In this document: in pieces, positions 1-50,081 of the stretch
How positions within the stretch are numbered: the first letter of the stretch is position 1
Layout of the letters: each line of letters starts with the position of its first letter
NCBI GenBank assembly: GCA_964577515.1
Contig: CAZNZN010000004.1
Span: forward strand, 1 to 50,081
Length of the DNA stretch: 50,081 bases
Source of the DNA: an uncultured Candidatus Saccharibacteria bacterium
Lineage (GTDB): Bacteria > Patescibacteriota > Minisyncoccia > Phycocordibacterales > UBA9973
Direction: 5' to 3'
The notes under the pieces: generated by a model
What the model was told of the DNA's origin: nothing
What the model saw: the letters and a program-made list of their open reading frames with translations, nothing else
Databases searched by the model: none
Translations under genes and position numbers: made by a program

Positions 1-2
1 AT

Positions 3-320
3 ATAAAGATACTCATTGCACATATCAACTTTGATGAATGGGATACTGAAAAGCACCACGCAACGCCAATGCAAAAAAGATTTGCGGCAATGCTGCTAGA
101 TGACCTGAAAGTAAGCGACGACTTCGGAAAACGCTCTCCTTTCAAAAGTATCCTCTTCCACGAAGGATGGATACGGCTCCAAAAATATAGCGAGCTGCTC
201 GAGTGGTGGAGAATAGCAGAAGACTTGCACCCACTGCTTTCTCGCCTTCTGGAACGACAAGTCAATGTCATCGACCTGCCAACCCGCCCGACAAACTATA
301 AGCACCCTTACCTTCCGTAA
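3..320 (+). CDS. 5'-partial small protein; member 1 of a three-copy tandem paralog family of unknown function
   Basis: The frame is open from the window edge, with no stop from nt 3. The C-terminal half aligns with the next two genes (ATPMQKRFAAMLLDDL / ATPLQKRIAEDLL / ASPEQRLIAEKLL, plus a conserved downstream Trp). A hairpin terminator follows. Confidence 0.6.
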   Translation: MKILIAHINFDEWDTEKHHATPMQKRFAAMLLDDLKVSDDFGKRSPFKSILFHEGWIRLQKYSELLEWWRIAEDLHPLLSRLLERQVNVIDLPTRPTNYKHPYLP

Positions 321-362
321 GGGGCTTTTCTTTTTGACTATATAGAAAAAACGTGTTATTTT
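305..362 (+). promoter_or_regulatory. Terminator-promoter cassette 1
   Basis: Hairpin CCCTTAC/GTAAGGG (305-323) with a T-run that runs into TTGACT (334-339). After 17 nt comes TGt-TATTTT (-10 at 357-362). The GTG start lies 18 nt after the -10. Confidence 0.55.
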
Positions 363-380
363 ATTGCAAAACTTGAACAC

Positions 381-806
381 GTGAAAAATCAAAACAACGC
401 CACGTTTACGTGGACGCCGGTGATCGGCAAACCGCATCAGACAACTCTGGTACAACACCTGCCAAAAAGTGTCTTGCAAAAAATGCTTGAGGCATTGCAA
501 AAGAAGAAAGTCCCTGAAACCATCCGTTTTGCAACAGGAAGGTTCAGAAGTGCGCAACTCTACACGAACAGCGCAACGCCGTTGCAAAAACGGATCGCTG
601 AGGACTTGTTGTCAACAGTGCACCCGCAGACAGGACGCACCTGCCTGAAGTATGTGTACTTCATGGGTGCAGACATCACCGTCGAACGTCTCAGTTCGGA
701 TATCGACTGGGGTAAAGTGCAGGACATCGTTCACATAGTGCTTGAAAAATACTATGAACAGGTGACCATCTTGCAAACAAACACTCTCACAAAAAACGTG
801 GCCTAA
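381..806 (+). CDS. Small protein, paralog family member 2 (unknown function), GTG start
   Basis: 141-aa ORF. It shares the N-terminal FTWTPV / FSWIFHP motif and the central ATPLQKRIAEDLL motif with the 891-1310 product. It has its own promoter and terminator. Confidence 0.65.
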   Translation: MKNQNNATFTWTPVIGKPHQTTLVQHLPKSVLQKMLEALQKKKVPETIRFATGRFRSAQLYTNSATPLQKRIAEDLLSTVHPQTGRTCLKYVYFMGADITVERLSSDIDWGKVQDIVHIVLEKYYEQVTILQTNTLTKNVA

Positions 807-814
807 AGTCCCTG

Positions 815-872
815 CCCTGATGCATAGTGCATCAGGGTATTTTTTGACAAAAAGTGTTTTACATAGTATTTT
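815..872 (+). promoter_or_regulatory. Terminator-promoter cassette 2
   Basis: Hairpin CCCTGATGCA-tag-TGCATCAGGG (815-837) with a T-run. TTGACA at 844-849, a 17-nt spacer, and TATTTT at 867-872. The ATG lies 18 nt after the -10. Confidence 0.65.
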
Positions 873-890
873 CAAAAAAAATCTTTCCCT

Positions 891-1310
891 ATGTTCCAGA
901 AAAAAAAGACTCCCCCGGCAGTGTTTTCATGGATATTCCATCCTGAAAACCCTTTAGAGATTTCCCTTGAGAGGAAATACACTATCACCTCACTAGAAGG
1001 TCTACGTGGTATTTTCTCAAGGAAAGACCCTATCGAGATGCGATTTCCACAACCGGTCTTTGCGTTGAGTGCAAAAAACACGCACATGGCTTCCCCCGAA
1101 CAGCGACTTATCGCTGAAAAACTTCTTGCTATCAAAAAAAGTGGCGGCGCAAGTCTTCTCCAGTATGTAGAGATACTTGGGCCAGTCATAACTGTACGGT
1201 GCATGGTCCCTAATACCCCGTGGTCAGAAACGACACAGTTGATAGAAGAAGAGTTTTCAAAGCTGTTCAACAAAAATATCCGTTTCAGCAACTCACCAGT
1301 TCCTCGATGA
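891..1310 (+). CDS. Small protein, paralog family member 3 (unknown function)
   Basis: 139-aa ORF. It aligns with members 1 and 2 (ASPEQRLIAEKLL..LLQYVEILGPVITVRCM vs CLKYVYFMGADITVERL). It ends in TGA and is followed by a terminator. Confidence 0.65.
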   Translation: MFQKKKTPPAVFSWIFHPENPLEISLERKYTITSLEGLRGIFSRKDPIEMRFPQPVFALSAKNTHMASPEQRLIAEKLLAIKKSGGASLLQYVEILGPVITVRCMVPNTPWSETTQLIEEEFSKLFNKNIRFSNSPVPR

Positions 1311-1317
1311 TCTCTTG

Positions 1318-1376
1318 CCCTATGACCAATCGTCATAGGGTATTTTTTTGACAAAAGAACAAAGAGACGGTAGTCT
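1318..1376 (+). promoter_or_regulatory. Terminator-promoter cassette 3
   Basis: Hairpin CCCTATGAC-caatc-GTCATAGGG (1318-1340) with a T-run. TTGACA at 1348-1353, a 17-nt spacer, and TAGTCT at 1371-1376. The ATG lies 18 nt after the -10. Confidence 0.55.
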
Positions 1377-1394
1377 GATAAAAAATCTTTTCGT

Positions 1395-1712
1395 ATGAAA
1401 AACATTCTTTTGACAGTATCATCACAAGCAGTTGTTGTTTCTGCCATTTTCTTGTTTGTCTTTCTAGTAGGAGCAGTATTTATTGCTGTAGAAGCAGGAA
1501 AAAAAGGGCTCATCTCTAAACACGAAGGAGAAAATGAGCCCTATATTAGGAGTATTATATTACTCGCACTCCTAATACTTCCCGGGGCCGTACTCTACTC
1601 ACAAGACTTTCCTTTCGCGATAGTCTTGTGCTACGTAGGCGCCAAGGCCATCCTTCTCTTGCTCGTGTACCTCGTTTACAGTGTCTTTTTTAGGAAAAAG
1701 GATATTGTTTAA
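1395..1712 (+). CDS. Small membrane protein (105 aa, 3 predicted TM segments, basic tail)
   Basis: Three hydrophobic segments and a C-terminal FFRKKDIV tail. It has its own promoter and terminator, and the same length and topology as the next gene. Confidence 0.6.
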   Translation: MKNILLTVSSQAVVVSAIFLFVFLVGAVFIAVEAGKKGLISKHEGENEPYIRSIILLALLILPGAVLYSQDFPFAIVLCYVGAKAILLLLVYLVYSVFFRKKDIV

Positions 1713-1720
1713 GAAATCTT

Positions 1721-1778
1721 ATGCCGTCGTCACAACGATGGCATTTATTTTTGACAAAAGAAAAAAATCACGTAAAGT
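1721..1778 (+). promoter_or_regulatory. Terminator-promoter cassette 4
   Basis: Hairpin ATGCCGTCG/CGATGGCAT (1721-1744, one G.U pair) with a T-run. TTGACA at 1751-1756, a 16-nt spacer, and TAAAGT at 1773-1778. The ATG lies 18 nt after the -10. Confidence 0.5.
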
Positions 1779-1796
1779 TAGCAAAAACCGTTACAC

Positions 1797-2114
1797 ATGG
1801 CAACCATTATCTTAGTACTTGCGGCGCTATGTGTTATCGTCGCTGTTGTTTGCACAGTAGAGCACGCTGACATCATAGCAAGAGCTGCTCGTCCACTGCA
1901 CCCTGTCATCAAAAGGAGTGCGAAAAGATATATCAAAGTAGGAGCAACTGCTGGGCTGATCGGCACACTGCTTACACTCCTTCGAGCACTACTACAAGGA
2001 CACCCACTGGCAGAGTATTTTGCACTACCAGTACTCCTCTATAAGATATTTTTTATTCCTGGACTGTGGCTGATAAGCTATGTATTCCGTTCAAAAAAGA
2101 AAAAATCCTCCTGA
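1797..2114 (+). CDS. Small membrane protein (105 aa, 3 predicted TM segments, basic tail)
   Basis: Hydrophobic segments and a C-terminal RSKKKKSS tail. Same size and topology as the 1395-1712 product. Confidence 0.55.
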   Translation: MATIILVLAALCVIVAVVCTVEHADIIARAARPLHPVIKRSAKRYIKVGATAGLIGTLLTLLRALLQGHPLAEYFALPVLLYKIFFIPGLWLISYVFRSKKKKSS

Positions 2115-2133
2115 CACACAGGAGGACTTTTTT
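2106..2133. terminator. Bidirectional intrinsic terminator
   Basis: TCCTCCTG-acaca-CAGGAGGA flanked by an A-run and a T-run. It lies between the convergent 1797-2114 gene and murG. Confidence 0.7.
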
Positions 2134-3259
2134 ATTTCTCGTGCTCGAGTGCTATCTTGATAGCCTCTACTGCTATTTCTCTTGCTGCATCAGGTTTGAA
2201 AAACGCTTTTGCATGAGCCGCCATAGCATCATAGTGATCTTTGTGATCAAGAATAGTTTCTATCTCACTCATGAGTACTGAAGGAGTAAGGTTCATCTCT
2301 TCTATTACAGTACATGCCCCACTACGCGCATAGTGATACGCGTTTTTTCTTTGATGATCACCGTGTGCAGCAGCATATGGGATAAGGATAGACGGCTTCC
2401 CCCATGCAGCAATCTCAAAGAGCGATGAGCCTGATCGCCCAATGATAATGTCTGCAGCACCTCCGAGCATTTTGGTCTCAAGCTCATTGAGAAATGCGTA
2501 GGGCTTATACCGTGTACGATGTGTATCATCCCCAAGGATCACCCCCACATCACTTTTCACTTCTTCAAAATTTTTATCTCCTGTCTGGTGAATGACTTGG
2601 TATTTTTTCAACAAATCAGGGAGGATACGGGTAATGACCTCGTTGATAACACGAGCACCTTGAGAACCTGCAAAGATTCCTATCGTAGGAATACTTGGAT
2701 CAATATCAAAAAATGATGCTGCTCCTTCTCGTGCAGCACCTGCCACAGAACGACGCACTGGTTGTCCTGTCACTGAAACACGTGTAGAGTCAAAATACGT
2801 TGCCGCTTCAGGGAAAGAAAGTGCTACTTTTCGTGCAAATTTTCCCGCCCATATGTTCACCCGACCAGGCACAGTGTCAGACTCATGAATCACCACAGGG
2901 ATTCGTAAGAGTCGAGCAGCAAAAAGCATAGGAAAGCTCACATACCCACCCTTACTGATCACTACGTCTGGATAAATAGAAAAAAGTCGTACCAGCGCAC
3001 CAAGAACTCCGAACCCTGTCTTGAAGACATCAAGAAAATTTTGAAAAGAAAAATATACGCGCAACTTCCCTGCAGTCACCGGAACAAACGTAATAAACAT
3101 ACGATCAAGTGCAGCCTGATCATACGGCTTGTCAGACGCAAAGTACATTTTAAATTTGATAAATCGCTCTTCGTCTGCAATACGATTGAGCTCTTCGGCA
3201 ATAGCAAAAAGCGGGTATATGTGCCCACCGGTCCCTCCTCCTGTCAGTAGTATCTTCAT
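2132..3259 (-). CDS. murG: UDP-GlcNAc:undecaprenyl-PP-MurNAc-pentapeptide GlcNAc transferase
   Basis: N-terminal G-loop LLTGGGTGGHIYPLFAIAEEL and the C-terminal GRSGSSLFEIAAWGKPSILIPY motif. Gene order is murG-ftsW-mraY. The start was moved to MKILLTGGG because the 14 upstream codons overlap ftsW. Confidence 0.93.
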   Translation of the reverse strand: MKILLTGGGTGGHIYPLFAIAEELNRIADEERFIKFKMYFASDKPYDQAALDRMFITFVPVTAGKLRVYFSFQNFLDVFKTGFGVLGALVRLFSIYPDVVISKGGYVSFPMLFAARLLRIPVVIHESDTVPGRVNIWAGKFARKVALSFPEAATYFDSTRVSVTGQPVRRSVAGAAREGAASFFDIDPSIPTIGIFAGSQGARVINEVITRILPDLLKKYQVIHQTGDKNFEEVKSDVGVILGDDTHRTRYKPYAFLNELETKMLGGAADIIIGRSGSSLFEIAAWGKPSILIPYAAAHGDHQRKNAYHYARSGACTVIEEMNLTPSVLMSEIETILDHKDHYDAMAAHAKAFFKPDAAREIAVEAIKIALEHEK

Positions 3260-3269
3260 ATAGTCCGTA

Positions 3270-4397
3270 TTATACCGCTTTCTTTTCGTAGCGAGAAACA
3301 TTTAAAATAATCCCCACTGAAGCAAGGGCAATGGCAAGCGATGTCCCTCCGTGGCTAATAAACACGAGCGGTACTCCTGTAAGTGGAAAGAGTCCTACCA
3401 GAGAGAGGATGTTGAGAAATGATTGTGCAGTGAGTAAGGTCACAAGCCCCACGACAAGATACCGAGAAAAGGTGTCTGGCGCACGAAGCGCTATCTTGAA
3501 ACCGCGGATAGCAAAAAAAACATACAAGATGACGAGGATTGTTGAACCGACAAACCCAAACTCTTCGCCAATCACTGCAAAGATAGAGTCTCCTTGTGGT
3601 TCAGGAAGATAGCTAAATTTCTGAACACTCTGACCAAGGCCACGACCAAATACTCCTCCGGACCCTACAGCGATAAGCGATTGTTGGAGCTGGTATGAAG
3701 CTCCTCGAGGGTCCGCGCTAGGATCTATAAATGTTTTGATACGGTCCATCACATAAGGGCGAACGTAGGCAAGCACTCCCACGACGACAATCCCTAGCAC
3801 TATCACTCCCACTACCTTTTTCCATGACACACCAGAGACAAAGAGTATGCCACACGCTGCAGCAGTAGAAAGGATCAGACTTTTTGTGTCAGGCTGAAAA
3901 AGCAGCGCAGCAGCGACGATACCAAGAAGGACAACGAGCGGCAAAATCTTGAACAGAAACTCCCCTTCCTTTTTTCGCGTCCAGGCAAGCCATGCAGAGA
4001 AATACATAACAAACGCAACTTTCAAAAATTCAGCTGGCTGAAACTGCAGAGGACCGATAGAAATCCATCGTCGTGCACCCCCGTGTTCAAAGCCTAGCCC
4101 AGGAATAAAAACCGCGAGTGTGACTAAGAGTGCTGCAAGAAAAAAATAAAACGAATACGCACGCCAAAATGTGTACGGGATCAGTGAGCATATCCACAAC
4201 AGTAAAAATCCTCCGACAAGTCCAAAGACTACTTGATTGAACAATACTCCGTAAAACTTCGTCTCACTCTTTGCCAAAATACCGAGTGATGCAGAAATAA
4301 AAGAAAGCAGCCCAATACCAGCAATCACTGAAACAATCCAAAAGAAATACCGATCAAATGGTTTTTGTTTTTGAGCAAAAGCAAGAAATCGCTGCAT
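3270..4397 (-). CDS. ftsW: SEDS-family peptidoglycan polymerase FtsW/RodA
   Basis: Polytopic membrane protein with EPQGDSIFAVIGEEFGFVGS and ISHGGTS motifs. Sits in a dcw-cluster context. Confidence 0.9.
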   Translation of the reverse strand: MQRFLAFAQKQKPFDRYFFWIVSVIAGIGLLSFISASLGILAKSETKFYGVLFNQVVFGLVGGFLLLWICSLIPYTFWRAYSFYFFLAALLVTLAVFIPGLGFEHGGARRWISIGPLQFQPAEFLKVAFVMYFSAWLAWTRKKEGEFLFKILPLVVLLGIVAAALLFQPDTKSLILSTAAACGILFVSGVSWKKVVGVIVLGIVVVGVLAYVRPYVMDRIKTFIDPSADPRGASYQLQQSLIAVGSGGVFGRGLGQSVQKFSYLPEPQGDSIFAVIGEEFGFVGSTILVILYVFFAIRGFKIALRAPDTFSRYLVVGLVTLLTAQSFLNILSLVGLFPLTGVPLVFISHGGTSLAIALASVGIILNVSRYEKKAV

Positions 4398-4412
4398 GAT
4401 ACGTGTGCCCTC

Positions 4413-5474
4413 CTAACTAATAAGCGCAAGTACAACCCCCATAATCGCACAAATGATAGACACGACCCAGTACCGCATGACAACTTTTTCTCGAGGCCAT
4501 CCAAGTGCGTGAAAGTGATGATGCAGTGGAGCTATTTTAAACACACGGCGCTTTCCAAAATACTTGTAGCTTGTGATTTGAATAATGTTTGAGGCAGTAG
4601 TTGCTGCAAGTGGAAGTGCAATGAGCGGAAGCAGTAGTACCGTGTCAGTGAGGAATGCAAAAACAGTCAACACCACCAAGAGTCCTAGTATCCCTGTTTC
4701 CCCCATATAAAATCGCGCAGGAGGAATGTTAAACCATAAAAATGCGAGAATCGCTCCAGAGAGTACGGCAGAGAGTGCTGCTATATCGACAAGGTTTTTG
4801 CCGTATGCAATCACTGAGTAGGCACCGAAAATAATCGCCAACACTCCCCCAGCAAGCCCATCCATACCATCAATAACACTTCCTGAGAACACCGCGACAA
4901 GTACTACGATGAAAAACGGGACAAAAAGAGCGCCAAGATAGAGCTCTGTTCCGGCAAAAGGAATCGCAACACCATGCATTCCAAGCTTGTGATAAAACCA
5001 TAGCCCAATCAAAAGCCCTATCCCCACCACTGCTGCTATTTTGATATACCGATCACTGATCTTATCGAGCGCACCACGTATTTGCGCAGCATCATCAATA
5101 AGTCCTATACCAGCGCCAAGAAGAAGTGCAGCAAGAGGGACAAGTGTCTGCCCTCGACTCAAGAAGTCGAGCTTGCTTGAAACATCAGAAGGAAACACTT
5201 TTGAAATGATCCACATGATAAGTATAGAAAGTGTCACCGAAAGCCAGATAATCACCCCGCCCACTCGAGGAGTAGAAGTTTCTGCTACAGCGTTACTTAC
5301 TTTTGAAAAATCTTGGTTGGTGATACCTTCGTTTTCTACACGCTTCTTCTTTTTCCAAAGTTTATATTTGTACATGTAGTGCGTAAGACGCGGAGTGAGC
5401 AATATCCCTATCGCAAATGTCAGTGCGGTAGGAAGAAAGATTTTTACAACATTTAACATCATAAGGTTACTCAT
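4413..5474 (-). CDS. mraY: Phospho-N-acetylmuramoyl-pentapeptide transferase
   Basis: Motifs GLIDDAAQIRG, IDGMDGLAGG and KIAPLHHHF. 353 aa and polytopic. Confidence 0.93.
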   Translation of the reverse strand: MSNLMMLNVVKIFLPTALTFAIGILLTPRLTHYMYKYKLWKKKKRVENEGITNQDFSKVSNAVAETSTPRVGGVIIWLSVTLSILIMWIISKVFPSDVSSKLDFLSRGQTLVPLAALLLGAGIGLIDDAAQIRGALDKISDRYIKIAAVVGIGLLIGLWFYHKLGMHGVAIPFAGTELYLGALFVPFFIVVLVAVFSGSVIDGMDGLAGGVLAIIFGAYSVIAYGKNLVDIAALSAVLSGAILAFLWFNIPPARFYMGETGILGLLVVLTVFAFLTDTVLLLPLIALPLAATTASNIIQITSYKYFGKRRVFKIAPLHHHFHALGWPREKVVMRYWVVSIICAIMGVVLALIS

Positions 5475-6012
5475 TGGTACTGTCGGTAGATTCTTTTTGT
5501 ACTAATAATGTTTCGATTTTGGTGCTCGTTGCGGTGTATTCTGGTAAATCTTCGACACGTGCAACACCAAAGTGCTCAAGTGTCTGGAGTGTCGGATAGT
5601 ATCCTACTGCGCGTCCAGTACCACGCGCCTCAATAAGCCCACGCATCGCAAGCGCGCGAAGTGAGTAGGAAGCGTTCACCCCACGAATAAACTCTATCTG
5701 TGCTTTTGATACTCCTCCGTGATACGTGATGATAGCCAGTGTCTCTGCACTTGCCTTTGAAAGCTCTTTTGAGAGTTCTTCCTTTCGAATAGCTTCAATG
5801 AGTACGCTATGCTCTGGACGAGTAGCAAGAGCAACCTCGTCTCCTTCTCGGACGAGCATCATGGCATGATCATCAAGTGATGATGCAAGTGTTGTCAGTG
5901 CTTCATCTATCTCTTGCTCTGAAACATCCAAACGAGATGCGAGCGATTTGACGCTGTACGGATCAGCGGTAGCAAAAAGAAGTGCTTCGATTTTTTGTGT
6001 AATAGTAGACAT
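5467..6012 (-). CDS. scpB: Segregation and condensation protein B
   Basis: IEALLFATADPYSVKSLA and SKASAETLAIITYHGGVSKAQIEFIRGV motifs. Lies immediately downstream of scpA. Confidence 0.88.
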   Translation of the reverse strand: MSTITQKIEALLFATADPYSVKSLASRLDVSEQEIDEALTTLASSLDDHAMMLVREGDEVALATRPEHSVLIEAIRKEELSKELSKASAETLAIITYHGGVSKAQIEFIRGVNASYSLRALAMRGLIEARGTGRAVGYYPTLQTLEHFGVARVEDLPEYTATSTKIETLLVQKESTDSTNE

Positions 6013-6017
6013 ACTGT

Positions 6018-6776
6018 TTATGACTGTTCAGCCTCAATCGAAGGTTCATACTTTTGCAGCTGAATATCACCAAACGATGCTTCTTGTTCAGCCTGCACGA
6101 ACCCTCGACGAACTAACTCAAGCATACCAAGGAATGAGACAATCACATAGACTTTTTTGCTTTTATCATCTGCGTCAGGAGAATGTACCACGATATCTTT
6201 GAAGCTTACCGAAAGCGCTTTCTGTATACGGTCATGGAGTGTATCGAGGACCTCCGCGATGGAGATGGTCTTAAATACGCGAGCCTCTGGTTTCTTTGGT
6301 GCAGGAGGTGGTACGCGGAGGACTGCCCCATCGACAAGTGCTGCAAGCATGGCAGTAGAGAGTGTGGGGTCAGGAGCAAAGACAGTCCCACTCATGCGAG
6401 GAACTCCTTCAAATGCTATCTTCTTCCCGTACTTTTGTATGAGCCACCGTGAGGCTTCGGAGACCACCTGATAGAGCGCAACTCGGCGCTCAAGGTCAGA
6501 AATAGAAGCAGACTCTTCAGTAGTAAGCTCGAGGTTTGGAAGGAGAGAACGTGCTTTGATGAGAAGCAATGTCGCTGCTACAGAAAGAAACGATGCTACA
6601 TGCTCAGGATGCATCCCTTTACTTTGAATATATGCAATAAAATCATCTGTAACAGAAGCAAGCGAAATATCGTTCACAAATAATTTGCGCTTTTCAATAA
6701 GTTCGAGCAGGACCTCAATCGGCCCCTCAAACTGGTCGTGCTTCACTTGAAACTGTACAGTGGCCATATCCTCCAT
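6018..6776 (-). CDS. scpA: Segregation and condensation protein A
   Basis: FEGPIEVLLELIEKRKLFVNDISLASVTDDF motif. The ORF-track start (a TTG at 6797) overlaps a TATACT -10 element, so ATG 6776 (MEDMATV) is preferred. The exact start is uncertain. Confidence 0.85.
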   Translation of the reverse strand: MEDMATVQFQVKHDQFEGPIEVLLELIEKRKLFVNDISLASVTDDFIAYIQSKGMHPEHVASFLSVAATLLLIKARSLLPNLELTTEESASISDLERRVALYQVVSEASRWLIQKYGKKIAFEGVPRMSGTVFAPDPTLSTAMLAALVDGAVLRVPPPAPKKPEARVFKTISIAEVLDTLHDRIQKALSVSFKDIVVHSPDADDKSKKVYVIVSFLGMLELVRRGFVQAEQEASFGDIQLQKYEPSIEAEQS

Positions 6777-6794
6777 ATACTCGGTACAGTATAA

Positions 6795-6823
6795 CAAAAA
6801 AGCCTCATATAGGGGCTTTTTTG
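6795..6823. terminator. Hairpin terminator after aspS
   Basis: AAAAA-AGCCTC-atata-GGGGCT-TTTTT. There is one mismatch on the minus strand. Confidence 0.5.
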
Positions 6824-6859
6824 TTATTTCTTTTACCGCTCGTTGCTCGGTAGATGTGG

Positions 6860-8290
6860 TTATTTCATTCCCTTATCTATTTTCTTGAGAACGAGGTGAA
6901 GTTCATCGAGTTGTTTATCCGCAACTGGTGACGGTGAGACCATCATAGGGTCCTTACCCTCTCCTGTCTTTGGAAATGCGATCACTTCACGAATATTTGG
7001 TTCGTTCAAGAGAAGCATGAGGAAACGATCAAGCCCCCATGCAATACCGCCGTGTGGAGGTGTCCCTGTCTTAAACGCATGCAACATGTGGCCGAAGTTC
7101 GCTTCGATGTTTTCCATACTGTGTCCGAGGATTTCAAAAACTTTTGAGAGTGCTTCATAGTTGTGGTTTCGAATTGATCCTCCTCCTATTTCATACCCGT
7201 TCAGACAGATGTCGTACTGAGTGGTGAGAATACTTCCGATATCTTTTTTCTCCATGAGGTTCACCATATGTTCTGGAATAGGTCGAGAAAATGGATTGTG
7301 TGTATAGGTCCACGCACCAGTTGCGTCAGGGTTGTCACTCTTTTCGGTTGCTTCAAAGAATGGGAAGTCTACAATCCAGCAAAATGCGAGGAGGTTCGGA
7401 TCGTTCTTGTCTTCACGAATGTCTGGTCGATCGTTGCCGTACTTTTCCATTGATTCTTTGTACGAGATACGAGGAAACGGTATCTGTTGAATGCGTTTTT
7501 CTGGGAAAAGCTTTGTCACGATATCGATAAGGAGCGCTTCGTTGACTGCCATGACATCATCACGTTCGACAAAGCTCATCTCCATATCAAGCTGAGTAAA
7601 CTCTGGCTGACGATCCCCACGCGTATCTTCGTCGCGCATACACTTTGCAACCTGGAAGTATCGCTCTACACCACCTGCCATGAGTAGTTGTTTGTATTGT
7701 TGTGGAGACTGCGGAAGTGCATAAAAGTTCCCTGGATAAAGTCGTGATGGCACAATGTAGTCACGAGCACCTTCAGGGGTACTCTTGGTAAGTATCGGGG
7801 TTTCTACTTCGATAAACTTTTCTTTTTGCAAGAAATCACGCGCGTGTTTGATCACTGCATCACGAGCACGGATATTGCGTTGCATACGCGCACTACGCAA
7901 ATCAAGATACCGATACTTAAGTCGAGTTTCTTCACCTACGTCTTTTGTATCGACATTGATTTCAAATGGAAGTGGCTCTGCATGATTGAGTACGGTGATA
8001 GTAGTCACCTCGAGTTCAATGTCACCATTTTGTTTGTCAGCGACCACGTTGCGCTCAGGACGTTTGTTGACGATACCCTCCACTGCGACTACTGACTCTG
8101 GTCGACAGGTTTTTGCTATTTCTATTACTTCTGCGCGATTTGGGAGTACAACCCCTTGGATAGTGCCGGTCATGTCTCGAAAATCAAAAAAGACCATTTT
8201 ACCCTGATCACGACGTACGTCTACCCACCCTTTGATGAGCACTGTTTCCGTCGCTTTTTGTGTTAAATCTCCTATATATGTACGTTGCAT
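6860..8290 (-). CDS. aspS: Aspartyl-tRNA synthetase, bacterial type but without the GAD insertion domain
   Basis: FYALPQSPQQYKQLLM and FRDEDTRGDRQPEFTQLDMEMSF (class II motif 2), plus GGGSIR. The start is set to MQRTYIGDL (8290) because 8291-8314 lies inside the T-box terminator and U-tract. Confidence 0.93.
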   Translation of the reverse strand: MQRTYIGDLTQKATETVLIKGWVDVRRDQGKMVFFDFRDMTGTIQGVVLPNRAEVIEIAKTCRPESVVAVEGIVNKRPERNVVADKQNGDIELEVTTITVLNHAEPLPFEINVDTKDVGEETRLKYRYLDLRSARMQRNIRARDAVIKHARDFLQKEKFIEVETPILTKSTPEGARDYIVPSRLYPGNFYALPQSPQQYKQLLMAGGVERYFQVAKCMRDEDTRGDRQPEFTQLDMEMSFVERDDVMAVNEALLIDIVTKLFPEKRIQQIPFPRISYKESMEKYGNDRPDIREDKNDPNLLAFCWIVDFPFFEATEKSDNPDATGAWTYTHNPFSRPIPEHMVNLMEKKDIGSILTTQYDICLNGYEIGGGSIRNHNYEALSKVFEILGHSMENIEANFGHMLHAFKTGTPPHGGIAWGLDRFLMLLLNEPNIREVIAFPKTGEGKDPMMVSPSPVADKQLDELHLVLKKIDKGMK

Positions 8291-8455
8291 TTTTTTGAGA
8301 GAGAAGAGATACAAAAGCGCACCTCTTCGAACTTAATGAGTAATGTAAGTTCGCAGGGGCGATTCATACGAACCGCGGTGCCACCCTACTTTTGTCTCTT
8401 GCATCCATACGTCACCTCCCCGTTGTTAGTGGTTCACAGGTTCTGTATGTATCGT
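8291..8455 (-). promoter_or_regulatory. T-box riboswitch leader of aspS (Asp specifier GAC)
   Basis: Minus-strand AGGGUGGCACCGCGG corresponds to plus 8373-8387. The antiterminator folds as AGGG, a 7-nt bulge UGGCACC, GCGGUUC-GUAU-GAAUCGC, then CCCU. GAC (8413-8411) lies directly 5' of the GUAUG strand that pairs with upstream CAUAC. A competing helix CGCCCCUGCGAACUUA/UAAGUUCGAAGAGGUG is followed by CGCUUUUGUAU. Confidence 0.8.
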
Positions 8456-8459
8456 TCCC

Positions 8460-8468
8460 ACTATACCA
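8460..8468 (-). promoter_or_regulatory. Extended -10 promoter (TGgTATAGT) of the aspS leader
   Basis: Minus-strand TGGTATAGT lies immediately downstream of the preceding terminator. Confidence 0.55.
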
Positions 8469-8480
8469 AAATTTCACAAT

Positions 8481-8505
8481 AAAAAAAGCCCCGGAATGTC
8501 GGGGC
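8481..8505 (-). terminator. Intrinsic terminator after the M16 peptidase gene
   Basis: Minus strand: GCCCCG-acattc-CGGGGC followed by TTTTTTT. Confidence 0.8.
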
Positions 8506-8513
8506 TTTTACAT

Positions 8514-9806
8514 TTATACAATTTTGTGGATTAGAACATCTTTTCCAGAAAGGGCTACGTACATCTGATCAAGGATAATATATTTTTTTAGTACTACATG
8601 TACTTCAGCTGCGGTATATGTACGGCGGTAGTTGTATACATCTGGATACGTATCATGGAGTGGACTTTTAGGAGGATAGAGTTCGTCATAATCAAACACT
8701 TCTACCCAGTCACTGGCTCGCTCCATATTTCGACGAGCAGCAAACCACAATGTATCTACCTTATCGTCGATTTCTTTCTGAGAAATTCCTTCATCAAGCA
8801 GCTCTTGATAACACTCCCTTACTGCAGTAAGTGCTTCTAAAACTTTTCCTTCTGGTACTCCGAGTTGAGTTCCTAAATACTGTGTGTGCTCTTTAAATCC
8901 CATTCCAAATTTCCCAAGTGAGTACGCCAACCCTCGCTCGTTGCGAATCTTTTTGTAAAACCTAGAAGTAAACCCCTCATGTGCGATTCGAAGTGCAAAA
9001 TTAAGTAGATGGTCTTCCTTGCTTCCTATCTGTGGACCTTGAAACATGCATGCAATGTTTGTTTGGGGAACATTTTGCTCATATAAAATAGGCGCAGTAC
9101 TTTCAAGTACATCTGGATCCTCAGGAAGTTCATGTAACTTACCATGTTGAAATGAAATTGTTCCAAACGTTTGCTCAACTAAATCCAAAGTGCAGCCACC
9201 TGCAACAACAAGCACCATATTTTCTACTGTACAGTACGTACGAAAAAACGCTTCAACATCTTGTATAGAAAAACGAGAGACTGTCTCTGGAGTACCGAGC
9301 ACTGGGCGCCCCCACGGAGTATCTCCTGCTACCACTTTAGCAATGTGCCAATACGAGTTATAGTCTGGCTTTGATCGAGCTTTCTCTATTTCTGAGATCA
9401 CAACACTTTTTTCTTTCTTAAGAAGTTCTTCAGTAAGATAGATACTTGAGAGTGCGTGTTGAAAATATTGCCGCATATTATCCAGATGCTCCGGGAGTGA
9501 TATTTCACATTCAACAGACATATACCCTATCCCTGTTGTTGCATTCCAATACCCCCCTATAGATTCAAGGAGTCCTGAGAAAGCTTCAATCGATAACTCC
9601 TTTGAGCCTGACGCAATGATATGTTCAGTAAAGTGAGCAAGCCCCTCTTTACCAATAGGATCAAACACCGCTCCTGCACGCATCATGATTTTTGCGTGGA
9701 TTGGCGCGAAAGGTTTTTCAATAAATACAAATCGAAGTCCATTTAAAAGAACGCCCTCTCTTCGGGTGACTCCAAAATCAGCAAGTGAGTAAGATTCTTT
9801 TTTCAT
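8514..9806 (-). CDS. M16 (insulinase/pitrilysin) family zinc peptidase
   Basis: HxxEH zinc motif HFTEH near the N-terminus. 430 aa with a two-domain M16 layout. Confidence 0.8.
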   Translation of the reverse strand: MKKESYSLADFGVTRREGVLLNGLRFVFIEKPFAPIHAKIMMRAGAVFDPIGKEGLAHFTEHIIASGSKELSIEAFSGLLESIGGYWNATTGIGYMSVECEISLPEHLDNMRQYFQHALSSIYLTEELLKKEKSVVISEIEKARSKPDYNSYWHIAKVVAGDTPWGRPVLGTPETVSRFSIQDVEAFFRTYCTVENMVLVVAGGCTLDLVEQTFGTISFQHGKLHELPEDPDVLESTAPILYEQNVPQTNIACMFQGPQIGSKEDHLLNFALRIAHEGFTSRFYKKIRNERGLAYSLGKFGMGFKEHTQYLGTQLGVPEGKVLEALTAVRECYQELLDEGISQKEIDDKVDTLWFAARRNMERASDWVEVFDYDELYPPKSPLHDTYPDVYNYRRTYTAAEVHVVLKKYIILDQMYVALSGKDVLIHKIV

Positions 9807-9865
9807 ATTTCTGAACTATAGCAAATCTTAAAAAAACTTTTTAAATAGATATAACTGGTTTTTAC

Positions 9866-10519
9866 TTATTTTTTAATAGCAATAACGTTTATGTGATGCC
9901 AGTGTTTTGGTTTGTAATCTGGATCATTTTTAGCAAGAGCTTTCTTTTGGGCAAAATCTTCTGGTTCATCGTGCTCATCCTCCTCGAAAACTTCAATAGA
10001 TAATCCGCCCAAAAGTCGCTCTAGTGTGTCTTTTTCAAACCCTATTTTTGTACCAGCTTTTACCCAATCATCATGAGCTCCTATAAAGTTTGCACATAGT
10101 ACCCCTTTGTGTTTTGTTATTCTCTTTAAATTTTCTAAGATAAAAATAAGCTGCGGTTTTGTAAAATGAAAAAGTATATTCTGTGCATTTACTACATCAA
10201 ATGTTTCTGACTCAAAATCAATCGCCCCAGCGGGTTTTGAAAGCATTGAAAACTTTGGGTGATGTATTTTTTCAGCAATAGCTACAGAAGACGGCGAAGG
10301 ATCGACGGCTACTACTTCAAACCCCTGATCAAGAAGGAATTTTGTATCTCTCAAATTACCTGCACCAACATCAAGCGCCTTATTTTTCTCAGTACAATAT
10401 TTTATTACTGCAACCTCAAGATTTTTTGTATGAGATTTCTCGCCAATCATTTCGTAGTAACCACCCCAGTCATACCAGATTTTTTCATTATTGTCTTTTT
10501 TTTGGGGATTTTCTTCCAT
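9866..10519 (-). CDS. Class I SAM-dependent methyltransferase (TehB-like)
   Basis: Motif I ALDVGAGNLRDTKFLLDQGFEVVAVDPS. The start lies 1 nt after the trpS stop. Confidence 0.75.
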   Translation of the reverse strand: MEENPQKKDNNEKIWYDWGGYYEMIGEKSHTKNLEVAVIKYCTEKNKALDVGAGNLRDTKFLLDQGFEVVAVDPSPSSVAIAEKIHHPKFSMLSKPAGAIDFESETFDVVNAQNILFHFTKPQLIFILENLKRITKHKGVLCANFIGAHDDWVKAGTKIGFEKDTLERLLGGLSIEVFEEDEHDEPEDFAQKKALAKNDPDYKPKHWHHINVIAIKK

Positions 10520-10520
10520 A

Positions 10521-11501
10521 CTAGCTAGTCAAACCTACCGCTTCATATACTGCTTGAAGTTTGTTCATCGCGACGTCGTTCGCACGCATTGCACCTTTGA
10601 GGAGGATTTCATCGACAAGCTTTGCATCGTCTTCATACTTCTTGCGGCGCTCACGCATAGGAGTAACAAACTCGATAATATCTTTTACCAACATTTTTTT
10701 TGCATCACCATAGCCAAGCCCTTGTGTGTATTGTGCACGAAGTTCTTTTGAATCATTAAAAAGTTTATGGATTTGATACAAGATAAGATCGTCAGGATTT
10801 TTCTCTTCTTCTGGGCGACGTGAGTCTGTAGGAATACTCATCACCGCTTTTTGTATCTCTTCATCAGTTGCAAAGAGTGGGATCGTGTTGTTGTAGCTCT
10901 TGCTCATCTTCTGACCATCAGTGCCGGGAACCGTGGCAACATGCTCCATGATGAGCTCTGTTGGAAGCTTGAAGAGATCACCATACTGATAGTTGAACTT
11001 CCCTGCAATATCTCGCGCATACTCTATGTGTTGTTTTTGATCCTTCCCTACTGGAACTACATCCGTGTCATATAAAAGAATGTCGGAAGCCATAAGTACC
11101 GGATAGTCAAAGGTTCCCACATTGACCTCTCGACCTTTTGCCTCTGCATCTTTGAAAGCGTGCGCTCGTTCAAGGTATGGCACGGTCACCAGTGTGTTGA
11201 AGATGACAGTGAGGTTTGCATGTGCGGGAACAGATGACTGCTTGAAGAGGACTACTTTTTCAGGATCGAGTCCTGCGCCAAGGTAGTCAAGAACGAGGTT
11301 TCGTGTGTCTGAAAGCATCACCTCTTTTGTAGGAAGCGCGTTGAGTGCATGAAGATCAGCAATCATCACAAATGTTTCGTACTGATCCTGAAGGTCTACA
11401 AACTGCTTGAGCGCGCCAAAATAGTTGCCGATATGGACACGGCCTGTTGGTTTGATCCCTGAGAGGAGTCGTTTTTTACCTTGAGATACTGTGGATTTCA
11501 T
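10521..11501 (-). CDS. trpS: Tryptophanyl-tRNA synthetase
   Basis: GIKPTGRVHIGNYFGAL (HIGH region) and KMSKS, about 326 aa. The start is set to the third codon (MKST) because TGgTACTAT lies exactly 6 nt upstream. Confidence 0.9.
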   Translation of the reverse strand: MKSTVSQGKKRLLSGIKPTGRVHIGNYFGALKQFVDLQDQYETFVMIADLHALNALPTKEVMLSDTRNLVLDYLGAGLDPEKVVLFKQSSVPAHANLTVIFNTLVTVPYLERAHAFKDAEAKGREVNVGTFDYPVLMASDILLYDTDVVPVGKDQKQHIEYARDIAGKFNYQYGDLFKLPTELIMEHVATVPGTDGQKMSKSYNNTIPLFATDEEIQKAVMSIPTDSRRPEEEKNPDDLILYQIHKLFNDSKELRAQYTQGLGYGDAKKMLVKDIIEFVTPMRERRKKYEDDAKLVDEILLKGAMRANDVAMNKLQAVYEAVGLTS

Positions 11502-11562
11502 GTGCATATAGTACCAAAAATAGTGGATTTTTCCCAGGCGCTCAAAGTGCTACAATGAGTCC

Positions 11563-12948
11563 ATGGCAAAAACAGACCTCTCTCAACTGCGCATCCCTCC
11601 TCACTCACTTGAAAGTGAGCAAGCAGTACTCGGTGCGCTCATGCTCCGTCCTTCTGCAATGCACGAGATCAACGACCTCCTCACCCCAGACATGTTCTAC
11701 GCAAAAAAACATGCAACTATTTTCCAAGTGATGCTGGAACTCTCTGGAAGAAGTGAGCCTATCGATGTGCTTTCTGTTGCTGCAAAATTAAAAGAGAAGA
11801 AACAAATCAATGAAGTAGGTGGCAACCCCTACCTCAACGAGCTCATGGAAAACGTACCTTCTACGGTGAATGTCCGTCACTATGCAGACCTTGTATATAA
11901 AAAATATATTTTACGCAGTCTTATCGATGCTTCTGAAGCTATCGCAACACAAGCATACGCGGATGCAGATCAAGACGTGGCAACAATTCTCGATGGTGCA
12001 GAAAAAAGTATTTTCCGCGTATCATCATCAATGAATGTCAAAAATGCTTTTGTATCAATCAAACAATCAATCTTTGAAACAGTCGAACAGATAGAACACC
12101 TCCACGCACACAAAGACGAAGTGCGCGGTGTCCCTACTGGGTACCCAGATCTCGACAACCTCATTGCAGGATTTCAAAAATCCGACCTCATCATTCTGGC
12201 AGCGCGACCAAGTATGGGGAAGACGACCTTTGCACTTGATATCGTGCGTAACGTCGCACTTTCTGGAAGACCTGTTGGTATTTTCTCACTTGAAATGTCT
12301 GCACAACAGCTCGTGCAGCGTATGCTCTCTGCGGAGTCGCGTGTCGATGCCTGGAGTATCCGCACAGGACACGGCCTTTCGACACAGCACTTCACTGCAC
12401 TCCAAGAAGCAGCGTCTCGTCTACAAAAAGCGCCTATCTATATCGACGACCAGGCGGGTAACTCTATCGTAAAGATGAAATCTGTCGCACGTCGTCTCAA
12501 AGCAGAACACGGGCTTGAGCTTATCATTGTTGACTACCTACAACTCATGACTACCAATAAAAACTACGACAGCATGGTCAATCAAGTCACTGAAATATCT
12601 CGTTCCCTCAAGCAACTCGCTCGTGAGCTTGATGTCCCTGTGCTTGCACTCTCGCAGCTCTCTCGTGCCGTCGAAAGCCGTGGTGGACGCCCTCGCCTTT
12701 CAGACCTCCGTGACTCTGGATCTATCGAACAGGACGCTGACCTTGTGATGTTTCTTCATCGCGAAGACCGCTATAAGGAACAGGCGGAAAAAGACAATAT
12801 TACCGAGATCCTTATTGAAAAGCACCGTAACGGACCGGTCGGTATGGTTCAGATGTACTTCGATATGAAAACAACATCGTTTATCTCTATCGACAAATCT
12901 CAATACACAGCACCTCAACAAAAAGCAAAATCGCTTGATGAATTTTAA
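11563..12948 (+). CDS. dnaB: Replicative DNA helicase
   Basis: PPHSLESEQAVLGALM at the N-terminus, Walker A ARPSMGKTTFAL, LELIIVDYLQLM and SQLSRAVE motifs. Confidence 0.95.
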   Translation: MAKTDLSQLRIPPHSLESEQAVLGALMLRPSAMHEINDLLTPDMFYAKKHATIFQVMLELSGRSEPIDVLSVAAKLKEKKQINEVGGNPYLNELMENVPSTVNVRHYADLVYKKYILRSLIDASEAIATQAYADADQDVATILDGAEKSIFRVSSSMNVKNAFVSIKQSIFETVEQIEHLHAHKDEVRGVPTGYPDLDNLIAGFQKSDLIILAARPSMGKTTFALDIVRNVALSGRPVGIFSLEMSAQQLVQRMLSAESRVDAWSIRTGHGLSTQHFTALQEAASRLQKAPIYIDDQAGNSIVKMKSVARRLKAEHGLELIIVDYLQLMTTNKNYDSMVNQVTEISRSLKQLARELDVPVLALSQLSRAVESRGGRPRLSDLRDSGSIEQDADLVMFLHREDRYKEQAEKDNITEILIEKHRNGPVGMVQMYFDMKTTSFISIDKSQYTAPQQKAKSLDEF

Positions 12949-12960
12949 TCCTTATCAATC

Positions 12961-13548
12961 ATGGAAGACCGTATTGAACAACTTGCGCGACTATTTCTGA
13001 AGTTCCCTGGTATTGGCACTCGTCAAGCTCGCCGTTTTGCACACTTCATCCTTTCACAACAAGAAAGCTACGTAAAAAATCTTGCAAGTACACTTGTCGA
13101 AGTTCGCGCGCAGGCACACACTTGCGCAGCGTGTTTTCGTATATACGAAGGAACTCCTGGACTATGCTCTCTTTGTTCCGACACTACACGAGATAAAAAT
13201 ACTATCGTTGTAGTAGAGAAAAGTACTGATATTGAAGCTTTTCTAAAGACCGACTATCGAGGAGTCTTTTTTGTCCTTGGCGGACTGATCCCTATTGTTC
13301 AAAAGAATGTGGTTGATGGAACAAACGCAGAAGCATTGATTGCTCGTATAAAAAAAGATACAACAAGTGAAATAATCCTCGCTTTTCCTATTACTCCAAA
13401 CGGTGACCATACTGATACTGTTATTCGTGAAATGCTTTCGCCGTATCCAAACGAAATCAACAGCTTGGGGCGAGGACTCTCTATTGGGACAGAGCTTGAG
13501 TATGCCGACCCTGCTTCCCTTTCAGCCTCATTGAAAAAAAGAGAATAA
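12961..13548 (+). CDS. recR: Recombination protein RecR
   Basis: LKFPGIGTRQARRFAHFIL helix-hairpin-helix, a C4 zinc finger CAACFRIYEGTPGLCSLC and a Toprim region. Confidence 0.92.
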   Translation: MEDRIEQLARLFLKFPGIGTRQARRFAHFILSQQESYVKNLASTLVEVRAQAHTCAACFRIYEGTPGLCSLCSDTTRDKNTIVVVEKSTDIEAFLKTDYRGVFFVLGGLIPIVQKNVVDGTNAEALIARIKKDTTSEIILAFPITPNGDHTDTVIREMLSPYPNEINSLGRGLSIGTELEYADPASLSASLKKRE

Positions 13549-13577
13549 AAAAAGTCTCCATACGGAGACTTTTTTTA
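13547..13577. terminator. Bidirectional intrinsic terminator (recR / rplU)
   Basis: A-run, GTCTCC-atac-GGAGAC, T-run. Confidence 0.8.
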
Positions 13578-13934
13578 TTATTTGATAGCAGTGATCGTCA
13601 CTTTGAAGTATGGTTGTCGGTGACCGTTTTTCTTGAAGTATCGTGACTTTTGCTTGTACTTGATCACGGTTACTTTTGGAGCACGTCCTACAACAGCGAT
13701 TTCTCCCTCTACCTTTGCACCTGCAATCATTGGTGTTCCAATAACAGTGTCTTTTCCGTTGTCAGTAAGAAGGACCTGGTCGAAAGATACCTTGTCTCCC
13801 TTTTTGTATCCACCTTTGAGCTTTTCAATCTTGATCACCTCACCCACTGCTACGCGGTATTGTTTACCACCAGTCTTAATAACGGCGAATTCACTTGCAG
13901 GGGTCTTTTTTGTTGTTGTTTTTGCTGTTGCCAT
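13578..13934 (-). CDS. rplU: 50S ribosomal protein L21
   Basis: FAVIKTGGKQYRVAVGEVIKIEKL signature, 118 aa. Confidence 0.93.
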   Translation of the reverse strand: MATAKTTTKKTPASEFAVIKTGGKQYRVAVGEVIKIEKLKGGYKKGDKVSFDQVLLTDNGKDTVIGTPMIAGAKVEGEIAVVGRAPKVTVIKYKQKSRYFKKNGHRQPYFKVTITAIK

Positions 13935-13957
13935 AGAAATATATAGTTGCGAGAAGC

Positions 13958-14006
13958 ATTATACCGAAATACTGATATTTTGCAACACCCCCAAAGATGG
14001 TACAAT
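13958..14006. promoter_or_regulatory. Divergent rplU / corA promoters sharing one palindromic TTGCAA -35 hexamer
   Basis: Minus strand: TTGCAA (13985-13980), 16 nt, TATAAT (13963-13958). Plus strand: the same TTGCAA (13980-13985), 15 nt, TGgTACAAT (-10 at 14001-14006). Confidence 0.5.
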
Positions 14007-14012
14007 ACCATC

Positions 14013-14930
14013 ATGATTTCTCGGTATACCTACCACGATATTACATGGGTGGACGTCCAATCTCCCACCAAAGAAGAGCTTGCGCACCTCGTAGAAGAAT
14101 TCTCTATTCCTCCTCTTGTAGCAGAAGAAACTATTTCAAACACACTCCACGCAAAAGTAGAACTCTACGACGATCTTATCTATATGATCCTCCACTTTCC
14201 GCCTTCACGTCGAGCAACCCAAGGGGCAACAGAGCAAGAAGTAGACTTTATCATTGGAAAAAAGTTTATTATTACCGCACACTACGAACCTATCTATCCT
14301 ATAGAACAGTTTGCAAGCCTTTTTGAGTCTCACGCGACATTTGAGCACGAAAAAAAGATTGTGCACGGAGGATTCCTCTTTGTTGAAATGATGAAGCAGT
14401 TTTATAAACATTCCCTTCACAAGCTCGATGACATCACAAGAACAATAAAAGAAGTCGAGTACTACATTTTCAATGGAAAAGAAGAAACAATGGTCAAAAG
14501 AATATCTGATACGGGCAAACGACTCCTCGACTTCAAACAAGCCCTTCGATTCCATGGAGATATTTTAAAATCATATGAAAGTGCAAGTGCAAAACTCTTT
14601 GGCGAAGAGTACCGCTACTATGCAGAAATAGTGACTTCAGAATTTAACAAAGTAAATACTTTGCTCGAAAGTGATCGTGACGCACTGACAGAACTCCAGC
14701 GAACTAACGACTCACTGCTTTCAACGAAGACAAACGACACCATGCGCACGTTTACCATCATGACGTTTGTTCTTACACCGCTTATGCTTATCACAGGTGT
14801 CTTTGGGATGAACACCGCTGATGACCTTCTCTTTATTCACGATAAAGCAGACTTTTTCTTTGTTCTTGGAGCAATGGTGATCACTGGACTTATTATGTTC
14901 TTATTCTTCAAAGTACGAAAATGGCTCTAA
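14013..14930 (+). CDS. corA: CorA-family magnesium/cobalt transporter
   Basis: GVFGMN motif before the last TM segment. The start is set to MISRYTYHD because the -10 TACAAT lies 6 nt upstream and the longer ORF overlaps the promoter. Confidence 0.88.
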   Translation: MISRYTYHDITWVDVQSPTKEELAHLVEEFSIPPLVAEETISNTLHAKVELYDDLIYMILHFPPSRRATQGATEQEVDFIIGKKFIITAHYEPIYPIEQFASLFESHATFEHEKKIVHGGFLFVEMMKQFYKHSLHKLDDITRTIKEVEYYIFNGKEETMVKRISDTGKRLLDFKQALRFHGDILKSYESASAKLFGEEYRYYAEIVTSEFNKVNTLLESDRDALTELQRTNDSLLSTKTNDTMRTFTIMTFVLTPLMLITGVFGMNTADDLLFIHDKADFFFVLGAMVITGLIMFLFFKVRKWL

Positions 14931-16297
14931 CACTCTACAACACAAAGTCTCGCTCAAACGAAGTATTCACTCCACTTTCTGACAATGAAGTGACTATGTA
15001 CGCATGCGGGCCCACTGTCTATGACTACACACATATAGGGCATATGCGTAAATATGTTGGGGATGACATCCTCCGAAGGACACTTACCTATCTTGGATAC
15101 AATGTAAAACACGTCATGAATATCACTGACGTGGGACATCTGAGCGATGATGCAGACACTGGTGAAGACAAACTCGAAAAAGGTGCGCTTCGTGAAGGAA
15201 AATCTGTATGGGAAGTAGCGCAGTATTACACTGAGTACTTCGAAGCGACAATGCGCGCGATCCACGTACTCCCTCCTGCTGTTACCTCTAAAGCAACTGA
15301 CCATATACAACAAATGATCACGCTCAATGAGCAGCTTGTCGAAAAAGGCTTTGCGTACGAAACAGCGCAGGCATTGTATTTCGATGTAACAAAAGATCCA
15401 CACTATGGAGAACTCTCAGGACAAAAGCTTTCTGAAAAAACTACTGGAGCTCGTGATGAAGTTGTGGAAGATCCCGAAAAACGACACCCTGCTGATTTTT
15501 CTCTCTGGTTTAAACGTGTTGGAAAGTTCAAAGATCACACGATGCACTGGCCTTCTCCATGGGGAGACGGATTCCCTGGGTGGCACATCGAATGTAGTGC
15601 AATGAGTATGCACTATCTTGGAGACACTATCGATATACACACCGGTGGTATCGACCATATCCCTGTGCACCACGAAAATGAGATCGCACAAAGCGAATGC
15701 GCCACCGGACATCAGTTTGTACGGTACTGGGTACATCATGCATTTCTCAACGTTGATGGTGAGAAAATGAGTAAGAGTAAGGGAAACTTTTATACTATCG
15801 AAGATATACAAGCAAAAGGAATTGACCCTCTCGCAACACGGTTACTCTTTATGCAGACAAGCTACCGAAAGCCATTGAACTTCACTTGGGAAAGCCTTGC
15901 TGCAGCAAACAAACTTCTTAAAAAAATCCAACGCTTTGTAGCTACACAAAAGAAAAGTGGTGTTGTATCAAAAGAATATGTTGCACAATTTACTGAAGGA
16001 CTATGTGACGACCTCAATACCGCAAAAGCACTTTCTGTTGTATGGTCCCTCCTGAACGATTCGCACATAGAAGATATAGATAAAGCTGCAACACTGCTGT
16101 CTTTTGATCAAGTACTCGGTTTCGGGCTTGCAGAAGTGACACCCCTTGAGATCAGTGAAGAAGCAAAAATACTCGTTGTACAACGCGATGCTGCCCGTCA
16201 GGCGAAAGACTGGGTAAAATCGGATACGCTTCGAGATGAACTTATCGCCTTGGGATACGAAGTACTCGACACCCCTGAAGGAACAGTGCTCAACTAA
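14921..16297 (+). CDS. cysS: Cysteinyl-tRNA synthetase
   Basis: YACGPTVYDYTHIGHMR (HIGH), WHIECS and KMSKSKGN. The start overlaps the corA stop by 10 nt. Confidence 0.95.
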   Translation: MALTLYNTKSRSNEVFTPLSDNEVTMYACGPTVYDYTHIGHMRKYVGDDILRRTLTYLGYNVKHVMNITDVGHLSDDADTGEDKLEKGALREGKSVWEVAQYYTEYFEATMRAIHVLPPAVTSKATDHIQQMITLNEQLVEKGFAYETAQALYFDVTKDPHYGELSGQKLSEKTTGARDEVVEDPEKRHPADFSLWFKRVGKFKDHTMHWPSPWGDGFPGWHIECSAMSMHYLGDTIDIHTGGIDHIPVHHENEIAQSECATGHQFVRYWVHHAFLNVDGEKMSKSKGNFYTIEDIQAKGIDPLATRLLFMQTSYRKPLNFTWESLAAANKLLKKIQRFVATQKKSGVVSKEYVAQFTEGLCDDLNTAKALSVVWSLLNDSHIEDIDKAATLLSFDQVLGFGLAEVTPLEISEEAKILVVQRDAARQAKDWVKSDTLRDELIALGYEVLDTPEGTVLN

Positions 16298-17946
16298 CTG
16301 GGGATACCAAACCCTTCCCCTGCTGCGCCGACCGCTGGAAGTGTCACAATAAATGAAGCCCCCTTACCGAGACCCTCTGAGGTAATAGTGATATCCCCTT
16401 TATGAGCTCGAGCAATTTCCCGAGCAAGATAAAGTCCTAGTCCTGACCCTCCTGTGTTGAGCTTACCACCTTCCCCACGGCTAAACTTCTGGAATAGCTT
16501 TTCTTTGGTTTCTTGACTAATACCGACGCCAGAATCTCGAACAGTAAAAATAATAGTCTTATTCTCTGTGCTACGAGTAAGAGAAACCTCCACAAATCCT
16601 TTTTCGGTGTATTTAATACTGTTATCAACGAGGTTCAAAAATACCTGTTTTATTTTTACTGGGTCGGCGTTGACCATACATTTATCAAACTGTGGGATCA
16701 CTGCAGTAAATATAAGCTTTTTATTTTCAGCAGGGATCCGCATTTCACCAACAAGATCAGTAATAAGCTTTTGCAGATCAACCGGACTAAATTCGTATTT
16801 CATCCCCCCCTGTTCGATTTTTGAAACATTGAGAAGATCCTCTACAACGTTGACCAACCCTTGTGCTGACGCATAAATACGTTTGACTGCTTCATTTTGT
16901 TTTTCATCGAGCGCACCAAACGCTCCTTCGGTGAGCATTGACGCGTACCCCTTTATCGCAGTGAGCGGGCTACGCAACTGGTGAGACGCAAGTGAAAGGA
17001 ACTCTGTTTTTAATTTATCGAGACCTTTAAGCTTTTCATTTGCCTGCTGCAACTCTCCTGCAAGTGTTTGAATATGTTCGCGCTGTTCAACTTCACGCAA
17101 CACAGAGCGTATCAAGTTGATCCCAAATATTAACATGAGCAAGAAAACTCCTCCTCTAAAAAAAATCATTGAGAGTGTCTGCGTATAAATAAGTTCAAAC
17201 AGAAGCACTGTGGACAGTATAAAAACAGTCACACCTGTGGAAAGAACTTTAATGCGAAACAGTTTGTGTTTCAATATTGCATAAGAAGTAAATGAAATAA
17301 AGGGAAAAAGAAATAGAGCTCCGAAAGGAATATATTTCGAAATATTCAATACTGCTGGAAAAACAAAATTAAAAACAATGAGGAGGGTAAACGTTATAGC
17401 GGTACCAAAAAAGATAACTTTAGTTTGACTACGTAACGGTCCTTTTGAACCAATAAATTTTTTTATTATTCGAATAATTCCTAAAACAATAAGACTAATA
17501 GTGGTTATTCCATATAGAGGAAGTAGTGGGCCATTTACCACTTCAACAATACGTCCGTTCTGTATTTCACTAACCCCCTTAAAGACATACGGTGTAAGTG
17601 TAAGCAGTGCCATAATAAAAACCCACGGAATAACAAAAAAAGTGTGAAAACGTGACCTAGTATATTGTTCTTTGGGGAATATAGAGAAAAGTTCAAAAAA
17701 AGAGAAGGCGTGGAATATTCCCAAAAATATAGTCATCCGGATTAAAAGCAGCCCGTACACAGGATTTATTAGTTGATAGTTAAAATAATTAACAAGACTC
17801 CAAGCGATAGTCACTAAAGAAAAATATAGAAACGTTCTATTAGTACTACTTTTCGTGTTGCTAAAATATACTAAAAATCCGAGCACACCTGTAGCTGCTA
17901 TCGCAAACCCTACGGATAAAAGATCAATATTTTTTAAAATATCCAT
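16294..17946 (-). CDS. Sensor histidine kinase with a large polytopic N-terminal domain (no cognate response regulator in the window)
   Basis: At least 8 hydrophobic segments in the first ~290 aa. H-box SLASHQLRSPLTAIKGY, N-box LNLVDNSIKYT, and G-boxes VRDSGVGI and GGSGLGLYLAREI. Confidence 0.88.
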   Translation of the reverse strand: MDILKNIDLLSVGFAIAATGVLGFLVYFSNTKSSTNRTFLYFSLVTIAWSLVNYFNYQLINPVYGLLLIRMTIFLGIFHAFSFFELFSIFPKEQYTRSRFHTFFVIPWVFIMALLTLTPYVFKGVSEIQNGRIVEVVNGPLLPLYGITTISLIVLGIIRIIKKFIGSKGPLRSQTKVIFFGTAITFTLLIVFNFVFPAVLNISKYIPFGALFLFPFISFTSYAILKHKLFRIKVLSTGVTVFILSTVLLFELIYTQTLSMIFFRGGVFLLMLIFGINLIRSVLREVEQREHIQTLAGELQQANEKLKGLDKLKTEFLSLASHQLRSPLTAIKGYASMLTEGAFGALDEKQNEAVKRIYASAQGLVNVVEDLLNVSKIEQGGMKYEFSPVDLQKLITDLVGEMRIPAENKKLIFTAVIPQFDKCMVNADPVKIKQVFLNLVDNSIKYTEKGFVEVSLTRSTENKTIIFTVRDSGVGISQETKEKLFQKFSRGEGGKLNTGGSGLGLYLAREIARAHKGDITITSEGLGKGASFIVTLPAVGAAGEGFGIPS

Positions 17947-17949
17947 ATA

Positions 17950-19005
17950 CTATATAAACTCGGGATCTCTTTTTGACGAGATCGCAGAAGGTTTTTCGCT
18001 GTATCCAATACGTAGAATCATGGCAATAGTATCATTATTTTTTATAAACTCTTTATGAAGATATTCACCTCCCTCTTTAATATAAAGAGATTCTTCTTTT
18101 GTTAAGAGGCTATCAACATCATGACCTTCTATCATTCGTTGATAAATATATAGTACTCCAGCAAGCGGGTGTACAGCAACACCAAAGTGACTAGCAAGCA
18201 ACCAAAAGCGTTCTACTACTCTTCCTATGGCAATAAACGAAGCAGGATTTGCTGTCGTTACAGAAAAAATAACAGGAGTAGATGACTGATACATGCGTGC
18301 GTTTGATTCAGCAACTTTTTTTGAAAAACCAATCTTTGAAAGTATTTTTGTGACAGGCCAATATCTCAATATCCGAAAAAAAGCTTGCACGGGGAGAGGG
18401 AGCTCCATTGTTTTAAGATATAATCCTCGCATTTTTTTTCGCTCTTCCTTTTCAGACCACACAATACTATCGAAAAAAAACTTATGGATAAACTTGTTCT
18501 GGAGAGCGATACGCTCCATTTGTGTTGTTATATTAAAAAGCTTTTCTTTACTTTCTTCAGTCTCAACAAAAAGAATTTGTCCTTCTGGGTTCAATATTTT
18601 CTTTAAAGCATTCCGTGTTTCAGAAGAAAGTAGTTCTTTTTTATACTCTTTTCTGTTTGTACAGCGAGAAGGCAGCGCTTCATAAAGGACTTTGTAGTCA
18701 ATATCGCTATCTTGCCCCCCTTCTGAAAAATTTATTATTGCGGTGCAGTTTTCCTCAGCACTCGGTAATACAGAAATATCTGCTTTGTATCCATAATGCG
18801 AAGCTACGATGGTGATATTTTCAATAAGAGCGCCATGTGCGAGAAGTGTCCCCCTTTCGCGAAAATCAAGAAAATCATTATTCCCTTCATTTCTTTTATA
18901 GATACAAAGTTTCGAACCCTTTACTGAAAAAACCCATGGCTGACAGTTATCCCCGGAAGGAGCGTTCACACTTTCTGATACTATTTTTTTAATAATACTT
19001 TCCAT
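17950..19005 (-). CDS. Double-length nitroreductase-superfamily protein (Acg / SagB-McbC-like fold suspected)
   Basis: N-terminal NAPSGDNCQPWVF (nitroreductase-type motif) and RCTNRKEY. At 351 aa it is about two nitroreductase halves. It lies 3 nt from both neighbours. Confidence 0.65.
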   Translation of the reverse strand: MESIIKKIVSESVNAPSGDNCQPWVFSVKGSKLCIYKRNEGNNDFLDFRERGTLLAHGALIENITIVASHYGYKADISVLPSAEENCTAIINFSEGGQDSDIDYKVLYEALPSRCTNRKEYKKELLSSETRNALKKILNPEGQILFVETEESKEKLFNITTQMERIALQNKFIHKFFFDSIVWSEKEERKKMRGLYLKTMELPLPVQAFFRILRYWPVTKILSKIGFSKKVAESNARMYQSSTPVIFSVTTANPASFIAIGRVVERFWLLASHFGVAVHPLAGVLYIYQRMIEGHDVDSLLTKEESLYIKEGGEYLHKEFIKNNDTIAMILRIGYSEKPSAISSKRDPEFI

Positions 19006-19008
19006 ATA

Positions 19009-20442
19009 CTAATTCTTTTTTACCCAACTCTGTTTATTTTTTTTCAATCTAAAAATTTCATTTCCATATGACAAAAGTTCAACTTTTGGATATGCTCTAT
19101 CTCCAATAGCGTTGTAGAGCTTACGGTATTCTGTATTAAGACTAATAAGACTTTGAAAAAGTGCTTTTGTTATAGCTTCCTTAAGTGCTTCATTCTCTGT
19201 TTGTAATTCTTCTAATTCAAGCATAACAACAAGTGTCTGCTCTGTCTGACTGTCATCTGAATCAACTCTAGCTAAAAATTTACCGGTCAATTTCCCTAAG
19301 AAATCATCTCTCTCAACAGCTGCTTTTATATTTTCAGGATATATATTAAGTGCGTAAAAAGTAACAGCAACATCTGACCTCCCAAAAAGACCGACAAACG
19401 GTAGCTGCCATTTAGCAAGATGTGGGGATAGCATCTCATACACACCTGCTTCTTTAGCAGCTTTAACAACATCACTATTCGTAAAAACAACACCTTTATC
19501 TTTTATATTGTAACGAATAAGCGGAATACCTGTATTTGCTGTAAAAGCAAGATGCCCCTCTACCGCTTCGAAATAGATAGTTTCTGGATCAAACTGAACC
19601 AAACTGGGTATAAAACCCTCTTCTCCAAATAACACCTTTCGAAAAGGCTCATTGTTTTCTGCTATTTTTCGTATTGAAATACTCAAAGGTGTTTCGTGGC
19701 CTAATGCCCCCGCATCTGCAGTTCCATACACACTAACAGTATCAAATAAACTATTAGAAACACCTGCGAGTGAGCATATCAAATCTCTCCAACGTTCAGA
19801 AAAACTCTCACCTGCAAATAAAAACTTTAAACTAAACTTATTGAGTGGAATATCTCTTTTTTTTGTTTCATTAATGACATCCATAAGAAACGGTGGGTAC
19901 CCCGCCAAAATAACCACGTCAAACTGAGGAGCGAAATCTCTCAGGACTGAAAGAATGTCTTCTTTTTCGATTCCTGGAGTTATAACAGAAAGATGCATAT
20001 CTTTTTGTCGAGAAACATAACGACAAGAGGCAGCGGTAAAAGTCCCAGCAATCCAGTTACCCATAGAAAAACAAACAACGACTAGTGTAGACTTTCCTTC
20101 GATTGAAAATATATCTCTAAATATTCTTTCATGGAGTACCCCCCCAGCTCTTTCCTGATCATCACCTCGAGGCCAATAAAAAGGCTTTCCTGACGAACCA
20201 GAACTTGCAGACACCATTGGTGGTATCTCTCTATTTTTTACAAGTTCTACAAAAGGAAAACGACGCAAGTAATTATCTTTGTCCATTAAGGGTACGGATA
20301 AGGTAAAATCACTTAACGATCGAATATTTTTAAGGTTAACATTGTTTTCTTTTAAAAATTTTTTATAGGCTTCGATTTCTTGAGAAGCTGACAAAAAAAC
20401 TGAAAGTGGAAATTGTCTTTTTTTTCTCAAAAAATGAATCAT
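19009..20442 (-). CDS. PaaK / coenzyme F390 synthetase-like adenylate-forming enzyme (ANL superfamily)
   Basis: SSGSSGKPFYWPR (phosphate-binding loop, compare TSGTTGKP), YGTADAG and RYNIKDKG motifs. 477 aa. Confidence 0.7.
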   Translation of the reverse strand: MIHFLRKKRQFPLSVFLSASQEIEAYKKFLKENNVNLKNIRSLSDFTLSVPLMDKDNYLRRFPFVELVKNREIPPMVSASSGSSGKPFYWPRGDDQERAGGVLHERIFRDIFSIEGKSTLVVVCFSMGNWIAGTFTAASCRYVSRQKDMHLSVITPGIEKEDILSVLRDFAPQFDVVILAGYPPFLMDVINETKKRDIPLNKFSLKFLFAGESFSERWRDLICSLAGVSNSLFDTVSVYGTADAGALGHETPLSISIRKIAENNEPFRKVLFGEEGFIPSLVQFDPETIYFEAVEGHLAFTANTGIPLIRYNIKDKGVVFTNSDVVKAAKEAGVYEMLSPHLAKWQLPFVGLFGRSDVAVTFYALNIYPENIKAAVERDDFLGKLTGKFLARVDSDDSQTEQTLVVMLELEELQTENEALKEAITKALFQSLISLNTEYRKLYNAIGDRAYPKVELLSYGNEIFRLKKNKQSWVKKN

Positions 20443-20453
20443 TTGTTTTAAGG

Positions 20454-21578
20454 TTACCGCTCGTTAAACTGAGCAATAAATTTTTTAGTTTTTTCTTCTC
20501 TTCCAAGAATAGATTGTTCCGACATATATTGTGGAACTATTTTTTCTTCAAGACTAACGACATAACGTCCTGAAGGAATATCTTGTTTTGTGAGAATTCT
20601 TCTAAGCGCATAAGAAACAGCCGCGCCTGCAATATTAGCAGTAGTTCCTAATTGTGGAACAGAAGGAATTTTTTTACCTATAAGAGAAAGAGATTCTTGC
20701 ATTCTTTCAGTTAAATAGCTAGGTCCGACAATTTTTGTTGCGAGTTGAAGCCACATTTTATAATCAAGATTTTCAAAATCTTTTGGTTCAACATCCCCAA
20801 GTAATCCATGGAAAATTGGCTGTGTAGAATCAAGATCATATCGTTCAACATCAAGTAGTACTCCATCTCCATTGTCAGTAGCCATTAACACTGGGATTTT
20901 TGCTTCACGGCAAATAAAACGTGCTGCGATCTTTAAATCAAGGCTATCCATCTCATCAACAAACACATCTACTCTTGGGTTTAAAAGAAAATCAGCAAGT
21001 GTTTCTTTTGTGATCCCCTTATCCCATAATGAAAGCTCTGTGTAAGGATCAAGCTCCCAAACCTCATGAGCAGCTATATGTGTTTTATTTTGACCAATAT
21101 GAATGAGCTTTGCTCTCATACGGTTAAGATTGGTAATCTCTGCTGTATCAAAATCTGCAATCTTAATATTTTTTGATCCTCCACTAACGACAACAGATGA
21201 GAGTATTGCTGAACCAACAGAGAGCCCCGCGATTGCAATATGCGAATTTCGATAGGTTGTTTGCTCTTCTTCTGTAAGAATAAATCTATTACGAGCAGTA
21301 CGGAGCATAAAGTATATATCTTCAGATACAGTTTTTATTAATACGGCACTCCAAGGAAAATATATAAAAACAGGTTCTAGTGTATTGTTTTTTATAAAAT
21401 CAGACAGCATATCAGGGACACCTGGTTGTGCTTTTTTATATTGAGGATTTTTTACAAAAAAAAGCTCTTCCAGTGCTCCAGAAAAAGCATCGACTTCGGA
21501 AGCAATTATGTTATTTTTTTTAAAAGAATCTAGCTCTTTTAATGAAAGAAAGATAGGTTTTTTTAGATTTTGCTCCAT
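20454..21578 (-). CDS. E1/ThiF-like protein with a ~115-aa N-terminal extension and a degenerate nucleotide loop
   Basis: IAIAGLSVGSAILSS replaces GxGxxG. IADFDTAEITNLNRM matches the DxD..SNLNRQ region, and VDEMDSLDLKIAARFICREAKIPVLMATDNG is present. Confidence 0.7.
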   Translation of the reverse strand: MEQNLKKPIFLSLKELDSFKKNNIIASEVDAFSGALEELFFVKNPQYKKAQPGVPDMLSDFIKNNTLEPVFIYFPWSAVLIKTVSEDIYFMLRTARNRFILTEEEQTTYRNSHIAIAGLSVGSAILSSVVVSGGSKNIKIADFDTAEITNLNRMRAKLIHIGQNKTHIAAHEVWELDPYTELSLWDKGITKETLADFLLNPRVDVFVDEMDSLDLKIAARFICREAKIPVLMATDNGDGVLLDVERYDLDSTQPIFHGLLGDVEPKDFENLDYKMWLQLATKIVGPSYLTERMQESLSLIGKKIPSVPQLGTTANIAGAAVSYALRRILTKQDIPSGRYVVSLEEKIVPQYMSEQSILGREEKTKKFIAQFNER

Positions 21579-21595
21579 AGTTATAGCCTCACTGA

Positions 21596-21604
21596 TTATA
21601 TCAT
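21596..21604 (-). promoter_or_regulatory. Candidate extended -10 promoter (TGaTATAAT) for the E1-like operon
   Basis: Minus-strand TGATATAAT lies in the 38-nt ddl/E1-like gap, 17 nt upstream of the ATG. Confidence 0.4.
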
Positions 21605-21616
21605 AACAAAAGTTTA

Positions 21617-22567
21617 TTATTTATTTGAAAGAATCGCACGAACAAACTCAACAAGTGACGACCCTACGGCTTCGAGTGCTTGATAAAATGGTGCGTGGGG
21701 ATGGAGTGCTGGGTGTGTATCGGTCTCCAAAAACCATATTTTCCCAAATCGATCAACCACAAACTCTGATTGCGAATAATCTTTTGCTCCAATAGATTCG
21801 TGTAGCTGTTGTGCAAGAGCACTTACCGCCTCCCTTTCCCCCGGGCGAAGCCGTGAAGGAAACATTGTGTGCGGCTCTTGCCGTTGTTCATGAGAAAGTA
21901 CACCACGAGAAGGAGAGGTGACATCAACAACCGGTAGTACGTAACGCTCTTTATTTCTAAAGTTATCAATGACCCCGACTGCCACTTCTGTTCCAGCAAT
22001 GTATTGCTCGACAATAAATGGAGTCTCATGCGAAAGAGCCTCCTCCACGATCTGTGCAAGTTCAAGTGGTGTAAATGCAAAAAACGTATGCACTGATGAA
22101 CCACCAGACAGTGGTTTTATTACCCACGGTGGTGCCATGGTCTTATAAATACGAGCACTCACTTCAGCTATAGAATCATCATTTTCTGGAATAATGAGTA
22201 GTGATTGTGGTGTTCTGATCCCAAGGGCCTTCGCATGTTCTTTTGCGGTTTGCTTATTAAAAGCAACAGCGGAGGCAAGTGTTCCTGATCCAGTATATGG
22301 AATACCGTACTGATCGAGTAGGCGCTGTAGTGCCCCGTCTTCACCAAAGCTTCCATGAAGTGAATTCCATACGTGATCAACATGCGACCCTACTTGGTCT
22401 ACAGAAACAGGGATACCTTTTATATGGAGCACACCTTCTTTATCAAGAAGCATATCGATAGCTTCAAATCCTGCCTCAGCAAGTGCCTGTTGCACTGCTG
22501 CCCCTGTTTTAAGCGAGATATGATACTCGGGGCTTATGCCTCCACGAAGAATACCGATTCTTTTCAT
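21617..22567 (-). CDS. ddl: D-alanine--D-alanine ligase
   Basis: MKRIGILRGGISPEYHISL, HGSFGEDGALQRLLDQYGIPYTGSG and an ATP-grasp core. The 36-codon ORF-track extension runs through a terminator and a repeat, so it was dropped. Confidence 0.9.
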   Translation of the reverse strand: MKRIGILRGGISPEYHISLKTGAAVQQALAEAGFEAIDMLLDKEGVLHIKGIPVSVDQVGSHVDHVWNSLHGSFGEDGALQRLLDQYGIPYTGSGTLASAVAFNKQTAKEHAKALGIRTPQSLLIIPENDDSIAEVSARIYKTMAPPWVIKPLSGGSSVHTFFAFTPLELAQIVEEALSHETPFIVEQYIAGTEVAVGVIDNFRNKERYVLPVVDVTSPSRGVLSHEQRQEPHTMFPSRLRPGEREAVSALAQQLHESIGAKDYSQSEFVVDRFGKIWFLETDTHPALHPHAPFYQALEAVGSSLVEFVRAILSNK

Positions 22568-22574
22568 TGTAAAC

Positions 22575-22583
22575 AGTATAGCA
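22575..22583 (-). promoter_or_regulatory. Extended -10 promoter (TGcTATACT) 7 nt upstream of the ddl ATG
   Basis: Minus strand: TGCTATACT-gtttaca-ATG. Confidence 0.5.
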
Positions 22584-22598
22584 CTAAGAAAATAACCG

Positions 22599-22643
22599 AA
22601 AAAAGAAAGACCCTCTGTTTTTAAACAAGGGTCTTTCTTTTTT
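22599..22643. terminator. Bidirectional intrinsic terminator
   Basis: A-run, GAAAGACCCT, a 13-nt loop, AGGGTCTTTC, T-run. Confidence 0.75.
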
Positions 22644-22819
22644 ATGTGCGCCGGGAAGGATTTGTTTCTCGGCATGTTTGCCTCAAAACCTTCACCTGCT
22701 TATCGCAGGTTACGGCCCACGGTTCAAATCCTTCTTTTTACAATACACAGTACCACTATAAAACACCGCAGTAATACCTACGGTGTTTTATATATTTTAT
22801 GTGCGCCGGGAAGGATTTG
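22640..22819. repeat. 25-nt direct repeat (22640-22664 and 22795-22819) duplicating the 3' end of tRNA-Tyr plus 7 nt of trailer
   Basis: Exact repeat TTTTATGTGCGCCGGGAAGGATTTG. An inverted 14-mer GGTTCAAATCCTTC at 22721-22734 is complementary to the tRNA T-arm at 22810-22823. Confidence 0.9.
22758..22790 (-). terminator. Hairpin terminator downstream of tRNA-Tyr
   Basis: Minus strand: ACACCG, a 12-nt loop, CGGTGT followed by TTTTAT. Confidence 0.55.
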
Positions 22820-22885
22820 AACCTTCGTAGCCCAAAGGGCGACAGATTTACAGTCTGTTGTAATTGACCACTCTACCACCGACGC
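22802..22885 (-). tRNA. tRNA-Tyr (anticodon GUA), class II with a long variable arm, no encoded CCA
   Basis: Manual fold: acceptor GCGTCGG/CCGGCGC, anticodon stem ACAGA/TCTGT with loop CTGTAAA, variable stem GCCC/GGGC, T-arm GAAGG-TTCAAAT-CCTTC, discriminator A. Confidence 0.9.
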
Positions 22886-22923
22886 AGGCCGTCTCTTCAA
22901 AGAGACGGGATATAACACTGGAG

Positions 22924-25623
22924 CTACGAAACAGCTTTGACTGATCGCTTTTTTACTCCTGTGTTTTGTAAAGAACTTCGTTTCTGCACTTTGTTTTTTA
23001 CACTGACGACAATGTCGTCGGCGTTTGCAGAAACGGTAACAGTATCACCAGCGACAATAGTCTGCTTGATAATACGTTCTGCAACCGGATTCAAAACTTT
23101 TGTCTGAATCAGGCGGTTGAGGGGACGAGCCCCGTACTGAGGATTATAGCCGACTCGAGCAAGATATGAAAGTGCAGCATCATCAACTGACACCGCAATC
23201 CCTTTTTCCTCGAGACGACTAAGGATTGCGCGTATACGAATACCGACAATCTCTTTGATAGCCTCGGGAGAAAGAATATCAAAGACTACGATTTCGTCAA
23301 TACGGTTCAAAAATTCTGGTCTGAAATATTCTTTGAGAGACCCTTCAACCTTATCCTTCATCTGGATGTATTCGGCATCTTGTGTGTTGTTGTGGAACCC
23401 TATTGTTTCCATTTTTTGGATAAACTGACTTCCAATATTACTTGTCATAACGATGATGGTATTTTTGAAGTTTACTCGACGCCCTTTTCCATCAGTAAGA
23501 TGCCCATCATCAAGTACTTGCAGCAAAACATTGAAGACTTCAGGGTGCGCCTTTTCTACCTCATCAAAAAGCACTACCGCGTACGGTCGATGTCGTATCG
23601 CTTCCGTAAGTTGTCCTGCTTCTTCATGTCCTACATATCCAGGAGGAGAACCAATAAGTTTTGACACCGCATGCCGTTCCATATATTCGCTCATATCAAC
23701 GCGTATAAGTGCCTTGTCATCATTGAACATAAAAGAGGCAAGCGCTTTTGTAAGTTCAGTTTTTCCTACCCCGGTAGGTCCCAAGAAGAGGAACGACCCA
23801 ATAGGACGATTTGGGTCACTGATTCCTGCACGCGCACGACGGAGAACATGTGCGATACGAGTAATCGCCTCATCTTGTCCAACAACGCGCTTTTGTAACT
23901 CAGTTTCCACATGTGCGAGTTTTTCGCGCTCTTCTTCAAGCATTTTTGTGACAGGTACCCCTGTCCAACGAGCAACCACAGCAGCGATATCTTCTTCAGT
24001 GATTTCCTCTTTCAAAACACGGCGATTTTTTTGAAGTTTTTTGAGCCGTGCGGCTTTTGCTTCGAGATCTTTCTGCAAGAGTGGAATATGTCCATAGCGA
24101 ATCTCTGCAGCACGCCCAAGATCAACTCGCTGCTCAGCACTTTCTGCTTCAAGGCGAAGCGTTTCAAGATCTTTTTTTATTTTTGATATATCTTGCAAAA
24201 GACCTTTTTCATTTTTCCATTTTATTTCGAGTTCTTTTGTTTTTTCGTGGAGATTTGCTATTTCGGTGTCAATATCTTTCAACCGTGACTTTACTCCTTT
24301 TGTATCAGTGTTTTGTGCAATATCTTTTGCAAGTGCTTCCTTTTCGATTTCGAGGCGAACTATTTTTCGGTGTGCGTCTTCAAGCGGCGCTGGTTTGTTT
24401 TCGAGTTCCATGCGAAGTGCTGATGACGCCTCATCAAGAAGATCAACCGCTTTATCTGGAAGGAACCGATTGGTAATATACCGCGCAGAAAGTTCTACTG
24501 CAGAAACAATGGCGTCATCAGTAATACGAACACTATGGTACAGTTCGTATTTTTCTTTGAGTCCCCGAAGAATAGCGATCGTATCTTCTACTGTTGGTTC
24601 ATCTATTGTCACTGGCTGAAAACGACGTGCAAGCGCTGGGTCTTTTTCAATATGCTTTTGATACTCCTTTAGAGTTGTAGCACCAATAGCGCGTATTTCC
24701 CCTCGAGCAAGTGCTGGTTTGAGTAACTGTGATAAATCTTGAGTACCCTCTGCTGCTCCTGCACCAACGATAGTGTGTACTTCATCAATAAAGAGCACTA
24801 TTTTTCCGTCAGCGCGTTCAACTTCTTTAAGAATTGCCTTTAGCCGTTCTTCAAACTCTCCTCGATACTTTGTTCCGGCAAGCAGTGACCCAATATCAAG
24901 AGAAACGATTTCTTTGTCTTTTAGTGATTCAGGAACATCACCTTTTGCGATACGTACTGCAAGACCTTCAACAACAGCAGTCTTCCCTGTTCCTGGTTCT
25001 CCAAGCAAAATAGGATTGTTCTTTGTACGGCGAGAAAGAATTTGCATGATACGCATAATCTCTGTGTCACGACCAATAACCGGATCGAGCTTGTCTTCAC
25101 GGGCAAGTTGCGTGAGATTGCGAGTAAACTTTGAAAGCATCCGGAACTTTTTACTCCCTGAAGTCTCAGGAGTTTTGTTCATACGAAACTCACTCAATGT
25201 TTGCAGCACTGTTGCGCGATCTATTTTGAATTGGTCAAGAATCTCTGAAGCTTGGTTGCGGATATCAATAAGGGCAACAAAAAGATGCTCTGTTGAAACA
25301 AAGCTGTCTTTAAGCTCTTGCGCTACTTTTAATGAATGCTCAATGGTTTGAGCAAGATCAGCAGTCAAAAACATCTGATATGATGGCGCGACTGTTGTTT
25401 GCGCTTCTCCTGTATCAATCGCTTCAAGCACGAGATCAGTGAGATGTGCAGTATCAACTTCCATACGATCAAGAAGTGCCACAATGTTTGATTCTTCCTG
25501 AACAAGAAGTGCTGAAAGAAGATGGACAGTGTTCACATTGTTCTGCCCACGTTCTATAGCCAACTCGTGCGCTCGTTTGATTGCTTCCTTTGCTTTTGTT
25601 GTAAATTGTCCTAATGGAGGCAT
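22924..25623 (-). CDS. clpB: ATP-dependent chaperone/disaggregase ClpB
   Basis: Two AAA+ modules (GEPGTGKTA and GPTGVGKTE), a long coiled-coil middle domain and N-terminal Clp repeats. 899 aa. Confidence 0.95.
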
Positions 25624-25713
25624 ATAAAACGTTAAAAACTAAAAACAAATCCAATAATATGTTTCTCTCTGTCCTGCGGTCAAAAAAGTCGTTACGGCTT
25701 ACGGTATATGGGT

Positions 25714-25739
25714 ACTATAACACAAAAGGGTTCTAGAAC
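25714..25739 (-). promoter_or_regulatory. clpB promoter region: extended -10 TGtTATAGT plus a 10-bp perfect palindrome GTTCTAGAAC over the -35 position
   Basis: On the minus strand, TATAGT is at 25719-25714 with TG at 25722-25721. The palindrome is at 25730-25739. Confidence 0.4.
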
Positions 25740-25747
25740 GTACTGGC

Positions 25748-26941
25748 TTAGCGGTTATATTTTTTCATGACTGACACAAGCGCACGAACGCAGCGGAGAA
25801 GGTCTTTTTTTGTTGTTCTTCTCCCAAAAGACACACGTATTGCCCCTATGGTCTGCCCCGGGTACAACAGAGAAAGAACTGCTGACTGCTCATCCTCTTC
25901 ATTTTTGCATGCACTTTTTGCAGAAACAGCGATACCCCGCGCATCGAGTTCAAGCACTAAAAGCTCACTGTCAAAATCAGGGACACCAATGTGAGTGATA
26001 TGTGACGCTCGGTCCCCTTCAGAGAATATACGTACTTGAGGAATCTTTTCTTTCAGTTTTTTTTCAAAGAAAGACTGCAGCACACTAAAGCGACGATGTG
26101 TTTGTTCACGACGACTTTGCGCATATGAAAGTGCGTACGCAAACTCATGAATAAGAGCCACAGCTTCTGTTCCTGGTCGGATACCTTGTTCTTGTCCACC
26201 ACCAAACAACAGCGGCGCTATAGTTACCCCTCGACGCTTGAAAAGCAACCCTACACCTTTATGACAATATAACTTGGTAGCACCAAGCGTAAGCATGTCG
26301 ACACCTAGACGAAGTACGTGCAGATCGTGTGTCAACGGAGCTTGTGTAGCATCTACATGAAAAAGTATTTCTTTGTCAGGATAGTTTTTTCGAAGTGCAC
26401 GAATTTGCTTTGCAATTTCTCGTATCGGTTGTACCGCTCCTATTTCATTTTGGATGTACAACACTGATATCAGCACAACAGCAACATCATCAGGAATAGT
26501 GATAGCTTTTGGAACAACATATCCGGACTCTTGTACAAGTGAACATACACGCAGATCTGGGTGTATCTGACTAGCAGTCTCGAGAACTGCAGCATGCTCA
26601 AACGGACTTGTGTAGAGAGCGATACTGCTCGCAGGCACTCCTCGAGTAATCGCTGCACGCACATACCCATGAAGCGCAATGTTATCTGATTCAGTTGCGT
26701 TGCTCGTAAAAATGATTTCGTCGGTGTGCGCACCTATTGCCGTAGCAGCAACAGCACGAGCGTTAGTGAGCACCTTTCGTAGCCCAACCCCTTCTTTATG
26801 AAGTGCACTCGGATTTGCTCCAGAGTACTCAGCAGGAATAGTGGGCACGCCCCGAAGCATACGAAAATCAACAGGGGTACTTGATGCAAAATCAAGATAC
26901 ACTCGCCCTTGTATGTTCTGTAGAAAACGCTTGAAAAACAT
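25748..26941 (-). CDS. Cysteine desulfurase (class V aminotransferase, NifS/IscS-like)
   Basis: TSNATESDNIALHG, HVDATQA, GATKLYCHKGVG (PLP-Lys region) and SAKSACKNEE (active-site Cys region). Confidence 0.85.
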   Translation of the reverse strand: MFFKRFLQNIQGRVYLDFASSTPVDFRMLRGVPTIPAEYSGANPSALHKEGVGLRKVLTNARAVAATAIGAHTDEIIFTSNATESDNIALHGYVRAAITRGVPASSIALYTSPFEHAAVLETASQIHPDLRVCSLVQESGYVVPKAITIPDDVAVVLISVLYIQNEIGAVQPIREIAKQIRALRKNYPDKEILFHVDATQAPLTHDLHVLRLGVDMLTLGATKLYCHKGVGLLFKRRGVTIAPLLFGGGQEQGIRPGTEAVALIHEFAYALSYAQSRREQTHRRFSVLQSFFEKKLKEKIPQVRIFSEGDRASHITHIGVPDFDSELLVLELDARGIAVSAKSACKNEEDEQSAVLSLLYPGQTIGAIRVSFGRRTTKKDLLRCVRALVSVMKKYNR

Positions 26942-26958
26942 GGAAAAATCAGTATAAT

Positions 26959-27441
26959 ATGGTGGCTATGATACAGAGTATACCACCGTGGCTTCTTGCC
27001 GTCTTGGCGACCCTTTGTATCAGCACTGTAGTGCTGATTGTTGTTTCTGTACAGCTCTACAAACGGCTCCGTGTGTTTATGCGAGGAAAAAACGGGGCTT
27101 CGCTTGAAGCAACACTTGCCTGGCTTACACAAAAGCATGCCCAAGTAGACGACACTCTCCAGGCGCACAAGAAAGCGCTTGAGATGATTGATGCACGTGT
27201 CAAAAAGAGCATTCGAGGATACTCACTTGTACGCTACGATGCCTATGAAGATATTGGTGGGAATCAAAGTTTTGCCTCAGGGCTTATTGATGAACACGGC
27301 GATGGTTATGTGCTTTCAGTAATCAGCAACAGAAACCATATCGGTGTCTATGCAAAACCAGTACAACGAGGGACAGCACTCGCCACACTTACTCCTGAAG
27401 AAACAACTGCGCTTGAGACAGCAAAGAAAAGTATTTACTAA
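26959..27441 (+). CDS. DUF4446-like membrane-anchored protein
   Basis: An N-terminal TM segment, a coiled segment, then GYSLVRYDAYEDIGGNQSFASGLIDEHGDGYVLSVI. The start may be the fourth codon (26968), given a TATAAT directly upstream. Confidence 0.7.
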   Translation: MVAMIQSIPPWLLAVLATLCISTVVLIVVSVQLYKRLRVFMRGKNGASLEATLAWLTQKHAQVDDTLQAHKKALEMIDARVKKSIRGYSLVRYDAYEDIGGNQSFASGLIDEHGDGYVLSVISNRNHIGVYAKPVQRGTALATLTPEETTALETAKKSIY

Positions 27442-27459
27442 CACAAACCATCTATTTTT

Positions 27460-28947
27460 ATGAAAAACATTACTCCTACACACAGACAACCAGTCATCGC
27501 AATCATGGGTCACATCGACCATGGGAAATCAACGCTGCTTGACTATATTAGAAAATCAAACATTGTTGCAGGGGAAGCAGGTGGTATTACACAACACTTA
27601 AGTGCTTACGAAATCACTATCCCCTATCAAGAGTCGCAAGCAGCACTTACCTTTCTTGATACTCCAGGACATGCCGCCTTTACTGGCATGCGTGAGCGTG
27701 GGGCAAGTGCTGCAGATATTGCAGTCCTTGTTGTCTCTGCAGAAGACGGTGTAAAAGCACAAACACTTGAAGCGCTTAGTACTATAAAAAATGCAGGTAT
27801 CCCCTTTGTTGTTGCAATCAATAAAATTGATCGACCAGAGGCAAATATCGAGAAAACAAAACTCTCCCTTGCTGAGCACGAAGTACTTGTCGAAGGATTT
27901 GGTGGATCAGTACCGTGGGTAGGTATTTCTGCAAAAGTAGGAACCAATGTTACTGAACTCCTCGAAACCATCTTACTCGTAGCTGAAATGGAGAACTTCA
28001 CTTATGATGCAACAAAGAAAGCTGAAGGGATCATTATCGAAAGTCGTCTTGAATCAAAACGAGGTATTGCCGCAACAGCAATCATCAAAGATGGTGTACT
28101 AAAAAAAGGACAGTTTGTCGTAGCGGGGACTTCATACACCACCACTCGAATCATGGAAAACTTCCTTGGACAGAGCATCGATGAAGCTCCCGCAGGGACA
28201 CCTGTACAACTCGTAGGCTTTGACGTCCTCCCTGAAGTAGGTGCTGGAATTGTGGTATTTGATAAAAAACGCGACGCTGAAGACTATATCGAAGAAACAC
28301 TCCGATCAAACAAAAAAGCTGTTGACCATACCGAAGGTGTTGGGAAGAAAATAGTGCCCCTTATCATTAAAACCGATGTCTTTGGTACTGCAGAAGCGAT
28401 AGAAAAAGAGCTGAAGAAAATGCATGTAGAAGGGCTCTATATAAAGATCATCGGGAAGGGTATCGGGGCTATCGGAGAAGCTGATATCAAACTCGCACAA
28501 TCAGACAAAGAAACTATTATTTTAGGATTCAACACCACCCTTGATGCTGCAGGGAGAGATCTCAATGAAAAAGTGGGAGCGACCGTACAAACGTTTGACA
28601 TCATCTACAAACTTACTGAATGGCTTGCAGAAGAGCTCGAACGTCGTCGCCCACGTATAGAAACAAGAGAAGTGATTGGTACCGCAAAAGTACTCAAGAC
28701 ATTTTCAAAAACAAAAGAACGCCAAGTCGTCGGATGTCGTATCGTTGAAGGGACTATAAAAGACGGAGCGAAAGTCACTATTGTGCGTCGGGACTTCCCT
28801 CTCACCGAAGGAACTATTGTGGAGGTACAACAGGCACGCCAAAAACTCAAAGAAATCAGTGAAGGAGAATGCGGTCTCATGGTGGAATGTAAAACTGACA
28901 TTGCAGAAGGAGATGTCCTTGAAGCATTTATCATGGTAACAAAATAA
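27460..28947 (+). CDS. infB: Translation initiation factor IF-2 (short form, no long N-terminal region)
   Basis: GHIDHGKSTLLD, DTPGH and NKID G-domain motifs. 495 aa. Confidence 0.93.
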   Translation: MKNITPTHRQPVIAIMGHIDHGKSTLLDYIRKSNIVAGEAGGITQHLSAYEITIPYQESQAALTFLDTPGHAAFTGMRERGASAADIAVLVVSAEDGVKAQTLEALSTIKNAGIPFVVAINKIDRPEANIEKTKLSLAEHEVLVEGFGGSVPWVGISAKVGTNVTELLETILLVAEMENFTYDATKKAEGIIIESRLESKRGIAATAIIKDGVLKKGQFVVAGTSYTTTRIMENFLGQSIDEAPAGTPVQLVGFDVLPEVGAGIVVFDKKRDAEDYIEETLRSNKKAVDHTEGVGKKIVPLIIKTDVFGTAEAIEKELKKMHVEGLYIKIIGKGIGAIGEADIKLAQSDKETIILGFNTTLDAAGRDLNEKVGATVQTFDIIYKLTEWLAEELERRRPRIETREVIGTAKVLKTFSKTKERQVVGCRIVEGTIKDGAKVTIVRRDFPLTEGTIVEVQQARQKLKEISEGECGLMVECKTDIAEGDVLEAFIMVTK

Positions 28948-28949
28948 GT

Positions 28950-29279
28950 ATGGATACAGGAAAACAAGAAAAAATAGAGCAGCAAATCAAAGAGACCGCA
29001 GCAGCGTTTATCGAACGTGAGAGCAATAAAACAGCGCTCATCACTATCACTCGAGTAACACTTCTTGACCGAGGGCGAACAGCGACTATTTTCTTTAGCG
29101 TGCTCCCAGAAAGTGCTGAAGAAAGTGCACTCAATTTTCTCAAACGAAAACGAGCAGAACTCAGAGAAACGATCAAGAAAGCACTCTCAGTCCACACTAT
29201 CCCCTTTATCGATGTCATGATTGACAAAGGAGAGAAAGCTCGACACACTATAGAAGCGTTGCTTGCTTCAGACAAGTAA
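28950..29279 (+). CDS. rbfA: Ribosome-binding factor A
   Basis: It sits directly after infB. At 109 aa it has an RbfA-like pattern (ITITRVTLLDRGRTATIFFSVL ... IPFIDVMID). Confidence 0.78.
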   Translation: MDTGKQEKIEQQIKETAAAFIERESNKTALITITRVTLLDRGRTATIFFSVLPESAEESALNFLKRKRAELRETIKKALSVHTIPFIDVMIDKGEKARHTIEALLASDK

Positions 29280-29288
29280 CCAATTACC

Positions 29289-29360
29289 GGTCCGGTGGCC
29301 AAGTGGTAAGGCAGAGATCTGCAAAATCTCTATACGCGAGTTCGATTCTCGCCCGGACCT
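29289..29360 (+). tRNA. tRNA-Cys (anticodon GCA), no encoded CCA
   Basis: Manual fold: acceptor GGTCCGG/CCGGACC, anticodon stem GAGAT/ATCTC with loop CTGCAAA, T-arm GCGAG-TTCGATT-CTCGC, discriminator T. Confidence 0.9.
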
Positions 29361-29503
29361 CAGTGCGTAGCACTGACCTCTTTCCTAAGAGAATCGAACT
29401 TGGGAAGGGGTCGGGAAACCGGAGTTTCCCGCGGGAGGAAGGCCTGGGAAAACCGTGGGTTTCCCAAGAGTGAGATAGTGTAACGTCTCGCCCGGACCTC
29501 AGT
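29347..29503 (+). repeat. 18-nt direct repeat (29347-29364 and 29486-29503) duplicating the tRNA-Cys 3' end, flanking a 121-nt GC-rich structured insert
   Basis: Exact repeat TCTCGCCCGGACCTCAGT. An inverted 12-mer GAGAATCGAACT (29389-29400) is complementary to the T-arm at 29339-29350. Hairpins are CAGTGC-gta-GCACTG and GGGAAAC-cgga-GTTTCCC, and GGGAAA/TTTCCC is enclosed by CTTGGGA/TCCCAAG. Confidence 0.9.
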
Positions 29504-29519
29504 ACTATCAAATATATTT

Positions 29520-29602
29520 GCCCGAGTGATGGAATGGTAGACATAGGGGACTTAAAATCCCCAGGCCGCAAGGCCGTGTGGGTTCGAGTCCCACCTCGGG
29601 CA
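29520..29602 (+). tRNA. tRNA-Leu (anticodon UAA), class II
   Basis: Acceptor GCCCGAG/CTCGGGC, anticodon stem GGGGA/TCCCC with loop CTTAAAA, variable stem GGCC-gcaa-GGCC, T-arm GTGGG-TTCGAGT-CCCAC, discriminator A. Confidence 0.9.
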
Positions 29603-29653
29603 CAAAAAGAAAAACCTGCAGCATTGCAAGTTTTTTACAAATATTTTTTCACC

Positions 29654-29884
29654 TTATTCCCAAACAACTTTCTCGTCCCAAAAGTATATATGCCTCCCTT
29701 TTATATACAGGAAGTCAGCAATGTCCCTCGCTTTGCCAGCAAGGCAAGAGAGTGCGTTTCGCAGCAATCCTCTCTTTGTAGGAGCTTCAGCGTCAATTTG
29801 ATAAAAAGGTGCTTTTTCACCATCACGTCCAATAGTAAAGAAAGAGTATGTTCTTTTTTCCATAACAGATTGATTTGAAACCAT
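29654..29884 (-). CDS. Hypothetical small protein (start uncertain: 29884 or 29863)
   Basis: It is the only sizeable ORF in the 29603-29925 gap. It lies downstream of the tRNA terminator, with TGtGATACT just upstream. No recognisable motif. Confidence 0.3.
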   Translation of the reverse strand: MVSNQSVMEKRTYSFFTIGRDGEKAPFYQIDAEAPTKRGLLRNALSCLAGKARDIADFLYIKGRHIYFWDEKVVWE

Positions 29885-29924
29885 AGTATCACAGTAAAAC
29901 GCTACACAAAAGAGTACCCTCACC

Positions 29925-29962
29925 AAAACAAAAGACACCGATCACTTCGGTGTCTTTTGTTT
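29925..29962. terminator. Intrinsic terminator after the minus-strand tRNA pair
   Basis: AAAGACACCGA-tcact-TCGGTGTCTTT. On the minus strand it is followed by TGTTTTGG. Confidence 0.8.
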
Positions 29963-30038
29963 TGGTGCCCCCAGTAGGATTTGAACCTACGACCGTCTCC
30001 TTAAGAGGGAGCTGCTCTACCAACTGAGCTATAGGGGC
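29963..30038 (-). tRNA. tRNA-Lys (anticodon CUU), CCA encoded
   Basis: Reverse complement: GCCCCTA..GCTC AGTTGGTA GAGC..loop CTCTTAA..GTAGG-TTCAAAT-CCTAC-TGGGGGC-A-CCA. Confidence 0.9.
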
Positions 30039-30057
30039 AGTATATTCGGCAGCTGTG

Positions 30058-30139
30058 TGCCGGGGAGAGGACTTGAACCTCCATGGATCGCTCCGCTTGC
30101 TCCTAAGGCAAGTGCGTCTACCAATTTCGCCACCCCGGC
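30058..30139 (-). tRNA. tRNA-Leu (anticodon UAG), class II
   Basis: Reverse complement: acceptor GCCGGGG/CCCCGGC, anticodon stem CTTGC/GCAAG with loop CTTAGGA, a long variable arm, T-loop TTCAAGT, discriminator A. Confidence 0.88.
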
Positions 30140-30161
30140 AATGGAGCGCAGAATAACCATG

Positions 30162-30190
30162 ATTTTACAACACTACTTCCCTATTTTCAA
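30162..30190 (-). promoter_or_regulatory. Sigma70-type promoter of the tRNA-Leu/tRNA-Lys pair
   Basis: Minus strand: TTGAAA (30190-30185), 17 nt, TAAAAT (30167-30162), about 22 nt upstream of the tRNA 5' end. Confidence 0.6.
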
Positions 30191-30217
30191 GCGTTTTGAG
30201 CCCCTGATGTAAGGTGC

Positions 30218-30246
30218 TTGACATTTTAGGTAAATTATGATACAAT
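30218..30246 (+). promoter_or_regulatory. Near-consensus promoter TTGACA-17-TGaTACAAT
   Basis: TTGACA at 30218-30223 and TACAAT at 30241-30246 with an upstream TG. Confidence 0.7.
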
Positions 30247-30288
30247 ATACTTAAGAAAATAAATCAAAAAACCAATAAATTTTTCATT

Positions 30289-30738
30289 ATGAAAAAAGTT
30301 ATTCTGTTCTTTTCAGTAGTATTGCTCAGCGTAACCGCATTCGCACAACCCTGCAACAGCTGCCCGGTCCCCGTGGCTGGTCAGCAACAGCAGATACAAC
30401 AACCGACAACATTTGTCGGCACAGCGATTTCAAACAGTCCCTTAGTACCCGGAAAAGCGTACAAAGGAACTGCGTACATCAAAATGTACACCCCTGACTT
30501 TACACAGACAGTCTCTGTCTCTGTGTGGATCATGGGGAGGGAGTATGAGACTGTGGCAACAATCCCCGATTGGGCTACGCCGAACTGTTGGCAATGTTTG
30601 TTTAAAGAAAATCGCATGGCGAAAATGAACCCTGCAACCGGAAGAGTTGAGTACGTCACTCCTATACCGGTAAGGATCCAACAATTGATTGTTGGATCCG
30701 AAGGTGACATCACTTCAGTGCAACTCAACTTGCGCTGA
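30289..30738 (+). CDS. Secreted protein of unknown function (signal peptide, Gln-rich N-terminus, 4 Cys)
   Basis: MKKVILFFSVVLLSVTAFAQ signal peptide followed by PCNSCPVPVAGQQQQIQQ. It has a strong promoter and a terminator. Confidence 0.65.
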   Translation: MKKVILFFSVVLLSVTAFAQPCNSCPVPVAGQQQQIQQPTTFVGTAISNSPLVPGKAYKGTAYIKMYTPDFTQTVSVSVWIMGREYETVATIPDWATPNCWQCLFKENRMAKMNPATGRVEYVTPIPVRIQQLIVGSEGDITSVQLNLR

Positions 30739-30751
30739 GACCCTGAGCATC

Positions 30752-30790
30752 AAAACAAACCCCTTCCATTCCTGGAAGGGGTTATTTCGT
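30752..30790. terminator. Bidirectional intrinsic terminator
   Basis: CCCCTTCCA-ttcc-TGGAAGGGG flanked by A-rich and T-rich runs, between convergent genes. Confidence 0.8.
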
Positions 30791-31062
30791 TATAAGTCGT
30801 TTCGAATGTTTGCTGCTTTTTCTGCGTCAGAAAGTATAGATTCTACAGTATCAAGTTCTTTCATCATTTCGATAGCTGTTTTCTTTGTAGCATCAAGAGC
30901 CGCTTCTTTTGCTACTGCATCAGCGAAAAACGCAAAAGCGATTTCTTTTTTTATTTGCTCAGGAAAATCATTGAGGTGTTCTATAAGGAATGCTCGAGCC
31001 CCCTCCTCATCTCCGCTTTCAATAAAAGAAACAAATGCATCGTGTAATTCTTGTTGTGTCAT
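30790..31062 (-). CDS. Small acidic helical protein, unknown function
   Basis: 90-aa ORF lying 9 nt downstream of the 355-aa gene. No TM segment and no known motif. Confidence 0.55.
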   Translation of the reverse strand: MTQQELHDAFVSFIESGDEEGARAFLIEHLNDFPEQIKKEIAFAFFADAVAKEAALDATKKTAIEMMKELDTVESILSDAEKAANIRNDL

Positions 31063-31071
31063 ATATAACTC

Positions 31072-32139
31072 TTAGTTAAGATTACCTTTATTTTTATCAA
31101 CAAACGAACCAAGAAAGATTGAGAAAACAGATCCCCAAAAACCTCCTTTTTTATTTTCAGTAAATGCTTGCTTCTGTTTTTCTATAAATGCTTTCCTAAG
31201 TTCCTCTTTTTGGTCTTCATCAGTAAGATTTTCCCAATCAACAGTACTCTTGTACTCTGCCCAAGAAGTTTCAAAAGCAGCGGTTGTAGGAATCTTCCCT
31301 TTCGCCTCTCTAAACCCCATCTTTTGCTCACGCTCAATCTTGTCTCCAACGAGATCTTTTGCGAGATTGGTGCGTATTTCATCGTTTCCCACAAGCCCTG
31401 CGACAAGTTCCCCTACATTTGATTGATGGTGTCGCATCTGTTCAAGCATTGCTTCAACATCTTCTTTTCGAGAATCCATAAGGGCAACGCGATTTTTTGA
31501 CCAAGCCCCAGCAGATACCCAGTCAGCAGCTTTTCTAAACCATCCGTACCCTTCTCGGACCGCACCACGAAGTTGCTTTTTACGATCTTCTGGATCTTCA
31601 GTAGCAAGTGCTTCCATATATTTCTTTGGTGAAATATTTTTTTTCTTACAGAGATCTTCAAGTTCTTTGTCGAGAGGATTAAAATAATCTTCCTTAAAGC
31701 GATTTTGATCCTCTACAGCAGATGCGAGAAAGTCAAAGGTCCATGGATCATTCATTGCCATCCCTGCAAGTTTTTCTTTTACAATAGATTTGTATGACTC
31801 AGGACCAACAAGAGCTACAATCTTTTGTAGTTCAGGGTTATTTTTTGCATATGCATTGATAACATCTTCATTGATAGACTCTTTGACAGTGTTCGCGCGC
31901 TCTTTCCGCATGAGAAATTCTTTCCGGTAACGGTCAAGCCCTTCTATATCTGACTCTTCCAGTTCACCACGAGTAAGCTTCGCGACGAGGTCTGTTTCAT
32001 CGTTATATTTTAAAAGTTCCCCAAACAAGTCACTGTCTTCCGGTTTTGCTAAGACTTCTTTTAATGATGGCTCCCATGCTGGTTTTTGCCCTTCGGGGTT
32101 TTCATTGTGTTCTTGTTGTTTTTGGTATGTTTCTAGCAT
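31072..32139 (-). CDS. Charged helical protein of unknown function with a hydrophobic C-terminal tail
   Basis: 355-aa ORF rich in E, K and D, with a C-terminal GGFWGSVFSIFLGSFV segment. Transcribed divergently from the SPFH-like gene. Confidence 0.6.
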   Translation of the reverse strand: MLETYQKQQEHNENPEGQKPAWEPSLKEVLAKPEDSDLFGELLKYNDETDLVAKLTRGELEESDIEGLDRYRKEFLMRKERANTVKESINEDVINAYAKNNPELQKIVALVGPESYKSIVKEKLAGMAMNDPWTFDFLASAVEDQNRFKEDYFNPLDKELEDLCKKKNISPKKYMEALATEDPEDRKKQLRGAVREGYGWFRKAADWVSAGAWSKNRVALMDSRKEDVEAMLEQMRHHQSNVGELVAGLVGNDEIRTNLAKDLVGDKIEREQKMGFREAKGKIPTTAAFETSWAEYKSTVDWENLTDEDQKEELRKAFIEKQKQAFTENKKGGFWGSVFSIFLGSFVDKNKGNLN

Positions 32140-32196
32140 ATATGAAAATTATCTTTATACCCTTAAATGATACGGTTTTTGGATGATAAAACATAG

Positions 32197-32226
32197 TTGA
32201 CAAAATAGGTATTATTGTGTTATAAT
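32197..32226 (+). promoter_or_regulatory. Promoter TTGACA-18-TGtTATAAT of the SPFH-like operon
   Basis: TTGACA at 32197-32202 and TATAAT at 32221-32226 with an upstream TG. It overlaps the ORF-track N-terminal extension, which was therefore dropped. Confidence 0.65.
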
Positions 32227-32274
32227 ATAATAGAAATTGTAATCAATAATTCTTTCACAATAAAAACTACAGTC

Positions 32275-33366
32275 ATGACAAAAAACCCTCTTTTCAAGGC
32301 TCCCCTGTTGAGCTTTAAAAACACAGAGCCTGGAAAGTGGCTCGTGTTCGAACGGTTCGGAACCCCAACAAAAGCTATTCTCTATGACGGAGATCGCGGA
32401 AAAACAGTCATTGTTGAAGCGAAAGGTGGTGAATTCAAACACACCGAAATTGACGGCGTTGTCACTCTAAAAGGAATGACCTGGCCAAATGCTCAACACT
32501 TACTTAAGTTCCGATGGACGGAGACAATTCCGGATGAAGAGACTGCAAAAACAGCCGTGTATCCTAATGGACACCCAAAAGCTGGTCAGAAAAAATACAC
32601 CAGCTACAAAAAATTCCTTCATTCAAGTATTGTTATCGGAACAAGAGAAGAAGACAATGTGCCGTATTTACGACAGAAAGAAATCCACCCGGTTGCTATA
32701 GAATTTATATGTGACGGCGGTGGTTCTTATGTCATTGTTGTCCAGGTTACTGTAGAAATACACAACCCCATGGCAGCAATCCAGCTTGAAAACTTCCTTG
32801 ACTCTGCTCTTGGCAGAGTTACTGAAGCAATCCTCGGCTGGGGAAAATCAAAAACGTTCAAAGAAGCCCGCGCTATTAATGTCGATGATCATAAACAAAT
32901 AATGATCAAAGACAGGCGCGGTGACTCCAGATACTATCTGGATGTTATCAATGAAGACTTACAAGAGAAACTCGGGATAAGTATCCCCGATGTCACTCAG
33001 ATTGGGCACTTCATCGGTGATGCTTCAAAAAGCGTCTTTGAGAGTGAGAACAAAACACTTGAAGAAGGCAACAAAGTAAAACAGGCAGAGTTCAAAAAGC
33101 AGGCTCGACTGGAAGAGAATATTGCTCAGCAAGCCGAAAACACAACAGACCTTGCTTATAAAAGCGGACTGCTTGATAAGTACGGTGAGGTACAAGGAAA
33201 ACTCCTCGACAAACAGGCTCAGATTGCAAAAAACTATGCTGGGAACAACGGACTAACGTATCTCAGTATCGGAGATTCAGGCGCAACTGGAAAAGCGGCA
33301 ACGCTACCTGAAATACTGGCAGCGCTTGAAGCAACAAAACCAAAAGGAGGTAAAAATGTTTCTTAG
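32275..33366 (+). CDS. SPFH/band-7-like protein without an N-terminal TM anchor, with a ~90-aa insertion
   Basis: KWLVFERFGTPTKAIL resembles the stomatin/QmcA V-ERFG-R start. The core is VIVVQVTVEIHNPMAAIQLENFLDSALGRVTEAILG, followed by a coiled-coil tail KQAEFKKQARLEENIAQQAE. Confidence 0.55.
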   Translation: MTKNPLFKAPLLSFKNTEPGKWLVFERFGTPTKAILYDGDRGKTVIVEAKGGEFKHTEIDGVVTLKGMTWPNAQHLLKFRWTETIPDEETAKTAVYPNGHPKAGQKKYTSYKKFLHSSIVIGTREEDNVPYLRQKEIHPVAIEFICDGGGSYVIVVQVTVEIHNPMAAIQLENFLDSALGRVTEAILGWGKSKTFKEARAINVDDHKQIMIKDRRGDSRYYLDVINEDLQEKLGISIPDVTQIGHFIGDASKSVFESENKTLEEGNKVKQAEFKKQARLEENIAQQAENTTDLAYKSGLLDKYGEVQGKLLDKQAQIAKNYAGNNGLTYLSIGDSGATGKAATLPEILAALEATKPKGGKNVS

Positions 33367-34063
33367 CATTTATTTCCCAAACCAGTGGTGGGATATAGGC
33401 ATCCTAGTTTTGCTTCTTTTTACACTCCCATATCTTATAAAAAAGATACTATGGTCTGGTAATAAAAGAGTAGATATTGATGCAATAATCCTATTCATTG
33501 GACTCTTGCTTTTAGTAGGAGCATGGCTTGCTGTAGCAAAAGGTTGGCCGTGGTTCTGGAACACTACCGGATGGTGGGGTGTGGGAGTCCTTGCAGGGAT
33601 AGCGCTTCTGATTATTTTCAGAAAGACTATCACTGGAGTCTCTGTACCAAAAACTTTCTGGAAGTGGTTCTGGAGTCTTCTGGCTATCGCTGGTCTTACA
33701 GTTGGAGGATACTTTGTCTATCACAAACTCAAGGATGCTCGCTTCGGCAAGGATACTGAGAAGTACGAGACAGTCAAAGAGGACATCTGGTTCAAAGCCA
33801 AAAAAGGTATCCCTTTCAAAAAGGAAATCCTCAACTTCGAAGGTGAACGGTGGCCGATCGTCAAAGGTCGCGACACTGTGACCCTCACCTTTGATCCGCC
33901 CCGCGGGTCGAAATGGGTCTACAAGATATGGAATCGCCCTGATGGCAGTGTCGGATACAAGGAAATTAAAAAAATCCCCGACATTGTCCTTGCTGGTACA
34001 TATCTGTACACCACTGACAAAGATTGCGAAATCATGATCAGCACTAAGAAGCCAAAGTTGTAA
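33356..34063 (+). CDS. Trp-rich 4-TM membrane protein with a C-terminal soluble beta-rich domain
   Basis: GGAGG lies 5 nt upstream of the ATG, and the gene overlaps the SPFH-like stop by 11 nt. There are four hydrophobic segments followed by a ~110-aa soluble tail. Confidence 0.6.
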   Translation: MFLSIYFPNQWWDIGILVLLLFTLPYLIKKILWSGNKRVDIDAIILFIGLLLLVGAWLAVAKGWPWFWNTTGWWGVGVLAGIALLIIFRKTITGVSVPKTFWKWFWSLLAIAGLTVGGYFVYHKLKDARFGKDTEKYETVKEDIWFKAKKGIPFKKEILNFEGERWPIVKGRDTVTLTFDPPRGSKWVYKIWNRPDGSVGYKEIKKIPDIVLAGTYLYTTDKDCEIMISTKKPKL

Positions 34064-34090
34064 GTTGTGAAATGTTCTTTTGCAGATGCA

Positions 34091-34121
34091 AAACGCCGCC
34101 CCAAACGGAGCGGCGTTTTTT
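34091..34121. terminator. Bidirectional intrinsic terminator
   Basis: AAACGCCGC, a 10-nt loop, GCGGCGTTT plus a T-run, between convergent genes. Confidence 0.8.
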
Positions 34122-34127
34122 CTTTTT

Positions 34128-34499
34128 CTATTCACACGGATAGATAGATCCGACGTTCTCACCATTTATCTTTATATCTTTGATACATGGTGGGGTGAAT
34201 TCTTGTGCTTTGTTGTCAATCGTATGTGACTTACTCAAGCCAAAGGTATTGATGAGGATGTTGATGATACCGTAGACACCAACCATGATGACTAGTCCAA
34301 CTACTCCCCATATCATGTGTTGTTGTCCTTTTTTTCGAGCTTCAGCGTTGTTTGCATTTCGAATAAATTCGACAACTCCCCACAAGAAGACAACGAACGC
34401 AATAATGAATGCAAACTGAATCGCAGGGTTGATGATAGTCCTGTTGATACTAAAGACTAGTTCATTAAATGTTTTTGCATATGCGACAAAGGCATTCAT
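34128..34499 (-). CDS. VirB2/TrbC-pilin-like two-TM protein P1 (no signal peptide, C-terminal Cys pair)
   Basis: TM1 AIQFAFIIAFVVFLWGVVEFI, a basic loop, TM2 MIWGVVGLVIMVGVYGIINILINTFG, and tail ..PPCIKDIKINGENVGSIYPCE. Confidence 0.6.
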   Translation of the reverse strand: MNAFVAYAKTFNELVFSINRTIINPAIQFAFIIAFVVFLWGVVEFIRNANNAEARKKGQQHMIWGVVGLVIMVGVYGIINILINTFGLSKSHTIDNKAQEFTPPCIKDIKINGENVGSIYPCE

Positions 34500-34517
34500 G
34501 GCAGCTGCTGTGAGCCT

Positions 34518-34895
34518 TTATCGGCAACCAATGTTTTGGTAGTAGCGTTGTCCTGGAGGACATGGAACTGGAGCACTTCCTCCTTGACCTACACCAAAGG
34601 TATTTGTAAGAATGTTTACGATTCCCCAAATACCGACAATCACTGCAAGACCGATGATACCGCGGATCATTGCGTTTTTCTTGTTTACTACTTCCTTTGC
34701 ATCTTTTTCACGGATGTATTGGATCACTGTCCAGATGAAGTAGAGTGTAGCAATCACCATCAAGAAGGTCACTGCACGCTGTGTCCAGTCAATGATACGA
34801 GTAATCCAGTTTTCTGCGTAACTAAAGTTTTGAGCAAAAGCGAGAGGAGCGAGTAACACTACAAGCGCGAGTGCTGGGATAACAATTTTCTTCAT
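34518..34895 (-). CDS. VirB2/TrbC-pilin-like two-TM protein P2 (signal peptide, C-terminal Cys pair)
   Basis: Signal peptide MKKIVIPALALVVLLAPLAFAQ, two TM segments separated by REKDAKEVVNKKNA, IWGIVNILTNTFGVG, and tail PCPPGQRYYQNIGCR. TGgTATACT lies upstream. Confidence 0.65.
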   Translation of the reverse strand: MKKIVIPALALVVLLAPLAFAQNFSYAENWITRIIDWTQRAVTFLMVIATLYFIWTVIQYIREKDAKEVVNKKNAMIRGIIGLAVIVGIWGIVNILTNTFGVGQGGSAPVPCPPGQRYYQNIGCR

Positions 34896-34957
34896 ACGTT
34901 TATCGAAATGTCTAACTAATAAATAATAATTGTAGACAGTAGTAGTATACCACAGTG

Positions 34958-35692
34958 CTATTTACGACAAGGGTTTTTTGGGTCGGTAGTAAGACAGTCT
35001 GTTTGCAGCTGCGGCACAGTGTCACCGAGCCCAAAGGTTGTGGTCACAATGTTCACAATCCCCCATACGCCTACCATCACCGTAAGACCAAGAATCCCCC
35101 AATAGATGAACTTCTTGCTCTCCTCTCGCTTCTTCACATCAGCGCCATCACGGATATACCCCACCATTCCCCAGAGGAATACAAGAAACGCTATTGAAAA
35201 GAGGAGTGGAATAATCGCCGCTCCAATAATACATTTTGCCCAAATAAGAATATCGAGGAGTGAGTTGAACCGGATCTGTGAACACTGTGTGATACCTGGA
35301 GCACTCGTATTCGGCGTTCCTGCAATAGTCCCTGTATCGTAGCCGTTGATAGTTGTCCCAGGAAGTGATACCCCTCCAGCTTGTGTTCCGTAGTACAGAT
35401 CACATTGTTGTGCATACCGTCCTGCATTTACCACACAGCAATCATATTCGTTTGACGCAGTTACTGTTGCACAGTTATTCCCCGTTTGTTGTTGCTGTTG
35501 TTGGTTGGTTTGCTGAGCGATCTCAAAGTCAGAACACTGTGCCGCGTAGTCAGCAGCATTTGGTCCACCACAACAAAGCCGATAGGTTCCTGCTGTTACA
35601 GGGTTACATTGTGCATCAGTTTGCGCTGATACGTTGTGAGGAATAGCAAAAAAGATACTAAAGGCGATGACTACTAGTGCAAAGTATTTCAT
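34958..35692 (-). CDS. VirB2/TrbC-pilin-like protein P3 with a duplicated Cys-rich ectodomain and poly-Gln linker
   Basis: The start is set to MKYFALVVIAFSIFFAIPHNVSAQ. Two C-x10-CC-x9/10-QC modules flank QQTNQQQQQQ. The C-terminal two-TM module is VWGIVNIVTTTFGLG, with tail DCLTTDPKNPCRK. Confidence 0.65.
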   Translation of the reverse strand: MKYFALVVIAFSIFFAIPHNVSAQTDAQCNPVTAGTYRLCCGGPNAADYAAQCSDFEIAQQTNQQQQQQTGNNCATVTASNEYDCCVVNAGRYAQQCDLYYGTQAGGVSLPGTTINGYDTGTIAGTPNTSAPGITQCSQIRFNSLLDILIWAKCIIGAAIIPLLFSIAFLVFLWGMVGYIRDGADVKKREESKKFIYWGILGLTVMVGVWGIVNIVTTTFGLGDTVPQLQTDCLTTDPKNPCRK

Positions 35693-35696
35693 ATAG

Positions 35697-36257
35697 TTAA
35701 CTCGTAATACTATTAACGGTTCCAATAATGGCATTGGTGATCACCCAAGCACCGAGGATGAGCAACGTCCCAACTATGGTGTACCAAAAGGTCTTTTTCG
35801 CCACCTTAAGTTTGTCGGGATTTCCTCGAGCAAAGACAAACTGCAACCCTGCCCAAATAAAGAAGAGAACAAGAAGAGGCAGAATGATGCGAAGCGCTGC
35901 TGTCATAAAGAGCTTAATAGCCTCTTGTATAGTGTCTACCTTAAGCGGGTTATTGATAGTGATAGGAATGGGTTTTCCTTTTGTTCCTGACCCCCCAGCA
36001 CCTGCCCCACTTCCTGTACCAGTGTTTGAAGGGCAAGGAGCTTTTTCTTCTCCTGTCTCACATACTGCTTTGGCATTGTTCTTACACTCAGGATCGAGCA
36101 CATCGGTTTTACCGTCGCCGTCATTGTCTTTTCCGTCGTTACATTGTGTTGGATTTGGCTGTGGAGGATTTTGAGGATTTGTTCCTTGTGCAGCTACTCC
36201 AGAAACAAGAAGTAGTTGTAGTGTTAAAACGAGAGTAAATGCAATGATGCGTTTCAT
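35697..36257 (-). CDS. VirB2/TrbC-pilin-like protein P4 with a Cys-flanked Asp-rich (calcium-binding-like) motif
   Basis: The start is set to MKRIIAFTLVLTL. Contains CNDGKDNDGDGKTDVLDPEC, a Gly/Ser/Thr linker, and the two-TM module LPLLVLFFIWAGLQFVFARGNPDKLKVAKKTFWYTIVGTLLILGAWVI. Confidence 0.7.
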   Translation of the reverse strand: MKRIIAFTLVLTLQLLLVSGVAAQGTNPQNPPQPNPTQCNDGKDNDGDGKTDVLDPECKNNAKAVCETGEEKAPCPSNTGTGSGAGAGGSGTKGKPIPITINNPLKVDTIQEAIKLFMTAALRIILPLLVLFFIWAGLQFVFARGNPDKLKVAKKTFWYTIVGTLLILGAWVITNAIIGTVNSITS

Positions 36258-36271
36258 ATGACGAGAGTATA

Positions 36272-37207
36272 TCATTTTTCTAGAAATTGCAGAGCGCTAT
36301 CGGTGTCTTTAACTAAGACAGTGAGGAGTACTTTGACGATAAGCCACGCAGAGAGCACGATAAGTATCCCTATGAAGATGTGCTTCAAAAGGCTCTTGAG
36401 GTTGATGATCTTTTTTGGGTCTCCTTGTGCAGTAAGATATTTGAACCCAGCGTACATAAACATGATGATAATGATAGGAACAAACAGTACCGTGATGAGG
36501 AATACTATGAGGTTATTTATCGTCTTTAGTACATCAGAAAAAGTACAGTAGTTATTGCATGCGATGAGCCCGCTCTTTTCATCCCCTTTTGCTACTTCTG
36601 ATGCTCCTTTTCCAAGGTAACAAGAAGGGTCTGGTTCATATGTCCCCCCTACGCCATCATAATCAATGCGCCCATCACCGTCATTGTCTTTTTGATCCCC
36701 ACATGTCCCATCTCCAGTGGTTGGATCTCCTTCGGGAGCGACTGACTGCGTACCACTTTGCTGAGCATTCGTACTTGTCTGTGTAGTGTTTGTAGTTGTT
36801 TGTGTAGTGGTTGTAGTTGTTTGTGTGTTATTGGTGGTTGTAGTTTGAGAACTTTGTTGAATAGAAAAACTCTGTACTCCTTTCCAAGAAGACGCGTCGC
36901 TGTATGCCCCAGCTTTTGCATAATATGTCTTTCCTTTTTTAAGGCCTGTTACGGTAAAAACCACAGGTACATTTTGACTGAAAAATACTTGTTTACTTTT
37001 CAAGAAACCACCATCTCCTGGGAATACCCCGTCAGAGACTTCAATATTACCTACGTAGCCATAACAGGTAGCACACGTAGCAGTAACCACCGCTGTTGTT
37101 CCGGTTGTCTTTACAGAGACAACAATAGGGTTGGGATCGGCAAATACACGGGTTGCGATAGTAAAAAGACTAACGAATAACAGACTGTAGATTGCGAGAC
37201 GTTTCAT
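36272..37207 (-). CDS. VirB2/TrbC-pilin-like protein P5 with a beta-sandwich-like domain, Thr-rich linker and Asp-rich motif
   Basis: The start is set to MKRLAIYSLLFVSLFTIATRVFA. Contains TTTTNNTQTTTTTTQTTTNTTQTST, CGDQKDNDGDGRIDYDG..PDPSC, and the two-TM module FVPIIIIMFMYAGFKYLTAQGDPKKIINLKSLLKHIFIGILIVLSAWLI. Confidence 0.7.
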   Translation of the reverse strand: MKRLAIYSLLFVSLFTIATRVFADPNPIVVSVKTTGTTAVVTATCATCYGYVGNIEVSDGVFPGDGGFLKSKQVFFSQNVPVVFTVTGLKKGKTYYAKAGAYSDASSWKGVQSFSIQQSSQTTTTNNTQTTTTTTQTTTNTTQTSTNAQQSGTQSVAPEGDPTTGDGTCGDQKDNDGDGRIDYDGVGGTYEPDPSCYLGKGASEVAKGDEKSGLIACNNYCTFSDVLKTINNLIVFLITVLFVPIIIIMFMYAGFKYLTAQGDPKKIINLKSLLKHIFIGILIVLSAWLIVKVLLTVLVKDTDSALQFLEK

Positions 37208-38474
37208 ATATTGCTTCTGCTGGTGTATAGCGACCACTAGTAACTCCTTGTATCATATCACGAAAGACATTTTCAGTTGCTGCTGGGTTGATGTCTGGCC
37301 AGCCAAACGCGTTTAATGCTGATTTGAAAAATACTTGCACATATGGGTTTTTTTGCGGTGTGACAAGAATATCTCGACGTGCTGGTGGGAGTGCTGTTTC
37401 TCCTGCGAGGTACTCAACAAACTCTTTTCCAGAGAGCTGCCCTGCAACAGTATACGCTGCATCAAACTGTGTCGTTGCTTTTACAATAGAAAGACTTGAG
37501 AAAGATCCGAAAGTGGTTGGACGTACTATTCCCACTGGCTGGAACACCTGCGTCACATCAAAGTTGAGATTTGGGTTTCTCTTTTGGAGAGTAAAGAGTT
37601 CGCTTGCACGCCCTATGTAGAATGCACTTTTTCCTGAAAGGAACATATCGAGACCGCTCGACAATGTCTTGTTCCAAGAATATGTATCACTTGTCGGATT
37701 TGAAAAGTTAACAAAAAATGCGAGCGCGCTTATCACTGGGTTTTCTTCTGATGCACCTGTGGTAGCAAGAGTACTTGTATATGACTGAGTCACCGTATCA
37801 AAAGTAGTAATAGGATTCCCCACCTGAAGAAAGAGTGTTGCGAGAATATCTTTGAAATGGTCAACGTTACTATATTCTCCAAAAGGAAGCAGCGTCTGCG
37901 TAATCGCACCTTTTGCATTATTTTTCACAAACTGTGGCATAAGAGACACGAGCGATGTCCATGTTGTTGGTGGGACAACATAGTTTTTTCCAGCAAGCAT
38001 ATCTTTGTTGTAGTACGCAACAACAGGATCAACAAGAAGTGGTAGGGCCATCACTCCATCTTGGGAGAGGAAAAGCGCGCTACCATCAACATAGGTGTCC
38101 CGGAAACTTCGCTCTGGATATGTAGTAAAAGGGATAGTGTACACTCTATTTTTTATAGAAAAAAAGTTCTCCGAATCAGTAATCAGAAGATCCGGCTGTT
38201 GCCCTTCAGCTAAAGCAGCAGTAAGTCTCCCTGCAAGAGCATCCCCACTCACCTCTTCATAATAAATACGCGTTGATTTGTTTTCAATATTGAGACTATC
38301 GATATATGGCTGTACCACCGTTGAAGGATACACACCCCACACTGATACCGTGGCAGCACTTGAAGAAGACTGAGAAGAAGACCCTACTTTGATAACGCCT
38401 GCGAATATCAAAATAGCACCGATAAATGCTGCGATAGAAACACCGATGAGTATTGTTTGAAATGGTAGTTTCAT
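37170..38474 (-). CDS. Membrane-anchored extracellular solute-binding protein (ABC family-1-like), no permease or ATPase nearby
   Basis: An N-terminal TM anchor and a Ser-rich linker (SSSQSSSSAA). Family-1 SBP-like segments PDLLITDSENF and VVAYYNKDML. 434 aa. Confidence 0.65.
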   Translation of the reverse strand: MKLPFQTILIGVSIAAFIGAILIFAGVIKVGSSSQSSSSAATVSVWGVYPSTVVQPYIDSLNIENKSTRIYYEEVSGDALAGRLTAALAEGQQPDLLITDSENFFSIKNRVYTIPFTTYPERSFRDTYVDGSALFLSQDGVMALPLLVDPVVAYYNKDMLAGKNYVVPPTTWTSLVSLMPQFVKNNAKGAITQTLLPFGEYSNVDHFKDILATLFLQVGNPITTFDTVTQSYTSTLATTGASEENPVISALAFFVNFSNPTSDTYSWNKTLSSGLDMFLSGKSAFYIGRASELFTLQKRNPNLNFDVTQVFQPVGIVRPTTFGSFSSLSIVKATTQFDAAYTVAGQLSGKEFVEYLAGETALPPARRDILVTPQKNPYVQVFFKSALNAFGWPDINPAATENVFRDMIQGVTSGRYTPAEAIYETSRNLQSVIR

Positions 38475-38492
38475 GAATAAAAAAGTAGCGTA

Positions 38493-39017
38493 TTACTTCT
38501 TGAAAAGTATAGCATAGTGATGTTCACCTCCAGGAATTGTCTCAGAAAGTTTTGTACACCCAAATGATGTAAGTAACTGCTCTGCTGTTTGTTTCTTGAA
38601 GACTCGGTCAGGGTGCGGACCAAGACCACCAAAAGACTCTTCCCAATCCACAACAAGCAACCTCCCTCCGGGCTTAAGTACACGAAGGGCCTCCTTGATA
38701 CATCCGTGTTTGTCATCGAGTTGGAACAAAATATTTGAAAGAATAACAAAATCCACACTTTCACTATCAAGCTTTGATCCTCCAGGTACTTCTATGTCTC
38801 CCCATAACGGAAAAATATTTTTTATTCCTGCGTCTTTTACCTCACGAGTGATGCGTGCAACAAGGTCGCGATTTATTTCAATTGCAAAGACACTTCCCTG
38901 TGTTACAAACAACGATATCGCTCGAGCGACAAACCCACTTCCTGCACCAAAATCAGCTACTGTATCTGTAACTTGGAGGTTGCACGCAGCGATAGTCCGC
39001 GCAGGGTCCATAAACAT
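38493..39017 (-). CDS. Class I SAM-dependent methyltransferase
   Basis: Motif I VADFGAGSGFVARAI and post-II LKPGGRLLVVDW. 174 aa. Confidence 0.8.
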   Translation of the reverse strand: MFMDPARTIAACNLQVTDTVADFGAGSGFVARAISLFVTQGSVFAIEINRDLVARITREVKDAGIKNIFPLWGDIEVPGGSKLDSESVDFVILSNILFQLDDKHGCIKEALRVLKPGGRLLVVDWEESFGGLGPHPDRVFKKQTAEQLLTSFGCTKLSETIPGGEHHYAILFKK

Positions 39018-39064
39018 ATACTATAAGTATAGCAAGCAAGTGCAATAAAGTAGAGCGACAGCTC

Positions 39065-41524
39065 TTACAAGCACGTCACTGATGCGAGCGAGTCACCCGC
39101 ACGAAGCTTCATAATAGTTACCCCTTGTGTTTGGCGTCCTGAAGAAGGAATAGTGTTGAGATCTACACGAATCACTTGACCTTTCTTTGACATTGCCACG
39201 AGCTCCATATCATCCTGTACTATTTTCCCTACCATCAGCTTCCCTGTTTTTGCTGTTACTTTTGATGTTTTGATACCAGAACCTCCTCGTTTTTGTACTT
39301 TATATTCGTCAATCGTTGTCTTTTTCCCAATACCGTTTTCCCCCATAACAAGCATGTAGGTCTTTTCTTTAGTAGTCACCACATCGGCACAAATAAGCGT
39401 GTCCCCTTTACCAAGCTTGATAGCGCGTACCCCTCCTGCAGTTCGGCCCATCTCACGAATATCTTTTTCATCAAAACGAATAGATTGCCCAAGCGCTGTC
39501 GCAAGAATGACACTGCTTCCTTTTTGTACACGAAGCACTGCTTCAAGTGCATCGCCTTGGTCAAGACGAATCGCAATCAGGCCACTGCGACGAACGTCTT
39601 TGAAGCTTTCATAAGAAACCTTCTTTGCAACACCTTTCTTGGTCACCAACATGAGAGATGCTTTTTCTGCTTTTACTTGTTTTGGCACAGCAAGAATAGA
39701 CGTAACGCGCTCGTCTCCCGCAAGTGAAAGGAAGTTCATGATTGATTTCCCCTTCGTCGCACGGCGACCTTCAGGAAGTTCATACATTTTGATTTGATAT
39801 GCCTTGCCTTTATCAGTAAAGAAGAGCACGTCACTGTGTGTGTCAGCAGTGAGAAGGTGTGTGACAAAATCTTCTTCTTTTGTTTCAAGATCGATTACAC
39901 CGACACCACCTCGATGCTGTTTCTTGTATTCAGTAGGATCAGTACGCTTTACATACCCGCCCGAAGTAAAGACCAGCACAGAATCTTTTTCTGGAATGAG
40001 ATCTTCGTCAGATATCTGTTTAGTCCCACCTGCAATAATCTTTGTCTTTCGTTCGTCAGCATACTTTTCCTTGATATCGGTAAGCTCTTTTGCAATCACT
40101 GCAAAAATCTTCTTTGCGCTTTTGAGCAATGCTTCAAGTTCAGCGATAAGCGCTTGTTTTTCTTTGAGTTCTTCTTCAACTGCTTTTCGTTCGAGTCCAG
40201 CGAGTTTTTGCAAACGCATTTCCAAGATAGCAGTAGCCTGCAAATCAGAAAACTTAAACTCTTTCATCAAGTTTACTTTTGCCACCGCAGCGTCTTTTGA
40301 CCCACGAATAAGCGTGATAATACGATCAATGTGGTCAAGGGCTTTCTTAAGACCGAGGAGGATATGCTCTCGCTCTTTTGCTCGCGCAAGATCATACTCA
40401 GTACGTCGTCGAACAACAGTCTCTCGGTGACTGATAAATGCAGTGAGAATAGACTTGAGAGAGAGTGTTTCTGGAACACCATCCACGATTGCCACCATAT
40501 TGTAGTGAAATGTTTGTTCAAGTTGCGTATGTTTATAGAGATAGTTCAGTACTTTTTGTGGATTGATACCATTTTTAAGTCCGATTACTACACGCGTATC
40601 TTCAGCGGAAAGATCGTCGAGCGTTTTGATACCTTCTATTTTCTTTTCTTGGTGCAAAAGTGCTATTTGCTCTACAAGTGATGAGCGGATCACACGATAC
40701 GGGAGTGAGGTAATGACTATTTGATACTGACCATTTTTTTGTTCAACTATTTCTGCTTCTCCACGACACACGACACCACCACGCCCAGTAGAGAGTGCTT
40801 GCGCAATGTCTTTTTTGTTAAAGGCAATTCCGCCTGTTGGGAAATCAGGGCCTTTTACTATCTCAGCAAGATCTTCGTTTGTCGCATCATCGTTTTCGAT
40901 AAGATGTACACACGCATCAACTACTTCACCAAGGTTATGCGGTGCAATGTTACTTGCCATTCCGACAGCGATACCAAGTGTTCCGTTGAGCAAAAGATTT
41001 GGAACAACCGTTGGGAGTACTTCTGGCTCTTTACGAGTTGCATCGTAGTTCGGACGAAAATCAACAGTCTCTTTTTCAATATCGCGAAGTAGCTCTGAAG
41101 AAACTTTTGACATACGCGCCTCCGTATAACGCATTGCTGCAGCCCCATCACCATCAATAGAACCAAAGTTTCCCTGCCCTTGTACAAGTGGATACCGTGT
41201 AGAAAATTCTTGCGCAAGGTTTACCATTGCATCGTACACAGAGGTATCGCCATGTGGGTGGTACTTACCAAGCACGTCTCCAACAATGAAAGCGCTTTTA
41301 CGGAACTTCGCACTTGCAGTAAGACCGTTCTCATACATTGAGTACAGAATACGACGATGCACCGGCTTCAACCCGTCGCGCACATCAGGAAGTGCACGTG
41401 CAGTAATCACACTCATCGCATAGTCGAGATATGATCGTTGCATTTCTGAAACAATACTTACCGGCACAACACCTTCGTGTCGAGGAAGATGCTCTTCGTT
41501 TTGTGGTTCTGTCTTTTTGGCCAT
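39065..41524 (-). CDS. gyrA: DNA gyrase subunit A
   Basis: [22 protein letters not shown] (catalytic Tyr) and C-terminal beta-pinwheel repeats. 819 aa. Confidence 0.96.
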
Positions 41525-41536
41525 GAAATATAAGGG

Positions 41537-41761
41537 TTATTGTCCGTTTAGTATAGCACGATTTTTATCAAAAAATGATTGCGTCTGTTCTAAAATCGTT
41601 GCATAAAAAGCTGAAAAACCTTGCAATGTATCGTTTTTTTGTGCAGGCTTTCTCTCTCCTGTATACAAAAAGAGTAAAACACCCAACAAAATAACCCCCG
41701 CACCGATGGTGATCCCAAGTGCAATCTTTTTTCGAACATACGCTGTGTGGTGTTCGAGCAT
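41537..41761 (-). CDS. Small single-TM protein
   Basis: 74-aa ORF with one hydrophobic segment (IALGITIGAGVILLGVLLFLY). It is packed between the MBL-like gene and gyrA on the same strand. Confidence 0.5.
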   Translation of the reverse strand: MLEHHTAYVRKKIALGITIGAGVILLGVLLFLYTGERKPAQKNDTLQGFSAFYATILEQTQSFFDKNRAILNGQ

Positions 41762-41773
41762 AAAAAATAGTAG

Positions 41774-42412
41774 TTACGCTTGTGGTGCGAGCGCGATGAT
41801 ATACCCCGCCTTACCGTCAAGGTCTTTTCTTTTAAGTGTCGCCTTATCAAGTACTTCGACTTTTTCTTGCCCCCCTTCTTTTAAGAAGCGCGCGAGTGAT
41901 GCATCGTCAGTTTCTAGTGGCACGATAACATTTGGCTCAAAGGACGTAGCTACTTTGTATGCATGTGCTGCATCAAAGACCTCTCCGCCACCTATCGGCA
42001 CAAATATCATATCGGCATTGGCGAGGAGTTCTTTTGCTTCTGGAGAGAACGTTGACTCTTCAGCGACAGCCCCTACAACACCTATCTTGATATTGTCGAG
42101 CTCAAATCCGTAGACAGTGTTAATGTATGTTTTGCCATCAATCACGACAGTACTTTTTGCACCAGTAATAAAACAATCGTGTACTTCGTAACTCCCCGGA
42201 CCATCAATAACAAATGGTTGCTTATCACCAAGAGTGACTGTTTCTGGATTTCCATAATCAGAATGTCGTACGCTCATAAGTGCTATATCCGCTCCGAAAC
42301 GAGGCGTTTTCCCCTTAAAAGCTTTTGCGTCCTTCGCAGGAGGATTAAGCGCAATCGTGAGGTCACCAAGAGTAAGTTTGCAATATTGTTTGCCGTAGTA
42401 TGTAATAACCAT
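41774..42412 (-). CDS. MBL-fold (Lactamase_B_3/UPF0173-like) protein with a degenerate metal motif
   Basis: ITYYGKQYCKLTLGDLTIALNP start and overall beta-lactamase-fold pattern. No clear HxHxDH motif. Confidence 0.5.
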   Translation of the reverse strand: MVITYYGKQYCKLTLGDLTIALNPPAKDAKAFKGKTPRFGADIALMSVRHSDYGNPETVTLGDKQPFVIDGPGSYEVHDCFITGAKSTVVIDGKTYINTVYGFELDNIKIGVVGAVAEESTFSPEAKELLANADMIFVPIGGGEVFDAAHAYKVATSFEPNVIVPLETDDASLARFLKEGGQEKVEVLDKATLKRKDLDGKAGYIIALAPQA

Positions 42413-42461
42413 ACACAAGATAATAGCAGAAAAGGCCTATCTATAAAAGGCGCTCAGAAAC

Positions 42462-42490
42462 TTGAAATACTACTCATTGTATGGTACTAT
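42462..42490 (+). promoter_or_regulatory. Promoter TTGAAA-17-TGgTACTAT upstream of the rpsA leader
   Basis: TTGAAA at 42462-42467 and TACTAT at 42485-42490 with an upstream TG. Confidence 0.65.
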
Positions 42491-42496
42491 CCCCTC

Positions 42497-42636
42497 ACTC
42501 TTGATAGAGAGTACTTAACAAATAACCTTTTGGAAATAACCCCTTTTTGTGAGCCTGAGCGCAGGGATAAAAAGGATATCCAAAAGGTGGCTCCGCTTCC
42601 AAGCGGACAACGCCACCTTTTGTGTGGCATTTTTTT
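42497..42636 (+). promoter_or_regulatory. Structured ~140-nt rpsA leader ending in an intrinsic-terminator-like hairpin (attenuator or separate sRNA)
   Basis: Nested helices are ACUCU/AGAGU, CCUUUUGGA/UCCAAAAGG enclosing CCUUUUU/AAAAAGG, and CCUG-AGCG-CAGG. These are followed by GGUGGC..UCCGCUU-cc-AAGCGGA..GCCACC and UUUUGUGUGGCAUUUUUUU directly before the ATG. Confidence 0.5.
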
Positions 42637-43737
42637 ATGAAAGAAGACACAACTATAAAACAAGATACTGAAAAAACACGACCCGCACTCGAAGAGATTG
42701 TCGAAGGTCCAGTCATCGGTATCGACAAAGCAGCCGTTTATGTTGACCTCACTCCTTATGGAACTGGGGTGATTTACGGACGAGAGTACATCGCTGTACG
42801 CGATCTCGTGAAGAAAACAAATATTGGTGACATGGTGAAAGCCAAGGTTGTCGATGTTGAAAACGAAGACGGCTACGTAGAACTTTCTTTGAAAGAAGCA
42901 AAGCAGGCACTCATCTGGAGCGAAGCCGAAGGAGCAATCAAAGACAAGACTATTTTTGACCTTACAATCAAAGATGCAAACAAAGGAGGACTTATCATCG
43001 ATTGGCAAGGAATCTCAGGATTCCTTCCTGCATCACAGCTCAAACCTGAACACTACCCTCGTGTTGAAGATTCTGACAAAGATAAAATCTTGAAAGAGCT
43101 CAAAAAGCTTATTGGCACCAAACTTGCAGTCATGCTTATCAGTGCAAATCCAAAAGATGGTAAGCTTATCTTTTCTGAAAAAGATGGCAACAACGAAGAA
43201 CGCCAAGAAGTGGTCAGCAAGTATGCCGTTGGCGATGAGCTCACCTGTGAGGTGACCGGTGTCGTAGACTTCGGCGTCTTCCTCAAGATTGAAGACGGTC
43301 TCGAAGGCCTCGTCCACATCAGTGAACTTGACTGGGGACTTGTTGAAGATCCACGCAGCATGTTCAAGCTCAAGGATAAAGTGCGTGCAAAGATTATTGA
43401 TATCAAAGATGGAAAAATCTCACTCTCTATCAAAGCACTCAAAGAAAATCCTTGGAAAAGCGTAGAGGGCTCACTCAAAAAAGGTGATGTCGTCAAAGGT
43501 GTTGTCCTTAAATACAACAAACACGGTGCTCTCGTTTCAATCCGCGAAGGTGTTGCAGGACTCGTCCACAACTCAACCTTCGGAGGAGAAGATAAGCTCA
43601 AAGCTGAACTCTCTCTCGGAAAAACATATCCATTTACTGTGACACTCTTTGAACCAAAAGAGCAGCGCATGACCCTCGTCTTCGGTGAACACAAACTCGA
43701 AGATCTTCCAAAAGAAGAGAAAGGAAAGAAAGAGTAA
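42637..43737 (+). CDS. rpsA: 30S ribosomal protein S1 (four S1 domains)
   Basis: Repeated S1 motifs, for example GDELTCEVTGVVDFGVFLKIEDGLEGLVHISEL and KGDVVKGVVLKYNKHGALVSI. The start is set to ATG 42637 rather than GTG 42622, which lies inside the terminator tail. Confidence 0.88.
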   Translation: MKEDTTIKQDTEKTRPALEEIVEGPVIGIDKAAVYVDLTPYGTGVIYGREYIAVRDLVKKTNIGDMVKAKVVDVENEDGYVELSLKEAKQALIWSEAEGAIKDKTIFDLTIKDANKGGLIIDWQGISGFLPASQLKPEHYPRVEDSDKDKILKELKKLIGTKLAVMLISANPKDGKLIFSEKDGNNEERQEVVSKYAVGDELTCEVTGVVDFGVFLKIEDGLEGLVHISELDWGLVEDPRSMFKLKDKVRAKIIDIKDGKISLSIKALKENPWKSVEGSLKKGDVVKGVVLKYNKHGALVSIREGVAGLVHNSTFGGEDKLKAELSLGKTYPFTVTLFEPKEQRMTLVFGEHKLEDLPKEEKGKKE

Positions 43738-43749
43738 TTATTCTTTTAT

Positions 43750-43777
43750 AAAAAAACCGCTATACAGCGGTTTTTTT
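43750..43777. terminator. Bidirectional intrinsic terminator (rpsA / pth)
   Basis: A-run, CCGCT-atac-AGCGG, T-run. Confidence 0.8.
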
Positions 43778-44339
43778 AGTTATACATGTTCATGATGTCT
43801 TGGAACAAAACACCACGAGAAAGTTTCTCAATTACTTCGCATGCTTGCTTGACTCCTTGCTCATGAAGCTCTTTTTCAAACGGAGCAAACGGTTTTAAGA
43901 GAAAGTTTTGAAAGCCATCTGGAGGAAGGATATGGCTCTTGAGCTCATCATGTACCGGACGTACTCCAACACGGATACGAAAAAAATCTTTGGTACCGAG
44001 ATGATCAATAATGCTCTGTACACCATTGTGCCCTCCTGCTCCACGACCAAACGAACACTTCACCTGACCAAGCGGGATATCAATATCATCGTACACAACT
44101 ACCGGAAGCTCTTTGTATTGCTGGAAGAGTTTCTTTGCGCAAAGCCCTGAATCATTCATCCAGGTGGTTGGTTTCGCAAAAAAAAGTGCTCCTTGTACTG
44201 CAACAAGTGCTTCAAAGACTGCTTTCTCTGAAAAAGAACTCTCACTATCCTCCACATATGCGTCAAGCACTTGAAACCCGATGTTGTGGCGATCAAGCGC
44301 GTGTTTTTCTGTAGGATTTCCGAGCCCGATAATAATCAT
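43776..44339 (-). CDS. pth: Peptidyl-tRNA hydrolase
   Basis: MIIIGLGNPTEKHALDRHNIGF, with the start set at this Met. The 22 upstream codons overlap the promoter region. Confidence 0.9.
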   Translation of the reverse strand: MIIIGLGNPTEKHALDRHNIGFQVLDAYVEDSESSFSEKAVFEALVAVQGALFFAKPTTWMNDSGLCAKKLFQQYKELPVVVYDDIDIPLGQVKCSFGRGAGGHNGVQSIIDHLGTKDFFRIRVGVRPVHDELKSHILPPDGFQNFLLKPFAPFEKELHEQGVKQACEVIEKLSRGVLFQDIMNMYN

Positions 44340-44412
44340 ATACTTCTTATACTGTACCAAAAATTGCCGTTTGTCGCCTCCCCTTTTTTCGTCTATACTG
44401 TGCACAATTCAT

Positions 44413-45000
44413 ATGGAACAACAGAACACAGTACCAGGAACCCCTGACACCCCTTCTCGATGGAAGAGATTACTAGAAAATGTTGCATATATCGGTGCAG
44501 CTATTATCCTTGCAGTGTTTGTCCAGCATTTTCTTATCCGTCCGTTTATCGTCAACGGAGCTTCTATGGACCCTACGCTCACTACTGGTGACTATCTACT
44601 CATCGATCGCTTGAGTTACCGGCTACGTGCACCAGAGCGCGGTGACGTCATCGTCTTTAAGTCACCGCCAGAACCCGACAAATATTTTGTTAAACGTATT
44701 ATCGGACTTCCTGGAGAAACAGTGGTTATCAAAAAAGGTATCGTATCAATCATCAACACAGCTCATCCTGATGGACTTATTTTAGATGAACCTTTTATTA
44801 CCCATAAAAAAAATGATGACACGATGACGTTCACTGTTCCTGCCAACAACTATTTTGTTATGGGAGACAACCGCGCAGGAAGTTATGACTCACGCATGTG
44901 GGGCATGCTCCCAGAAAAAAATATTGGTGGAAGAGCGCTCGTTCGCCTTCTCCCTCTTACAGAGATTGACTATCTCCCTGGTAAGGTAGAATACAAATAG
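44413..45000 (+). CDS. lepB: Signal peptidase I
   Basis: A TM anchor followed by NGASMDPTL (catalytic Ser), VKRIIGLPGE (Lys box) and GDNRAGSYDSR. The start is set to MEQQNTV. Confidence 0.9.
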   Translation: MEQQNTVPGTPDTPSRWKRLLENVAYIGAAIILAVFVQHFLIRPFIVNGASMDPTLTTGDYLLIDRLSYRLRAPERGDVIVFKSPPEPDKYFVKRIIGLPGETVVIKKGIVSIINTAHPDGLILDEPFITHKKNDDTMTFTVPANNYFVMGDNRAGSYDSRMWGMLPEKNIGGRALVRLLPLTEIDYLPGKVEYK

Positions 45001-45012
45001 TAAAGAGTATAT

Positions 45013-46311
45013 ATGACAAAACAACCAGAAAAAAAGAAGACACAGCAAGAACTTACAAGTCCGAAAGGAATGCGTGACATTATCGGCGAAAGCTACTACC
45101 GATTTCAAGGATTGTTTGAAAAAGCACAGGAAGTCGCTGTGTATTATGGATTTACCCCAATCGAAACTCCTGTACTTGAGCACGAAGAAACCTTTACTTC
45201 AGCAGTAGGAGTCGGTACTGATATCGTCGACAAAGAAATGTACACACTCAAAACAAAAGGCGGCGATCATCTTGCAATGCGTCCTGAACATACTGCGGGA
45301 CTTATGCGTGCGTACATACAAAACGGCATGCAATCCCTTCCTCAACCAGTCATGCTCTACCACTCAGGGCCAGTATTCCGTCACGACAACCCGCAAAAAG
45401 GGCGATACCGCCAATTCTATCAGTTTGACGTGGATGCAATTGGAAATGAAAAAAGTGTCGTTGATGCACTCGTGATTCGCACTATTTATACAATCCTTGA
45501 AGAAGCAGGAGCAAAAGACCTCGTCGTGACTATCAACTCTATTGGGGATAAAGAGTCTCGCCCAGCCTATATTCGAGAGTTAAGTAACTACTATAAAAAA
45601 CATCTCAAAGATCTCTCTCCTATCGACCAAGAACGCCTCAAAACAAACCCTCTTCGTATCCTTGATTCAAAAGATCCAAAAACCAAAGAGATCAACATGG
45701 GAGCACCAGATGCTATCAGCTTCCTTTCTGCATCAGGAAAAAAACATTTTAAAGAAGTACTTGAATATCTTGATGAGATGGGTATCCCTTATCAAATAGA
45801 CAAGACGCTTGTCCGAGGACTTTCATACTATACGCACACAGTGTTTGAAATCATCGAAACAACAGAAGACGGCGGACAGATGACTATCGCAGGTGGTGGC
45901 CGCTATGACTACCTTGGAAAAGCGCTTGGTGCAAAAAAAGATATCCCTGCTATGGGAGGATCTATCGGTATGGACCGCATTGTAGAGCGACCTTGGTGCA
46001 AAAACCTAGCGCCCCGTATCATGAAAAAACCAAAAGTATACTTCATTCAAGTAGGGTTTGAGGCAAAACTCAAAAGCTTGAACATTATTGAAATACTCCG
46101 AAGAGCGCATATCCCTATGATACAGTCTCTATCGAAAGATTCGCTCTCTGCACAACTCGCTGTTGCTGAAAAATCAGGAGCACCATATGCAATCCTGTTT
46201 GGACAAAAAGAAGCGATGGAAAAAAGTGTCATCGTTCGCAACATGGAAACCCGTTCACAAGAAACAGTGAAAATAGATGTGCTCCCTGAGTACCTCAAAC
46301 ACTTAAAATAA
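45013..46311 (+). CDS. hisS: Histidyl-tRNA synthetase
   Basis: PKGMRD, RPEHTAGLMRAY, FYQFDVDAIG and GGGRYD motifs. Confidence 0.94.
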   Translation: MTKQPEKKKTQQELTSPKGMRDIIGESYYRFQGLFEKAQEVAVYYGFTPIETPVLEHEETFTSAVGVGTDIVDKEMYTLKTKGGDHLAMRPEHTAGLMRAYIQNGMQSLPQPVMLYHSGPVFRHDNPQKGRYRQFYQFDVDAIGNEKSVVDALVIRTIYTILEEAGAKDLVVTINSIGDKESRPAYIRELSNYYKKHLKDLSPIDQERLKTNPLRILDSKDPKTKEINMGAPDAISFLSASGKKHFKEVLEYLDEMGIPYQIDKTLVRGLSYYTHTVFEIIETTEDGGQMTIAGGGRYDYLGKALGAKKDIPAMGGSIGMDRIVERPWCKNLAPRIMKKPKVYFIQVGFEAKLKSLNIIEILRRAHIPMIQSLSKDSLSAQLAVAEKSGAPYAILFGQKEAMEKSVIVRNMETRSQETVKIDVLPEYLKHLK

Positions 46312-46317
46312 ATCATT

Positions 46318-46809
46318 ATGATTATTCAAGAGCCACATGCCACACTTCGTACTATCGCAAAAGAAGTGCCGCAAAATGCTATCACAACACCAGAGATACA
46401 AAAGGTACTCTCTCAAATGAAGAAAGCGCTTCGCGAACAAGACGATGGTGTAGCTATCGCTGCACCACAAATCGACGTTCCGTTGCGGATTTTTGTAGTA
46501 TCAACAAAAGTACTCCCAAAAGAAGGGGCTGATCTTGCTTTCATAAACCCCACCTTTGTCCGCTTTGGAAAGAAAAAGGAGCTCATGTCAGAAGGATGCC
46601 TTAGCGTTAGATGGAAATATGGTATGGTAAAGCGCGCAACTACTGTGACTGTCAAAGCATACAACGAACAAGGGAACGAGTTTGTAATGAGCGCAAAAGG
46701 ATTACTTGCCCAAATCTTCCAACACGAAATAGACCACCTCAACGGAATACTCTTTATTGACAGTGCAACAAACATTGAAGATATCCCACCAGAACACGGT
46801 GTACACTAG
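46318..46809 (+). CDS. def: Peptide deformylase
   Basis: GVAIAAPQI, EGCLSV and QHEIDHLNG motifs. Confidence 0.94.
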   Translation: MIIQEPHATLRTIAKEVPQNAITTPEIQKVLSQMKKALREQDDGVAIAAPQIDVPLRIFVVSTKVLPKEGADLAFINPTFVRFGKKKELMSEGCLSVRWKYGMVKRATTVTVKAYNEQGNEFVMSAKGLLAQIFQHEIDHLNGILFIDSATNIEDIPPEHGVH

Positions 46810-46815
46810 TACTAT

Positions 46816-47673
46816 ATGAAGCACTATCGTTTCGTTTTTTTTGGAACCCCTGAAATTGCAGTGACTGCACTCAAAGGACTTGCAGGCGAAGGGCTCATTC
46901 CTTCGCTCATAGTGACAGCACCCGATAGACCAGCTGGGAGAGGTATGCGGTTGACCCCAAGCGCCGTAAAACTATATGCGCAAGAACACTCACTCCCCTG
47001 CATCACTCCTGAAAAAATAACAACAGAAACTACCACTGCTATCAATGATGCGGGGCCATGGGACTTTTTTGTGGTTGTTGCGTATGGGAAAATACTACGT
47101 CAACCACTCCTCGACATCGTAAAGGGGAAAGTAATAAACATACACCCGTCACTGCTCCCACACTATCGTGGACCGTCCCCTATCGAATCAGTCCTTCTCA
47201 GCGATGACCAAATCACTGGAGTAACTGTTATGGAGATTGATGCTGAGGTAGACCATGGACCTATCATTGCCCAAGAATCCTTTCCCCTTGCGCTGACAGA
47301 CACAGCTCCAGTGATTGAAACAAAAAGCGCACTGATTGGCGCACAGTTGATAGCTGAACACATCGAATCATATCTCAACACTACACAACTTCCTACGCCA
47401 CAAGAACACACACAAGCAACGTTTACTAAAAAAATACAAAAGGGTGACGGCCTTCTGGACGACACATTGAGTGACTGGGAAAAATGGAAGAGGTATCGTG
47501 CATACACACCATGGCCAGGAGTACGTATTGTCGTACAAAAAAACAATATTCCTATAACGGTGAAGATAAATACCGCACACTATAGTGATGAGCAGTTTAT
47601 TATCGATACATGTACACCTGAAAACGGAAAACCACTGTCCAAACAGCAGTTCGAACAGTGGCTTCTTCAGTAA
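46816..47673 (+). CDS. fmt: Methionyl-tRNA formyltransferase
   Basis: FFGTPEIAV, VTAPDRPAGRG and HPSLLPHYRGPSPI motifs. Follows def. Confidence 0.9.
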   Translation: MKHYRFVFFGTPEIAVTALKGLAGEGLIPSLIVTAPDRPAGRGMRLTPSAVKLYAQEHSLPCITPEKITTETTTAINDAGPWDFFVVVAYGKILRQPLLDIVKGKVINIHPSLLPHYRGPSPIESVLLSDDQITGVTVMEIDAEVDHGPIIAQESFPLALTDTAPVIETKSALIGAQLIAEHIESYLNTTQLPTPQEHTQATFTKKIQKGDGLLDDTLSDWEKWKRYRAYTPWPGVRIVVQKNNIPITVKINTAHYSDEQFIIDTCTPENGKPLSKQQFEQWLLQ

Positions 47674-47680
47674 GAGTAGC

Positions 47681-48037
47681 TTATTTACTTCCTCGGAGAA
47701 TACTTTTTATCTTTCTTGCACCACGCTTCCAAAGCGCTTCTTTTTTTCCTTTTGCTGAAGTCAGTGCGCGTACTATTTCATCACGAACATCATCAATAGC
47801 TTCATAGAGATCTGATTTTTCTGAAGCCGCATAGTGCTGCTTACCAAGTACAGTGGTCACCGTCACTTCTGCACGAAACACGTCGCCATTTTTATGGTGA
47901 TCAGTAGTCTTCCCTATTTCAGCAACAATATTCATATCTCCACCACTATACTTCGAAAGTGCATTGAGACGCTTTTCAGTATAGTCCTTGAGTGCAGGGG
48001 TAAGTTCTATGTTTGATGCTTTGATTGAAATATTCAT
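47681..48037 (-). CDS. hpf: Ribosome hibernation promoting factor (HPF/RaiA family, short form)
   Basis: MNISIKASNIELTPALKDYTEKRL start and FRAEVTV. 118 aa. Confidence 0.85.
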   Translation of the reverse strand: MNISIKASNIELTPALKDYTEKRLNALSKYSGGDMNIVAEIGKTTDHHKNGDVFRAEVTVTTVLGKQHYAASEKSDLYEAIDDVRDEIVRALTSAKGKKEALWKRGARKIKSILRGSK

Positions 48038-48065
48038 ACTCCTTTAGTATACCATTTTGACCTCT

Positions 48066-49469
48066 CTATAGGGTGAGAATCATCATCACGTTGGTTGTCC
48101 CCGGGGTACCAAACGGTATTCCTGCGGTAGCGACAATACGGTTACCTTTTTGTGCCAGCCCTAACGCATGAAGCTTTGCACCAATAGTATTTACAAATTG
48201 GGTACTTCCAGAAAATGGCTTTATAACATATGGATATGCTCCAAAAATAAGCTGTGCCTTACGGGCGGTTTTTTCATGAGGTGTCAAAACAATGATTGGT
48301 TGTTGCGGCTTGAATCGTGCAATCATACGAGGAGTAGACCCTGTCTCAGTAAGAGCAACGATGAGTCGCGCATGTATATCTTCTGCATTGTGCACCACTG
48401 AAGCGCTCACAGAATCTACAATATCGTTGTGATGCACCTTCATACGCTTGTGTGTACCGATCTGCTTTTCTGTTTCTACTGCAATATGCGCCATCATCGT
48501 CACTGCTTCTTTTGGAAACTGCCCAAGCGCTGATTCTTCTGAAAGCATCACGGCGTCTGCCCCATCAAAAATAGCATTTGCGACATCAGAAACCTCAGCA
48601 CGTGTTGGAACCGGAGAGCTGATCATAGACTCAAGCATCTGAGTAGCAACGATCACCGGCTTCCCTACTTCGTTACATTTCTTAATAATCATCTTTTGTA
48701 CTGCAGGAACTTTTTCTGGGCCAATCTCTACTGCAAGATCTCCGCGAGCAACCATAATACCATCAGTTACCGCAATGATTGACTCAATATGCTCCACCGC
48801 TTCTTGTGTTTCGATTTTTGCAATGATTGCTTGGTCACCCTTTTGCTTTTTGATAAGCGTACGAAGGTCTTCAATATCTTTTGCGGTGCGGACAAAAGAG
48901 AGCGCTATAAAGTCCACTCCTTGAGCAATACCAAATGACAAATCTTTTTTATCTTTTTCAGTAAGTGCAGGGATAGAAAGATACGCCCCAGGGATATTGA
49001 CCCCACGACGACCTTTTGTTGTACCTCCGATAATAACTTTAGTATGGATTTCTGTTCCTATTACCTTTTCAACAACAAGCTTCTTCTTCCCGTCATCCAC
49101 CATAAGCACCATCCCTGCTTTTATATCTTTTTCGATATGTGGATAGTTGAAATACACTTTTGTTGCGTCGCCAATACAGGTCTTATCACCAGTGAGGATA
49201 ATTTTCTTTCCAGCAACAAGTTCTACTGTAGGAGTACTAAAATCCCCAATACGAATCTTTGGACCAGAGAGGTCTTGCAAGATAGCAATTTGCTGTTTTT
49301 CTTTTTTAGCAATTGCACGAATGAGTTTGATACGTTTTTCATGGTCAGTTTGCTCGCCATGGCTCATGTTGGTACGACACACATTTACCCCTGCCTTGAA
49401 CAGCGCAGTAAGCATATCTTTTGTATCTGACTTCGGACCTATCGTTGCAACAATTTTTGTTTTTTTCAT
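48066..49469 (-). CDS. pyk: Pyruvate kinase
   Basis: MKKTKIVATIGP, NMSHG, MVARGDLAVEIG and ATQMLESM motifs. 467 aa. Confidence 0.95.
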   Translation of the reverse strand: MKKTKIVATIGPKSDTKDMLTALFKAGVNVCRTNMSHGEQTDHEKRIKLIRAIAKKEKQQIAILQDLSGPKIRIGDFSTPTVELVAGKKIILTGDKTCIGDATKVYFNYPHIEKDIKAGMVLMVDDGKKKLVVEKVIGTEIHTKVIIGGTTKGRRGVNIPGAYLSIPALTEKDKKDLSFGIAQGVDFIALSFVRTAKDIEDLRTLIKKQKGDQAIIAKIETQEAVEHIESIIAVTDGIMVARGDLAVEIGPEKVPAVQKMIIKKCNEVGKPVIVATQMLESMISSPVPTRAEVSDVANAIFDGADAVMLSEESALGQFPKEAVTMMAHIAVETEKQIGTHKRMKVHHNDIVDSVSASVVHNAEDIHARLIVALTETGSTPRMIARFKPQQPIIVLTPHEKTARKAQLIFGAYPYVIKPFSGSTQFVNTIGAKLHALGLAQKGNRIVATAGIPFGTPGTTNVMMILTL

Positions 49470-49539
49470 TACTATTCTCTCTCAAAAGGATGGATTTACT
49501 TGCTAAAAATGATGGGGCGCAAAGGAGGTATCCCAGCGC

Positions 49540-49568
49540 TTGTCATCCCCTAAAAGCCGTTATAGTAT
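49540..49568 (+). promoter_or_regulatory. Promoter TTGTCA-17-TAGTAT positioned 6 nt before the ATG (leaderless geometry)
   Basis: TTGTCA at 49540-49545, TAGTAT at 49563-49568 and the ATG at 49575. Confidence 0.55.
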
Positions 49569-49574
49569 AGCGCT

Positions 49575-49892
49575 ATGGGAAAGATTTTAGCAATTATCCT
49601 GGTGGTAGTAGTACTGTGGTTTGGGATTCCAAAGATAGCCCAAGCACAGTGGTTTGCCCCTACGCTCTATCCGAGCTACTGGTGGGGATCACCTGTCTAC
49701 AACTACCAACCACAGGCACGCCAGCAAGGCTACGGGTGGTTTAACCTCTCTTTCTGGAACGGACAACCCAGCGTACAAGCTGGCTACAGCCAGGGCTGGA
49801 ATACATGGAACCCTGGCACTGTATGGGGAGGAGGTGCACAAACGCTTCCGTACTATACCGGTGCAGCAAGTGCCTACGGTGGCTTTTGGTAA
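49575..49892 (+). CDS. Small secreted or anchored Trp/Tyr/Gly/Gln-rich low-complexity protein
   Basis: Signal or anchor MGKILAIILVVVVLWFGIPKIAQAQ followed by an aromatic-rich region (YPSYWWGSPVYNYQPQ, GYGWFNLSFWNGQP, GWNTWNPGTVWGGG). Confidence 0.55.
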   Translation: MGKILAIILVVVVLWFGIPKIAQAQWFAPTLYPSYWWGSPVYNYQPQARQQGYGWFNLSFWNGQPSVQAGYSQGWNTWNPGTVWGGGAQTLPYYTGAASAYGGFW

Positions 49893-49958
49893 TCCTTTTC
49901 TAGGAGCACGAAATGTGCTATAACTAGAGGGCTTTTTCTTGTGCAAAAAGCGACATAT

Positions 49959-50033
49959 TCCCTGGTAGCTCAGCGGTAGAGCAGTCGCCTGTTAAGCGAT
50001 TGGTCGTAGGTTCGAATCCTACCCGGGGAGCCA
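49959..50033 (+). tRNA. tRNA-Asn (anticodon GUU), CCA encoded
   Basis: Acceptor TCCCTGG/CCGGGGA, anticodon stem GTCGC/GCGAT with loop CTGTTAA, T-arm GTAGG-TTCGAAT-CCTAC, discriminator G, then CCA. Confidence 0.9.
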
Positions 50034-50081
50034 AATTGTATGTTGTGAGTTTGTTGCCTCGGCGCTTCGCGCCTCGGCAGG

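Follow-up and report, generated by a model that had tools for sequence, protein, structure and literature searches.

A conserved four-gene unit in the window

Four genes on the minus strand of the window (the whole stretch of DNA analyzed, 50,081 nucleotides) encode a ThiF/E1-like protein, a PaaK-fold ligase, a flavin-dependent oxidase (FDO) and a 7TM histidine kinase. Judging from homology, this operon probably makes a small compound with an aromatic ring, akin to the recently found mycobacterial oxazolones. We tentatively read it as a Patescibacteria-wide variant of the N-acyl-oxazolone pathways OxzAB, TyzACB and TrzAS, the product of which is possibly sensed by the kinase. Two features appear to be new: the PaaK-fold ligase takes the place of the N-acyltransferase of all characterised oxazolone pathways, and a HisKA_7TM histidine kinase is part of the same operon. 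A description of the ThiF-ligase-FDO(-kinase) arrangement was not found in the searchable literature, in agreement with the original prediction, which did not recognise it as described. If the reading is true, the operon may be a so far undescribed chemical signalling system of the tiny symbiotic CPR/Patescibacteria. The features are the following:

16294 to 17946, minus strand: sensor histidine kinase with an N-terminal HisKA_7TM membrane domain (550 aa, Pfam)
17950 to 19005, minus strand: Acg/TyzC-like flavin-dependent oxidase of the nitroreductase superfamily, predicted desaturase (351 aa)
19009 to 20442, minus strand: PaaK-fold adenylate-forming (ANL) ligase, predicted to carry out the acid-activating/amide-forming step (477 aa)
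20454 to 21578, minus strand: ThiF/E1-like protein of the Rv1355c/TrzS clade, predicted ATP-dependent cyclodehydratase ("cyclase") (374 aa)
21590 to 21587, minus strand: GAGG ribosome-binding site, 8 nt ahead of the ATG of the ThiF-like gene
21595 to 21603, minus strand: extended -10 promoter-like box TGATATAAT in the ddl-ThiF gap, a perfect consensus match read from the sequence

The ThiF-like, ligase and FDO genes are tightly packed, with gaps of 11 nt (20443-20453, ThiF/ligase) and 3 nt (19006-19008, ligase/FDO). These gaps and the gene coordinates had been given before and are borne out by the ORF list, and the motifs named with them (SSGSSGKPFYW, YGTADAG, RYNIKDKG and NAPSGDNCQPWVF) were all found in the translations. 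The extent originally assigned, 17950-21604, holds for these three genes and omits the co-operonic kinase gene, which begins 3 nt past the FDO gene on the same strand. The stop codon of ddl is located at 21617-21619, which leaves a gap of 38 nt to the ThiF-like gene, and the promoter box predicted in this gap is present as a perfect TGATATAAT at 21603-21595. A pattern scan also marked this spot, with promoter-like matches across the region not above the shuffle expectation; we regard the box as a consensus match and a putative promoter.

The ThiF-like protein and the FDO resemble oxazolone synthetases

The ThiF-like protein was matched by Pfam ThiF (67.8 bits) and by the NCBIfam family PRK07877 "Rv1355c family" (272 bits, E 9e-81, positions 39-340 of 722), the runner-up NCBIfam family scoring 66 bits (E 2e-18). 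Aligned with residues 62-334 of a Rhodococcus "Rv1355c family protein", it shows 35 % identity; the motifs GLSVGS, NLNR, DEMDS..K and DVER(Y/F)D are conserved in the fused actinobacterial protein as well as in 12 ThiF sequences or domains of the cassette type. The FDO aligns with residues 377-704 of the fused Rhodococcus protein; its NCBIfam matches are PRK14851 (182 bits), PRK07877 (164 bits, positions 375-712) and an Acg-family FMN oxidoreductase (122 bits). We assign both proteins, which match opposite halves of PRK07877, to the oxazolone clade, to which their homologies are specific. What counts against our reading is that the FDO shares only 21 % of its residues with the actinobacterial FDO domain. 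Its AlphaFold model (pLDDT 90) has as best PDB match the Acg homologue 2YMV (TM 0.66-0.70), which is also the structure reported as the nearest one to the FDO domain of TrzS (PMC12856293), so that for the FDO of the window and for that of TrzS alike Acg is the closest solved structure.

The original prediction saw the two genes as a split Rv1355c-type fusion, and the halves line up in order along the fused, TrzS-type protein, with the nucleotide-binding and acidic motifs kept. Its view that Rv1355c-type proteins are of unknown function has been overtaken: Rv1355c is TrzS, an N-acyl tryptazolone synthase consisting of a ThiF-type ATP-dependent cyclase and an FDO (PMC12856293). The E1-like/nitroreductase pair represents OxzB/TyzBC, the pair of oxazolone synthetases (PMC10404671; bioRxiv 10.1101/2020.06.11.147165), and the chemistry of the clade was published in JBC in 2023 and 2025, and for OxzB in 2021 (PMC10404671; PMC12856293; bioRxiv 10.1101/2020.06.11.147165).

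In the TrzAS pathway (Rv1356c-Rv1355c), which makes N-acyl tryptazolones in mycobacteria and Rhodococcus, cyclase and FDO fall under PRK07877, the NCBIfam family that also matches the two window proteins (PMC12856293). The window differs in that cyclase and FDO are separate genes with the ligase gene between them and the 7TM histidine kinase gene behind, in lacking a TrzA N-acyltransferase, and in its host, which is a member of the Patescibacteria and not an actinobacterium; the neighbouring genes differ too, being c-di-GMP genes in Mtb. ThiF and FDO genes are likewise split within one operon in the tyrazolone/phenazolone pathways TyzACB (Rv2336-2338c), as TyzB and TyzC (PMC10404671). The products of TyzACB and of OxzAB from Pseudoalteromonas rubra are derived from aromatic amino acids, which fits the accessory genes described below (PMC10404671; bioRxiv 10.1101/2020.06.11.147165). 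Both use an acyl-CoA-dependent N-acyltransferase and fatty acyl donors, whereas the cassette contains no such gene. The nearest solved relative of the ThiF-like protein by sequence is TcdA (tRNA ct6A dehydratase, E 4e-8), also an ATP-dependent ThiF-family cyclodehydratase. The window protein reaches only 48 bits with the TcdA model, the cut-off of which is 304, and unlike TcdA it carries Rv1355c-specific N- and C-terminal extensions.

The pathway would start with the PaaK-fold ligase, which would adenylate a (most likely aromatic) carboxylic acid and attach it to an amino acid through the amino group of the latter; the N-acyl amino acid would thereby be formed in place of the acyl-CoA-dependent N-acyltransferase step of the known pathways. 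From its specific homology to TrzS and TyzB, the ThiF-like enzyme is predicted to adenylate the carboxylate of the amino acid and to close the 5(4H)-oxazolone ring. The FDO, homologous to the TrzS FDO domain and TyzC, would then use O2 to desaturate the C-alpha/C-beta bond, giving a conjugated oxazolone. Finally, the 7TM kinase may sense the product or a derivative, which would make the operon a producer-plus-receptor cassette; the evidence for this step is its conserved linkage. In some lineages the next gene after that of the kinase encodes a fusion of receiver domain and PilB/GspE-type ATPase. The ATP-dependent carboxylate activation and flavin redox chemistry proposed earlier fits this scheme in general terms.

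The histidine kinase is a constant partner of the cassette

The genes for the ThiF-like protein, ligase, FDO and kinase co-occur in about 55 Patescibacteria loci from many lineages. Since the same genes are adjacent in so many independent loci, the arrangement is far beyond chance, and the original prediction of a real conserved unit holds outside this genome. The ligase served to fetch 54 non-redundant Patescibacteria loci, of which 50 have the ThiF gene adjacent and 45 the HisKA_7TM kinase gene. In the 32 loci with full flanks (at least 4.5 kb on both sides), ThiF is adjacent in 29, and the kinase is encoded within 6 kb of the ligase gene in 29 as well. With a second FDO query, the FDO was present in nearly all loci holding enough sequence. 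The kinase is almost as constant a cassette partner as the ThiF gene and belongs to the conserved unit, which comprises four genes and not three.

The window kinase scored 40 bits for HisKA_7TM, 68 bits for HisKA and 95 bits for HATPase_c (Pfam), and the mean column identity of the 7TM domain is 47 % across 21 loci. Its gene almost always lies immediately 3' of the cassette, in the same orientation and only a few nt away. It is kept through three gene orders, fusions and ligase replacement, and even in a minimal FDO-methyltransferase-kinase locus. Reverse searches with the kinase 7TM domain or the FDO again gave FDO-kinase adjacency, the kinase-only test comprising three loci, two of them informative; a distant HisKA_7TM protein (26 % identical) was found in another context. 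Constant linkage and a membrane-embedded sensor favour a kinase dedicated to the cassette, and a sensor that is entirely membrane-embedded would suit a hydrophobic ligand. In the producer-plus-receptor quorum-sensing cassettes agrBDCA, comQXPA and LuxM/LuxN, as proposed here, the genes that make the signal share a transcript with the gene for a polytopic membrane histidine kinase. The cassette shows no homology to their synthases or receptors, its putative signal would be a small aromatic heterocycle and not a peptide or AHL, and a response regulator is not always adjacent.

The 50-kb window contains no response regulator gene, which counts against signalling, and a REC gene is present in 21 of 60 listed loci. 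In L027, L034, L036 and L037 a gene for a REC-T2SSE ATPase (receiver fused to a PilB/GspE-type ATPase) lies directly 3' of the kinase gene, a hint at a possible output. A possible but less probable explanation keeps the oxazolone-type chemistry and makes the kinase a mere regulator or an unrelated co-inherited sensor, the product having a role other than signalling, for instance as an antimicrobial, as a reactive acylating agent directed at the host, as a constituent of membranes or pigments or as protection from oxidative stress. Biosynthetic operons often adjoin their regulators, the linkage is equally compatible with plain operon regulation by an unrelated cue, and the scarcity of response regulators points the same way. 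The physiological role of the known oxazolones is unsettled, with ties to stress and antimicrobial N-acyl tyrosines (PMC12856293). The persistence of the kinase through gene orders, fusions, ligase swap and minimal locus, and the nature of its sensor, argue against this explanation.

The PaaK-fold ligase and its predicted aromatic substrate

Fold and motifs confirm that an adenylate-forming ligase sits beside the E1-like and nitroreductase-like genes, as had been noted. The top Foldseek matches of its AlphaFold model (pLDDT 84) are BT_0428, PaaK1/2, 2-hydroxyisobutyryl-CoA ligase and ClxA, with E values of 1e-15 to 1e-19 to PaaK1, BT_0428 and ClxA. The P-loop SSGSSGKP, D315, R355, D357 and the C-terminal K470 are invariant across 16 ligase homologues; at E<=1e-30 the homologues form 858 clusters (50 % identity). 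Some structural neighbours of PaaK fold have aromatic acids as substrates and are not part of a paa operon, such as ClxA of the closoxazole pathway (PDB 9S45), which shares fold and adenylation motifs with the window ligase and binds an aromatic acid and its adenylate. ClxA-type enzymes, known from closoxazole and nataxazole, form ester or amide bonds directly. FlxY, which works with the tyrosine ammonia-lyase (TAL) FlxA in flexirubin synthesis, is matched weakly by the window ligase (E 5e-4). Identity to ClxA/FlxY-type ligases is only 16-18 %, and benzoxazole or polyene genes are missing from the cassette.

In 12 cassette loci the PaaK-like ligase gene is accompanied by one for a FlxA-like TAL (639 bits). 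Other accessory genes encode further MIO lyases (seven loci), a ScyB-like tryptophan dehydrogenase (five), a HisC-like aminotransferase (five) and prephenate dehydratase or dehydrogenase. Where present, they all act on aromatic amino acids and thus point to aromatic substrates; TAL, the benzoate-CoA-ligase family and the PaaK fold hint that the donor is an aromatic acid which adenylation activates. The window cassette lacks accessory genes within 50 kb, and the ligase occurs without the cassette in L003, L017 and about 28 cyanobacterial (Nostoc/Desmonostoc) loci; we count both against our reading.

Fusions were found as ThiF+ligase (P0275), ligase+ThiF (P0329) and ScyB-like dehydrogenase+ligase+ThiF (P0349), and the fetched loci of P0275 and P0349 each adjoin FDO and 7TM kinase genes. 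In L095 the PaaK-like gene is swapped for a benzoate-CoA-ligase-family gene (594 bits) plus a gene for a 328-aa protein, within a preserved ThiF-FDO-kinase frame. This locus resembles "CoA ligase plus transferase", and the closest structures of the window ligase are the CoA ligases PaaK, BT_0428 and HCL. It is nevertheless unlikely that the operon is a canonical oxazolone pathway, in which the PaaK-like enzyme would yield just an aryl- or acyl-CoA, the N-acyl amino acid being made by an unrecognised acyltransferase encoded elsewhere or supplied by the host: an acyltransferase candidate (TrzA-, TyzA- or GNAT-like) was not found in the window or in loci L001-L094 (none in more than 50 cassettes), and the covalent fusion of ligase and ThiF suggests that ThiF uses the ligase product itself as its substrate.

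Base composition and gene neighbourhood

The low G+C noticed earlier was reproduced: GC is 35.8 % in the three genes and 43.4 % in the remaining window (7.6 points lower), and GC3 is 0.20-0.28 in cassette genes compared with 0.32-0.39 in ddl, clpB and cysS (about 0.1 lower). This composition, and the label "phenylacetate-CoA ligase" given to homologues in some sources, would suit a recently acquired foreign island or a catabolic or detoxification module for aromatic acids of the phenylacetate type, which we consider very unlikely. The relative L007, with a ligase 63 % identical, has the same clpB-ddl-cassette-cysS order, which argues against the recent foreign origin suggested at first, and in 35 of 45 related loci the AT content of the cassette exceeds that of its flanks. 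It lies among housekeeping genes in many lineages, without flanking mobility genes. The weak match to PaaK TIGR02155 (51 bits; equivalog cut-off 646) and the absence of paa genes speak against a phenylacetate-CoA ligase of a paa operon.

E1-like and nitroreductase-fold proteins also pair in McbBCD and SagBCD, and PADLOC E1-E2 models match the ThiF core weakly, yet a RiPP-like azole-forming or protein/peptide C-terminus-modifying system with the ligase standing in for YcaO is most improbable: genes for YcaO, E2, JAB or ubiquitin-like proteins are absent, a precursor ORF would not fit into the gaps of 38, 11 and 3 nt, and the ThiF-like protein and FDO fit the small-molecule Rv1355c family 30 to 60 E-value orders better than other families. 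The peptide, protein C-terminus or cell-wall substrate envisaged at first finds no support either: ddl is a neighbour in the window and in L007 (its closest syntenic relative), other loci adjoin genes for dnaJ or aminoacyl-tRNA synthetases, and free aromatic amino acids are what the accessory genes elsewhere act on. The conversion of a free N-acyl amino acid to an oxazolone is a better analogy than azole RiPPs with their YcaO slot.

A four-gene operon between ddl and cysS

The cassette lies on the minus strand between ddl and cysS, and an ORF scan found no additional ORF between these flanks. It has the minimal four-gene form, without accessory genes.

Features of the window
20454-21578, minus strand: ThiF-like gene, ORF of 374 aa
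19009-20442, minus strand: ligase gene, ORF of 477 aa
17950-19005, minus strand: flavin-dependent oxidase (FDO) gene, ORF of 351 aa
16294-17946, minus strand: histidine kinase gene, 550 aa, with HisKA_7TM membrane domain, HisKA and HATPase_c
21603-21595: extended -10 box TGATATAAT, perfect match, in the 38-nt gap after ddl
38-nt gap after ddl: GAGG ribosome-binding site, 8 nt ahead of the ATG of the ThiF-like gene
22801-22885: tRNA-Tyr, between clpB and ddl
29289-30139: cluster of tRNA-Cys, tRNA-Leu(taa), tRNA-Lys(ctt) and tRNA-Leu(tag)
49959-50033: tRNA-Asn, near the end of the window

The window ORFs are separated by 11 nt (ThiF-like gene to ligase gene) and 3 nt (ligase gene to FDO gene), and the kinase gene begins 3 nt past the FDO gene on the same strand. 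The three-gene unit of the original prediction was thus too short, since it omitted the kinase; the peptide motifs quoted there were all found in the translations. The TGATATAAT box is a good consensus match in a suitable place. Since promoter-like matches across the whole region showed no excess over the shuffle expectation in a pattern scan, it was kept as a consensus match only, which is not proof of a promoter role. At their 3' ends the kinase gene and the convergent cysS share 4 nt (16294-16297), and no terminator-like site was found at this junction. Apart from the tRNAs, no Rfam family reached its gathering score in the window.

Homology of the ThiF-like protein and the FDO to the Rv1355c family

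The ThiF-like protein matched the NCBIfam model PRK07877, 'Rv1355c family protein', with 272 bits (E 9e-81, positions 39-340 of 722), compared with at most 66 bits for all other ThiF/MoeB/TcdA/E1 models of NCBIfam; its scores were far under the cut-offs of the MoeB, ThiF and UbaA models. Three models matched the FDO: the fused model PRK14851 with 182 bits, PRK07877 in its C-terminal half with 164 bits (positions 375-712), and that of the Acg family of FMN oxidoreductases with 122 bits. Both proteins are collinear with the fused 'Rv1355c family protein' of a Rhodococcus locus (L092): residues 71-347 of the ThiF-like protein align with residues 62-334 (35 % identity), and residues 12-345 of the FDO with residues 377-704 (21 % identity). 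The original prediction, which had named Rv1355c as a fusion of the two domains that are split here, was correct in this. The window protein, a further 12 ThiF sequences or domains of the cassette type and the Rhodococcus protein share the nucleotide-binding motif GLSVGS, the arginine-finger motif NLNR, the acidic motif DEMDS and the signature DVER(Y/F)D; the Rhodococcus protein was the one homologue that served as reference for Rv1355c-type proteins in this comparison. By model match, identity and motifs the protein belongs to the ThiF-family ATP-dependent cyclases of the Rv1355c/TyzB/OxzB clade. The AlphaFold model of the FDO (pLDDT 90) had the Acg homologue 2YMV as by far its best PDB match (E 5e-12, TM 0.66-0.70), and this Acg-like FDO is encoded in the same operon as the ThiF-like protein, with one gene between them. 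The equivalog cut-off of 'Rv1355c family protein' is 476 bits and applies to one fused protein; neither split half reaches it, and by sequence comparison the two are homologous to the family below the equivalog level.

The view of Rv1355c-type proteins as having no known function is outdated, because the characterised ThiF/FDO pairs are oxazolone enzymes (PMC12856293, PMC10404671). OxzB of Pseudoalteromonas rubra is an oxazolone synthetase (bioRxiv 10.1101/2020.06.11.147165). In Mycobacterium tuberculosis, TyzB (ThiF) cyclises and TyzC (FDO) desaturates N-acyl tyrosine (PMC10404671), and Rv1355c is TrzS, which converts N-acyl tryptophan to N-acyl tryptazolone by ATP-dependent cyclisation followed by a desaturation that depends on O2 (PMC12856293). 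Each of the three systems obtains its N-acyl amino acid from an adjacent acyl-CoA-dependent N-acyltransferase, OxzA, TyzA or TrzA (bioRxiv 10.1101/2020.06.11.147165; PMC10404671; PMC12856293). Judged by its homology to these oxazolone synthetases, the core chemistry of the cassette would be of a known kind. Whereas OxzAB, TyzACB and TrzAS have their own N-acyltransferase gene, the window cassette has none and carries the PaaK-fold ligase instead. Phmmer searches with the hypothetical gene product encoded beside the Rhodococcus trzS homologue (taken as TrzA-like) and with a Streptomyces ThiF-adjacent GNAT found no TrzA-like or GNAT-like acyltransferase in the window or in the related loci L001-L094.

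Readings in which the cassette modifies a peptide or a protein failed on their defining features. The absence of YcaO, sulfur-carrier or ubiquitin-like protein, JAB peptidase and precursor nearby, already noted in the original prediction, was upheld in ORF and domain searches, and its RiPP-like or protein-modifying interpretation does not survive this absence. Ubiquitin-like tagging and sulfur-carrier activation were rejected, as no ubiquitin-like, ThiS/MoaD, E2 or JAB partner was present among the ORFs at 15-25 kb of the window. The PADLOC E1-E2 models gave weak matches to the core of the ThiF-like protein alone, which gives no indication of a defence system. An azole-forming RiPP system (McbBCD/SagBCD) was rejected because the Pfam and NCBIfam matches include neither YcaO nor a SagB-type family, and the gaps of 38, 11 and 3 nt are too small for a precursor gene.

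The ligase has a PaaK fold and is not an orthologue of PaaK

The ligase has no Pfam match, and with 51 bits against a cut-off of 646 for PaaK (TIGR02155) this identity was ruled out; what it has in common with PaaK is limited to fold and adenylation motifs. Phenylacetate catabolism was likewise rejected, since no paa catabolic genes were found in the window or in the related loci. The AlphaFold model (pLDDT 84) superposes on BT_0428, PaaK1/2, 2-hydroxyisobutyryl-CoA ligase and ClxA with E values of 1e-15 to 1e-19. Across 16 homologues there is no variation in the P-loop, the ribose-binding Asp, the hinge Arg/Asp or the C-terminal catalytic Lys K470. Motifs and model together mark the ligase as an intact PaaK-fold enzyme of the adenylate-forming type. 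ClxA and similar PaaK-fold enzymes reportedly form an amide or ester directly; the comparison with ClxA made here is one of structural similarity.

The cassette is conserved across Patescibacteria

Patescibacteria (CPR), a huge radiation of episymbionts most of which are uncultured, have almost no secondary metabolism. A word-index search with the ligase gave more than 3000 matches, and those with a name within the best 120 were all from Patescibacteria; an exhaustive profile search returned 858 clusters (50 % identity) at E<=1e-30. Eighty loci were fetched by the ligase profile, and their six-frame ORFs were searched with the window proteins. Among 54 non-redundant Patescibacteria loci, ThiF is adjacent to the ligase in 50 and the HisKA_7TM kinase is present in 45. 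When at least 4.5 kb was available on both sides, ThiF was found in 29/32 loci, and the kinase, in operon with the synthesis genes, likewise in 29/32. A second, divergent FDO query detected the FDO in almost every locus with enough sequence. The three originally predicted genes co-occur outside this genome. The locus labels include Nomura-, Paceibacteria, Doudna-, Yanofsky-, Jorgensen-, Magasanik-, Lloyd-, Andersen-, Woese-, Berkel-, Niyogi- and Nealsonbacteria as well as Saccharimonadales. Three MAG records titled 'uncultured Gammaproteobacteria' or 'Candidatus Binatia' (L020, L024, L031) hold typical Patescibacteria cassettes and neighbours, probably through wrong binning or labelling of the contigs.

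The genes are found repeatedly in three orders: ThiF-ligase-FDO-kinase as in the window, FDO-ThiF-ligase-kinase, and ligase-ThiF-(FDO on the opposite strand)-kinase. The kinase was also present in loci fetched with the FDO, the kinase domain or fusion proteins. The kinase 7TM domain led to the orders ligase-ThiF-FDO-kinase (L087) and FDO-kinase (L089), and distant FDO homologues led to ThiF-dehydrogenase-ligase-FDO-kinase (L096) and FDO-methyltransferase-kinase (L097). In the last locus (L097:7001-10613) a 313-aa protein is encoded between the FDO and the kinase, and neither ThiF nor ligase occurs within 7 kb. The family of this 313-aa protein has a DLGAGG motif, is methyltransferase-like without a Pfam match, and is also encoded just before the kinase in L012:8453-9385 and L016:3948-4862.

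The ligase occurs without cassette partners in two Patescibacteria loci (L003, L017). About 28 homologues from Nostoc and Desmonostoc (L057-L065, L067-L069, L071-L086; for example L060:9815-11419 of Nostoc linckia NIES-25) are 38-40 % identical and likewise lack these partners: the 10 kb around them contain neither ThiF nor FDO nor 7TM kinase. Their neighbours (Ser/Thr kinases, an RTX protein, a hexapeptide transferase, DUF3352) were uninformative.

The three genes have a GC content of 35.8 % compared with 43.4 % in the rest of the window, and GC3 is 0.20-0.28 in the cassette and 0.32-0.39 in ddl, clpB and cysS. The low GC content that the original prediction had estimated by hand was confirmed, and the foreign or distinct origin read from it was not. 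In the closest syntenic relative, a Nomurabacteria locus (L007; identity 63 % for the ligase and 70 % for the kinase 7TM domain), the order clpB-ddl-cassette-cysS is kept. Of 45 loci compared, 35, this one included, have a cassette richer in AT than its flanks; the mean difference is -2.5 points. Since the synteny is kept and the bias recurs, low GC does not indicate a recent arrival in this genome, and recent horizontal transfer was rejected as its cause; the bias is a property of the cassette across genomes. In other lineages the cassette is set among dnaJ or aminoacyl-tRNA synthetase genes.

Fusion proteins and accessory genes

The ligase profile search also returned three fusion proteins.

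Fusion proteins
P0275, 880 aa: Rv1355c-type ThiF + ligase
P0329, 863 aa: ligase + ThiF
P0349, 1242 aa: ScyB-like tryptophan dehydrogenase + ligase + ThiF

The loci of P0349 and P0275 were fetched (L098:7001-10729 and L100:4095-6737), and in each the neighbours of the fusion gene include an FDO, a HisKA_7TM kinase and an alpha/beta-hydrolase. The existence of natural fusions is strong evidence that the ligase and ThiF act consecutively in one pathway, and P0349 ties an aromatic amino-acid dehydrogenase to it as well.

Accessory genes of the cassette
FlxA-like tyrosine ammonia-lyase (639 bits): 12 loci
Other MIO-type lyase or mutase: 7 loci
ScyB-like tryptophan dehydrogenase: 5 loci
Other ELFV dehydrogenase: 3 loci
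HisC-like aminotransferase: 5 loci
Prephenate dehydratase: 2 loci; prephenate dehydrogenase: 1 locus
SAM methyltransferases, immediately before the kinase: 7 loci
M19 dipeptidase: 1 locus
Alpha/beta-hydrolases: L098, L099, L100

One locus (L095:4575-11269) has the order REC-ThiF-X328-FDO-kinase-benzoate-CoA-ligase family, where REC is a receiver domain and X328 a 328-aa protein. It is without a PaaK-like gene, and the benzoate-CoA-ligase-family enzyme (594 bits, over its cut-off) stands in for the ligase. Together with the accessory genes, this enzyme points to an aromatic acid and an aromatic amino acid as the putative substrates of the cassette. X328 has no match in Pfam, NCBIfam or PDB sequences and, judged by its position, could be an N-acyltransferase.

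A candidate oxazolone pathway with a ligase in place of the acyltransferase

In the pathway that we propose, the ligase would adenylate a carboxylic acid, most probably an aromatic one, and pass the acyl group to the amine of an amino acid, taking over the work of the missing N-acyltransferase. ThiF would then adenylate the N-acyl amino acid and shut the oxazolone ring, and the FDO would desaturate the ring product. We consider this enzymatic part rather probable. The ligase could also be a plain CoA ligase, as the L095 locus resembles a 'CoA ligase plus unknown transferase' arrangement; the fusions of ligase and ThiF are the evidence for the direct succession of both enzymes in the proposed pathway. 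If an adenylating ligase activates the acyl donor in place of an acyl-CoA transferase, the known enzymology of oxazolone formation would be widened, and its chemical space probably extended toward aromatic 2-substituents.

The arrangement, which the original prediction did not recognise as described, was not found described in the full-text literature either, within its partial journal coverage. Under this coverage nothing was found on Patescibacteria with ThiF and nitroreductase, on E1-like and nitroreductase neighbourhoods, on oxazolone with histidine kinase and ThiF, on quorum-sensing histidine-kinase clusters of Patescibacteria, or on phenylacetate-CoA ligase with two-component systems in Patescibacteria, and the word oxazolone is absent from the ten best-ranked papers matched on oxazolone together with CPR names. 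The JBC papers (PMC10404671, PMC12856293) mention neither a ligase nor Patescibacteria, the OxzB preprint (bioRxiv 10.1101/2020.06.11.147165) neither Patescibacteria nor a histidine kinase, and HisKA_7TM appears in the searchable literature only in two reviews of archaeal kinases. Three features appear to be undescribed: the substitution of a ligase for the acyltransferase, the constant pairing with the kinase, and the spread across Patescibacteria.

The kinase as a possible sensor of the product

N-acyl oxazolones were discovered in 2021-2025, and the authors speculate on a role in signalling (PMC12856293, PMC10404671, bioRxiv 10.1101/2020.06.11.147165). Because the 7TM kinase is constant in the operon, the product, or a methylated or hydrolysed derivative of it, might be sensed by the producer itself through this kinase, a suggestion that we regard as tentative and somewhat doubtful. 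The kinase could instead simply regulate the operon. No response regulator, REC gene or T2SSE ATPase is present within the 50-kb window, and a distant HisKA_7TM protein was found in a different gene context (L091), beside a 624-aa methyltransferase-domain protein that is unrelated to the FDO. A search with an alignment of eight kinase 7TM sequences returned 3 metagenome loci and a word-indexed protein search with the 7TM domain 9 matches, mostly on short contigs; the reverse test that starts from the kinase is thin, with few loci.

With its fixed link between oxazolone-type enzymes and a membrane sensor kinase, the cassette turns the question of oxazolones as signals into a directly testable one, product versus kinase. 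The conserved module is about 5.3 kb long and easy to express, which would make it a practical entry to partner sensing in Patescibacteria.

A REC gene adjoins the cassette in 21 of the 60 tabulated loci. In five loci the kinase is followed by a stand-alone receiver of about 150 aa and then by a fusion of a receiver with a T2SSE (PilB/GspE-type) ATPase (577 aa; Pfam T2SSE 392 bits, Response_reg 71 bits), which is a possible output of the kinase there.

Receiver and REC-T2SSE genes
L036:14290-16484
L027:15926-18230
L034:15754-17925
L037:14235-16362
L041:9433-10349 (cut by contig end)

In the only species surveyed, which is a Saccharibacterium, type IV pili proved essential (PMC11665869). Patescibacteria might share an ancient, self-contained signalling module, in which an aromatic oxazolone-type autoinducer made by ligase, ThiF and FDO would be read by a dedicated 7TM kinase that in some lineages phosphorylates the REC-PilB-type ATPase; we put this forward as a speculation and think it unlikely. 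If true, a diffusible small molecule would be tied to type IV pilus activity and hence to host attachment or motility of these episymbionts.

A paralogue of 315 aa that comprises the HisKA_7TM membrane domain alone, without kinase core, is encoded upstream of ThiF in one locus (L005:3818-4765), and the same cassette also holds a full kinase.

What the first reader, a model, noticed from the sequence alone, without database searches (positions are those of the whole stretch)
34128..37207. Array of five tandem VirB2/TrbC-pilin-like genes with hypervariable ectodomains and no secretion machinery
All five products end in the same module: a hydrophobic helix, a short Lys/Arg/Asp-rich loop (for example ARGNPDKLKVAKK, TAQGDPKKIINLK, REKDAKEVVNKKNA) and a second hydrophobic helix. 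This is the hallmark of conjugative T4SS pilins (VirB2/TrbC) and, as I recall, of the Pfam T4SS_pilin family common in Gram-positive and CPR genomes. Four have cleavable signal peptides. The N-terminal ectodomains grow from about 0 to about 230 aa across the array and are unrelated to each other, being Cys-rich repeats, an Asp-rich metal-binding-like motif, a beta-sandwich-like domain, and poly-Q and poly-T linkers. The genes are packed (gaps of 4 to 62 nt), and P2 has its own TGgTATACT promoter. No VirB4, VirD4, VirB6 or relaxase gene, or any ATPase, lies within at least 12 kb on either side. A multi-paralog set of pilin-like anchors displaying different extracellular heads could be a modular surface-display or adhesion system of an epibiotic cell rather than a conjugation pilus.
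Basis: partly seen in the sequence, partly recalled or inferred. Interest (0 to 1): 0.75.

Follow-up and report, generated by a model that had tools for sequence, protein, structure and literature searches.

The report
Pilin-like gene array in ultrasmall bacterium
Five neighbouring genes in an ultrasmall (Patescibacteria/CPR) bacterium encode secretion-system pilin-like membrane proteins, a kind of array already described in 2023-2025, although this one belongs to a widely conserved cassette with a solute-binding protein that I did not find described.

Summary
Five minus-strand genes (34128-37207) each carry the same two-helix hairpin with a basic loop, and all five hit Pfam PF18895 (T4SS_pilin) best. 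The kind is already published: Quinonero-Coronel et al. 2025 report 441 arrays of 2-11 divergent VirB2-like pilin genes in Patescibacteria, and Wang et al. 2023 show a six-gene PF18895 array is essential in Southlakia epibionticum.

What I add:
- The organism is a Nomurabacteria-like Paceibacteria.
- The array is a vertically inherited cassette found in about 80 species: gyrA, methyltransferase, a membrane-anchored orphan solute-binding protein (SBP), then 3-9 pilin genes (usually five positional orthologues).
- A conserved TGnTATA(A/C)T promoter sits upstream of the SBP and another upstream of the fourth pilin gene.
- The heads are modular: FN3, acidic double-disulfide knot, Cys-rich repeats.
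- Between near-identical strains, one 180-bp block of the first pilin's FN3 head is replaced.

"No secretion machinery" is only a window-level statement. A relative with the same cassette is listed as VirB4-positive, and 19 of 20 Nomurabacteria assemblies in the table portion read are too.

Most likely these are pilin subunits of the patescibacterial type IV secretion system (T4SS). The headless pair probably forms the shaft and the head-bearing ones act as adhesins. A T4SS-independent display role is not excluded.

The parts
38506..38514 (-). Extended -10 promoter-like motif TGCTATACT, 31 nt upstream of the SBP start
   Evidence: TGNTATAMT occurs 11 times in the window against 2.9 expected, and all 11 sit in orientation just upstream of gene starts. 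The motif is present upstream of the SBP in 32 of 48 canonical loci, against a 1.9% background.
37170..38474 (-). Orphan membrane-anchored solute-binding protein (434 aa). It has an N-terminal TM helix and a Ser-rich linker, and its stop overlaps the P1 start by 38 nt.
   Evidence: Pfam SBP_bac_8 51.2 bits and SBP_bac_1 47.3 bits. Best solved relatives are sugar ABC SBPs 4qrz and 4g68. Wherever the contig extends, it is followed directly by 3-9 pilin genes in the 80 GTDB loci and in L094, which was found through the pilin. No ABC permease or ATPase gene is in the window.
36272..37207 (-). P1 (311 aa): signal peptide, FN3-like head, Thr-rich linker, acidic double-disulfide knot, CxxxC, pilin hairpin, conserved tail
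   Evidence: PF18895 42 bits. AF2 model: beta-sandwich at residues 28-115 (pLDDT 73-92), disordered 121-170, helices 223-260 and 270-300. Foldseek matches FN3 domains and monobodies with TM 0.6-0.69. Only the C-terminal 47% is conserved in 36 homologues of 171-430 aa.
36863..37126 (-). FN3-like head domain of P1 (aa 28-115)
36875..37055 (-). Strain-variable block inside the FN3 head. It is about 36% diverged between the window and L002, while the other 15 kb of overlap differ at 3 sites.
   Evidence: Substitutions fall in all codon positions (24/19/40) and are of all types, so this is an imported allele and not retroelement A-mutagenesis.
36713..36856 (-). Thr/Gln/Asn-rich linker of P1. It is length-polymorphic, giving 311-, 305- and 304-aa alleles.
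36620..36703 (-). Acidic double-disulfide (Ca-binding-like) motif of P1: C-x-D-x-KDNDGDG...EPDPSC
   Evidence: C169, D174, D182, G185, E191, D193, P194, S195 and C196 are invariant in 36 homologues. The homologous motif in P2 hits NF033662 (33.2 bits, cut-off 41) and the teneurin C-rich domain 7plp (E 4.9e-4).
36266..36274 (-). Promoter-like TGATATACT, 8 nt before the P2 ATG (possible leaderless transcript)
   Evidence: The motif is present at the P1|P2 junction in 15 of 48 loci.
35697..36257 (-). P2 (186 aa): signal peptide, acidic double-disulfide knot, Gly/Ser linker, pilin hairpin
   Evidence: PF18895 40.1 bits and PF04956 22.4 bits, the latter sub-threshold. 26% identical to P1 over 156 aa.
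34958..35692 (-). P3 (244 aa): signal peptide, two Cys-rich repeats separated by poly-Q, Gly/Thr linker, pilin hairpin, C-terminal Cys-pair tail
   Evidence: PF18895 20.3 bits, below the gathering score. Its module is 48% identical to those of P4 and P5. It has 12 Cys.
34944..34952 (-). Conserved internal promoter-like motif TGGTATACT in the 62-nt P3-P4 spacer
   Evidence: The motif is present in the P3|P4 spacer of 42 of 48 canonical loci, against 0 of 48 at P2|P3 and P4|P5.
34518..34895 (-). P4 (125 aa): signal peptide, almost headless pilin hairpin, C-terminal Cys-pair tail
   Evidence: PF18895 26.6 bits, equal to the gathering score
34128..34499 (-). P5 (123 aa): no signal peptide, headless pilin hairpin, C-terminal beta-hairpin tail with Cys pair. 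It is the most conserved member.
   Evidence: PF18895 26.3 bits. 74% identical to the L007 orthologue, against 57% for the SBP. AF2 pLDDT 82, with helices 11-47 and 52-85 at pLDDT 97.
34090..34125 (.). G+C-rich hairpin with T-runs on both strands, between the array and the convergent genes (bidirectional terminator-like)
32215..34063 (+). Convergent neighbours: a 245-aa membrane protein and a 383-aa protein of a family that recurs downstream of the array. They are context; a functional link is not shown.
   Evidence: jackhmmer finds the 383-aa family 0.5-1.5 kb downstream of the array in 36 loci. The gene at the same position in L094 is SPFH/Band_7, 29.8 bits.

Best explanation
The five genes are a chromosomal, vertically inherited set of VirB2-like (PF18895) pilin paralogues. 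This is the kind already described for the Patescibacteria type IV secretion system (T4SS), here in a Nomurabacteria-like member of class Paceibacteria.

Proposed mechanism:
1. Each protein inserts into the membrane as an N-out/C-out helical hairpin with a basic cytoplasmic loop.
2. Its N-terminal head and C-terminal disulfide loop are therefore extracytoplasmic.
3. The array is expressed as two or three units: [SBP-P1(-P2-P3)] and, from a strongly conserved internal promoter, [P4-P5].
4. The headless, best-conserved P4/P5 pair would be the bulk (shaft) subunits.
5. P1-P3 would be less abundant subunits. They expose an FN3 domain on a Thr-rich stalk, acidic Ca-binding-like knots and Cys-rich repeats, and mediate host contact.
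6. The P1 head is under strain-level diversification.
7. Assembly would use the VirB4/VirB6/TrsD machinery encoded elsewhere in the genome.

Shown: homology, topology features, conservation, promoter layout and the allelic mosaic. Inferred: polymerisation, division of labour among the five, dependence on VirB4, and the role of the SBP.
For: - All five genes hit PF18895 and, below threshold, the monoderm conjugation family NF045849. The modules are mutually homologous.
- Two close P1 homologues (P0034, P0035) carry PF04956 TrbC as their precomputed Pfam domain.
- The same Pfam family forms the essential six-gene array inside the S. epibionticum T4SS cluster.
- 441 such arrays are reported in Patescibacteria, and the pilin gene is near virB4 in only 1135 of 1948 assemblies.
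- A genome with this cassette (L076, GCA_002787695.1) is VirB4-positive, and 19 of 20 Nomurabacteria assemblies in the table portion read are too.
- The helices are 34-37 residues long, longer than a bilayer requires.
- Loops are net positive in 66-97% of modules. Cys counts are even (6, 4, 12, 2, 2) and all Cys lie in predicted outside segments.
- The five positional orthologues are kept in order in 46 of 80 species-level loci, and P5 is the most conserved.
- The promoter motif occurs at the P3|P4 junction in 42 of 48 loci and upstream of the SBP in 32 of 48, but at about 0 of 48 at SBP|P1, P2|P3 and P4|P5.
- T4SS-pilin-domain genes are among the most highly expressed unknown genes of Paceibacteria that parasitise methanogens.
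Against: - No T4SS gene lies within 50 kb here or within +-10 kb in about 80 relatives.
- Whether this particular genome has VirB4 could not be checked.
- The link to canonical VirB2 is weak: PF04956 is below threshold; hhalign to an Agrobacterium-type VirB2 profile gives 0.4-27% probability; Foldseek and a sequence profile find no solved pilin.
- Heads of up to about 500 aa may be hard to fit into a VirB2-type helical filament.
- No pilus has been seen for any patescibacterial T4SS in the literature I read.
- The tight coupling to an SBP has no precedent in T4SS loci.
Confidence: 0.55

Rival explanations
1. T4SS-independent surface display. The hairpins are simply membrane anchors. Together with the co-transcribed anchored SBP, they hold FN3, Ca-knot and Cys-rich heads on the cell surface as an adhesion or recognition complex, and no filament is built.
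For: - The cassette is never next to T4SS genes in about 80 species.
- The SBP stop overlaps the P1 start, and no promoter motif lies between them (2 of 48 loci).
- Heads reach several hundred residues.
- No structural or sequence match to solved pilins was found.
Against: - It does not explain why two headless members (P4, P5) are the best conserved and have their own conserved promoter.
- It does not explain helices of 34-37 residues.
- The same family is essential inside a T4SS cluster in S. epibionticum.
- Relatives do have VirB4.
Confidence: 0.25
2. SBP-coupled uptake device. The hairpin proteins oligomerise into a membrane pore or conduit that works with the orphan sugar-type SBP to take up host-derived nutrients. 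This would be an importer that is neither an ABC transporter nor a pilus.
For: - The SBP has no ABC permease or ATPase partner in the window.
- SBP and pilin genes are linked in about 80 species and share a transcription unit.
- Patescibacteria depend on hosts for building blocks (PMC10633639).
Against: - There is no precedent and no energy-coupling component in the cassette.
- Adhesion-type heads (FN3, Ca-knot) and strain-level head replacement fit recognition better than transport.
- Synteny of the whole gyrA region is conserved too (gyrA in 70 of 80 loci), so linkage alone is weak evidence.
Confidence: 0.08
3. Variable surface antigens or phage-receptor decoys. The paralogues and the replaceable P1 head mainly serve to evade phages or host defences, as proposed for the VirB2 paralogue arrays of Bartonella and Anaplasma. 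This reading is compatible with either structural model above.
For: - There is a localised allelic mosaic in the P1 head (about 92 of 96 differences over 15 kb) and a linker length polymorphism.
- Heads are swapped among orthologues.
Against: - P2-P5 are identical or nearly identical among the same strains.
- The five genes are old positional orthologues, not recently amplified copies.
- There is no silent cassette or retroelement in the window.
Confidence: 0.1

Closest known systems
Essential six-gene pilin array SEML1_0014-0019 of Southlakia epibionticum ML1 (Wang et al. 2023, PMC10633639), and the 441 'VirB2 arrays' of Patescibacteria (Quinonero-Coronel et al. 2025, PMC12102498)
   Same: - Same Pfam family (PF18895).
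- Tandem, sequence-divergent paralogues in a CPR chromosome. The paper reports 25% mean identity; here identities run from about 15% to 48%.
- No relaxase nearby.
- All five genes meet the survey's detection criteria.
   Different: - The ML1 array lies inside the T4SS gene cluster and its members are small. [quoted passage not shown]
- This array is in Paceibacteria, unlinked to T4SS genes, next to gyrA and co-transcribed with an orphan SBP.
- It consists of five conserved positional orthologues, three of which carry sizeable head domains.
- I found no mention of an SBP or of gyrA in the survey text.
Canonical conjugative pilins VirB2 / TrbC / TraA (PF04956)
   Same: - Small leader-bearing proteins with two long hydrophobic helices, a short basic loop, and both termini outside.
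- Weak colinear profile similarity: PF04956 at 22.4 bits for P2, and hhalign E 6.7e-4 for P1.
   Different: - The match is below Pfam's threshold.
- There is no match to solved pilin structures.
- The organism is a monoderm.
- The proteins carry N-terminal domains of up to hundreds of residues and C-terminal disulfide loops.
- P5 has no leader peptide.
- There are no adjacent VirB genes.
Mbov_0395-family pilin-like conjugal transfer protein of Mycoplasma ICEs (NCBIfam NF045849)
   Same: All five modules align with almost the whole 80-position profile. This fits the reported MPF-FATA (monoderm) ancestry of the patescibacterial T4SS (PMC12102498).
   Different: Scores are 22-33 bits against a cut-off of 40, and the genes are not in an ICE.
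VirB2 paralogue arrays of Bartonella and Anaplasma phagocytophilum
   Same: Tandem divergent pilin paralogues thought to vary surface interactions (cited in PMC12102498).
   Different: Those arrays are within virB operons of diderm intracellular pathogens and have no fused head domains or SBP.
Major and minor pilin sets of type IV pili
   Same: This is an analogy only: several paralogous subunits, a small abundant one, and larger ones that carry adhesive domains.
   Different: The fold and machinery are unrelated, and there is no class III signal peptide here.

Membership tests
Pfam PF18895 T4SS_pilin | Profile match at or above the gathering score (26.6 bits) | tested here: met
   P1 scores 42.0, P2 40.1 and P4 26.6 bits. 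P5 at 26.3 and P3 at 20.3 fall short. Both are tied to the others by 38-48% module identity and 98% hhalign probability.
Patescibacteria 'VirB2 array' as defined in PMC12102498 | Two or more pilin genes (PF18895 or PF04956 hit with E<0.001 and >50% profile coverage), in tandem or separated by one gene, in a Patescibacteria genome | tested here: met
   All five pass: E-values run from 1e-10 to 5.9e-4 and coverage from 59/71 to 71/71 positions. Relatives are named Nomurabacteria or Paceibacterota.
Patescibacteria 'VirB2 array' as defined in PMC12102498 | The genome also encodes the patescibacterial VirB4 | not testable with these tools
   The source contig is about 51.6 kb, almost the same as the window. 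Indirect evidence: L076 = GCA_002787695.1 has the cassette and is VirB4 = Yes, and 19 of 20 Nomurabacteria assemblies read are Yes.
Canonical VirB2/TrbC pilin (PF04956) | Profile match at or above the gathering score (27.9 bits) | tested here: not met
   P2 scores 22.4 and P1 14.9 bits; the others are not listed. Two P1 homologues (P0034, P0035) do carry PF04956 in the precomputed annotation.
Canonical VirB2/TrbC pilin (PF04956) | Demonstrable homology to a bona fide VirB2 by profile-profile or structure comparison | tested here: inconclusive
   hhalign against a 120-sequence Agrobacterium-type VirB2 profile gives 0.4-27% probability. The alignment is colinear and scores above reversed-sequence controls (0.2-1.4%). 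Foldseek of the P5 model against the PDB has a best E of 1, with generic hairpins only. A profile search against PDB sequences found nothing.
Canonical VirB2/TrbC pilin (PF04956) | Leader peptide, two hydrophobic helices and a short basic loop, with termini outside | tested here: met
   Hydropathy and AF2 models. Loops are net positive and Cys counts are even in outside segments. P5 lacks a leader.
Canonical VirB2/TrbC pilin (PF04956) | Encoded with VirB3/VirB4/VirB6 genes | tested here: not met
   None in the window. None within +-10 kb in 80 related loci.
Canonical VirB2/TrbC pilin (PF04956) | Polymerises into an extracellular pilus | not testable with these tools
   This needs microscopy or proteomics.
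Diversity-generating retroelement target (considered for the variable P1 head) | Adenine-specific substitutions relative to a template repeat near a reverse transcriptase | tested here: not met
   Substitutions are of all types and in all codon positions. There is no second copy of the region in the window and no reverse transcriptase among the window ORFs.

The most novel reading that the evidence does not exclude
The SBP-pilin cassette is a distinct, so far undescribed surface organelle module of Paceibacteria, conserved in at least about 80 species. It has its own promoter architecture and often a convergent SPFH-like gene. In this reading an anchored sugar-type binding protein works together with head-bearing VirB2-like subunits. 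These subunits would act either as the host-recognition end of the patescibacterial T4SS or independently of it. The replaceable FN3 head of P1 would set host or strain specificity.
Probability: 0.25. Interest if true: 0.7.

Novelty: new member of a known kind. Interest (0 to 1): 0.4.

Why it matters
How CPR/Patescibacteria recognise and exploit their hosts is largely unknown. The T4SS with its pilin array is one of the few systems shown to be essential for the epibiotic lifestyle, and that has been shown only in one Saccharibacterium.

This locus shows that the largest CPR class keeps a stable five-member pilin set with a clear internal division: two headless members with their own promoter, and three head-bearing members tied to a binding protein. 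The outermost domain is the only part that differs between co-occurring strains.

That yields concrete candidates for host-specificity determinants and a testable major/minor-subunit model. It does not, however, reveal a new kind of system.

Tried and rejected
- **Retroelement (DGR) hypermutation of the P1 head.** Rejected. Substitutions are of all types and codon positions, there is no template copy, and there is no reverse transcriptase.
- **Mobile-element origin.** The array's G+C matches the window. tblastn of P2 and P5 against 72,556 plasmids found nothing. The variable head found nothing in phages.
- **Structural proof of pilin identity.** Foldseek of the P5 model gave only generic helical hairpins. 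A P5-family profile found no PDB sequence. hhalign to an Agrobacterium-type VirB2 profile was above reversed controls but not significant.
- **T4SS genes near related arrays.** I looked at 94 large ORFs without window homologues in 80 loci. Only one had a Walker A motif and it had no Pfam hit. The ten I scanned were lipases, SPFH proteins or unknown.
- **Linking more cassette-bearing genomes to the published VirB4 table.** Only one of twelve names tried was in the stored part of the table.
- **Strain-level search for further P1 alleles in JGI metagenomes.** It gave one extra linker-length allele only.
- **A conserved palindrome after the P4 promoter.** RNAalifold gave no consensus structure.
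- **Not done.** SignalP and DeepTMHMM were not available.

Full report
**Naming.** I number the genes P1-P5 in the direction of transcription (minus strand).

**1. What is there**

The coordinates given enclose exactly five tandem ORFs on the minus strand:
- P1, 36272-37207, 311 aa from the ATG of MKRLAIY
- P2, 35697-36257, 186 aa
- P3, 34958-35692, 244 aa
- P4, 34518-34895, 125 aa
- P5, 34128-34499, 123 aa

The gaps between them are 14, 4, 62 and 18 nt. A G+C-rich hairpin flanked by T-runs follows P5 at about 34096-34122.

Every product has Pfam PF18895 (T4SS_pilin) as its best hit. The scores are 42.0, 40.1, 20.3, 26.6 and 26.3 bits against a gathering score of 26.6. PF04956 (TrbC/VirB2) is seen only below its threshold: P2 scores 22.4 and P1 14.9 bits against 27.9.

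NCBIfam gives an independent sub-threshold match for all five. The family is the Mycoplasma-ICE 'Mbov_0395 pilin-like conjugal transfer protein' (22-33 bits, cut-off 40).

The modules are homologous to each other beyond doubt. P3, P4 and P5 are 38-48% identical and P1/P2 are 26% identical over 156 aa. Profile-profile probability is 98% (E about 1e-13). Five adjacent hits of this kind are not a chance event.

**2.

- P3, P4 and P5 do not end in the hairpin. Each has a 20-38-residue tail with two cysteines, and P1 has a conserved ...DSALQFLEK tail.
- The heads are not all unrelated. P1 and P2 share an acidic motif bracketed by cysteines (C-x-D-x-KDNDGDG...DP-x-C). It hits NCBIfam 'acidic double-disulfide repeat' (33 bits, cut-off 41). 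It also hits the Ca-binding C-rich domain of teneurin-4, 7plp (E 4.9e-4).
- ClpB, an AAA+ ATPase, lies 8.5 kb from the array. 'No ATPase within 12 kb' is therefore literally wrong, although no T4SS gene is present anywhere in the 50 kb.

**3. Topology and folds**

- P1-P4 begin with Sec-type signal sequences ending VFA, VAA, VSA and AFA. P5 has none.
- The inter-helix loops are net positive, in 66-97% of 367 modules depending on the orthologue group.
- All cysteines lie in predicted outside segments and their counts are even: 6, 4, 12, 2 and 2.
- This gives an N-out/C-out hairpin with a cytoplasmic loop, as for VirB2-type pilins in the membrane.

The AlphaFold2 model of P5 has a mean pLDDT of 82. 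It shows two helices of 37 and 34 residues (pLDDT 97) and a small C-terminal beta-hairpin.

The AlphaFold2 model of P1 shows a beta-sandwich at residues 28-115 (pLDDT 73-92). A disordered Thr-rich linker and the hairpin follow. Foldseek matches the sandwich to FN3 domains and monobodies (TM 0.6-0.69, E about 5e-4).

The hairpin itself has no significant structural neighbour in the PDB (best E = 1). A P5-family profile finds no PDB sequence.

I fetched a real virB2 gene and built a profile from 120 of its homologues. hhalign gave colinear but non-significant alignments against it. Probability was 4.6% for all modules together and 27% (E 6.7e-4) for P1, against 0.2-1.4% for reversed controls. 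Relatedness to canonical VirB2 is therefore remote and unproven. Membership of PF18895 is solid.

**4. Organism and conservation**

- P2 is found identically on 20 metagenome contigs. The longest (51.6 kb) is essentially the window itself.
- More distant P1 homologues sit in the same context: gyrA, a SAM methyltransferase, a 432-440-aa SBP_bac_1 protein, then five pilin genes.
- A scan of one genome per GTDB species with an SBP alignment returned 80 loci. They are named Candidatus Nomurabacteria, Paceibacterota, Campbellbacteria, Wolfebacteria, Zambryskibacteria and Kaiserbacteria.
- Wherever the contig continues past the SBP, the gene is followed on the same strand by pilin-like ORFs. There are five in 46 loci and up to nine in the most distant ones.
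- A locus reached through the pilin rather than the SBP (L094) has the same layout with three pilins.

In the closer relatives the five are positional orthologues kept in the same order. Their identity to the window proteins is similar to that of the SBP. Against L007 the values are SBP 57%, P1 56%, P2 46%, P3 54%, P4 60% and P5 74%.

The array is thus old and stable, not a recent amplification.

Caution is needed, because the whole gyrA region is syntenic (gyrA is present in 70 of 80 loci). Linkage by itself is therefore weak evidence of function.

**5. Transcription layout**

The motif TGnTATA(A/C)T occurs 11 times in the window against 2.9 expected (0 of 100 shuffles reach 11). All 11 lie in orientation just upstream of gene starts, so it is this organism's extended -10 element.

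Three copies belong to the cassette:
- 38506-38514, upstream of the SBP
- 36266-36274, 8 nt before the P2 ATG

Frequency of the motif across 48 loci with the canonical gene order (background 1.9% per 90 nt):

| Position | Loci with motif |
|---|---|
| Upstream of SBP | 32 of 48 |
| SBP/P1 junction | 2 of 48 |
| P1/P2 junction | 15 of 48 |
| P2/P3 junction | 0 of 48 |
| P3/P4 junction | 42 of 48 |
| P4/P5 junction | 0 of 48 |

The SBP stop overlaps the P1 start by 38 nt. The conserved units are therefore [SBP-P1(-P2-P3)] and [P4-P5].

**6. Variable heads**

Among 36 P1 homologues only the C-terminal 47% is conserved (acidic knot, CxxxC and hairpin). Total lengths run from 171 to 430 aa, with zero, one or two beta-sandwich domains.

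Length ranges over the 80 loci:

| Group | Length (aa) |
|---|---|
| P1 | 124-572 |
| P2 | 123-477 |
| P3 | 80-602 |
| P4 | about 107-160, one outlier of 252 |
| P5 | about 78-135, one outlier of 493 |

In L009 it is P2, not P1, that carries a beta-rich domain followed by a Thr/Asn-rich linker. I judge that domain FN3-like from its sequence only.

At strain level, L002 differs from the window at 96 positions in 15.2 kb. About 92 of them lie in P1. A block at 36875-37055 is about 36% diverged, and there is a 21-nt indel in the Thr linker. The changes are of all types and fall in all codon positions (24/19/40). This is an imported allele, not retroelement mutagenesis, and no second copy exists in the window. 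A third linker-length allele occurs in L092.

'Hypervariable ectodomain' is therefore right for the P1 head. It is not right for the proteins as a whole.

**7. Comparison with what is known**

- Wang et al. [quoted passage not shown] Their tables show that SEML1_0014-0019 are PF18895 proteins.
- Quinonero-Coronel et al. 2025 (PMC12102498) surveyed 3,035 genomes with PF18895 and PF04956. They report VirB2-like pilins in 1,948 VirB4-positive assemblies, near virB4 in only 1,135. They also report 441 arrays of 2-11 pilin genes with 25% mean identity.
- A 2025 review calls these systems unique among monoderms for their potential to build pili (PMC12857230).
- Kuroda et al. 2024 list T4SS-pilin-domain proteins among the most highly expressed unknown genes of Paceibacteria that parasitise methanogens (PMC10936435).

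The present array meets the survey's criteria, so it is a further member of a published kind.

I did not find the following described: the SBP coupling (the words solute, SBP and gyrA are absent from the survey's main text), the five-orthologue structure, the promoter layout, the head domains, and the strain-level head replacement.

**8. 'No machinery'**

This cannot be decided for this genome, because the contig ends with the window. The indirect evidence is:
- The Zambryskibacteria genome GCA_002787695.1 carries the cassette (L076) with no VirB4 within 10 kb, yet it is listed as VirB4-positive.
- 19 of 20 Nomurabacteria assemblies in the part of Table S1 that I read are VirB4-positive.
- The survey places virB4 near dnaA in Paceibacteria.

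**9. Verdict**

- Best explanation (0.55): these are pilin subunits of the patescibacterial T4SS, encoded away from the machinery. P4/P5 would be the bulk subunits and P1-P3 the head-bearing adhesive subunits. The SBP is a co-expressed partner of unknown role.
- Rivals: T4SS-independent display with the SBP (0.25), an SBP-coupled conduit (0.08), and variable antigen or decoy (0.10, compatible with the others).
- Novelty: new member of a known kind.
- Interest: 0.4.

Noticed in passing
window 36875-37055 (P1 FN3 head) and 36790-36810 (Thr linker): Between the window and a near-identical strain (L002), about 92 of 96 differences over 15.2 kb fall in P1. They comprise a 180-bp block about 36% diverged and a 21-nt linker indel. 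The pattern fits recombination of a divergent allele, not DGR mutagenesis. L092 has a third linker length.
   Followed up: yes
window 37170-38474, and L012-L091 and L094: An orphan, membrane-anchored SBP_bac_1 protein precedes the pilin genes in every related locus examined, and its stop overlaps the P1 start. No ABC permease or ATPase gene is in the window.
   Followed up: partly
window 32215-33366 and 33326-34063: Two convergent genes lie downstream of the array. The 383-aa family recurs 0.5-1.5 kb past the array in 36 loci. In the distant locus L094 the gene at that position is an SPFH/Band_7 protein. A functional link to the array is possible but untested.
   Followed up: partly
whole window; 11 sites including 41550-41558, 39026-39034, 48046-48054 and 26977-26985: TGnTATA(A/C)T behaves as the genome's extended -10 promoter element: 11 sites against 2.9 expected, all upstream of gene starts. 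Several sit only 8 nt from the ATG (the methyltransferase, P2, and the 118-aa gene at 47681-48037), which suggests leaderless transcripts.
   Followed up: partly
P3-P4 spacer: window 34896-34957 and the same spacer in L009-L056: Directly after the conserved -10 motif, many relatives have a palindrome ACCTG-N(8-20)-CAGGT. The window has GTCTA...TAGAC at the same place. It could be a 5' hairpin or an operator. RNAalifold gave no consensus structure.
   Followed up: partly
window 30289-30738: A small secreted protein gene (149 aa, signal peptide, Cys-containing) is strain-variable. L001 has 100 nt where the window has 280 nt (30355-30634), plus clustered SNPs at 30696-30751.
   Followed up: no
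window 17950-21578: G+C drops to 0.36-0.37, against 0.42-0.45 elsewhere. The drop spans three genes: a ThiF-family E1-like protein, a 477-aa protein with no Pfam hit, and a protein with a weak nitroreductase match. This may be an acquired island or a small modification or biosynthesis cluster.
   Followed up: no
window 49575-49892: A 105-aa secreted protein rich in Gly, Trp, Tyr and Gln, with no family match.
   Followed up: no
L028-L091 record titles: Many third-party-annotated MAGs that carry this Paceibacteria cassette are titled 'uncultured Candidatus Saccharibacteria bacterium'. This looks like a generic or wrong label, given their synteny with Nomurabacteria and Paceibacterota genomes.
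   Followed up: no
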